The notes below the pieces were generated by a model. It worked only from the letters and a program-made list of their open reading frames with translations. It was not told where the DNA came from and did not search any database. DNA of 64,000 nucleotides, taken from assembly GCF_003334335.1 (NCBI RefSeq), contig NZ_QOWQ01000030.1. The stretch is one strand, 5' to 3'. The position numbers and the translations under genes were made by a program. Positions within the stretch are counted from its first letter, which is position 1; the number at the start of each line of letters is the position of its first letter. The stretch is from Escherichia coli (GTDB taxonomy: Bacteria; Pseudomonadota; Gammaproteobacteria; Enterobacterales; Enterobacteriaceae). Of the stretch, positions 1-64,000 are shown one piece after another.

Positions 1-12364: not shown

Positions 12365-13222
12365 TTAGCCCTGAAAACGGGCGCTGTACTCTCCCGGCGT
12401 CAGACCAAACTGACGCCGGAAAACGCGACAAAAATAGTCGCTATCCGGAAAACCGCAACGCTGTGCCACTTCATGAATTGACAGATGATATTTCTGCAAA
12501 ATCATCCTCGCCTTCGCCATTCGCACCCAACGCACATACTCGATAAAACGCATCGTTCCATGCTGAGCAAACAGTTTTGACAGATGATTGGGCGTGATAT
12601 TAAAAAACTGCGCCACGCTCTCGCGGGTGAGCGGCTGGGCATAATTATCCTGAACCCAGTTACAAATGCTGTGATAGAGAAAATCGCCGCGCGGCTGCGA
12701 ATTGCCCGGCGGCATATTCACCACGCTACGGCAAAGATGCAGCAAACTTAACACCAGCGGCTGAATGATATTTTGCTCCAGCGGCGAACGGCTAAGATGG
12801 GTGAGGGCGGTAAGCATCGCTTCACCTTCACCGCGTTGCAGGCTGGGAAGCTGGATCTGGCGAGCAGGATGCAACAACGACGTGGTGCGGCTATCGTAAA
12901 ACGATAACCCAAGCCAGGTCGGAGCGAACACCAGGCTTAACAGCATCACCGGTTTGTTGTTGACCGGTAAATTAGCCGCGCGCGCCGGAATAAACAGCAT
13001 TTCTCCTTCCACCAAACGTTGCTGCTTTGCTTCCAGCAGATTGCCGTATTCGCCGCGCAGCACGATATCCAGACGGGGAAAATCAATACATAAACTGCCC
13101 ACCGGCAACGAGGCAGGCTGGCTGGCAAACCAGACGCGCCCCAGTAGTTGCGGGTTAAGCACCAGGCCGCTGAACAGATCGGCGAAAAATTGTTGATCGG
13201 CGGGCAAGCCTGGTGCTTTCAT
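12365..13222 (-). CDS. ypdC: AraC/XylS-family transcriptional regulator YpdC
   Basis: 285-aa ORF with a C-terminal AraC-type helix-turn-helix region (...HLSIHEVAQRCGFPDSDYFCRVFRRQFGLTPGEY). Confidence 0.85.
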   Translation of the reverse strand: MKAPGLPADQQFFADLFSGLVLNPQLLGRVWFASQPASLPVGSLCIDFPRLDIVLRGEYGNLLEAKQQRLVEGEMLFIPARAANLPVNNKPVMLLSLVFAPTWLGLSFYDSRTTSLLHPARQIQLPSLQRGEGEAMLTALTHLSRSPLEQNIIQPLVLSLLHLCRSVVNMPPGNSQPRGDFLYHSICNWVQDNYAQPLTRESVAQFFNITPNHLSKLFAQHGTMRFIEYVRWVRMAKARMILQKYHLSIHEVAQRCGFPDSDYFCRVFRRQFGLTPGEYSARFQG

Positions 13223-13234
13223 GAAAGTTCCCGA

Positions 13235-13969
13235 TTAAAGATGCATTAACTGGCGAAATTCTTTCACTTTGCTGCGGCTGACCGGCACTTCAAAATCCAG
13301 ATCTTTCAGTCGCAGAATGTAGGTGTTATTAAACCACGGTTCGATTTCGCGTATTTTGTTCAGATTGACACAAAATGAGCGATGGCAGCGGAAAAAATGC
13401 GACGGCGGCAGTTTGCTGCAAAATTCGGTAATGTTCATCGGCATTACGTAGGATTCACGCCGCGTATAGACAAAGGTCATTTTCTCGTGCGCTTCGGCGT
13501 AATAGATATCGTTAATTGGCGTGACGATTATTCGCTCATCTTTCACCAGATTAATGGTGTCATTCTCACGCGTTACCGTCGCGGCAGGCGTACTGCTGGT
13601 CTGCTGTTGTTGCCAGGCCGCTTCCAGTTTTTGCAGCATCCCGGTAATACGTGACTCCTGATACGGTTTGAGAATGTAGTCAAACGCCTCCAGTTCAAAC
13701 GCTTCTACCGCATGTTCTTTCCACGCGGTGATGAACACAATAAACGGTTTATGGGCGAACTGGCTGATGTTTTGCGCCAGCAACACGCCATCCAGCGACG
13801 GAATATTGATATCCAGAAAAATGGCGTCGACGCGGTTATGCTGCAAAAACTTCAACACGTCCAGACCGTCGTCAAAGGTGCCGACAATCTCCATCTGGCT
13901 GTGCTCTTTAATTAGCCAGCTCAGTTCCTGTTGTGCCAGGAATTCGTCTTCAACAATGATGACTTTCAC
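13235..13969 (-). CDS. ypdB: LytTR-family response regulator YpdB
   Basis: ORF track begins at a TTG at 13987; trimmed to the GTG at 13969 (cac on the + strand at 13967..13969), giving VKVIIVEDE... and 244 aa; receiver domain plus LytTR DNA-binding domain. Confidence 0.82.
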   Translation of the reverse strand: MKVIIVEDEFLAQQELSWLIKEHSQMEIVGTFDDGLDVLKFLQHNRVDAIFLDINIPSLDGVLLAQNISQFAHKPFIVFITAWKEHAVEAFELEAFDYILKPYQESRITGMLQKLEAAWQQQQTSSTPAATVTRENDTINLVKDERIIVTPINDIYYAEAHEKMTFVYTRRESYVMPMNITEFCSKLPPSHFFRCHRSFCVNLNKIREIEPWFNNTYILRLKDLDFEVPVSRSKVKEFRQLMHL

Positions 13970-13983
13970 AATATCACTCCGGC

Positions 13984-15681
13984 TCAAAGCAATAACGTAG
14001 CCTGTGAGGCGACTGGGGTGCGTTGGTTAGGAATGTAAAACGCAATTTCCGTCCCCGGCTCCAGGCGGCGGATATGCAGCCCCTCGCCATACAATAACTT
14101 CACGCGATGATGGACATTCAGCAGGCCAATTTTATTGCCCGGCATTTCATTCGCTTCGACCCGCTCAATCACCTTTGGATCGATGCCGTGCCCGGTATCT
14201 CGCACCGCAATGCGTACCCGATTTCCGCACTCTGCAACGCTGATGGTGACAACGCCTTTACCTTTGCAAGGCTGAATACCGTGGACAATGGCGTTCTCCA
14301 CCAACGGCTGGATCAGCAGGCTGGGAATGCAGCAATTCACCTCTTCATCAATATCATAGATAACCGTCAGCTTGTCACCAAAGCGGGCCTGCTCAATGGC
14401 AATATAGTCTTTAATTTGATACAGCTCTTTTTTGATATCGATTTGCTCATCGTCTTTTAATTCAATGTTATAGCGCAGATAACGCGACAGATTAAAGATC
14501 AACTGGCGAGCGGTATCCGGATTCAGACGGATTGACGATGAAATAGCGTTCAGAGCGTTAAACAGAAAATGGGGATTAATTTTGCTTTGCAGGGCGCGAA
14601 GCTCTGCCTTATTTGCCATTTCACGTAGCTGCTCGGCGCGTGAAACCTCCAGTTGCGTGGAGATGATTTGCGACAGACCGACCGCCATTTCCTGTAATGA
14701 CGAGGTGATCTGATGCGCGTGGCAGTAGTAAATTTTCAGCGTTCCGGTCACGACCCCTTTCTCCCACAATGGGATCACCAGCATGGAATGAATCTCTGGT
14801 GTGCGGTGGGCTTCATCATTGTTTTTAATGATGATTTTTCCGTAATTCATCGCCTGACGGGTAGTCGGGCTAATGAAGTCATCGCCATTCTGATAGTTAT
14901 GTTCACCCACGCCAACATAGGCCAGCACATGATCGGTATTAGTAATCGCCACCGCATCGGCGTGAATGTCATCGCGGATAATTTCGCAGACCTTGCGTAA
15001 TGACTCGCTATTGACATGGCGAAACAGCGGTAGCGTTTTGTTGGCGATATCCAGCGCCAGCTTGGCCTGCCGCGCGGCGCTGGCCTCTTTTTCGCCCTCA
15101 ACGCTTTGCACCAGAAGCACAATAAAGCCGATACAGACGCTACCGAGGATCATTGGAATGCCGATTTTAGAGACGATATCGATCCCCAACGCGGTAGTTG
15201 GTGCCCAGACAATTACCAGAATCATGGTCAACGTCTCACACAACATGCCGCCGAGAATACCGACGCGCCAGCGCTGTGCTTTGGGGATTTTCAGGTTGAT
15301 CCAGCCCGATATACAACCCGCCAGAATGCTGGTGATAAAGCAGGGGATCGCCGTCACGCCGCCGATATCAATTAAATACCGGTGAATACCCGCAATCACG
15401 CCGGTAATGATGCCTACCCACGGGCCAAACAGAATCCCGCCGGACATCACCGCGATAATACGTACGTTCACCAGCGAGCCTTCTACGGGAACGCCGGACC
15501 AGGTGCTGAACAGGGCGAACAGCGAGAAAATGGCGGTAACGGCGAGCAATTCTTTTGGGGAGTGCGCCGACTTGTGCAACAGTTCGCGAAACAGGCGGAT
15601 ACGGATGAGAAAGAACAGGCAGATAAGCATTAACGCTGCCCGATCGAAGACCGCCAGCAGCATGTTGAATATTTCGTGCAC
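13984..15681 (-). CDS. ypdA: Sensor histidine kinase YpdA (LytS-type 5TM sensor, GAF, HisKA/HATPase)
   Basis: 565-aa ORF with an N-terminal multi-pass membrane domain and C-terminal kinase motifs; the stop overlaps the ypdB 5' end. Confidence 0.88.
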
Positions 15682-16056
15682 GGGTGACTCTGAATAAGGA
15701 TTAAACCTCTATGATAGGTAACCTGAAGGCTGATGACCAGCAGGCCGTTTTTGAGGAAAAACCACAATTTTAAAAGGGGATTGATAGATAAATGGTGTAT
15801 TAGCAATGCATCTCTTGATAATGCACTTCTGGTTAGTAAATTTATTGAAATTATTATGTTAATAAAATGAGTGGTAATTTTCTTGTTAGCGCAGATAAAT
15901 TTCCTGTTTTTAAAGCAGAGTTCCTCATTTAACGTCATTAATAAAATGTTCTAAAACGCTGGACAGACAGAAATTAATCAGGCTATTTTCAAAACAGCCA
16001 CCATCGTGGCAGCGTCGCTCGGACGGTCCGGGCGCTAACGTTAATCTGAGGAAATT

Positions 16057-17295
16057 ATGGCTGACACTCGCCCTGAACGTCGCTTTACGCGCATTGATCG
16101 TCTCCCGCCCTACGTTTTTAACATCACCGCTGAACTGAAAATGGCTGCGCGTCGGCGCGGCGAAGATATTATCGATTTCAGCATGGGTAACCCGGACGGT
16201 GCGACTCCGCCGCATATCGTCGAAAAATTATGTACTGTGGCCCAGCGCCCGGACACGCATGGTTACTCCACTTCACGCGGCATTCCGCGGTTACGTCGCG
16301 CCATTTCCCGCTGGTATCAGGATCGCTACGACGTTGAAATCGACCCGGAATCAGAAGCCATCGTCACTATTGGTTCGAAAGAGGGCCTGGCGCATCTGAT
16401 GCTGGCGACGCTGGATCATGGTGACACGGTGCTGGTGCCGAATCCAAGTTACCCGATCCATATTTATGGCGCGGTGATTGCCGGGGCGCAGGTACGCTCA
16501 GTGCCGCTGGTGGAAGGTGTCGATTTCTTCAACGAACTGGAGCGAGCCATTCGTGAAAGTTATCCGAAACCGAAGATGATGATCCTCGGCTTCCCGTCAA
16601 ACCCAACCGCGCAATGCGTGGAACTGGAGTTCTTCGAAAAAGTAGTGGCGCTGGCGAAACGCTACGATGTGCTGGTGGTCCATGACCTGGCCTATGCCGA
16701 TATCGTCTACGATGGCTGGAAAGCGCCGTCAATTATGCAGGTACCGGGTGCACGCGATGTGGCAGTCGAGTTCTTTACGCTGTCGAAAAGCTACAACATG
16801 GCGGGCTGGCGTATCGGCTTTATGGTTGGCAACAAAACGCTGGTCAGCGCCCTGGCTCGTATTAAAAGCTATCACGATTACGGCACCTTTACGCCGTTGC
16901 AGGTGGCGGCGATTGCGGCGCTGGAGGGCGATCAACAGTGCGTGCGCGACATTGCCGAACAGTACAAACGCCGCCGTGATGTATTGGTTAAAGGGCTGCA
17001 TGAAGCGGGCTGGATGGTTGAAATGCCGAAGGCTTCGATGTATGTCTGGGCGAAAATCCCGGAACCATATGCGGCCATGGGATCGCTGGAATTTGCCAAG
17101 AAGCTCCTTAACGAAGCGAAGGTTTGTGTCTCGCCGGGGATTGGCTTTGGCGACTATGGTGATACGCATGTTCGCTTTGCACTGATTGAAAACCGCGACC
17201 GTATTCGTCAGGCCATCAGAGGGATTAAAGCGATGTTCCGTGCCGACGGTTTACTACCCGCCAGCAGCAAACATATTCACGAAAACGCGGAATAA
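16057..17295 (+). CDS. alaC: Glutamate-pyruvate aminotransferase AlaC (PLP-dependent class I aminotransferase)
   Basis: 412-aa ORF; aminotransferase fold with the PLP-lysine region ([14 protein letters not shown]). Confidence 0.9.
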
Positions 17296-17314
17296 ACACC
17301 GTCGTCAGAAATGC

Positions 17315-17345
17315 AAACAGGAGCCTGATGGCTCCTGTTTTTCAT
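17315..17345 (+). terminator. Rho-independent terminator after alaC
   Basis: aaacaggagcc-tgat-ggctcctgttt stem-loop followed by a T run. Confidence 0.7.
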
Positions 17346-17359
17346 TGCACAGTTTGCTT

Positions 17360-17431
17360 TTAGATCATCAGGGCAAAAGTACCGGCCCAAACGATGACCA
17401 TAAAAGAAATGCCCATAAAGAAATATTTCAC
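17360..17431 (-). CDS. ypdK: Small membrane protein YpdK (23 aa)
   Basis: GTG-initiated mini-ORF encoding VKYFFMGISFMVIVWAGTFALMI; codons checked by hand; convergent with and abutting the alaC terminator. Confidence 0.6.
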   Translation of the reverse strand: MKYFFMGISFMVIVWAGTFALMI

Positions 17432-17786
17432 TTTACATCTCTCCGCGTAATTACTGTTACGCCTGAATGACTTCATTACACCTGATACAGTGAGTTGACA
17501 CCGGGCAAAGCGACCTTAAAAGCCCTGTATTTTACCGTGGGCATCACCCCAGAATTCTGAGCTAAACTGCTCGAGACGGCGCTAATGTACGCCTAAAACT
17601 GAAACGAGACAAGAGGCATTTTCTTATTTACTTTTAGTAACTTACAAGTGTCTCATATCGGCGACAGTTTAATTTCTGACGGTAATAATTAGATATTCAG
17701 CGAAGGAAAAAACCTTAAGAAAAAAGCCATAAAAACCATGAGGTTATTATGGCCGATTTGAGGAGGGAAAGAGTAAGAGCAGTTTG

Positions 17787-18707
17787 TTAAATGTACAACG
17801 ACGATTCTCCCACCGGGCGCGTTTTAAAGCGACGGTGGATCCAGAGGTACTGCTCCGGTGCGCGCATGATCTCTTTCTCGATAATCTTGTTCATATAGGC
17901 AGCGGCTTGATTTTCATCTGTCGGGTAGCCTTCCATCTCTGGGGTGATGAACAAACGATATCCGCTGTAATCCGCTTTTCTTACCATCGTTACGGTCAAC
18001 ATGGCTGCGCCAGAGAGACGGGAGAGAACATAGGTGCCATTGGTTGTGGCGACATTTTCCACCGCAAAGAACGGCGCGAAGGAGCTGCCTTTACGACCAT
18101 AATCCTGATCGGGAGCAAACCATACCGCTTCACCTTTCTTCAGTGCACCGACAATGCCGCGCAGATTATTTCTGCCGATCATCGCTTTGTTAGAGCGCAT
18201 GCGCCCACGGGTCTGCACCCATTCCATCAGCTGATTATTATGTGGACGATAGGTAGCCATCATTGGTTGGCACAGTCCCATCACGCGGCCGCCCAGTTCC
18301 AGCGACATAAAATGGACGCCGACAACCATTACGCCGCGATTTTGCATTTGTGCGCGTTTAAGGTTATCCAACCCTTCAACATCAAACCATTTACGTACGC
18401 GACTGTCGGGCCAGAACCATGCCATGCCGGTTTCTACCAGCGCCATGCCGAGTGAACGAAAGTTTTCGGCAATCATCTTCTCGCGTTCTTCCGCAGAATG
18501 CTGCGGGAAACAAAGTTCCAGGTTTTTACGGGCGATAGATTCACGACGTTTCAGGAATGGTCGCGCCATTGCGCCAATACGCGTGCCGAGAAAGCAGAGA
18601 ACAGGATAAGGAAGCTGTACCCAAAGCCAGAGTACACCAAGCCCAAACCATGTGAGCCAGTAGCGAGGATGTAGAAACTCGCGGGAAAATTTGCATTGTG
18701 GAAACAT
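17787..18707 (-). CDS. lpxP: Lipid A palmitoleoyl-ACP acyltransferase LpxP (cold-induced LpxL paralogue)
   Basis: ORF 17787..18773 trimmed to the ATG at 18707 (MFPQCKFSREFLHPRYWLTWFGLG...), 306 aa; HtrB/LpxL-family lauroyl/palmitoleoyl acyltransferase. Confidence 0.88.
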   Translation of the reverse strand: MFPQCKFSREFLHPRYWLTWFGLGVLWLWVQLPYPVLCFLGTRIGAMARPFLKRRESIARKNLELCFPQHSAEEREKMIAENFRSLGMALVETGMAWFWPDSRVRKWFDVEGLDNLKRAQMQNRGVMVVGVHFMSLELGGRVMGLCQPMMATYRPHNNQLMEWVQTRGRMRSNKAMIGRNNLRGIVGALKKGEAVWFAPDQDYGRKGSSFAPFFAVENVATTNGTYVLSRLSGAAMLTVTMVRKADYSGYRLFITPEMEGYPTDENQAAAYMNKIIEKEIMRAPEQYLWIHRRFKTRPVGESSLYI

Positions 18708-19059
18708 AGTTACCTTCTGTAGATACGAATTGTTGTATCGCAGAAGATTCCATGTCGACAGCGGTACACTCAATTGGTTGGGCCATCATGTACGACAATG
18801 GTTCCTGTAAAGAGTGTAAAGACTAGTCAGGACATAACCACGAGGAGCATGAAGGCGGTATCTGTACTTTATCACTCGCTGACTGCTTTCAGCTACTGAT
18901 TATTAATCGTGCAAAGTAAATATTTTTCCGTACACAACAGTCTTGCATTTAACATGCTGTTTTCATTGATGCTTAGCAAAAATTGCCAGAGGTTAAGGAT
19001 TGTCTTACTATTAAAGTGACTGAAGTTACAGGTTTTTTAGCGCGGCAGGAGGTTGAGCT

Positions 19060-19302
19060 ATGATTAATTTATGGATGTTTCTCGCCCTGTGTATTGTCTG
19101 CGTAAGCGGCTACATCGGTCAGGTACTGAACGTGGTATCGGCGGTCTCTTCTTTCTTCGGCATGGTGATCCTCGCTGCACTCATTTATTACTTCACCATG
19201 TGGTTAACTGGCGGTAATGAACTAGTGACGGGGATATTTATGTTTCTTGCCCCGGCTTGTGGCTTGATGATTCGCTTTATGGTGGGGTATGGCAGGCGGT
19301 AG
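19060..19302 (+). CDS. yfdY: Small inner-membrane protein YfdY
   Basis: 80-aa ORF with two predicted transmembrane helices. Confidence 0.7.
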   Translation: MINLWMFLALCIVCVSGYIGQVLNVVSAVSSFFGMVILAALIYYFTMWLTGGNELVTGIFMFLAPACGLMIRFMVGYGRR

Positions 19303-19378
19303 TGGGTCAGGATGGCTCATTTGGGCAGGTGTTCACATCAGCATCAGACATGATTGTTCACCTGCCATGTGAAAGACG

Positions 19379-19654
19379 CTATCGCACAGGATGAATAAGA
19401 TAATTCGCCTTTGTCGGAAAAGGGGGCGGCATTTCTTCTGTGAGGTTTAATGGTGGCGCATCTTCTCTCATCTTAAACAAAATCGCCTGTGATGGCTGAA
19501 GTTTTGTAGAGTGTGTGGTCGTCATCGCTGATGTTTTTTCAGTCTCTTTATAGCTCCTCTCACTTCCACCACCCGAAATGGAAAATGCAAAAACATTGCA
19601 TGCCATAATAGAGACCAATAAAAATAAGCTGAAAAGTATTAAGTTTACTTTCAT
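19379..19654 (-). CDS. ypdI: Small putative lipoprotein YpdI
   Basis: 91-aa ORF; signal peptide with a lipobox-like cysteine (LVSIMAC). Confidence 0.7.
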   Translation of the reverse strand: MKVNLILFSLFLLVSIMACNVFAFSISGGGSERSYKETEKTSAMTTTHSTKLQPSQAILFKMREDAPPLNLTEEMPPPFPTKANYLIHPVR

Positions 19655-19796
19655 AGAAAGTTATCCTGAAAATGGTTCACTGAGAACCTACGATGTTATG
19701 GCTGTATTTACATTTAATTAATCAGTATTTACATCGATATAATAAATGACATCTCTTTGTGGTATATAAGAATAGTTCTCTGCGACAGGAAGCATA

Positions 19797-19814
19797 TTCC
19801 TACAATTGTAAGAC
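19797..19814. promoter_or_regulatory. EvgA-box-like inverted repeat upstream of yfdX
   Basis: ttcctaca-at-tgtaagac matches the recalled EvgA consensus TTCYTACA-N2-TGTARGAA at 17 of 18 positions; about 135 bp upstream of yfdX. Confidence 0.55.
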
Positions 19815-19949
19815 TAAAATACTTCTTGCGATAATAACTACAACTGTAAGATAACCCTTTCAAAATGACCGTTGCTCTCTGATTTCTCATTTCATGCTCA
19901 CCCAATATGATGGCGGCGTTTTCTAAAACTGTTAAAGAATGAGGTAAGT

Positions 19950-20585
19950 ATGAAACGTTTAATTATGGCCACGATGGTCACAGCAATTCTGGCATCTTCA
20001 ACTGTATGGGCTGCTGATAATGCTCCGGTAGCGGCACAACAGCAAACTCAGCAAGTTCAGCAAACCCAGAAAACGGCAGCGGCAGCAGAGCGTATCTCTG
20101 AACAAGGTTTATATGCGATGCGTGACGTGCAGGTAGCGCGCCTGGCTCTGTTTCATGGCGATCCAGAAAAGGCAAAAGAACTGACCAATGAAGCTTCCGC
20201 TTTGCTGTCAGATGACAGTACCGAATGGGCAAAGTTCGCTAAGCCAGGTAAAAAGACCAATCTCAATGATGACCAATATATTGTCATTAATGCATCTGTC
20301 GGAATTTCTGAGAGTTATGTAGCAACTCCCGAAAAAGAAGCCGCGATAAAAATTGCCAATGAAAAAATGGCGAAAGGGGATAAAAAGGGCGCAATGGAAG
20401 AGCTTCGCCTGGCCGGTGTTGGCGTAATGGAAAACCAATATCTGATGCCACTTAAACAGACTCGTAATGCACTTGCTGATGCGCAGAAACTGCTTGATAA
20501 AAAGCAATACTACGAGGCAAACCTGGCGCTTAAAGGTGCGGAAGATGGAATCATCGTCGATAGCGAAGCACTGTTTGTGAACTAA
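19950..20585 (+). CDS. yfdX: Periplasmic YfdX-family protein
   Basis: 211-aa ORF with a signal peptide ([21 protein letters not shown]) and a Gln/Ala/Lys-rich helical body. Confidence 0.85.
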
Positions 20586-20828
20586 TGCTGACAGGCAGTA
20601 TATTGAGGTAAAGGATTTAACTCCCTCCAGCCGACAATTTTTTATGACCACAATACGACAGGTTGTGGTCATAAAATTATTTGGCGCTCGCGGTGCTATA
20701 AACTCGCATTTTATATTCCTCAAAGTAAACCGCAATAATCCCGTGTCATCACAAATCATTTATTATGTTATGTTTTATGGTACGCTTTAAAAAGCGTAAT
20801 CATACCCTTGCTTGTAAATCACCGGCGC

Positions 20829-20846
20829 TTCTTACAGTTGTAAGAA
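20829..20846. promoter_or_regulatory. Perfect EvgA-box palindrome upstream of frc
   Basis: ttcttaca-gt-tgtaagaa: both 8-bp arms are exact reverse complements and match the recalled consensus 18 of 18; 250 bp upstream of the frc ATG. Confidence 0.6.
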
Positions 20847-21097
20847 TAACATCACAAATGTCGCGACTCTCTCTGATTACCACGAATCAATATTTATCAT
20901 ATTCTTCTTTTCGTCCTCACTACTTACCATGCAGAAAGGAATTGGAAGTGGCGATGAAATGATTTTCAGCACTTGATACAGGATTTTAAAAATATCGAGT
21001 GCAGCTACGACGATATTTTGCGGGTTATTTATAGAAGATATTACGCCTTAAATAAACGCTAAATTAACACATATTTAATTAACTAATAGGTATTGCT

Positions 21098-22348
21098 ATG
21101 TCAACTCCACTTCAAGGAATTAAAGTTCTCGATTTCACCGGTGTGCAATCTGGCCCATCTTGTACTCAAATGCTGGCCTGGTTTGGCGCTGACGTTATTA
21201 AAATTGAACGTCCCGGCGTTGGTGACGTAACGCGTCACCAGCTGCGAGATATTCCTGATATCGATGCGCTTTACTTCACCATGCTTAACAGTAACAAACG
21301 TTCTATTGAGTTAAATACCAAAACAGCGGAAGGCAAAGAGGTAATGGAAAAGCTGATCCGCGAAGCTGATATCTTAGTCGAGAACTTTCATCCAGGGGCC
21401 ATTGATCACATGGGCTTCACCTGGGAGCATATTCAAGAAATCAATCCACGTCTGATTTTTGGTTCGATCAAAGGGTTTGATGAGTGTTCGCCTTATGTGA
21501 ATGTAAAAGCCTATGAAAACGTTGCTCAGGCAGCGGGTGGCGCGGCATCCACTACGGGTTTTTGGGATGGTCCGCCGCTGGTAAGCGCTGCAGCGTTGGG
21601 TGACAGCAACACCGGAATGCATTTGCTGATCGGTTTACTTGCTGCTTTGCTGCATCGCGAAAAAACGGGGCGTGGGCAACGAGTCACCATGTCAATGCAG
21701 GATGCCGTATTGAACCTTTGCCGCGTGAAATTACGTGACCAGCAGCGTCTCGATAAATTGGGTTATCTGGAAGAATACCCGCAGTATCCGAATGGTACAT
21801 TTGGTGATGCAGTTCCCCGCGGTGGTAATGCAGGTGGTGGCGGTCAGCCTGGCTGGATCCTGAAATGTAAAGGCTGGGAAACCGATCCTAACGCCTATAT
21901 TTATTTCACTATTCAGGAGCAAAACTGGGAAAACACCTGTAAAGCCATCGGCAAACCAGAATGGATTACCGATCCGGCATACAGTACAGCCCATGCACGA
22001 CAGCCACATATTTTCGATATTTTTGCTGAAATCGAAAAATACACTGTCACTATTGATAAACATGAAGCGGTGGCCTATTTGACTCAGTTTGATATTCCTT
22101 GTGCACCGGTTTTAAGTATGAAAGAAATTTCACTTGATCCCTCTTTGCGCCAAAGTGGCAGTGTTGTTGAAGTGGAACAACCGTTGCGTGGAAAATATCT
22201 GACCGTTGGTTGTCCAATGAAATTCTCTGCCTTTACGCCGGATATTAAAGCTGCGCCGCTATTAGGTGAACATACCGCTGCTGTATTGCAGGAGCTGGGT
22301 TATAGCGACGATGAAATTGCTGCAATGAAGCAAAACCACGCCATCTGA
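21098..22348 (+). CDS. frc: Formyl-CoA:oxalate CoA-transferase (family III CoA-transferase)
   Basis: 416-aa ORF; N-terminus [40 protein letters not shown] is typical of CaiB/BaiF family III CoA-transferases. Confidence 0.9.
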
Positions 22349-22401
22349 TATTAACGGGGGCTTCTGGCTCCCAATTTATAAAAATTTCGAGGTTATTAAT
22401 C

Positions 22402-43202: not shown

Positions 43203-43487
43203 ATGAGTAAATGTAGTGCTGATGAAACCCCGGTTTGCTGCTGTATGGATGTTGGCACCATTATGGACAACTCCGACTGCACCGCGTCTTACAGCCGCGT
43301 GTTTGCAAACCGCGCAGAAGCAGAGCAAACGCTGGCGGCGCTGACTGAAAAAGCCCGTAGCGTGGAATCTGAACCTTGCAAAATCACCCCGACTTTCACT
43401 GAAGAGTCTGACGGTGTGCGCCTGGATATCGATTTCACTTTTGCCTGCGAAGCTGAAATGCTGATTTTCCAGCTGGGTCTGCGTTAA
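43203..43487 (+). CDS. yfcZ: UPF0381-family small protein YfcZ
   Basis: ORF 43179..43487 trimmed to the ATG at 43203 (MSKCSADETPVCCCMDVGTIMDN...), 94 aa. Confidence 0.75.
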   Translation: MSKCSADETPVCCCMDVGTIMDNSDCTASYSRVFANRAEAEQTLAALTEKARSVESEPCKITPTFTEESDGVRLDIDFTFACEAEMLIFQLGLR

Positions 43488-43503
43488 TTCCTCTCGGGTA
43501 CGT

Positions 43504-43541
43504 ACGCCCCTGTCAGTTGCTGGCAGGGGCGTTTTCTTTTC
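43504..43541 (+). terminator. Rho-independent terminator after yfcZ
   Basis: acgcccctgtcag-ttgc-tggcaggggcgt stem-loop followed by ttttcttttc. Confidence 0.65.
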
Positions 43542-43623
43542 TCTTCTTCTTTTCTCTCTGTGTCATAGCTCCCACTTTCCCTTTTCTCCACTTGGCTAAA
43601 TGTAAAAAAATGGTTAAGACTAT

Positions 43624-43640
43624 GATCAGGTCAGACCACT
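43624..43640. promoter_or_regulatory. FadR operator upstream of fadIJ
   Basis: gatcaggtcagaccact contains the caggtc-a-gacc FadR-type core; ends 28 bp before the fadI ATG. Confidence 0.6.
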
Positions 43641-43667
43641 TTATTTATTTTTTTACAGGGGAGTGTT

Positions 43668-44978
43668 ATGGGTCAGGTTTTACCGCTGGTTACCCGCCAG
43701 GGCGATCGTATCGCCATTGTTAGCGGTTTACGTACGCCTTTTGCCCGTCAGGCGACGGCTTTTCATGGCATTCCCGCGGTTGATTTAGGGAAGATGGTGG
43801 TAGGCGAACTGCTGGCACGCAGCGAGATCCCCGCCGAAGTGATTGAACAACTGGTCTTTGGTCAGGTCGTACAAATGCCTGAAGCCCCCAACATTGCGCG
43901 TGAAATTGTTCTCGGTACGGGAATGAATGTACATACCGATGCTTACAGCGTCAGCCGCGCTTGCGCTACCAGTTTCCAGGCAGTTGCAAACGTCGCAGAA
44001 AGCCTGATGGCGGGAACTATTCGAGCGGGGATTGCCGGTGGGGCAGATTCCTCTTCGGTATTGCCAATTGGCGTCAGTAAAAAACTGGCGCGCGTGCTGG
44101 TTGATGTCAACAAAGCTCGTACCATGAGCCAGCGACTGAAACTCTTCTCTCGCCTGCGTTTGCGCGACTTAATGCCCGTACCACCTGCGGTAGCAGAATA
44201 TTCTACCGGCTTGCGGATGGGCGACACCGCAGAGCAAATGGCGAAAACCTACGGCATCACCCGAGAACAGCAAGATGCATTAGCGCACCGTTCGCATCAG
44301 CGTGCCGCTCAGGCATGGTCAGACGGAAAACTCAAAGAAGAGGTGATGACTGCCTTTATCCCTCCTTATAAACAACCGCTTGTCGAAGACAACAATATTC
44401 GCGGTAATTCCTCGCTTGCCGATTACGCAAAGCTGCGCCCGGCGTTTGATCGCAAACACGGAACGGTAACGGCGGCAAACAGTACGCCGCTGACCGATGG
44501 CGCGGCAGCGGTGATCCTGATGACTGAATCCCGGGCGAAAGAATTAGGGCTGGTGCCGCTGGGGTATCTGCGCAGCTACGCATTTACTGCGATTGATGTC
44601 TGGCAGGACATGTTGCTCGGTCCAGCCTGGTCAACACCGCTGGCGCTGGAGCGTGCCGGTTTGACGATGAGCGATCTGACATTGATCGATATGCACGAAG
44701 CCTTTGCAGCTCAGACGCTGGCGAATATTCAGTTGCTGGGTAGTGAACGTTTTGCTCGTGAAGCACTGGGGCGTGCACATGCCACTGGCGAAGTGGACGA
44801 TAGCAAATTTAACGTGCTTGGCGGTTCGATTGCTTACGGGCATCCCTTCGCGGCGACCGGCGCGCGGATGATTACCCAGACATTGCATGAACTTCGCCGT
44901 CGCGGCGGTGGATTTGGTTTAGTTACCGCCTGTGCTGCCGGTGGGCTTGGCGCGGCAATGGTTCTGGAGGCGGAATAA
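43668..44978 (+). CDS. fadI: 3-ketoacyl-CoA thiolase FadI (anaerobic beta-oxidation)
   Basis: 436-aa ORF; thiolase fold with an active-site cysteine region ([12 protein letters not shown]). Confidence 0.92.
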
Positions 44979-47122
44979 TGGAAATGACATCAGCGTTTAC
45001 CCTTAATGTTCGTCTGGACAACATTGCCGTTATCACCATCGACGTACCGGGTGAGAAAATGAATACCCTGAAGGCGGAGTTTGCCTCGCAGGTGCGCGCC
45101 ATTATTAAGCAACTCCGTGAAAACAAAGAGTTGCGAGGCGTGGTGTTTGTCTCCGCTAAACCGGACAACTTCATTGCTGGCGCAGACATCAACATGATCG
45201 GCAACTGCAAAACGGCGCAAGAAGCGGAAGCTCTGGCGCGGCAGGGCCAACAGTTGATGGCGGAGATTCATGCTTTGCCCATTCAGGTTATCGCGGCTAT
45301 TCATGGCGCTTGCCTGGGTGGTGGGCTGGAGTTGGCGCTGGCGTGCCACGGTCGCGTTTGTACTGACGATCCTAAAACGGTGCTCGGTTTGCCTGAAGTA
45401 CAACTTGGATTGTTACCCGGTTCAGGCGGCACCCAGCGTTTACCGCGTCTGATAGGCGTCAGCACAGCATTAGAGATGATCCTCACCGGAAAACAACTTC
45501 GGGCGAAACAGGCATTAAAGCTGGGGCTGGTGGATGACGTTGTTCCGCACTCCATTCTGCTGGAAGCCGCTGTTGAGCTGGCAAAGAAGGAGCGCCCATC
45601 TTCCCGCCCTCTACCTGTACGCGAGCGTATTCTGGCGGGGCCGTTAGGTCGTGCGCTGCTGTTCAAAATGGTCGGCAAGAAAACAGAACACAAAACTCAA
45701 GGCAATTATCCGGCGACAGAACGCATCCTGGAGGTTGTTGAAACGGGATTAGCGCAGGGCACCAGCAGCGGTTATGACGCCGAAGCTCGGGCGTTTGGCG
45801 AACTGGCGATGACGCCACAATCGCAGGCGCTGCGTAGTATCTTTTTTGCCAGTACGGACGTGAAGAAAGATCCCGGCAGTGATGCGCCGCCTGCGCCATT
45901 AAACAGCGTGGGGATTTTAGGTGGTGGCTTGATGGGCGGCGGTATTGCTTATGTCACTGCTTGTAAAGCGGGGATTCCGGTCAGAATTAAAGATATCAAC
46001 CCGCAGGGCATAAATCATGCGCTGAAGTACAGTTGGGATCAGCTGGAGGGCAAAGTTCGCCGTCGTCATCTCAAAGCCAGCGAACGTGACAAACAGCTGG
46101 CATTAATCTCCGGAACGACGGACTATCGCGGCTTTGCCCATCGCGATCTGATTATTGAAGCGGTGTTTGAAAATCTCGAATTGAAACAACAGATGGTGGC
46201 GGAAGTTGAGCAAAATTGCGCCGCTCATACCATCTTTGCTTCGAATACGTCATCTTTACCGATTGGTGATATCGCCGCTCACGCCACGCGACCTGAGCAA
46301 GTTATCGGCCTGCATTTCTTCAGTCCGGTGGAAAAAATGCCGCTGGTGGAGATTATTCCTCATGCGGGGACATCGGCGCAAACCATCGCTACCACAGTAA
46401 AACTGGCGAAAAAACAGGGTAAAACGCCAATTGTCGTGCGTGACAAAGCCGGTTTTTACGTCAATCGCATCTTAGCGCCTTACATTAATGAAGCTATCCG
46501 CATGTTGACCCAAGGTGAACGGGTAGAGCACATTGATGCCGCGCTAGTGAAATTTGGTTTTCCGGTAGGCCCAATCCAACTTTTGGATGAGGTAGGAATC
46601 GACACCGGGACTAAAATTATTCCTGTACTGGAAGCCGCTTATGGAGAACGTTTTAGCGCGCCTGCAAATGTTGTTTCTTCAATTTTGAACGACGATCGCA
46701 AAGGCAGAAAAAATGGCCGGGGTTTCTATCTTTATGGTCAGAAAGGGCGTAAAAGCAAAAAACAGGTCGATCCCGCCATTTACCCGCTGATTGGCACACA
46801 AGGGCAGGGGCGAATCTCCGCACCGCAGGTTGCTGAACGGTGTGTGATGTTGATGCTGAATGAAGCAGTACGTTGTGTTGATGAGCAGGTTATCCGTAGC
46901 GTGCGTGACGGGGATATTGGCGCGGTATTTGGCATTGGTTTTCCGCCATTTCTCGGTGGACCGTTCCGCTATATCGATTCTCTCGGCGCGGGCGAAGTGG
47001 TTGCAATAATGCAACGACTTGCCACGCAGTATGGTTCCCGTTTTACCCCTTGCGAGCGTTTGGTCGAGATGGGCGCGCGTGGGGAAAGTTTTTGGAAAAC
47101 AACTGCAACTGACCTGCAATAA
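44978..47122 (+). CDS. fadJ: Fatty-acid oxidation complex alpha subunit FadJ (enoyl-CoA hydratase / 3-hydroxyacyl-CoA dehydrogenase)
   Basis: 714-aa ORF with an N-terminal crotonase domain and C-terminal NAD-binding 3-HCDH domains; start overlaps the fadI stop. Confidence 0.92.
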
Positions 47123-47324
47123 GAAGGTCAAAGCTATATGAATCCGCGCTGAATGGCGGAGTGTTGGTCAAAATGTAAACGCATATTGACTATACTTACG
47201 CCATTGAGGTAAAAAACAGCGTTTCATTCGGTGAATGGATAAGGCACAATGCCGGCCACCGTTTTCTTTCTCTGGTTTCAGATGAAAGAAAACGGGCGAA
47301 TCTGGTTAACAAAAGCGGTGCAAT

Positions 47325-47810
47325 ATGCAAGTTTTTATCATGCGTCACGGCGACGCAGCCCTCGATGCCGCCAGTGATTCCGTTCGTCCTCTGACCACTA
47401 ATGGTTGTGACGAATCTCGCCTGATGGCGAACTGGCTGAAAGGTCAAAAAGTGGAAATCGAACGCGTTCTGGTGAGCCCGTTCCTGCGAGCCGAGCAAAC
47501 ACTGGAAGAAGTAGGGGATTGTCTGAACCTGCCTTCCAGTGCAGAAGTTCTGCCGGAGTTAACGCCCTGCGGCGATGTTGGTCTGGTCAGTGCCTATTTG
47601 CAGGCGTTGACCAATGAAGGTGTTGCTTCGGTACTGGTGATCTCTCACTTACCGTTAGTCGGGTATCTGGTTGCCGAGTTATGTCCGGGCGAAACGCCGC
47701 CTATGTTTACCACCTCGGCCATTGCCAGCGTAACGCTTGATGAAAGCGGAAACGGCACATTCAACTGGCAGATGAGCCCGTGTAATCTGAAGATGGCAAA
47801 AGCTATCTGA
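47325..47810 (+). CDS. sixA: Phosphohistidine phosphatase SixA
   Basis: 161-aa ORF; N-terminus MQVFIMRHGDA carries the RHG motif of the histidine phosphatase superfamily. Confidence 0.9.
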   Translation: MQVFIMRHGDAALDAASDSVRPLTTNGCDESRLMANWLKGQKVEIERVLVSPFLRAEQTLEEVGDCLNLPSSAEVLPELTPCGDVGLVSAYLQALTNEGVASVLVISHLPLVGYLVAELCPGETPPMFTTSAIASVTLDESGNGTFNWQMSPCNLKMAKAI

Positions 47811-47822
47811 TGAGTTCCAAAT

Positions 47823-47854
47823 TATGCCCAATGAGGTAGATTCATTGGGCATAA
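47823..47854 (+). terminator. Hairpin immediately downstream of sixA (putative terminator, no clear T run)
   Basis: ttatgcccaatga-ggtagat-tcattgggcataa: perfect 13-bp stem. Confidence 0.45.
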
Positions 47855-48490
47855 TTGCTCATCAGGCAGCGGATATCTGTCAACCTCACTACTATCGAAG
47901 ACTCTCCCCATCTATAAATAAAACACCTTTAACTTTCATTCGGAAAGTATTCTTCTGCGCGTATCTTGATTTTGCCCAAAGTTACATGTTGAAATGAATA
48001 ATGTCTGTTTGACACTCATTATCATTTATTAATACAGATAATGGAGAAAATAGAGTTGAATAATCAGGCAGGACGTAATTGAAACTTGATTAAATTCTGG
48101 CTATAGTGTTTATATATTATATCGACAAAAGCGGGTTAATGCCAATCGCATTATATGTTCATTGTTTGTTTTTTAAGCTATTGGCATTCATTGTTGATAT
48201 GCTTCCTGTTTTTTCTAAATATATATTTCGTGTTTTTTTAGAAGATCCTTAAGATAATCTTTCCCCTATCAATATATTAATTAAATCTACATTTACTCAT
48301 TAGTAAAATTAAATTGAATCAGGGGAGTGAAAACATCACTATTCGACCCCACACCAACGAATACATTTTTTACGACCTGTTTTTTTGGATCGCATGCCGT
48401 ATTCAATGGCTGGGTATAAACATTGGCTATTGACTGAATCAATGTATTGCAATGTTTATATTTTAATTATTTATAGTTTAAGGACAAATA

Positions 48491-49054
48491 ATGAGTAAGT
48501 TTGTTAAAACAGCTATTGCTGCGGCAATGGTGATGGGCGCGTTCACCTCTACGGCAACAATCGCTGCGGGTAACAACGGTACTGCACGTTTTTACGGCAC
48601 CATTGAAGACTCAGTGTGTTCTATCGTTCCGGACGATCACAAACTGGAAGTTGATATGGGTGATATCGGTGCCGAAAAACTGAAAAATAACGGCACCACC
48701 ACGCCGAAAAATTTCCAGATTCGCCTGCAAGATTGCGTATTTGATACTCAGGAAACAATGACCACTACCTTTACTGGTACCGTTTCTTCTGCAAATAGCG
48801 GCAATTATTACACCATTTTCAATACCGATACCGGTGCGGCATTTAACAATGTTAGCCTGGCGATCGGTGACTCTCTGGGTACCTCTTACAAAAGCGGCAT
48901 GGGTATTGACCAGAAAATCGTGAAAGATACTGCCACTAATAAAGGCAAAGCGAAGCAGACTCTGAACTTTAAAGCCTGGCTGGTCGGCGCAGCTGATGCG
49001 CCAGATCTGGGTAATTTCGAAGCAAATACCACCTTCCAGATTACTTACCTGTAA
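48491..49054 (+). CDS. yfcV: Fimbrial major subunit YfcV (chaperone-usher pilin)
   Basis: 187-aa ORF with a signal peptide and a C-terminal beta-strand motif (TTFQITYL) typical of fimbrial subunits; first gene after a 630-bp AT-rich region. Confidence 0.85.
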   Translation: MSKFVKTAIAAAMVMGAFTSTATIAAGNNGTARFYGTIEDSVCSIVPDDHKLEVDMGDIGAEKLKNNGTTTPKNFQIRLQDCVFDTQETMTTTFTGTVSSANSGNYYTIFNTDTGAAFNNVSLAIGDSLGTSYKSGMGIDQKIVKDTATNKGKAKQTLNFKAWLVGAADAPDLGNFEANTTFQITYL

Positions 49055-49059
49055 GGCAT

Positions 49060-49091
49060 ACCCCCATAGCGACACTGCTATGGGGTATTTA
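49060..49091 (+). terminator. Stem-loop after the major pilin gene (attenuator-like)
   Basis: acccccatagc-gacact-gctatggggt hairpin followed by attt; such hairpins commonly follow fimbrial major subunit genes. Confidence 0.5.
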
Positions 49092-49135
49092 AATGGATTT
49101 TGACCGAACAAGAATAAAAACGGATAAAAACGTGT

Positions 49136-51781
49136 ATGCCTGACCATTCTCTTTTTCGATTACGGATTCTTCCGTGGTGCATTGCGCTGGCAATGTCAGG
49201 GAGTTATAGCAGTGTCTGGGCTGAAGACGACATTCAGTTTGATTCCCGTTTTCTGGAATTAAAAGGCGACACAAAAATTGATCTGAAGCGTTTTTCCAGC
49301 CAGGGGTATGTTGAGCCCGGAAAATACAATTTACAGGTTCAACTAAATAAACAGCCATTGGCGGAAGAGTACGATATTTACTGGTATGCTGGTGAAGATG
49401 ACGTTAGCAAAAGCTATGCTTGTCTGACACCGGAACTGGTGGCGCAGTTTGGTTTAAAAGAAGACGTGGCGAAAAATCTGCAATGGAGCCACGATGGTAA
49501 ATGCCTGAAGCCCGGTCAACTGGAAGGCGTGGAAATTAAGGCTGATTTAAGCCAGTCCGCATTAGTCATTTCACTACCGCAGGCTTACCTCGAATATACC
49601 TGGCCCGACTGGGATCCACCTTCTCGTTGGGATGATGGCATCTCCGGGATCATTGCGGACTACAGCATCACTGCGCAAACACGACACGAAGAAAATGGCG
49701 GCGATGACAGTAACGAGATCAGCGGCAACGGGACGGTCGGGGTTAACCTGGGGCCATGGCGTATGCGCGCTGACTGGCAGACCAACTATCAACATACGCG
49801 CAGTAATGATGATGACGATGAATTTGGCGGCGATGACACACAAAAAAAATGGGAGTGGAGTCGCTATTATGCCTGGCGGGCGTTACCGTCATTAAAAGCC
49901 AAACTGGCGCTGGGCGAAGATTACCTCAATTCCGATATTTTCGACGGTTTTAATTATGTTGGTGGCAGTGTCAGCACTGACGATCAAATGTTGCCTCCCA
50001 ATCTGCGCGGCTACGCGCCAGACATTTCCGGCGTGGCACACACCACAGCAAAAGTGACCGTCAGCCAGATGGGGCGTGTGATTTACGAAACGCAGGTTCC
50101 GGCTGGACCGTTTCGTATTCAGGATCTTGGTGATTCCGTCTCCGGTACGTTGCATATTCGCATTGAAGAACAGAACGGCCAGGTGCAGGAATATGACATC
50201 AGCACCGCCTCGATGCCATACCTCACTCGCCTAGGCCAGGTTCGCTATAAGATCATGATGGGACGTCCGCAAGAGTGGGGCCACCATGTCGAGGGGGGAT
50301 TTTTCTCTGGTGCTGAAGCCTCCTGGGGCATCGCTAACGGCTGGTCGTTATATGGCGGTGCGCTGGGTGATGAAAACTATCAGTCTGCGGCGCTGGGCGT
50401 CGGTCGCGATTTGTCTACCTTCGGCGCGGTCGCGTTTGATGTTACTCATTCGCATACCAAACTGGATAAAGACACCGCTTATGGCAAAGGTTCGCTGGAC
50501 GGTAACTCCTTCCGTGTGAGTTATTCCAAAGACTTTGACCAGCTCAACAGCCGCGTCACTTTCGCTGGATATCGCTTCTCGGAAGAGAACTTTATGACCA
50601 TGAGCGAGTATCTGGATGCCAGTGACAGCGAAATGGTCCGTACGGGCAACGACAAAGAGATGTACACCGCCACTTATAACCAGAACTTCCGCGATGCGGG
50701 TGTTTCGGTTTATCTCAACTATACCCGCCATACCTACTGGGATCGTGAGGAGCAGACAAACTACAACATCATGCTCTCCCACTATTTCAATATGGGCAGC
50801 ATTCGTAATATGAGCGTTTCCCTGACTGGCTACCGCTACGAGTATGACAACCGGGCGGATAAGGGCATGTACATTTCGCTCAGTATGCCGTGGGGCGACA
50901 ACAGTACCGTTAGCTATAACGGCAACTATGGCAGTGGGACGGACAGCAGCCAGGTCGGTTATTTTAGCCGTGTCGATGACGCGACTCACTATCAGTTGAA
51001 CATCGGCACCAGTGACAAACACACCAGCGTTGATGGCTACTACAGCCATGATGGTTCGCTGGCGCAGGTTGACCTCAGTGCGAACTACCATGAAGGGCAA
51101 TACACCTCTGCGGGCTTGTCGTTACAGGGCGGCGCAACGCTTACTACCCACGGCGGCGCACTTCACCGTACCCAGAATATGGGCGGGACACGCCTGCTGA
51201 TTGATGCCGATGGCGTTGCCGATGTTCCGGTGGAAGGTAACGGGGCTGCTGTTTATACCAATATGTTTGGTAAAGCCGTCGTTTCTGACGTTAACAATTA
51301 TTATCGCAATCAGGCGTATATCGACCTCAACAAATTGCCGGAAAACGCCGAAGCAACCCAGTCGGTGGTGCAAGCCACGCTAACTGAAGGAGCCATTGGC
51401 TACCGCAAATTTGCCGTCATCAGTGGTCAAAAAGCGATGGCGGTGCTGCGTTTACAAGATGGCAGCCATCCACCGTTTGGCGCAGAAGTAAAAAATGATA
51501 ACGAGCAGACAGTGGGCCTTGTCGATGATGACGGTAGTGTCTATCTGGCTGGGGTGAAACCTGGCGAACATATGAGTGTGTTCTGGAGTGGTGTTGCGCA
51601 TTGCGATATCAACCTGCCGGACCCGCTGCCTGCCGATCTGTTTAACGGCTTGTTACTGCCATGCCAGCATAAAGGCAACGTCGCGCCGGTTGTTCCTGAT
51701 GACATAAAGCCTGTCATTCAGGAGCAGACGCAACAGGTGACACCCACCGATCCCCCTGTTTCTGTTTCAGCTAACCAATAA
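49136..51781 (+). CDS. yfcU: Fimbrial outer-membrane usher (YfcU-type), intact full-length frame
   Basis: 881-aa uninterrupted ORF with a signal peptide; length and composition typical of FimD/PapC ushers, including a C-terminal Cys pair region. Confidence 0.85.
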   Translation: MPDHSLFRLRILPWCIALAMSGSYSSVWAEDDIQFDSRFLELKGDTKIDLKRFSSQGYVEPGKYNLQVQLNKQPLAEEYDIYWYAGEDDVSKSYACLTPELVAQFGLKEDVAKNLQWSHDGKCLKPGQLEGVEIKADLSQSALVISLPQAYLEYTWPDWDPPSRWDDGISGIIADYSITAQTRHEENGGDDSNEISGNGTVGVNLGPWRMRADWQTNYQHTRSNDDDDEFGGDDTQKKWEWSRYYAWRALPSLKAKLALGEDYLNSDIFDGFNYVGGSVSTDDQMLPPNLRGYAPDISGVAHTTAKVTVSQMGRVIYETQVPAGPFRIQDLGDSVSGTLHIRIEEQNGQVQEYDISTASMPYLTRLGQVRYKIMMGRPQEWGHHVEGGFFSGAEASWGIANGWSLYGGALGDENYQSAALGVGRDLSTFGAVAFDVTHSHTKLDKDTAYGKGSLDGNSFRVSYSKDFDQLNSRVTFAGYRFSEENFMTMSEYLDASDSEMVRTGNDKEMYTATYNQNFRDAGVSVYLNYTRHTYWDREEQTNYNIMLSHYFNMGSIRNMSVSLTGYRYEYDNRADKGMYISLSMPWGDNSTVSYNGNYGSGTDSSQVGYFSRVDDATHYQLNIGTSDKHTSVDGYYSHDGSLAQVDLSANYHEGQYTSAGLSLQGGATLTTHGGALHRTQNMGGTRLLIDADGVADVPVEGNGAAVYTNMFGKAVVSDVNNYYRNQAYIDLNKLPENAEATQSVVQATLTEGAIGYRKFAVISGQKAMAVLRLQDGSHPPFGAEVKNDNEQTVGLVDDDGSVYLAGVKPGEHMSVFWSGVAHCDINLPDPLPADLFNGLLLPCQHKGNVAPVVPDDIKPVIQEQTQQVTPTDPPVSVSANQ

Positions 51782-51800
51782 CGTGATTAAGGAATGATCC

Positions 51801-52553
51801 ATGTCTGATTTACTTTGCTCTGCCAAATTGGGTGCTATGACGCTGGCGTTACTGCTTAGCGCTACCAGTTTGTCTGCCCTGGCGTCTGTAACGCCAGATC
51901 GTACCCGTTTGATATTTAATGAAAGCGACAAATCAATCAGCGTGACGCTGCGTAATAACGATCCGAAACTCCCTTATCTGGCTCAAAGCTGGATTGAAGA
52001 TGAAAAGGGTAACAAGATCACCTCGCCGTTAACTGTGCTGCCGCCAGTGCAACGCATCGATTCAATGATGAACGGGCAGGTAAAAGTGCAGGGAATGCCG
52101 GATATCAACAAATTGCCAGCCGATCGTGAAAGCATGTTCTACTTTAACGTGCGCGAGATCCCGCCAAAATCAAACAAACCCAATACCCTGCAAATCGCGC
52201 TGCAAACGCGTATCAAGTTGTTCTGGCGACCAAAGGCGCTGGAAAAGGTCAGTATGAAAAGTCCGTGGCAGCACAAGGTGACGCTCACCCGCAGCGGTCA
52301 GGCATTTACCGTCAATAACCCAACGCCGTACTACGTGATTATCAGCAACGCCAGTGCGCAGAAAAACGGTAATCCAGCTGCAGGGTTCTCGCCTCTGGTC
52401 ATTGAGCCGAAAACCACGGTACCGCTGAATGTGAAAATGGATAGCGTACCGGTGCTGACTTACGTCAACGACTTTGGCGCACGGATGCCGCTGTTCTTCC
52501 AGTGCAATGGCAACAGCTGCCAGGTGGATGAAGAGCAGAGCCGCAAAGGCTGA
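51801..52553 (+). CDS. yfcS: Periplasmic fimbrial chaperone YfcS (PapD-like)
   Basis: 250-aa ORF with a signal peptide and two-domain chaperone length. Confidence 0.85.
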   Translation: MSDLLCSAKLGAMTLALLLSATSLSALASVTPDRTRLIFNESDKSISVTLRNNDPKLPYLAQSWIEDEKGNKITSPLTVLPPVQRIDSMMNGQVKVQGMPDINKLPADRESMFYFNVREIPPKSNKPNTLQIALQTRIKLFWRPKALEKVSMKSPWQHKVTLTRSGQAFTVNNPTPYYVIISNASAQKNGNPAAGFSPLVIEPKTTVPLNVKMDSVPVLTYVNDFGARMPLFFQCNGNSCQVDEEQSRKG

Positions 52554-53065
52554 TGACGGGGGGAGTTATGAGTCAAAAGTTTGTAGTGGGCGCAGGGCTG
52601 CTGGTATGCAGTGTCTGTAGTTTATCTGCTATGGCTGGTAGTAAACCCGTGGATTTAATTCTGCGCGTGTTGGTCGATGCTCCGCCACCCTGTTCAATCA
52701 AGGGCAGCCAGGTAGAGTTCGGCAATATGATTGCTGATAACGTTGATGGCACCAATTATCGGCAAGATGCGAAATACACGTTGAACTGCACAAACAGTCT
52801 TGCTAACGACTTGCGGATGCAACTTAAGGGCAATACCTCAACGATTAACGGCGAAACGGTACTCAGTACCAATATCACCGGGCTGGGCATTCGGATAGAA
52901 AATAGCGCCGATAACTCATTGTTTGCCGTCGGTGAAAATAGCTGGACGCCATTTAATATCAATAACCAGCCACAGTTGAAGGCTGTACCTGTGAAGGCAA
53001 GCGGGGCGCAACTTGCTGCGGGCGAGTTTAACGCCAGTTTGACCATGGTGGTGGACTATCAATGA
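52553..53065 (+). CDS. yfcR: Fimbrial minor subunit YfcR
   Basis: 170-aa ORF overlapping the yfcS stop (TGATG); an alternative ATG at 52568 with a GGGGGAG Shine-Dalgarno is possible; signal peptide and pilin-like C-terminus. Confidence 0.75.
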   Translation: MTGGVMSQKFVVGAGLLVCSVCSLSAMAGSKPVDLILRVLVDAPPPCSIKGSQVEFGNMIADNVDGTNYRQDAKYTLNCTNSLANDLRMQLKGNTSTINGETVLSTNITGLGIRIENSADNSLFAVGENSWTPFNINNQPQLKAVPVKASGAQLAAGEFNASLTMVVDYQ

Positions 53066-53550
53066 GAAAGACTTTCTTAACCCTGCTTTGTGTCAGTAGC
53101 GCCATAGCTCATGCTGCTGATGAAGACATCACCTTTCACGGGACATTATTGTCACCGCCAACCTGTAGCATCAGCGGTGGTAAAACCATTGAAGTCGAAT
53201 TTCGCGATCTCATTATCGACGACATCAACGGCAACTATGGTCGTAAAGAGGTGCCATATGAACTCACTTGTGACTCGACGACCCGTCATCCAGATTGGGA
53301 GATGACCCTCACCTGGACTGGTACACAAACCAGTTTTAATGATGCAGCAATTGAAACTGATGTACCCGGTTTTGGTATCGAGCTTCAGCACGATGGTCAG
53401 CGTTTTAAACTCAATACTCCGCTTGCTATCAACGCCACTGATTTTACGCAAAAGCCGAAGCTGGAGGCCGTACCGGTAAAAGCGAGTGATGCTGTGTTAA
53501 GCGATACGAATTTTTCGGCTTACGCAACATTACGGGTGGATTATCAATGA
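53062..53550 (+). CDS. yfcQ: Fimbrial minor subunit YfcQ
   Basis: 162-aa ORF with a signal peptide; C-terminal ATLRVDYQ strand motif. Confidence 0.78.
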   Translation: MRKTFLTLLCVSSAIAHAADEDITFHGTLLSPPTCSISGGKTIEVEFRDLIIDDINGNYGRKEVPYELTCDSTTRHPDWEMTLTWTGTQTSFNDAAIETDVPGFGIELQHDGQRFKLNTPLAINATDFTQKPKLEAVPVKASDAVLSDTNFSAYATLRVDYQ

Positions 53551-54086
53551 ATAAATCAATGATTCAGTCCGGTGGTTACGTCCTGTTAGCGGGGCTGATA
53601 TTGGCAATGAGTAGCACGTTATTCGCGGCAGATAATAATCTGCATTTCTCCGGTAATTTATTAAGTAAATCCTGTGCGCTGGTGGTGGATGGCCAATATC
53701 TGGCAGAGGTGCGCTTTCCCACGGTCAGTCGTCAGGATTTGAACGTTGCAGGCCAGTCCGCTCGTGTACCCGTAGTCTTTAAGCTGAAAGATTGCAAAGG
53801 GCCGGCGGGATACAACGTAAAAGTCACGCTCACGGGGGTAGAAGACAGCGAACAACCCGGTTTTCTGGCACTGGATACGTCATCAACCGCTCAGGGAGTG
53901 GGAATTGGCATGGAAAAAACCGACGGAATGCAGGTTGCCATCAACAATACAAATAGGGCGACCTTTGCGCTAACCAATGGCAATAACGATATCAATTTCA
54001 GAGCCTGGCTACAGGCGAAAAGCGGCCGTGATGTGACGATCGGTGAATTTACCGCCTCTTTAACTGCGACATTTGAGTATATTTAA
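53547..54086 (+). CDS. yfcP: Fimbrial minor subunit YfcP
   Basis: 179-aa ORF with a signal peptide; pilin-like C-terminus (LTATFEYI). Confidence 0.78.
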   Translation: MNKSMIQSGGYVLLAGLILAMSSTLFAADNNLHFSGNLLSKSCALVVDGQYLAEVRFPTVSRQDLNVAGQSARVPVVFKLKDCKGPAGYNVKVTLTGVEDSEQPGFLALDTSSTAQGVGIGMEKTDGMQVAINNTNRATFALTNGNNDINFRAWLQAKSGRDVTIGEFTASLTATFEYI

Positions 54087-54087
54087 A

Positions 54088-64000: not shown

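Follow-up and report, generated by a model that had tools for sequence, protein, structure and literature searches.

Routine GTG start codons and gene overlaps in the nupC-fabB segment of the Escherichia coli chromosome, already present in the RefSeq annotation

Where does translation of ypdB begin in E. coli? The junction between ypdA and ypdB reads 5'-GCT TTGA GCC GGAG TGATATT GTG AAA GTC-3' on the minus strand, and it contains two in-frame codons from which ypdB could be read. The upstream one is a TTG (13985..13987, minus strand). It shares two bases with the ypdA stop codon TGA (13984..13986; RefSeq ypdA CDS 13984..15681) in the form TTGA, an overlap that the preliminary description of this DNA had reported correctly. 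The open reading frame (ORF) track, which takes the longest ORF, begins ypdB at this TTG (13235..13987, 250 aa). The second one is a GTG (13967..13969, minus strand), located six codons downstream of the TTG. It is the start of the RefSeq CDS (13235..13969, 244 aa). A Shine-Dalgarno sequence, GGAG (13977..13980, minus strand), is found 7 nt upstream of the GTG, inside the 5-10 nt expected of a ribosome-binding site and within the 14-nt spacer between ypdA and ypdB. The predicted N-terminus of YpdB is MKVIIVEDEFLAQQELSWLIK from the GTG versus MSRSDIVK... from the TTG. The ypdAB system is reportedly pyruvate-responsive. A GTG start codon is decoded by the initiator tRNA as formyl-methionine.

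The window, meaning here the whole stretch of 64,000 nucleotides that was analysed, corresponds to the E. coli chromosome segment from nupC to fabB. It contains 55 protein-coding genes, all of which translate cleanly. Many E. coli chromosomes, among them that of K-12 MG1655, share the 5.3 kb around ypdA-ypdB with 100% identity, and a 24-kb stretch further along the window matches other E. coli strains perfectly. Gene coordinates are those of the RefSeq annotation of K-12 and of strain Z1323PEC0012, transferred onto the window. GTG starts had been proposed for ypdB (13969), ypdK (17431), prmB (55697), and mnmC (62373), and all four agree with the RefSeq coordinates.

Two further genes in the window, absent from the preliminary description, are also initiated with GTG. 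They are ypdA (15679..15681, minus strand, first base at 15681) and emrK (31013..31015, plus strand, first base at 31013). The ypdA start is based on the RefSeq mapping and on the codons of its orthologs, which are GTG in Citrobacter and Enterobacter and ATG in Klebsiella. The emrK start is taken solely from the annotation.

For ypdB, the orthologous locus was compared among 80 species of Enterobacteriaceae, and each junction was read. All 80 have a start codon at the position of the E. coli GTG (ATG in 56, GTG in 23, and TTG in one). YpdB products beginning with (M)KVIIVEDE are predicted in 77 species. Each of the remaining three N-termini, MNVIIVEDE, MKIIIVEDE, and LKVIIVEDE, differs by one residue. 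A GGAG is seen a few nucleotides upstream of the start in most of these junctions, by estimate rather than count. In most genera, the frame is closed by a stop codon 1-5 codons ahead of the conserved start. Profiles of LytTR-type response regulators start at residue 7-8 of the 250-aa ORF. The sequence upstream of the GTG is predicted to pair with the 16S rRNA tail at -6.7 kcal/mol and that upstream of the TTG at -2.5 kcal/mol, with a mean of -2.2 kcal/mol at random positions. Based on the conserved start codon, the GGAG, the upstream stop codons, the profile starts, and the rRNA pairing, translation of ypdB is predicted to begin at the GTG (13969) rather than at the TTG (13987). The proposal that the longest-ORF start is not the true one is thus upheld by conservation across the 80 species.

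These data can be set against a reading in which the TTG on the ypdA stop codon is the sole start, the protein has 250 aa, and the GTG is an internal valine codon. The TTG is in frame and overlaps the ypdA stop codon in the manner of classic ATGA junctions, and the longest-ORF rule yields it. However, the TTG is confined to four of the 80 loci, all from Escherichia, and the sequence there is TTTAA in Citrobacter. In most other genera, a stop codon interrupts the frame after ypdA has ended and before the conserved ypdB start is reached. The TTG has no ribosome-binding site upstream, as its pairing energy is at the background level, and the six extra residues fall outside the coverage of the family profiles. 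A sole start at the TTG is therefore highly improbable.

A milder version would have two starts for ypdB in E. coli. Here, most of the protein would be the 244-aa form from the GTG, with a minor 250-aa form arising when ribosomes reinitiate at UUGA. E. coli genes often have alternative starts close to one another; in the same window, the aroC N-termini MMAGNT... and MAGNT... were both detected. In Klebsiella and Raoultella, an in-frame ATG, five codons ahead of the conserved ypdB start, overlaps the ypdA stop codon as ATGA. On the other hand, TTG is the weakest among the three common start codons, and the TTG of ypdB has neither a ribosome-binding site nor conservation beyond Escherichia. It is thus very unlikely, though with a slightly better chance than a sole TTG start, that ribosomes in Escherichia occasionally restart at UUG after the ypdA UGA and make a minor, hypothetical YpdB with six extra residues (MSRSDI-). 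If they did, the TTG form would be a lineage-specific second proteoform of the response regulator YpdB, and a second, independent case of such YpdB reinitiation would be the ATGA of Klebsiella and Raoultella.

Once the GTG is taken as the ypdB start, ypdA and ypdB do not overlap. Coupling is expected for an overlap or a distance of up to +10 nt, and the spacer here is 14 nt. In native E. coli gene pairs, a spacer of +14 nt lowers reinitiation by 40-80%, and distances from +11 to +20 nt constitute a zone where coupling varies from gene to gene (PMC10666635). The 14-nt length of the spacer and the GGAG within it suggest that ypdB is initiated mostly independently. Translation of ypdB would thus begin mainly through its own GGAG on the shared ypdAB mRNA, and ribosomes coming from the ypdA stop codon would contribute by reinitiation at most in part. 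In this respect the ypdA-ypdB junction, where a +14-nt spacer holds a separate ribosome-binding site and the genes do not overlap, differs from known systems of termination-reinitiation coupling.

True overlaps are found at eight other pairs of genes in the window, all on the plus strand. Overlaps of 1 nt are seen as TAATG at ypdF/ypdE (8803..8807), emrK/emrY (32174..32178), fadI/fadJ (44976..44980), mepA/yfcA (58575..58579), and yfcA/epmC (59384..59388), and as TGATG at yfcS/yfcR (52551..52555). Overlaps of 4 nt are seen as ATGA at yfcR/yfcQ (53062..53065) and yfcQ/yfcP (53547..53550). The junctions that the preliminary description named are all present.

Some of these overlaps are conserved in other genera. 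Salmonella, Yersinia, and the record L087 retain the fadI/fadJ overlap, which is 4 nt long in a Klebsiella-like locus. The mepA/yfcA and yfcA/epmC overlaps are conserved in Salmonella and in the Klebsiella-like locus. Among these three junctions, overlaps are replaced by short gaps in Yersinia, Erwinia, and Edwardsiella, with the exception of fadI/fadJ itself in Yersinia.

No intergenic distances are more frequent in E. coli, or in prokaryotes at large, than overlaps of 1 nt and 4 nt (PMC6728339, PMC10666635). Translational coupling was observed in four of five native E. coli pairs with a 4-nt overlap (PMC6728339). The eight co-directional pairs in the window have the same 1-nt or 4-nt overlaps as systems with termination-reinitiation coupling. 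By analogy with the published pairs (PMC6728339, PMC10666635), these junctions can reasonably be expected to couple the neighbouring genes. According to the literature, a ribosome ending the upstream gene would restart on the downstream gene at each of the eight overlaps, and such restarts would keep the outputs of operon partners linked.

The ypdK gene is initiated in the annotation at a GTG (17429..17431, minus strand; CDS 17360..17431, 23 aa) with a GGAG at 17441-17444. The ORF track starts instead at an upstream in-frame ATG (17474..17476, minus strand), which gives a product of 38 aa. Both the GTG and its upstream GGAG are kept in Citrobacter, Klebsiella, and Enterobacter. In these three genera a TGA is located two codons upstream of the GTG, where E. 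coli has TGT. Because of this TGA, the 38-aa form is impossible in Citrobacter, Klebsiella, and Enterobacter, and the upstream ATG is rejected. The 23-aa product is nearly invariant. The conserved GTG and the in-frame TGA in the three other genera bear out 17431 as the start proposed earlier. There is also an ATG at codon 6 of the 23-aa frame. Initiation at the GTG rather than at this ATG is suggested by the spacing of the GGAG, which is the one point that argues against the ATG.

The largest difference between the ORF track and the annotation is found in prmB. The annotated GTG (55697..55699, plus strand; CDS 55697..56629, 310 aa) follows a GGAGG at 55687-55691, whose pairing to the 16S rRNA tail is -9.3 kcal/mol. 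The ORF track adds 111 codons (55364..55696, plus strand). This extension begins with an ATG inside smrB (54980..55531), which is encoded on the opposite strand, and then runs through the whole divergent intergenic region between smrB and prmB.

Homologous proteins favour the GTG. Among 120 clusters of PrmB homologues, 95 begin at the residue encoded by the GTG, and V or L stands at the first residue in sources where codons are translated literally. The few longer homologue calls have unrelated extensions. The TIGR03533 profile (L3 methyltransferase) starts 12 residues past the GTG, which is residue 124 of the 421-aa ORF, and the alignment to HemK structures is confined to the downstream domain.

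Orthologous DNA was compared in six other taxa: Salmonella, a Klebsiella-like gut contig, Yersinia, L087, Erwinia, and Edwardsiella. L087 has the source label Salmonella, yet its PrmB is merely 84% identical. All six have GTG or TTG at the position of the E. coli start, behind a conserved GGAG-type site. In five of the six loci, in-frame stop codons are found 9, 10, 12, 28, and 38 codons upstream of the start. The homologue N-termini, the orthologous DNA, and the family profile together support the assignment of the prmB start to 55697. Judged by these comparisons, the 111-codon extension is predicted to be non-coding, and it is not conserved.

For mnmC, the annotated start is a GTG (62371..62373, minus strand; CDS 60367..62373, 668 aa), and the ORF track starts at an upstream in-frame TTG (62431..62433, minus strand; 688 aa), which is rejected. 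The preliminary description had proposed N-terminal proteomics as a check on its starts, and for mnmC published data provide a peptide that starts at the GTG. Deformylation-assisted N-terminomics of E. coli K-12 detected an MnmC peptide of residues 1-22 at the GTG NC_000913:2441764-2441766, the annotated start (PMC13245402, Table S1 row 500). In that table, the row for MnmC has the support of REPARATION only, with no Ribo-RET or INRI. Neither ypdB, ypdK, nor prmB has an entry among the listed rows of TRAINSPOTTER Table S1. The INRI-seq supplementary tables, which give alternative peaks only, contain no annotated start of ypdB, prmB, ypdK, or mnmC.

Conservation and structures agree with the peptide at the mnmC GTG. 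The GTG is kept in the Klebsiella-like locus, Yersinia, L087, and Erwinia. Constructs for MnmC crystal structures begin at the methionine encoded by the GTG. In the structure from Yersinia pestis, 3pvc, chain residue 5 aligns with residue 25 of the ORF, and this offset places the first residue at the GTG codon. The detected N-terminal peptide and the conservation thus substantiate 62373 as the start of mnmC.

The mnmC GTG is essentially without a ribosome-binding site (-2.6 kcal/mol pairing). Likewise, 192 of 806 mapped E. coli starts have none (PMC13245402).

A coding role for the mnmC extension was considered on the ground of conserved residues, with 15 residues of E. coli compared with HIVKIGPPPVTRVTY of Erwinia. 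It was rejected because in L087 a stop codon is reached upstream before any start codon, Yersinia has a stop codon at position -14, and the detected peptide has methionine at the GTG. It is more likely that the conservation in this extension is at the DNA level, as part of a promoter or a 5' leader. When the region between mnmC and fabB was scanned for promoters and terminators, nothing passed the scan thresholds.

In total, 14 of the 55 genes are longer in the ORF track than in the annotation, by 1-111 codons. The extensions are 1 codon in aroC, 2 codons each in dsdC and fadL, 5 in yfcO, 6 in ypdB, 8 in yfcZ, 13 each in nupC and yfdE, 15 in ypdK, 17 in fryB, 20 in mnmC, 22 in lpxP, 62 in epmC, and 111 in prmB. 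Differences of 6 to 110 residues had been stated in the preliminary description. The differences are real, while the upper bound of 110 is one too low, with prmB at 111. The longer starts appear in the ORF track merely because no upstream in-frame stop codon happens to occur. The over-extension is the same artefact as is known from longest-ORF gene calls. Automated gene callers produce it on orthologues too, as in Erwinia, where mnmC is called 28 codons too long from a TTG in the public collection, and in some calls of prmB homologues, which are 4-107 residues too long.

Do the GTG starts and the overlaps reflect something peculiar to this region? GTG starts are used by six of the 55 genes (11%). 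Among 688 annotated E. coli starts with experimental support, 9% are non-ATG, consisting of 50 GTG and 10 TTG (PMC13245402). Overlaps of 1 nt or 4 nt are seen in eight of the 32 co-directional pairs in the window. Pairs within -8 to +6 nt account for 11 of the 32 (34%), somewhat above the 24% genome-wide (707 of 2,987 pairs; PMC10666635), and this is the point in favour of a regional property that would make the number of GTG starts or overlaps unusual. However, the binomial P for the 11 close pairs against the 24% genome-wide is 0.11, four of the 11 come from one fimbrial operon (yfcS to yfcO), and 11% of GTG starts is in line with the background. There is hardly any probability left for such a regional property. 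The frequencies of GTG starts and of overlaps are those of the E. coli background.

Taken as a whole, the window is very probably explained by normal bacterial start signals. YpdB, YpdK, PrmB, and MnmC would be translated from their annotated GTG codons, and the overlaps would represent the usual arrangement of genes in operons. Initiation at these four codons is of the same kind as annotated GUG initiation elsewhere in E. coli; ypdB, ypdK, and prmB have a ribosome-binding site upstream of the GTG, while mnmC has no recognisable one. The GTG starts and the overlaps are routine, already contained in RefSeq, and not new. GUG initiation, coupling at overlaps, and over-extension by the longest-ORF rule are all textbook phenomena. 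No new biology follows from the GTG starts or the junctions in the window. Their importance is one of bookkeeping: about a quarter of the genes in the window come out too long in a longest-ORF track, and the curated coordinates hold against conservation and, for mnmC, against proteomics.

The window lacks the prophage block of roughly 14 kb, torI through intS, which in K-12 lies in the dsdC-yfdC interval beside the tRNA-Arg gene; its absence was observed at 37659-37903. Thus, the source strain is not K-12, despite 100% identity elsewhere. Another difference is seen in the fimbrial usher gene yfcU (49136-51781). The annotation of K-12 MG1655 treats it as a pseudogene interrupted by a stop codon, but it is intact in the window and encodes 881 aa.

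At the ypdA-ypdB junction, an in-frame ATG overlaps the ypdA stop codon (ATGA) in Klebsiella, Raoultella, and related loci. Among the orthologous loci fetched from 80 Enterobacteriaceae species, this arrangement was found in L057, L066-L068, L070, L076, L078, L079, and L083. The ATG precedes the conserved ypdB start by five codons, and this ATGA is a clade-specific counterpart of the TTGA of E. coli, where an in-frame TTG overlaps the ypdA stop. Directly 5' of the ypdK GTG, E. coli has a minimal ATG-TAA start-stop pair (17433-17438). The corresponding site in the other three genera, Citrobacter, Klebsiella, and Enterobacter, has ATGA instead, which provides the in-frame TGA of these genera. 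The RefSeq annotation also includes an 18-aa hypothetical protein, WP_418134935.1 (1609-1665), with a 20-nt overlap between its ORF and the start of mntH. This short protein may be a leader peptide.

An in-frame ATG is present 123 nt inside emrK (31136-31138), at about codon 41 of the protein by position. Its position is tabulated for emrK in the INRI-seq supplement with a value of 79.96 (PMC9825163). GTG and ATG are in tandem at the start of aroC (56661-56666). The GTG is the start in the raw ORF track, and its product is 1 aa longer than that from the annotated ATG. A published N-terminomics study reports two N-terminal peptides for aroC, one from the GTG and one from the annotated ATG (PMC13245402). 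Translation of aroC apparently begins at the ORF-track GTG as well as at the annotated ATG. For YfcZ (43203-43487), published N-terminomics reports Met15 as a second N-terminus besides the annotated start.

The 60 nt 5' of the mnmC GTG (62374-62433) were compared with loci L085, L087, and L088, and are conserved at the DNA level among E. coli, the Klebsiella-like locus, and Erwinia. The conserved blocks within them are CACACATCGYTAAGATCG and CGAGTAACTTAC. No ribosome-binding site for the mnmC GTG was found in this 60-nt stretch. The stretch may represent a promoter and 5' leader. It is adjoined by GATCGGACTTGTTCGGCGTACAAGTGTACGC (62453-62483), a putative match to the FadR/FabR operator of fabB.

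None of the seven Enterobacterales taxa compared at the DNA level (the window and loci L084-L089) starts prmB (55697 in the window) with ATG. Five of them use GTG and the other two TTG, and the codon is preceded by a GGAG-type ribosome-binding site in every one of them. From this sequence comparison, prmB appears to have kept a weak start codon across these taxa.

Follow-up and report, generated by a model that had tools for sequence, protein, structure and literature searches.

Small membrane proteins and the YpdK family

Characterised single-helix membrane-protein regulators of Escherichia coli include AcrZ, MgtS, MgrB, CydX, and KdpF, which are paired with AcrB, MgtA, PhoQ, CydAB, and KdpABC, respectively. 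YpdK is like these proteins in several ways: it is shorter than 50 amino acids, has one transmembrane helix, is encoded on the chromosome, is kept in enterobacteria, and has a helix face whose small or polar residues are conserved. However, YpdK has no sequence similarity to AcrZ, MgtS, MgrB, CydX, or KdpF. Moreover, CydX and KdpF are co-transcribed with their partners, whereas YpdK is not co-transcribed with a candidate partner. In this work we compared the ypdK locus of E. coli with its orthologs in other enteric bacteria, and we describe a putative promoter, a folded leader RNA, and a terminator that it probably has in common with alaC.

We analysed a stretch of 64,000 nucleotides from E. 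coli (contig NZ_QOWQ01000030.1 of assembly GCF_003334335.1), which we call the window and to which all coordinates refer unless stated otherwise. At positions 17360-17431 on the minus strand, the sequence reads as an open reading frame of 23 codons (GTG AAA TAT ... ATC TAA) with the product VKYFFMGISFMVIVWAGTFALMI. The start codon GTG is at 17431-17429 and the stop codon TAA at 17362-17360, and the translated peptide, (f)MKYFFMGISFMVIVWAGTFALMI, consists of one hydrophobic helix. The RefSeq coding sequence "ypdK: membrane protein YpdK" has identical coordinates. In RefSeq, lpxP lies upstream of it on the same strand, separated by a gap of 355 nt, and alaC is convergent with it. Thus the name ypdK, the GTG start, and the peptide given in the initial annotation were all correct. 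The convergence with alaC that it described was borne out by both the sequence and RefSeq, and its single hydrophobic helix agrees with a GRAVY of 1.73 over the peptide. Its end point for the feature, 17431, is that of the reading frame; its other boundary, 17315, belongs to the alaC terminator hairpin, whose 5' edge it marks, and the low-coordinate end of the reading frame is 17360.

The peptide matched the NCBIfam equivalog profile NF033437 (YpdK) with 57.5 bits and an E-value of 9.4e-16, and residues 1-23 aligned to profile positions 1-23; the profile has 23 positions and a curated cutoff of 30 bits. A query of 701 nt around ypdK matched 5,423 of 5,426 complete E. coli genomes with at least 95% identity, and the number of these genomes with ypdK annotated is likewise 5,423. 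The exact peptide sequence was found on at least 1000 contigs and is called "membrane protein YpdK" by several sources. The feature is therefore the known and annotated E. coli gene ypdK (b4680), rediscovered here. It is the founding member of the YpdK family, with the same sequence, coordinates, GTG start, and place between lpxP and alaC. According to PMC3009722, the 18 small membrane proteins that Hemm et al. described in 2008 (Mol Microbiol 70:1487) include YpdK, and the gene appears as b4680 under "previously known sORFs" in Table S3 of PMC10746267. None of the papers or Rfam families that we searched describes a promoter, leader helices, or a common terminator of ypdK.

Conservation of the reading frame

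The surrounding 5 kb is overlapped by 82 open reading frames of at least 20 aa, so a frame of 23 codons is by itself not beyond chance. The evidence for ypdK that goes beyond chance is comparative, and as read from the aligned sequences it lies in synteny, in the pattern of variation by codon position, and in pN/pS. We surveyed 81 loci, namely 80 loci of different species that were reached through an AlaC homologue and one E. coli RefSeq locus. A YpdK ortholog was found directly after alaC and on the opposite strand in 75 of them, in genera including Escherichia, Citrobacter, Salmonella, Enterobacter, Kluyvera, Cedecea, Buttiauxella, Pantoea, Erwinia, Mixta, and Serratia. The gene thus occurs in the Enterobacteriaceae, the Erwiniaceae, and Serratia, and it is convergent with alaC throughout. 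The six loci without an ortholog in place comprise one contig end, one locus in which the gene is displaced (by 1.7 kb in Buttiauxella brennerae), and four true absences (Erwinia endophytica, Symbiopectobacterium, Lonsdalea, and a record labelled Pseudomonas).

All 75 orthologs start with GTG. The ratio pN/pS was 0.275 in frame, and the shifted frames gave 1.25 and 2.1; among 68 distinct nucleotide sequences the entropy summed by codon position was 13.3, 4.3, and 26.1 for the first, second, and third positions, so that most of the variation falls at third positions. Residues Y3, M6, G7, S9, G17, T18, and F19 are invariant, and K2, W15, L21, and M22 are nearly so. In 33 of the 75 loci, the GTG is preceded within three codons by an in-frame stop codon, which leaves the GTG as the only universal start. 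A 38-residue extension beginning at an ATG at 17476 was considered as an alternative start and rejected; this upstream ATG is present only in Escherichia. On this comparative pattern, ypdK is a protein-coding gene under purifying selection, and its start is the GTG codon.

The sequence before the start codon is also conserved. In E. coli, a Shine-Dalgarno sequence, GGAGAG, lies at 17439..17444 on the minus strand, 7 nt upstream of the GTG, and the spacer between the two contains an out-of-frame ATG-TAA. Nearly all 75 loci have GCGGAG (AGGAG or GGGAG in the Erwiniaceae and Serratia) at a distance of 7-10 nt before the GTG, and CGGAG is invariant in an alignment of 45 sequences.

A putative promoter upstream of ypdK

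The initial annotation had reported no obvious promoter in 17432..17786. For the E. coli sequence taken alone this holds, since a sigma-70 consensus scan of the gap between lpxP and ypdK returned no site on the minus strand. However, a comparative alignment of the orthologous loci points to a promoter at 17584..17612 on the minus strand, with a -35 hexamer TTGTCT at 17612-17607, a spacer of 17 nt, and a -10 hexamer TACATT at 17589-17584. This site matches the consensus at 8 of 12 positions in E. coli and falls below the threshold of the scan, which is why it was missed both by the scan and by eye.

A block GTAnATTAG is almost invariant upstream of ypdK, and its distance to the GTG differs by species from 49 to 196 nt. 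The -10 hexamer within it reads TAnATT in 73 of the 75 loci (TACATT in 55, TAAATT in 12, TAGATT in five, and TATATT in one), with variation only at the third position, which is what one would expect of a -10 element. The hexamer located 17 nt upstream is TTGTCA-like in the Enterobacteriaceae and TTTATT in the Erwiniaceae, and the pair was present in 73 of the 75 loci. Transcription would start at 17577 (± 2 nt) on the minus strand, 7 nt downstream of the -10 hexamer. A strand-specific tiling array of MG1655 recorded a transcript at 2494795-2494997 on the plus strand of that genome, overlapping ypdK at 2494943-2495014 (PMC3009722, File S3). This transcript begins 148 nt upstream of the GTG, and the intergenic resolution of the array was down to 7 nt (PMC3009722). 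Its boundary corresponds to position 17579 of the window, 2 nt from the predicted start. TACATT was assigned as the -10 hexamer because of its fixed 17-nt spacing to TTGnnn, its variable distance to the GTG, and this array boundary. A first reading, in which GTACATTAG with its flanking GGCG/CGCC formed an RNA hairpin and TCTCTATAATCAG served as the promoter, was rejected. The TATAAT-like block is not accompanied by a consistent -35 hexamer, and it falls within the ypdK transcript.

Several elements around the two hexamers are also conserved. The discriminator in E. coli is GC-rich, AGCGCC(G), and 59 of 73 loci have GCGC or GCCCC at this place. An A/T-rich tract, TTACTAAAAGTAAATAAGAAAATGCCTC, precedes the -35 hexamer at 17613..17640 on the minus strand; it is kept as a block in the Enterobacteriaceae, resembles an UP element, and may act as one. 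The arrangement recalls the ribosomal promoter rrnB P1, whose sequence we verified upstream of a 16S rRNA gene; promoters of this type are under the control of growth rate and of the stringent response. A GCGCC discriminator and an upstream A/T-rich tract are common to both promoters, and the -35 context of rrnB P1, CCTCTTGTCA, is identical in the ypdK promoter of several genera, while E. coli ypdK has CCTCTTGTCT. On the other hand, rrnB P1 has a spacer of 16 nt and TATAAT, whereas the ypdK promoter has a spacer of 17 nt and TACATT. Furthermore, unlike in promoters of the rrn P1 type, the tract upstream of ypdK does not match the UP-element consensus. The likeness to rrnB P1 is therefore one in how the ypdK promoter may work and does not make it a member of the class, and control of ypdK by growth rate or the stringent response is a hypothesis.

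Farther upstream, about 70-90 nt before the predicted start, a palindrome CTGTCG-N8-(C/G)GACAC at 17648..17667 on the minus strand is kept in the Enterobacteriaceae whatever the upstream neighbour gene is. It may be a regulator site, or it may be the -35 region of a divergent promoter on the plus strand; the consensus scan found a promoter-like site GCGACA-17-AATAAT on that strand at 17661-17689. A search by eye upstream of E. coli ypdK found no convincing site for CRP, LexA, CpxR, or RcsB. In the Erwiniaceae and Serratia, a CRP-like motif TGTGA-N6-TCTCA/ACACA is located upstream of the -35 hexamer.

The alternative closest at hand is that ypdK lacks its own promoter and owes its expression to read-through from lpxP. 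The two genes are on the same strand and 355 nt apart, and the empty minus-strand scan of the gap would fit such an arrangement. However, lpxP is followed by a strong hairpin and a U-run at 17725-17754 (z = -3.7), and the array transcript begins at 17579 and not in lpxP (PMC3009722). Moreover, the upstream neighbour gene varies among genera: lpxP holds this place only in Escherichia, some Citrobacter, Salmonella, and Enterobacter, while the -35/-10 pair stays with ypdK in 73 of the 75 loci. Since the promoter travels with ypdK and lpxP has its own terminator, read-through is not needed for ypdK expression, and we consider this explanation improbable; some minor read-through may still reach ypdK. 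Thus, the alignment and the array boundary favour a weak sigma-70 promoter at 17584-17612 that probably belongs to ypdK itself.

A conserved folded leader RNA

With the predicted start, the 5' UTR of ypdK would be about 146 nt long in E. coli; across the loci its median length is 145 nt and its range 36-183 nt. RNAalifold on 45 Enterobacteriaceae leaders gave two helices, H2 and H4. Helix H2 (17492..17550, minus strand) is long-range; its two paired arms are GGGGTGATGCC (17550-17540) and GGTGTCAACTC (17502-17492), which read GGGGUGAUGCC and GGUGUCAACUC as RNA. In alignment A1 (columns 39-48 with 93-102), 94.5% of the cells of H2 were paired and five of the nine pairs showed compensatory changes (for example AU 20/UG 12/UA 9, and CG 35/UA 8). 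H2 encloses a variable insert, H3, which is deleted in a second Escherichia lineage. Helix H4 (17445..17462, minus strand) has the sequence GCGTAA-CAGTAA-TTACGC; it is a hairpin, and its 3' arm runs right up to the Shine-Dalgarno sequence. Here 86% of the cells were paired (columns 135-141 with 149-155), compensatory changes were seen in five of seven pairs (for example GC 33/AU 7/GU 5, and UA 33/UG 7/CG 5), and the fold had a z-score of -2.8.

When the two helices were slightly extended and taken together, 90.8% of the cells were paired compared with 28-51% in slid controls, and 10 of the 16 pairs had compensatory changes. The covariation score of H2 and H4 was 0.403, against 0.240 for shuffled alignments, and none of 500 shuffles reached the observed value. 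G-U pairs are abundant in these helices, which places the leader RNA on the ypdK (minus) strand.

The remaining structure of the leader is less uniform. A 5'-proximal hairpin, H1 (17556..17576, minus strand; TCT-C-GAGC ... GCTC-AGA), has counterparts at the same position in most species with differing sequences, and its folding z-score is not significant (median -0.45 in the Enterobacteriaceae). The Erwiniaceae equivalent of H1 covaries (UA 9/CG 4/AU 1, CG 11/AU 3/GC 1, and AU 11/GC 4). Conserved single-stranded blocks of the leader include CAGAATTCTGAG and TCTATAATCAG, and a conserved GAUG lies between the Shine-Dalgarno sequence and the GUG. Two pairings that might account for this GAUG were examined. 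The first, of a 5' CGUC with GAUG, had 79.9% of its cells paired and showed no sign of covariation, since 52-70 of 500 shuffles came up to the observed values. For the second, UUCAUU with GAUGAA, a register that retains five of the six pairs and adds one had 65% of its cells paired against 31-52% in other registers.

No Rfam 15 family matched the leader, either in the segment 15600-19100 of the E. coli window or in 14 other loci or genera. The sole Rfam hit in that segment was a chance-level plastid motif (E = 0.22), and the L013 leader had no Rfam match at an E-value of 1 or less. The small RNA Tpke70 was considered as a possible ypdK transcript and rejected, since its published sequence maps to 17723-18158 on the plus strand, antisense to the 3' end of lpxP.

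A terminator between alaC and ypdK

Bidirectional terminators between convergent genes consist of a single GC-rich hairpin that is flanked by an A-tract and, at its opposite end, a T-tract, and the hairpin between alaC and ypdK is of the same kind. It extends over 17315..17346 and was detected on both strands, with a stem of 11 bp (17315-17325 with 17330-17340) that reads AAACAGGAGCC-TGAT-GGCTCCTGTTT at 17315-17340. Its tails are UUUUUCAUU on the plus strand and UUUGCAUUUCU, an interrupted U-run, on the minus strand. Read on the plus strand, the hairpin folds with -22.1 kcal/mol (z = -3.5); for the minus strand the values are -24.2 kcal/mol and z = -4.5. Nearly every locus with a short spacer has a single GC-rich hairpin between the convergent stop codons, the median spacer being 54 nt, and many genera show A7 and T7 placed symmetrically on its two sides.

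The gap of 15 bp that had been reported between the reading frame and the terminator is about right: counted from the last paired base the distance is 19 nt, and with the T-run included it is 15-17 nt. The reading frame had been described as abutting the alaC terminator. The adjacency stands, while the assignment to alaC alone does not, since the hairpin folds on both strands and in many genera has A7/T7 flanks, which point to its use by both genes. We infer that the alaC hairpin is a bidirectional intrinsic terminator common to alaC (plus strand) and ypdK (minus strand). In E. coli K-12 the U-tract on the ypdK side is interrupted, as UUUGCAUUUCU, and termination in that direction may be weaker.

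Expression of ypdK and possible restraint of its translation

Ribosome occupancy, which had been proposed as a check on the reading frame, is present and low: in nine Ribo-seq libraries ypdK gave 1.6-14 RPKM (PMC10746267). In the same study, ypdK mRNA was at 17-175 RPKM and the translation efficiency was 0.03-0.37 (PMC10746267). At pH 5.8 compared with pH 7.6, the mRNA changed by log2 +1.55 (adjusted p 0.003), ribosome occupancy by log2 -0.27, and translation efficiency by log2 -2.6 (adjusted p 0.088) (PMC10746267, Tables S3 and S8). The rise in mRNA without more ribosome occupancy hints at post-transcriptional control of ypdK. The low translation efficiency and the uncoupling at pH 5.8 fit a restraint of translation by the leader, and stabilisation of the mRNA is equally possible.

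Type I toxins such as tisB, shoB, zorO, and dinQ have a long structured 5' UTR, and type I toxins are typically patchy and multicopy in distribution. One could therefore regard ypdK as a toxin-like module of this type, in which a hydrophobic peptide is kept untranslated by a structured 5' UTR and is possibly induced by DNA damage. YpdK is indeed hydrophobic and has 23 residues, the leader of about 146 nt carries conserved helices near the ribosome-binding site, and the translation efficiency is low, at 0.03-0.37 (PMC10746267). In addition, the ypdK transcript rises about two-fold after UV (log2 +1.06; PMC3009722). However, ypdK is a single-copy gene of the core genome with fixed synteny and is under strong purifying selection in three families. 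No antisense RNA partner was found, as Rfam was blank on both strands and Tpke70 lies over lpxP and not over ypdK, though an unannotated antisense RNA may exist. Moreover, no LexA box was seen by eye in the promoter and leader, and PADLOC gave no match. A toxin-like role is thus highly improbable.

We give hardly any credence to a reading in which the conserved element is mainly an RNA (a non-coding or dual-function small RNA, or an antisense RNA to the 3' end of alaC) and the reading frame is incidental or secondary: the covarying leader, its single-stranded blocks CAGAATTCTGAG and TCTATAATCAG, and the mRNA increase at pH 5.8 (log2 +1.55, adjusted p 0.003, against -0.27 for Ribo-seq; PMC10746267) would suit it, but the coding signature is present in frame only, the start codon, the Shine-Dalgarno sequence, and the residues named above are invariant, and the frame carries ribosome footprints. 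A purely non-coding role of the locus is very unlikely, and the leader may have an additional RNA role besides the coding one.

Possible function of YpdK

YpdK fits the small single-helix membrane proteins of up to 50 residues, since it has 23 residues and one hydrophobic stretch of membrane-spanning length. The GRAVY rises from 1.73 for the whole peptide to 2.15 for residues 4-23, and the only charge is K2. Since this sole charge is an N-terminal lysine, the positive-inside rule suggests that the N-terminus is inside and the C-terminus outside. The small and aromatic residues among the invariant ones point to helix-helix packing. Searches with YpdK against PDB, PADLOC, and PHROGs gave no match, and none of the papers that we searched reports a phenotype. 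A tagged product and the membrane localisation of YpdK were reportedly described by Hemm and colleagues.

By analogy with the characterised regulators, our best guess is that YpdK would assist or regulate a larger inner-membrane protein as its transmembrane partner. The gene ypdA (pyrS), which encodes a sensor kinase, adjoins alaC on the side away from ypdK in 64 of the 81 loci. None of the four loci with a true absence of ypdK has ypdA, and in 13 loci ypdK is present with no ypdA nearby. This co-occurrence is confounded by phylogeny.

The expression and action of YpdK may then be pictured as follows. Transcription would begin at the weak sigma-70 promoter TTGTCT-17-TACATT, with an A/T-rich tract upstream and a GC-rich discriminator, and the leader RNA would fold into at least two conserved helices, one of them abutting the Shine-Dalgarno sequence. 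The leader helices and the GUG start would keep translation low, possibly in an adjustable manner, and transcription would end at the hairpin that also terminates alaC. The product would be a single-pass inner-membrane peptide with its N-terminal lysine in the cytoplasm. Its invariant face (Y3, M6-G7, S9, W15, and G17-T18-F19) would most likely pack against transmembrane helices that belong to a larger protein of the inner membrane, and this packing would modulate the activity or stability of that protein. By genomic context, the best candidates for such a partner would belong to the pyruvate/alanine node, namely the ypdA/pyrS sensor kinase or a transporter. Taken together, ypdK is very probably a genuine and independently expressed gene with its own promoter, a folded leader, and a common terminator, whose product would act as a transmembrane partner.

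A bolder version of this picture is possible, and we put it forward only tentatively as rather doubtful. In this version, the leader would be an unrecognised cis-regulatory RNA that gates YpdK translation, the rrn-P1-like promoter would respond to growth rate or to the stringent response, the GUG codon would be part of the control, and YpdK would act on the pyruvate/alanine node. There it might modulate, for example, the sensor kinase or a transporter, its own gene always lying beside this node (ypdA/pyrS - alaC - ypdK). Apart from the conserved, covarying leader, which is uncatalogued, and the invariant GUG, no aspect of the ypdK locus is even mildly surprising.

With 23-24 residues, a GUG start, and a place next to alaC in three families, YpdK is among the most conserved enteric micropeptides, and this conservation across three families argues for a real role in the cell. 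The putative promoter, the predicted transcription start, the two covarying leader helices, and the probable common terminator provide testable parts for assigning a function to YpdK.

Gene order around ypdK

The arrangement of ypdA, alaC and ypdK (window 13984-17431), in which ypdA is divergent from alaC and ypdK (17360-17431, minus strand) is convergent with it, was maintained from Escherichia to Pantoea and Serratia among 81 loci (L001-L081), of which 80 were gathered through the AlaC homologue and one was an E. coli RefSeq locus. The ypdA gene was present in 64 of the 81 loci. Unlike this arrangement, the proximity of lpxP was restricted, and lpxP neighbours ypdK only in a few genera.

At the lpxP end, a predicted intrinsic terminator lies on the minus strand at 17725-17754, with the hairpin GGCCAUAAUAACCUCAUGGUUUUUAUGGCU followed by UUUUUCUU (z −3.7); the U-run extends to about 17717. 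It went undetected in the consensus scan. Tpke70, an sRNA annotated in E. coli (436 nt; sequence taken from the Supplementary Data of PMC6172242), mapped to 17723-18158 on the plus strand. It is antisense to the lpxP 3′ end, its 5′ end lies within the lpxP terminator, and in this mapping it overlapped neither ypdK nor the ypdK leader.

Elements upstream of the ypdK promoter

A conserved palindrome, CTGTCG-N8-GACAC, is located within 17648-17689 (both strands), 5′ of the predicted ypdK promoter. It coincides with a promoter-like site on the plus strand (GCGACA-17-AATAAT) directed toward lpxP and Tpke70, and it was also kept in loci where the neighbouring gene is not lpxP. The palindrome could be a candidate regulator site or a candidate divergent promoter. 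In Erwiniaceae and Serratia (within L055-L081, e.g., L062, L058, L075, and L072), a CRP-like site, TGTGA-N6-TCTCA/ACACA, lies 5′ of the ypdK promoter, with approximately 11 nt between it and the −35 hexamer; the Enterobacteriaceae loci were without a CRP-like site upstream of this promoter.

The ypdK leader and start region

Compared with L001 (window ~17503-17539), the ypdK leader is shorter by about 33 nt in L002, a locus from a second lineage of Escherichia. The missing segment is the insert enclosed by H2, the long-range leader helix that pairs 17550-17540 with 17502-17492, and in E. coli K-12 this insert has diverged from the GAGAtAATTCTCAtTTT form found in most genera. Most Enterobacteriaceae retain a GATG in the spacer that separates the Shine-Dalgarno sequence from the GTG start; the base pairings tested for this GATG do not account for its conservation. 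In E. coli the spacer contains ATG-TAA (17432-17438, minus strand), a start codon followed at once by a stop and out of frame with ypdK.

Expression, insertions and possible loss

The ypdK mRNA increased approximately 2.9-fold at pH 5.8 relative to pH 7.6 with ribosome footprints unchanged (PMC10746267), and the transcript increased approximately twofold after UV (PMC3009722). In E. coli NCTC9040 (L083), the alaC and ypdK stop codons are separated by an IS1A insertion that lies in or beside the predicted shared terminator (17315-17346). An O26:H11 strain was reported to carry a Stx2a prophage in its "mlaA-ypdK intergenic region" (PMC6667211). The Erwinia endophytica locus (L067) has no ypdK ORF downstream of alaC. 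Since a TAAATT promoter-like remnant (GGGTAAATTGGG) persists there without the ORF, this suggests that ypdK was lost recently in this locus.

Follow-up and report, generated by a model that had tools for sequence, protein, structure and literature searches.

A probable EvgA operator between yfdX and frc in Escherichia coli K-12

The genes frc, oxc and yfdV of Escherichia coli K-12 lie 3' of yfdX, and the locus raises the question of whether they have an EvgA-dependent promoter of their own or rely on read-through from yfdX. The window considered here, which is the whole stretch of DNA analysed (64 kb), is E. coli K-12, and its positions 19303..21097 are base-for-base the reverse complement of MG1655 (NC_000913.3). 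An inverted repeat between yfdX and frc had been predicted from the sequence to be a site for EvgA that would give frc-oxc-yfdV a promoter separate from that of yfdX. The genes that matter for this prediction are arranged in the order yfdX, frc, oxc, yfdV, yfdE, evgS, evgA, emrK:

19950..20585, plus strand, yfdX
21098..22348, plus strand, frc, formyl-CoA transferase, EvgA-regulated
22402..24096, plus strand, oxc, oxalyl-CoA decarboxylase, EvgA-regulated
24166..25110, plus strand, yfdV, EvgA-regulated
25145..26329, plus strand, yfdE, EvgA-regulated
26385..29978, minus strand, evgS, sensor kinase
29983..30597, minus strand, evgA, response regulator predicted to read the box

The block from yfdX to emrKY (about 19000..34000) has a GC content of 38-47%, versus 46-56% in its flanks, as would suit an island that was acquired horizontally and is targeted by H-NS.

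Control of these genes by EvgA has been described before. In Mullins 2013 (PMC3720670), the legend of Fig. 2, citing Masuda & Church 2003, shows inverted repeats bound by EvgA ahead of yfdX and ahead of yfdWUVE, and a section of a 2021 review places frc among the promoters strongly bound by EvgA (PMC8147483). That the induction of frc, oxc, yfdV and yfdE depends on EvgA/EvgS has been reported in papers that include PMC3720670, PMC4283999 and PMC4759549. Johnson et al. 2014 noted an EvgA site in all directly regulated genes (PMC4283999), and emrKY is directly bound by EvgA (PMC8174306). The repeat discussed below, at 20829..20846, is almost certainly the already published EvgA site that activates frc-oxc-yfdV-yfdE.

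The repeat ahead of frc and its sister boxes

The candidate EvgA box of the frc promoter (20829..20846, no strand assigned) reads TTCTTACAGTTGTAAGAA and is composed of two 8-bp inverted arms around a 2-bp spacer, TTCTTACA-GT-TGTAAGAA. It had been called a perfect 18-bp palindrome. This holds for the arms, which are perfectly complementary, but not for the central GT, which is not self-complementary (its reverse complement is AC), so that 16 of the 18 positions are palindromic. Its placement was given correctly, about 250 bp before frc in a 512-bp gap: the gap between the end of yfdX (20585) and the start of frc (21098) measures 512 bp, and 251 bp separate the end of the box from the frc ATG.

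We take TTCYTACA-N2-TGTARGAA to be the EvgA consensus, a motif whose backing here comes only from its occurrence at published EvgA targets. A literature search with the consensus as a string returned unrelated papers only, and a search for genome-wide EvgA binding data returned nothing useful. Scanned with this motif, the 64-kb window contains a single exact match, the box at 20829..20846. With up to one mismatch there are two matches (20829 and 19797) against 0.01 expected, and none of 100 shuffles gave two. With up to three mismatches there are four (19797, 19835, 20829 and 30822) against 0.61 expected, all of them within three intergenic regions of the evgAS island. Bare perfect 8-2-8 inverted repeats, by comparison, number three in the window against about one expected. 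The frc box is thus unremarkable as a generic inverted repeat, and far beyond chance as a match to the consensus.

The other matches in the window, none with an assigned strand, are the following:

19797..19814, upstream yfdX box, TTCCTACAATTGTAAGAC, one mismatch, arms complementary at 6/8 positions
19835..19852, weaker second yfdX box, TAACTACAACTGTAAGAT, three mismatches, 38 bp 3' of the box at 19797
30822..30839, box between the divergent genes evgA and emrK, ATCCTACAGGCGTAAGAA, two mismatches

The first of these is the second box that the original prediction had placed upstream of yfdX, and it is present there. In MG1655, boxes also lie upstream of safA-ydeO (TGCCTACAGCTGTAAGAA, one mismatch), ydeP (AGCCTACACCTGTAAGAA, two mismatches) and yegR (TTCCTACTTATGTAGGAA, one mismatch), operons that have been named as direct targets of EvgA (PMC8174306, PMC8147483). 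The frc box also stands out in a scan that makes no use of the consensus, in which all 18-mers of the gap between yfdX and frc were set against the DNA upstream of yfdX, emrK/evgA, safA, ydeP and yegR. The best-shared 18-mer is the box at 20829, with a summed Hamming distance of 19 (median 35; next distinct region 26).

Among the seven sites only the frc box is without a mismatch. This agrees with Johnson et al. 2014 (PMC4283999), in whose evgS-constitutive mutants frc and oxc belong to the genes with the strongest induction. Across six EvgA promoters (sites at 20829, 19835 and 30822 of the window, at 6072 and 8731 of locus L082 and at 6414 of locus L083), the promoter-proximal arm TGTARGAA is nearly invariant (7-8/8), and the distal arm is degenerate (6-7/8) except at frc, where both arms are perfect. 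Upstream of gadE, which a review lists among the EvgA-bound promoters, no box with up to three mismatches was found in MG1655 3653000..3663000 (locus L084). The sole match in that segment (TTCTTACGCATGAAAGAA, two mismatches, L084 6887..6904) lies inside mdtE.

Conservation of the gap and co-occurrence with evgAS

At least 5240 of 5426 complete E. coli genomes have an exact copy of the box, a figure that, with a background divergence of 1-5%, strengthens the case only modestly. More distant comparisons came from a genome scan with Frc, which returned at least 80 loci, mostly with distant frc genes, in a sample that contains no other Escherichia and no Shigella species. Among the loci listed, two relatives carry evgAS in an arrangement like that of the window. 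One (L003) is an E. coli that has diverged to 91% nucleotide identity. The other (L002) is a genome labelled Yersinia vastinensis, in which the island has about 79% nucleotide identity, EvgA 94% and EvgS 82% amino-acid identity.

In L003 the frc box is TTCTTACAGCTGTAAGAA, with both arms kept and the spacer alone changed, and in L002 it is TTCTTACACGCGTAAGAA, with 15 of 16 arm positions conserved. The upstream yfdX box (19797) is also kept in L003, and the evgA/emrK box is an exact consensus match in L003 and has one mismatch in L002. Between K-12 and L002, identity varies strongly along the gap:

yfdX terminator hairpin, 89%
about 150 bp from the hairpin to the box, 43%
box, 83%
35 bp 3' of the box, 91%
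frc leader, 52%

Homology between K-12 and L002, as detected by blastn, restarts exactly at 20829, and this comparative footprint places the start of the functional promoter region exactly at that position. Moellerella (L004) and Providencia (L005) have frc-oxc-yfdV and lack yfdX, evgAS and the box. Nor, among the loci listed, did the other 77 frc loci contain a site within one mismatch of the consensus; the figure given for the 79 frc loci from other species (about 1.5 Mb) is likewise zero. As far as the aligned sequences of two evgAS-bearing relatives indicate, the box thus appears to co-occur with evgAS and to be conserved above background.

Two further observations concern these regions. 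The L002 sequence (positions 1..21248; Yersinia vastinensis IP38594, NZ_CACVAF010000001.1) holds the whole yfdX-frc-oxc-yfdV-yfdE-evgSA-emrK island, and its homology to the window begins just past arsB-arsC, 4 bp ahead of the EvgA box of yfdX. This points to horizontal movement of the island together with its operators, or else to an assembly that is contaminated or wrongly labelled. A further perfect 8-2-8 palindrome, TACGCTTTAAAAAGCGTA, is found at 20781..20798, 48 bp 5' of the frc box. As RNA it folds well (dG -10.7, z -5.7), but it is kept in neither L003 nor L002; we rejected it as a part of the system, and it is probably incidental.

Transcription units and promoter geometry

The features that bear on a separate frc promoter are these:

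20640..20676, plus strand, intrinsic-terminator-like hairpin after yfdX, with a 15-bp stem, a 7-nt loop and the T-rich tail TTATTTGG
20847..20881, plus strand, 35-bp conserved block after the box, TAACATCACAAATGTCGCGACTCTCTCTGATTACC
20896..20901, plus strand, candidate -10 hexamer TATCAT, weak, at the spacing common to EvgA promoters
20899..20904, plus strand, candidate -10 hexamer CATATT, weak, at the same common spacing

The hairpin lies 55 bp past the yfdX stop codon and has a dG of -18.7 kcal/mol (z -4.7); neither L002 nor L003 shows any change in the stem. Judged by its sequence, it has the make-up of an intrinsic terminator that would end the yfdX unit. With a terminator-like hairpin of this strength behind it, yfdX looks like a transcription unit of its own, in keeping with a promoter that serves frc separately. 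Induction has been reported to be unequal between yfdX and yfdWUVE (PMC4759549). Two published views count against a separate, box-driven unit. Several papers name the cluster as a single yfdXWUVE operon, and Shimada 2014 (PMC3946193) predicted a constitutive RpoD promoter, TTTATA-18-AATAAT, at 20710..20739, which would put the box inside a transcript. The hexamers of that promoter are about 100 bp 5' of the frc box, in a stretch that is not conserved in L002.

On balance, the claim that frc-oxc-yfdV has its own EvgA-dependent promoter appears well supported by the non-random exact motif and its recurrence at five other EvgA targets, by the footprint in a diverged relative, by the absence of the box where evgAS is absent, and by the conserved yfdX terminator. 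The same conclusion is stated in passages of PMC3720670 and PMC8147483. As a separate observation, several E. coli strains match K-12 at 100% in this region apart from an inserted IS1 at about 20684..20693 (1395..2161 in locus L085). The element sits between the yfdX terminator and the box, and the box, the frc leader and the downstream sequence are intact.

In a generic promoter scan nothing 3' of the box qualified as a good sigma-70 promoter, so that the candidate -10 is a matter of weak hexamers; an activator-dependent promoter would be expected to escape such a scan. In the promoters of frc, yfdX (box 2), safA, emrK, ydeP and yegR, -10-like hexamers begin 57-63 bp 3' of the centre of the box. 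From this spacing we infer that frc transcription may start near 20908..20911, with the box centred near -72 in a class-I-like arrangement and a leader of about 190 nt. Judged by the spacing to a -10-like TATGAT (19906..19911), it is the yfdX box at 19835, not that at 19797, that corresponds in position to the frc box. The predicted frc leader also contains a minimal open reading frame, ATG-AAA-TGA (20954..20962), 5 nt 3' of a GGAAG. It is probably meaningless, because the reading frame is not kept in L003 or L002.

The 35-bp block at 20847..20881 is conserved above the box itself in the comparison with L002, and far above its flanks. It has a counterpart at yfdX: CTCTCTGATT follows the frc box and yfdX box 2 alike, in each case 22 nt past the end of the box (20847..20881 versus 19853..19884), and the safA, ydeP, yegR and emrK promoters have A[GA]TCYT at about +24. 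No extra EvgA half-site (at least 6/8) recurs 3' of the box in the six promoters, so the conservation of the block is not explained by such a half-site. Most probably the block covers the -35 region and is simply the stretch that links the activator site to the -10. That it is a second, undescribed cis-element of EvgA promoters, either a non-canonical determinant of the -35 region used by EvgA-bound polymerase or the site of a second factor, seems to us doubtful. It may also be mere spacer DNA or the trace of a promoter duplication.

How the site may work

We consider it very likely that the repeat is a high-affinity operator for a dimer of phosphorylated EvgA, about 72 bp 5' of a weak sigma-70 promoter of frc, in a unit separate from yfdX. 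The sequence, its non-randomness, recurrence, conservation and co-occurrence with evgAS come from the present analysis; EvgA binding and induction are taken from the literature. In this scheme, at mildly acidic pH EvgS would phosphorylate EvgA, a response regulator of the NarL/FixJ family encoded 9 kb downstream. The EvgA dimer would bind the two 8-bp arms and switch on frc-oxc-yfdV-yfdE from a promoter with its candidate -10 at 20896..20904. The yfdX gene would be served by its own boxes and closed off by its intrinsic terminator. Relief of H-NS silencing may contribute to frc activation, since H-NS binding has been reported in the spacer and the island is low in GC; like the promoter position and the class-I-like geometry, this part of the scheme is proposed only conditionally.

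It could also be that EvgA binds the box and acts mainly by displacing H-NS, rather than by class-I recruitment of polymerase. We regard this as plausible, if on the unlikely side. H-NS binding and an RpoD holoenzyme SELEX peak were reported in the frc-yfdX spacer (Shimada 2014, PMC3946193), the GC content of the island is 38-47%, and the different context in L002, beside arsBC, is consistent with horizontal acquisition. However, the constant spacing from box to -10-like hexamer in six promoters, like the tight conservation of the 35 bp that follow the frc box, fits a fixed geometry of activator and polymerase better. The two modes of action are compatible and not exclusive. Reading of the site by another NarL/FixJ regulator, such as RcsB, alone or with GadE, instead of or besides EvgA, is improbable. 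There is a loose likeness to RcsB-type sites in the right arm taken with its flank, TAAGAATAACATCA, and RcsB controls yfdX in Klebsiella (PMC6394985). Yet the RcsB consensus KMRGAWTMWYCTGS (PMC6394985) has no match at the frc box with up to two mismatches, and its 59 matches in the window barely exceed the 43 expected; we therefore rejected an RcsB site here. The box, moreover, is found together with evgAS, and the frc loci without evgAS lack it.

Two readings do without any regulator at the DNA. In yfdX read-through transcripts the repeat could work as an RNA hairpin, in attenuation, processing or stability, since a 7-bp stem with a 4-nt loop can form. We rejected this very improbable reading given the weak fold (dG -6.0, z -1.6; 12 of 200 shuffles were as good) and the lack of an Rfam match. 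There is also no T-run 3' of the repeat, a strong terminator lies 150 bp upstream, and L002 alters the first base of the right arm and both spacer bases with no compensating change in the left arm. The last reading, a chance palindrome without function, can draw on the fact that perfect 8-2-8 repeats arise about once per 64 kb and that another lies 48 bp upstream, but we give it almost no credence. The box matches a 16-position consensus exactly, where 0.01 matches would be expected even with one mismatch allowed; the motif recurs at five other EvgA targets; and the box is conserved where its flanks diverge.

An EvgA operator ahead of frc would resemble several known sites. NarL '7-2-7' sites consist of inverted half-sites 2 bp apart, bound by a dimer of the NarL/FixJ-type helix-turn-helix domain. 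The EvgA box shares the inverted half-sites and the 2-bp spacing, but differs in half-site sequence, in having arms of 8 bp rather than 7 bp, and in its signal, which is acid through EvgS rather than nitrate. At vir-activated promoters of Bordetella, the homologous NarL/FixJ-family regulator BvgA binds an inverted repeat well 5' of a weak promoter, and several dimers spread cooperatively to the -35 region. The frc site is similar in combining a NarL/FixJ regulator with an inverted repeat far 5' of a weak promoter; EvgA promoters differ in that no extra half-site recurs 3' of the box, and a BvgA-like array of half-sites was rejected. BvgAS has been named as a homologue of EvgAS (PMC8174306).

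The closest likeness is to the rest of the EvgA regulon, whose boxes (emrK/evgA, ydeP, safA-ydeO, yegR and yfdX) are attributed, in the citing passages of other papers, to Kato 2000, Masuda & Church 2003 and Itou 2009. Like the frc box, these are 18-bp sites of the form TTCYTACA-N2-TGTARGAA, 110-260 bp before the ATG, with -10-like hexamers at the same distance from the centre. The frc box, which lies in the same low-GC island as evgAS, differs from them in having no mismatch; it and the ydeP box are the farthest from their start codons, at about 260 bp.

The prediction made from the sequence was right, and it is a correct rediscovery of a published operator that is already known. The link between frc and EvgA was established about twenty years ago and has been repeated in later papers, so no new biology is claimed for it. 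Of use here are the confirmation of that call, the observation that no other site of the regulon matches the consensus as well as the frc site, and the comparative footprint that begins at 20829. From the perspective of acid tolerance, we suggest that the site explains how the enzymes of oxalate-dependent acid tolerance would be coupled to the EvgS/EvgA acid sensor independently of yfdX.

Follow-up and report, generated by a model that had tools for sequence, protein, structure and literature searches.

The 17 bp at positions 43625-43641 of the window (the whole stretch of 64,000 nucleotides of Escherichia coli DNA analysed here) are very probably the only FadR operator in the sigma-70 promoter of fadIJ in E. 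coli K-12, where FadR would act by the mechanism outlined below. This reading is based on a motif match, a placement on the transcription start site (TSS) and selection on the site, all of which were observed here, together with the FadR dependence of the operon, which is taken from the literature. According to a 2022 review (PMC9329746), whose statements on fadIJ refer to Campbell et al. 2003 and Snell et al., long-chain fatty acids induce the operon in dependence on FadR, which represses it directly. The same review lists the FadR sites of fadL, fadE, fadBA and fadIJ as overlapping the TSS, with Campbell et al. 2003 cited for fadIJ, and comparative-genomics papers assign fadIJ and fadL to the FadR regulon in Shewanella and the Vibrionales as well.

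A preliminary description of this DNA had placed the operator at 43624-43640. The string gatcaggtcagaccact is indeed present there, and the 28 nt between its end and the fadI start codon, as given in that description, agree with an ATG at 43668. The register, however, was off by 1 nt. We set it by alignment to validated FadR sites, for instance that of fadBA, ATCTGGTACGACCAGAT, and the 17-bp FadR register then lies one base to the right at 43625-43641, where it reads ATCAGGTCAGACCACTT (minus strand, AAGTGGTCTGACCTGAT). The resulting candidate is the imperfect dyad AGGTC-A-GACCA, with a left half-site that has A for the consensus T at position 4 in all species compared. As to the identification of a FadR operator in the fadIJ promoter, the matrix scan, the published TSS, the conservation across Enterobacterales and the literature are all in agreement with it. 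A full-text literature search with the site sequence caggtcagaccac returned no paper, and a search for FadR ChIP-exo data covering fadI returned nothing relevant.

Over the 1.2 kb around the fadI site the identity to E. coli K-12 MG1655 is 100%, and this stretch was found in every complete E. coli genome searched (5,426/5,426). Gene coordinates were obtained from the open reading frames of the window and from the RefSeq annotation of MG1655, whose identical sequence was mapped onto it. The annotated genes are fadL on the minus strand (41491-42831) and, on the plus strand, yfcZ (43203-43487), fadI (43668-44978), fadJ (44978-47122, its start codon overlapping the fadI stop) and sixA (47325-47810); the boundaries of fadI and fadJ come from both sources, and the regulated operon fadI-fadJ spans 43668-47122. 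A strong intrinsic terminator with a 13-pair stem, 9 GC pairs and a T-run lies after yfcZ at 43504-43532 on the plus strand, and is predicted to insulate the fadIJ promoter from yfcZ transcription. The fadL operators are thus separated from the fadI operator by an unrelated gene, yfcZ, and its terminator. The preliminary description had spoken of convergent and divergent fatty-acid genes co-regulated across about 1 kb, which does not correspond to this layout: fadL (minus) and yfcZ-fadI-fadJ (plus) are divergent, none is convergent, and the fadL and fadI operators are only about 0.67-0.7 kb apart. It was right in assigning the site to a FadR-regulated fadIJ operon, but its label of anaerobic beta-oxidation operon is contested by the 2022 review, which points out that ArcA represses fadIJ under anaerobic conditions as it does fadBA, and doubts a specifically anaerobic role (PMC9329746).

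The matrix scan, proposed in the preliminary description as a check, was performed on both strands of the approximately 64,000 window positions with a matrix of 7 EMSA-validated FadR sites (fadL1, fadL2, fadD1, fadD2, fadBA, fabA and fabB; probe table of PMC4259882). Three of the 7 training sites lie inside the window, namely fadL1 (42941-42957, minus strand), fadL2 (42917-42933, minus strand) and fabB (62449-62465, plus strand). The fadI candidate was the best non-training match in the 64 kb with 14.3-14.4 bits, and its 14.4 bits fall inside the range of leave-one-out scores of the validated sites (6.8-17.4 bits). It scores below fabA, fabB and fadL1 in the 7-site matrix, the highest-scoring match in the window being the validated fabB activator site GGCTGATCGGACTTGTT, about 19 kb from the fadI operator. 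When the matrix was made from only the four sites outside the window, the fadI candidate ranked second of the approximately 64,000 positions, above the validated fadL1. In Markov-1 random sequence, about 0.5-0.6 such matches are expected by chance in every 64 kb. Taken by itself, the motif score is therefore only weak evidence and is not significant at the scale of the window, because the training set is small; it is position and conservation, rather than score, that decide for the fadI operator. The next-best match of the scan was a FadR-like 17-mer of 13.4 bits, TGCTGGTCGGACGTTAA, at 30182-30198 near the 3' end of yfdP in the CPS-53 prophage. Lying inside the coding sequence of a prophage gene, it was set aside as a probable chance match.

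In the genome-wide TSS table of Kim et al. 2012 (PMC3415461, supplementary file 2), the TSS of fadI is an A at 43628 on the plus strand, which gives a 5' UTR of 40 nt. It corresponds to position 2458531 of NC_000913, minus strand, where the upstream sequence ends in ...GACTATGATCA; although it was reported from only 3 reads (PMC3415461), it agrees with a conserved -35/-10 block. The fadI operator spans -3 to +14 around this TSS and is centred at +6. The site had been described as occluding the fadIJ promoter, and a repressor position is what we find; what it covers, rather than the -35 and -10 hexamers, is the TSS and the early transcribed region. We placed the promoter from the published TSS and from conservation. 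The probable -10 element is AAGACT (43616-43621, plus strand, -12 to -7), as judged from the TSS and from the block GTTAAGACT, which is near-invariant between species, with TAAGAC (43615-43620, plus strand) as a possible alternative register. The probable -35 element, judged from the TSS, is TTGGCT (43592-43597, plus strand, -36 to -31), with an 18-nt spacer to AAGACT; it is conserved in almost every Enterobacteriaceae locus, at a constant distance from the operator. We rejected TATGAT (43621-43626) as -10, given that the A at its second position is only about 20% conserved and that this hexamer would imply a TSS about 5-7 nt farther downstream than the one mapped. A scan for strict sigma-70 consensus upstream of fadI reported no promoter, and the fadIJ promoter, having been missed by it, is therefore weak.

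Two further elements lie upstream of the operator. A direct repeat TGTAA-N6-GGTTA at 43601-43616, conserved and with an 11-bp period, is positioned between the -35 and -10 elements and overlaps the spacer and the -10. It resembles the ArcA-P box, and we presume it to be an ArcA-box-like element, which would fit the reported ArcA repression of fadIJ. Farther upstream, the CRP-like sequence TGTGT-N6-TCCCA (43559-43574) occupies a class I position, with its centre at -61.5, and its TGTG and TC.CA columns are conserved across Enterobacterales; it may be the CRP site of fadIJ and would fit the reported activation by CRP. The 2022 review describes a CRP site in the fadIJ promoter and lists the operon as activated by CRP and repressed by ArcA (PMC9329746); the main text of Li et al. 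2019, which it cites for the CRP site, does not contain fadI.

In order to assess conservation, one genome per species was scanned, which gave 80 fadI loci with FadI identities of 78-98%, 78 of them with upstream sequence; the taxa range from Escherichia to Serratia, Yersinia, Photorhabdus, Rahnella, Hafnia and Pantoea. All 78 of these other Enterobacterales species have one, and only one, copy of the core AGGTCnGACC upstream of fadI, whereas the chance expectation is about 0.0017 per 220 nt. In each of the 78 loci this element is also the best matrix match in the 200 nt upstream of fadI, with a median of 14.4 bits compared to a median of 3.1 bits for the control (within-locus means over five coding-sequence windows). 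Operator positions 4-8, 10-13 and 16 do not vary among the 78 species, while all four bases occur at position 9, the central position that is N in the FadR motif, and the remaining variation is confined to the consensus-degenerate positions 1-3, 14, 15 and 17. When 72 distinct upstream sequences were aligned with MAFFT, identity to E. coli was 0.96 for the operator and 0.60 for other upstream sequence. The bases that specify FadR binding are thus exactly those under strong purifying selection in the fadI operator. Within E. coli, identity over an 83-nt stretch that includes promoter and operator does not fall below 95% in any genome matched. The spacing between the operator and the TTGGCT...GTTAAGACT block is fixed and free of gaps, whereas the ATG is anywhere from 31 to 174 nt away, which speaks for a function at the level of the promoter and against one in translation. 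In L023, L049, L030 (Buttiauxella) and L071 (Photorhabdus), 81-174 nt separate the operator from the fadI ATG downstream of it, compared to 31-65 nt elsewhere; the 5' UTR there has apparently become longer by insertion downstream of the operator.

These data also bear on the other readings of the site. That 43625-43641 merely resembles the FadR consensus without having a function would seem compatible with the roughly 0.5 matches of this score per 64 kb of random sequence and with the comparable match in yfdP; the presence of the core in 78/78 species at an identity of 0.96 against an intergenic 0.60, the placement exactly on the TSS and the documented FadR regulation of the operon (PMC9329746) speak against it, and because of the conservation data we consider a chance resemblance so unlikely that it can practically be disregarded. 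It could also be proposed that the conserved block acts as RNA, either as 5'-UTR structure or as an sRNA target affecting the translation or stability of fadI, since operator positions +1 to +14 are transcribed and the E. coli site is just 27 nt upstream of the start codon. However, the fold of the 5' UTR is no better than those of shuffled controls (z = -0.58), the variable distance of 31-174 nt to the ATG stands against a fixed distance to the -10 and -35, and what is conserved is a dyad in DNA whose central base is free to vary, as in FadR sites. The Rfam search returned no match, its sole sub-threshold hit, to Spot 42, being a chance one at the yfcZ terminator. By the folding z-score and the Rfam result we reject a function of the operator block at the RNA level, which we regard as highly improbable.

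PdhR, the pyruvate-sensing regulator, belongs to the FadR subfamily of GntR proteins and recognises dyads of the TGGTnnnACCA type, and 43625-43641 might be a PdhR operator in addition to, or instead of, a FadR operator. The 17-mer shares 10 of 14 positions with the PdhR box AATTGGTnnnACCAATT, compared to 11-13 of 14 at the strong targets of the Genomic SELEX study of Anzai et al. 2020 (PMC7660256). That study found a peak in the yfcZ-fadI spacer, and its fadI probe was shifted as a smear; the site it assigned, CAGCGGTAAAACCTGAC at 43673-43689 on the minus strand, lies in the fadI coding sequence and matches the box at only 7 of 14 positions. Against PdhR, the core is common to both regulators, but the conserved flanks ATC...CTT suit FadR sites and not the AATT/AATT arms of the PdhR box. 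PdhR was moreover reported as an activator of fadIJ (PMC7660256), whereas -3 to +14 is the position of a repressor; the resolution of the SELEX data is too coarse to put the peak on 43625-43641, and the FadR dependence of fadIJ is documented independently (PMC9329746). A PdhR operator at this position is on the whole improbable. We would propose only very tentatively, as a rather doubtful arrangement, that the fadI operator is shared by the acyl-CoA-sensing FadR and the pyruvate-sensing PdhR, with the SELEX peak corresponding to 43625-43641 and not to the site in the coding sequence. If this were true, fatty-acid and pyruvate signals would be integrated at fadIJ on a single dyad, for which the two regulators would compete or on which they would replace each other.

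The FadR operator of fadIJ can be compared to other sites of the same regulator. One is that of fadBA, the highest-affinity fad operator, a 17-bp dyad that is identical to the fadI site at 12 of 17 positions and that is likewise a single site overlapping the TSS of its promoter and acting in repression. It is a near-perfect palindrome (TGGT...ACCA), whereas the fadI site has AGGT in its left half, a departure that is kept in 78/78 species. At fadL, whose TSS is at 42932 on the minus strand (Kim et al. 2012, PMC3415461), there are two sites on the minus strand, both exact matches to EMSA probes of PMC4259882: site 1, AGCTGGTCCGACCTATA, at 42941-42957 (-25 to -9 of the fadL TSS) and site 2, CACTGGTCTGATTTCTA, at 42917-42933 (-1 to +16). 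Site 2 has approximately the same placement as the fadI operator, under the same regulator and in the same locus. The two fadL sites are in tandem with an 8-bp gap (PMC3460868) and are validated by footprint and EMSA, whereas fadIJ has one site, predicted here from sequence, position and conservation. The sites of fabA and fabB are bound by the same protein and belong to the same 17-bp motif family, but they are located at about -40, are activating and have TGATC (versus TGGTC) as left half, while the fadI site is on the TSS and repressing.

Site 1 of fadL is centred at -43 of a distal yfcZ TSS, which was mapped with 10 reads to 42992 on the plus strand (Kim et al. 2012, PMC3415461). This is the activation geometry of FadR at fabA and fabB, and FadR might both repress fadL and activate the divergent yfcZ promoter from one site. 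We found no report in the literature of FadR activating yfcZ from the fadL site.

With regard to mechanism, we infer for the fadI site a steric block that is released by ligand. A dimer of FadR, a winged-helix protein of the GntR family, would occupy the imperfect dyad AGGTC-N-GACCA from -3 to +14 and sterically prevent RNA polymerase from forming the open complex or from escaping the promoter. Once long-chain fatty acids have been taken up and activated, the resulting long-chain acyl-CoA would bind FadR and take it off the DNA. The release of FadR would then derepress fadIJ, and the same signal would derepress fadL, at a distance of 0.7 kb, together with the other members of the fad regulon.

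Repression of fadIJ by FadR is already known and is textbook biology of the fad regulon. The preliminary description recognised a known operator correctly in the bare sequence, but was slightly wrong about its register and about the orientation of the genes. What is added here is the computational confirmation that the operator sits on the TSS, which has little significance beyond annotation. The operator is part of a fadIJ promoter module, consisting of the CRP-like site, the -35, the ArcA-like repeats, the -10 and the FadR operator, that is conserved as a whole across Enterobacterales.

Follow-up and report, generated by a model that had tools for sequence, protein, structure and literature searches.

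The AT-rich spacer ahead of the yfc fimbrial operon of Escherichia coli: an H-NS-bound promoter-island locus with conserved blocks in front of yfcV

What occupies the long stretch of DNA that separates sixA from the fimbrial gene yfcV in Escherichia coli: a control region, a concealed gene, or a DNA switch? We addressed this question in a stretch of 64,000 nucleotides (contig NZ_QOWQ01000030.1 of assembly GCF_003334335.1), which was analysed at its full length and is called the window here. The gene order on its plus strand is fadJ (44978-47122), sixA (47325-47810), yfcV (48491-49054; the major fimbrial subunit gene and the first gene of its operon), and the usher gene yfcU (49136-51781; 881 amino acids). 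By the annotated boundaries, the sixA-yfcV spacer runs from 47811 to 48490 on the same strand (680 bp, GC 0.32). A preliminary description, made from the letters alone, had placed the region at 47855-48490. The gap it reported is real, but a start at 47855 only skips the hairpin behind sixA; the spacer in fact begins directly after the stop codon of sixA, which ends at 47810, and runs up to yfcV, which starts at 48491.

The spacer is the longest gap without an ORF of at least 60 codons in the 64-kb window (680 bp, the runner-up being 365 bp), and no other 680-bp stretch has a lower GC content (0.31-0.32 here; the median over the window is 0.50 and the first percentile 0.35). It thus ranks first on both counts, which bears out the earlier statement that the region is very AT-rich and free of ORFs of 60 codons or more; the AT-rich runs singled out in that statement are found as TTTTTTAAGC from 48169 and as AAATATATATTTCGTGTTTTTTT at 48218-48239. 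Two other parts of the window fall below a GC of 0.36 over 680 bp. One (30390-31432) spans the spacer between an evgA-like and an emrK-like ORF, and the other (39811-41436) consists of ORF 40067-41125 with its flanks and probably corresponds to the promoter island published for yfdF/mlaA.

In sequence, the spacer does not differ from that of K-12 MG1655 (100% identity), in which no annotated feature lies inside it; its equivalent in U00096.3 is at about 2455647-2456326. Over the 6.7 kb that we compared with MG1655 there are only two base differences, at 50232 and 50872, both within yfcU; this gene is intact in the window, and the MG1655 copy has an internal stop at codon 579. The window thus belongs to a strain that resembles K-12 but is not MG1655. 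Elsewhere in the window, a tRNA-Arg gene with anticodon CCT (argW-type) is located at 37754-37828, within a segment (36717-38836) that has ordinary ORFs directly on both sides of it, and no integrase or prophage lies next to it in the window. Going by the gene order of K-12, the CPS-53/KpLE1 prophage is missing here, which again speaks against a K-12 strain.

By its identity to MG1655, the spacer is a listed promoter-island locus. In Table 1 of Panyukov and Ozoline (2013; PMC3661553), yfcV(-)/sixA(-) appears among the 78 promoter islands of K-12 under the designation 2453647_489, and the same table marks it as H-NS-bound in both the Kahramanoglou and the Oshima datasets. The published U00096.2 coordinates of this island map to the window only approximately, at about 48000-48500. 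The same list includes the DNA upstream of most other cryptic fimbrial operons, with islands at yadN, sfmA, ybgD, elfA, yehD, yraH, ecpR, and fimB/E/A. In the tables of Shimada and colleagues (PMC3946193), genomic SELEX gives a peak of RpoD holoenzyme in the spacer, the spacer is marked as containing an H-NS site, and the sequence TTGAAA-17-TATAGT is assigned to yfcV as a "constitutive promoter" (their Table 2). Genomic SELEX also gives a peak of RpoS holoenzyme within the spacer (PMC5493296), and a CsiR ChIP peak is found near it (PMC5217608). On the expression side, a published description (PMC3559732) calls the yfc fimbrial operon core-associated and, although functional, cryptic, and H-NS repression is reported in that source for many cryptic fimbrial operons of this type. 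The yfcV mRNA rises on over-production of BolA in K-12 and on over-production of TosR in CFT073. A 3'-end/5'-end dataset, whose entries lie upstream of sixA only, gives no transcription start site for the spacer.

We conclude that the spacer (47811-48490) serves as the control region for the yfc fimbrial operon. The preliminary description had called it an H-NS-silenced fimbrial control region, and this is supported by the published H-NS binding, which we know second-hand through the tables in PMC3661553 and PMC3946193, together with the cryptic behavior of yfc (PMC3559732). This main reading is correct but not new, because the locus is already present in published genome-wide lists: The feature and its principal interpretation are in the literature, and the region is an ordinary one. 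In our own sequence, the H-NS motif TCGATAAATT, allowing up to two mismatches, occurs three times in the spacer against about one occurrence expected from the window average. We set this excess aside and did not use it, because AT-richness alone would give such counts.

Promoter prediction was among the checks that the preliminary description had proposed. Against a uniform background, promoter-like hexamer pairs occur at 16 per kb in the spacer and at an average of 3.3 per kb in the window, approximately a fivefold difference that places the spacer among the top three of the window (the density is a crude count based on a PWM, whereas promoter islands are defined by their PlatProm score). When compared with shuffles of the same composition, however, there is no excess, four sites being found where 4.2 are expected. 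The density of promoter-like sites is therefore probably a consequence of AT-richness, high relative to the window but not relative to composition. The best sigma70-like match on the yfcV strand (48079-48107, plus strand, TTGAAA-17-TATAGT) lies 384 bp 5' of the ATG; it was picked up by our scan and is the very site assigned to yfcV by SELEX. Close to it, on the opposite strand and directed toward sixA, is TTGGCA-18-TATAAT (48116-48145, minus strand), with 11 of 12 matches. As a predicted site, it would belong to the overlapping two-strand signals that are typical of a promoter island.

The frequency of promoter-like sites, being no higher than composition predicts, would also fit a reading in which the spacer has no regulatory content of its own: It would be a compositional relic of horizontally acquired and recombining fimbrial DNA, to which H-NS binds only because of its AT-richness and in which any conserved blocks are functionless. 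We consider this unlikely, for reasons that come from the comparison of alleles. A query with the sixA-yfcV region found matches in all 5426 complete E. coli genomes, and the 16 loci examined with a complete spacer all have a spacer length of 514-687 bp and a GC content of 0.26-0.33, followed in every case by a fimbrial subunit gene. Absence of conservation across strains had been named beforehand as a finding that would speak against a control region; the locus is instead matched in 5426 of 5426 genomes, and in the loci examined the spacer keeps its length and low GC content. Such maintenance in all alleles examined is not what is expected of a relic. A scan of species representatives with YfcV yielded seven loci, all of them from Escherichia or close relatives, two of which were too short to include the spacer.

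Within these limits of length and composition, the spacer varies greatly. There are at least eight allele classes, which are only 55%-70% identical to one another; across the same alleles, sixA is 93%-100% identical and the YfcV protein 66%-98% identical. The contrast between spacer and sixA is a point in favor of a relic of recombining DNA. Similarity breaks off exactly at the sixA stop codon (loci L002, L004, L005, L007, L011-L017, L066, and L076), which points to repeated replacement, or to a very old polymorphism, of the yfc control region. The yfc genes are unusually polymorphic, and their trees disagree with MLST (PMC4850163), which indicates recombination and is again in keeping with a relic. 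One 2.2-kb contig (L015, JAIJJM010000567.1), labeled as part of a Collinsella metagenome-assembled genome, carries a B2-type sixA-yfcV region of E. coli, with a spacer 95% identical to that of E2348/69, and is almost certainly a binning contaminant. Several natural strains have an IS1 in the spacer, and one has an IS5 (hits H11, H31, and H71; locus L003, positions 1735-2501); that such insertions are tolerated is a further argument for the relic reading. In strain XJW9B277, the IS1 lies approximately 450 bp upstream of yfcV, equivalent to 48035-48044 of the window, with a target duplication of 9-10 bp. Insertions of this kind can activate other H-NS-silenced operons.

Just behind sixA, the spacer contains the hairpin that the preliminary description had noticed. 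It is a real structure (47820-47856, plus strand, 3' of the sixA stop), with 15 perfect pairs between its arms (47820-47834 and 47842-47856) and a 7-nt loop; its folding energy is -25 kcal/mol, and its folding z-score against shuffles is -5.0. The K-12 allele of the hairpin has no clear T-tail and was not called by a terminator scan. In other alleles, however, a T-run follows, and the stem is kept by paired changes (CCCAAT/ATTGGG, CCCGAT/ATCGGG, and GGCCCG/CGGGCC). Since the hairpin is maintained through paired substitutions and has a T-run after it, it is probably the sixA terminator.

Farther downstream, a few short blocks survive in a spacer that is otherwise nearly saturated with changes: ATATTA (48114-48119), two blocks that we call A and B, GTTTATA (48454-48460), and the translation-initiation region TTTAAGGACAAATAATG (48477-48493, plus strand). 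Block A, CAC(A/G)CCA(A/G)(A/C)GAATA, is found in the window as CACACCAAAGAATA at 48350-48363; block B, T(A/G)TTC(A/G)ATGG, is found as TATTCAATGG at 48400-48409. The two form the left and right arms of an imperfect inverted repeat of the pattern ACCAnnGAATA/TATTCnnTGGT. Their conservation was determined in alignments of 13-15 spacer alleles. The initiation region, with the Shine-Dalgarno sequence AAGGA at 48480-48484 and the yfcV ATG at 48491, is identical in 15 of 15 alleles. Spacing is kept as well as sequence: GTTTATA stands 37-38 nt from the ATG in all alleles, and block B is separated from GTTTATA by 52-56 nt in nine alleles and by 62-64 nt in four. These two spacing groups lie approximately 10 bp apart, close to one turn of the helix, but the distances within the first group already vary by 4 bp. 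Both the fixed distance to the ATG and the grouping of the distances from block B to the -10-like element argue against a functionless relic, as does the observation that the two blocks and the -10-like element hold their places although the intervening DNA is saturated with changes.

The -10-like element in question is TATATT (48457-48462, plus strand), which overlaps GTTTATA. When promoter scores are compared position by position, it shares its position in eight of 10 allele representatives, and it is the only promoter-like element that is co-positioned in most alleles. It has a poor -35 partner and lies 22 nt before the ribosome-binding region. Judging from its conservation, TATATT is most likely the working core promoter, and we infer that yfcV would start near 48469, with a leader of approximately 22 nt. 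This disagrees with the published assignment to 48079-48107. If the published site were used instead, yfcV would be read with a leader of approximately 375 nt, and the conserved blocks would be RNA elements acting in stability, attenuation, or translation. Such a reading can draw on the quality of the distal site, to which no other sigma70 match in the spacer is equal, and on its assignment by genomic SELEX. It can also draw on pairing within the predicted leader: As RNA, blocks A and B can form 10 pairs, which are kept in nine to 11 of 11 alleles, and just 5' of the ribosome-binding site there is a perfect inverted repeat of 11 bp (48415-48425 with 48450-48460) with T-rich sequence after it. 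The same features lose weight on comparison. The distal site has no positional conservation outside the A/B1-type alleles, for example in E and B2; the pairing between A and B shows no compensatory change and amounts to only about -3 kcal/mol; and the hairpin 5' of the ribosome-binding site folds no better than shuffles (z = -1.2) and is missing in the B2-type alleles. Transcription of yfcV from the distal promoter is for these reasons quite unlikely in our judgment.

If the start lies near 48469 as predicted, the center of block A is located about 112 bp 5' of it and block B at about -64. In every Escherichia allele the A/B pair stays in place upstream of the -10-like element, as it does in Pseudocitrobacter, whose locus (L014), found through YfcV, carries blocks A and B independently. 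Blocks A and B may be sites for a regulator and are a candidate operator. The more specific proposal that the near-invariant inverted pair CACACCAAAGAATA/TATTCAATGG is the operator of a dedicated regulator of the Yfc fimbriae is one that we put forward tentatively, as possible rather than probable. The allele set represents only about four to six deep lineages, and two of its members (L066 and L076) came from a search with this same A/B pattern. With so few deep lineages and such short blocks, the conservation is therefore suggestive and not proof. A metagenome scan with the same pattern returned mostly chance matches; 28 of the loci retrieved proved to be genuine yfc loci, which added two allele classes.

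The blocks were also set against the consensus sites of CRP, FNR, RcsAB, MarA, IHF, FadR, PhoP, NarL, and sigma54, and none fitted. Between blocks A and B lies CGACCTGTT (48373-48381), which corresponds to the right half-site in the consensus of the FadR operator, a few hundred base pairs from fadJ. Its left half is mismatched and it is not conserved across alleles, and the resemblance is probably due to chance.

If the operator reading holds, the regulator would act as the dedicated signal by which the cryptic yfc operon escapes H-NS silencing and is turned on; yfcV, the major subunit gene of this operon, serves as a marker for uropathogenic strains. With the spacer so near to saturation between E. 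coli lineages, the surviving blocks mark the sites to mutate in looking for the Yfc inducing signal. They are a small, testable lead, and although the detail is modest it is new.

Could the spacer instead conceal an unannotated small protein gene or a small regulatory RNA, as had been suggested from the sequence? Small ORFs exist in it mechanically, for example, at 48155-48241 (28 amino acids, very hydrophobic), at 48106-48252 (48 amino acids), and at 47936-48025 on the minus strand (29 amino acids), and that strand also has a strong promoter-like site. The twelve mechanical ORFs of 20-57 codons were traced through the A, B1, E, and B2 alleles, and none of the 12 is conserved. The 28- and 48-amino-acid ORFs are cut by stop codons in B1 alleles of 93% identity, and those of 30, 37, 39, and 49 amino acids are frameshifted or interrupted by stops in B1 alleles. 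The three that are intact in both A and B1 are located where these alleles hardly differ, are not preceded by a Shine-Dalgarno sequence, and do not occur in any other allele. The search below 60 codons that the preliminary description had recommended thus leaves no candidate: Of 12 ORFs none is conserved, and the survivors are without a ribosome-binding site.

For an RNA, the result is much the same. Rfam gives no match in 47000-49300 at E-values up to 1, the terminator scan of the spacer finds no terminator-like site, and a consensus fold over 11 alleles (RNAalifold) reaches only -3.3 kcal/mol with zero compensatory pairs. The local folds of two segments close to yfcV, 48340-48420 and 48405-48495, are no better than shuffles (z = -1.0 and -1.2, respectively). 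From the sequence comparisons, a hidden small gene of either kind is very unlikely, although a transcript specific to some strain may exist.

Many fimbrial operons are phase-variable, and the preliminary description had accordingly called the region possibly phase-variable. A phase switch for Yfc might work by inversion as in fimS, by Dam and Lrp as in pap, or by slippage in a T-tract, and the spacer has features that could be read in each way. It contains perfect short inverted repeats (47912-47921 with 48467-48476, and 48293-48302 with 48489-48498), two GATC sites, and two T7 tracts. Perfect inverted 10-mers are in fact more frequent than in Markov shuffles (10 against 0.8), with six of the 10 located in the sixA hairpin and two in a single 11-bp repeat. 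Comparison of genomes nevertheless speaks against all three mechanisms. Using as a query the junction expected after a flip between the repeats at 47912-47921 and 48467-48476, and requiring at least 80% coverage, we found the inverted junction in none of 3525 genomes, and in whole-spacer searches nearly all genomes give one place and one strand. There is no adjoining gene for a recombinase or a papI/papB-type regulator, because no gene is annotated between sixA and yfcV; the neighbors are fadJ, sixA, yfcV, and yfcU in all annotated genomes examined. The GATC sites, at 48244 and 48388, are 144 bp apart, compared with approximately 102 bp in the pap type. Only one of the two is common to other alleles, the site at 48244 being restricted to the K-12 allele, and the JA0266, PU1, and 2CC alleles have neither. 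The T7 tract between blocks A and B (48380-48386, plus strand), which of the two is the one covered by our slippage count, is fixed: T7 in 1102 genomes, T8 in at most two, and T6 in at most three. The phase-switch explanation is therefore largely refuted at the population level, and we regard such a switch as highly improbable.

Taken together, these results make it probable that the spacer is the H-NS-coated control region of the cryptic yfc chaperone-usher operon, with no gene, small RNA, or DNA switch in it. Binding of H-NS and of the sigma70 and sigmaS holoenzymes, as well as low expression, has been shown by others in the tables and reports cited above. In the mechanism that we propose, the AT-rich spacer would bind RNA polymerase at many overlapping promoter-like sites, and H-NS would coat it and keep the operon silent in laboratory growth. 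The distal, allele-specific part would serve mainly as a platform for H-NS nucleation and spreading and as a source of decoy promoters on both strands, among which we would count TTGGCA-18-TATAAT on the minus strand (48116-48145). Near the gene, TATATT with its poor -35 partner would start the yfcV mRNA near 48469, giving the 22-nt leader with the Shine-Dalgarno sequence AAGGA. A protein bound at block B (about -64) and block A (about -112) might then help RNA polymerase or displace H-NS. As a whole, the region is a textbook-style case of xenogeneic silencing ahead of a cryptic fimbrial operon, and apart from the conserved blocks the analysis adds little beyond confirmation.

Comparison with known systems places the spacer in the same way. 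Like fimS of the type 1 fimbriae, it is AT-rich, a few hundred base pairs long, furnished with short inverted repeats, and listed as a promoter island; unlike fimS, it has no adjacent recombinase gene, and in 3525 genomes it was never found inverted between the 47912 and 48467 repeats. With operons of the pap type, yfc shares the order of major subunit and then usher, in which it resembles the pap-like (pi-family) operons; it differs from them in lacking papI/papB and a conserved GATC pair at approximately 102 bp. The correspondence is closer with the H-NS-silenced cryptic chaperone-usher operons of K-12 (Korea et al. 2010, as cited in PMC3559732), which likewise have long, AT-rich upstream regions. 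Like them, yfc is silent in the laboratory and functional when forced on, and it occupies a core position in all E. coli. With the K-12 promoter islands, as tabulated in PMC3661553, there is no difference in kind: The spacer is the same locus as island 2453647_489, an AT-rich, H-NS-bound, and quiet region with promoter-like sites on both strands, lying beside a fimbrial operon.
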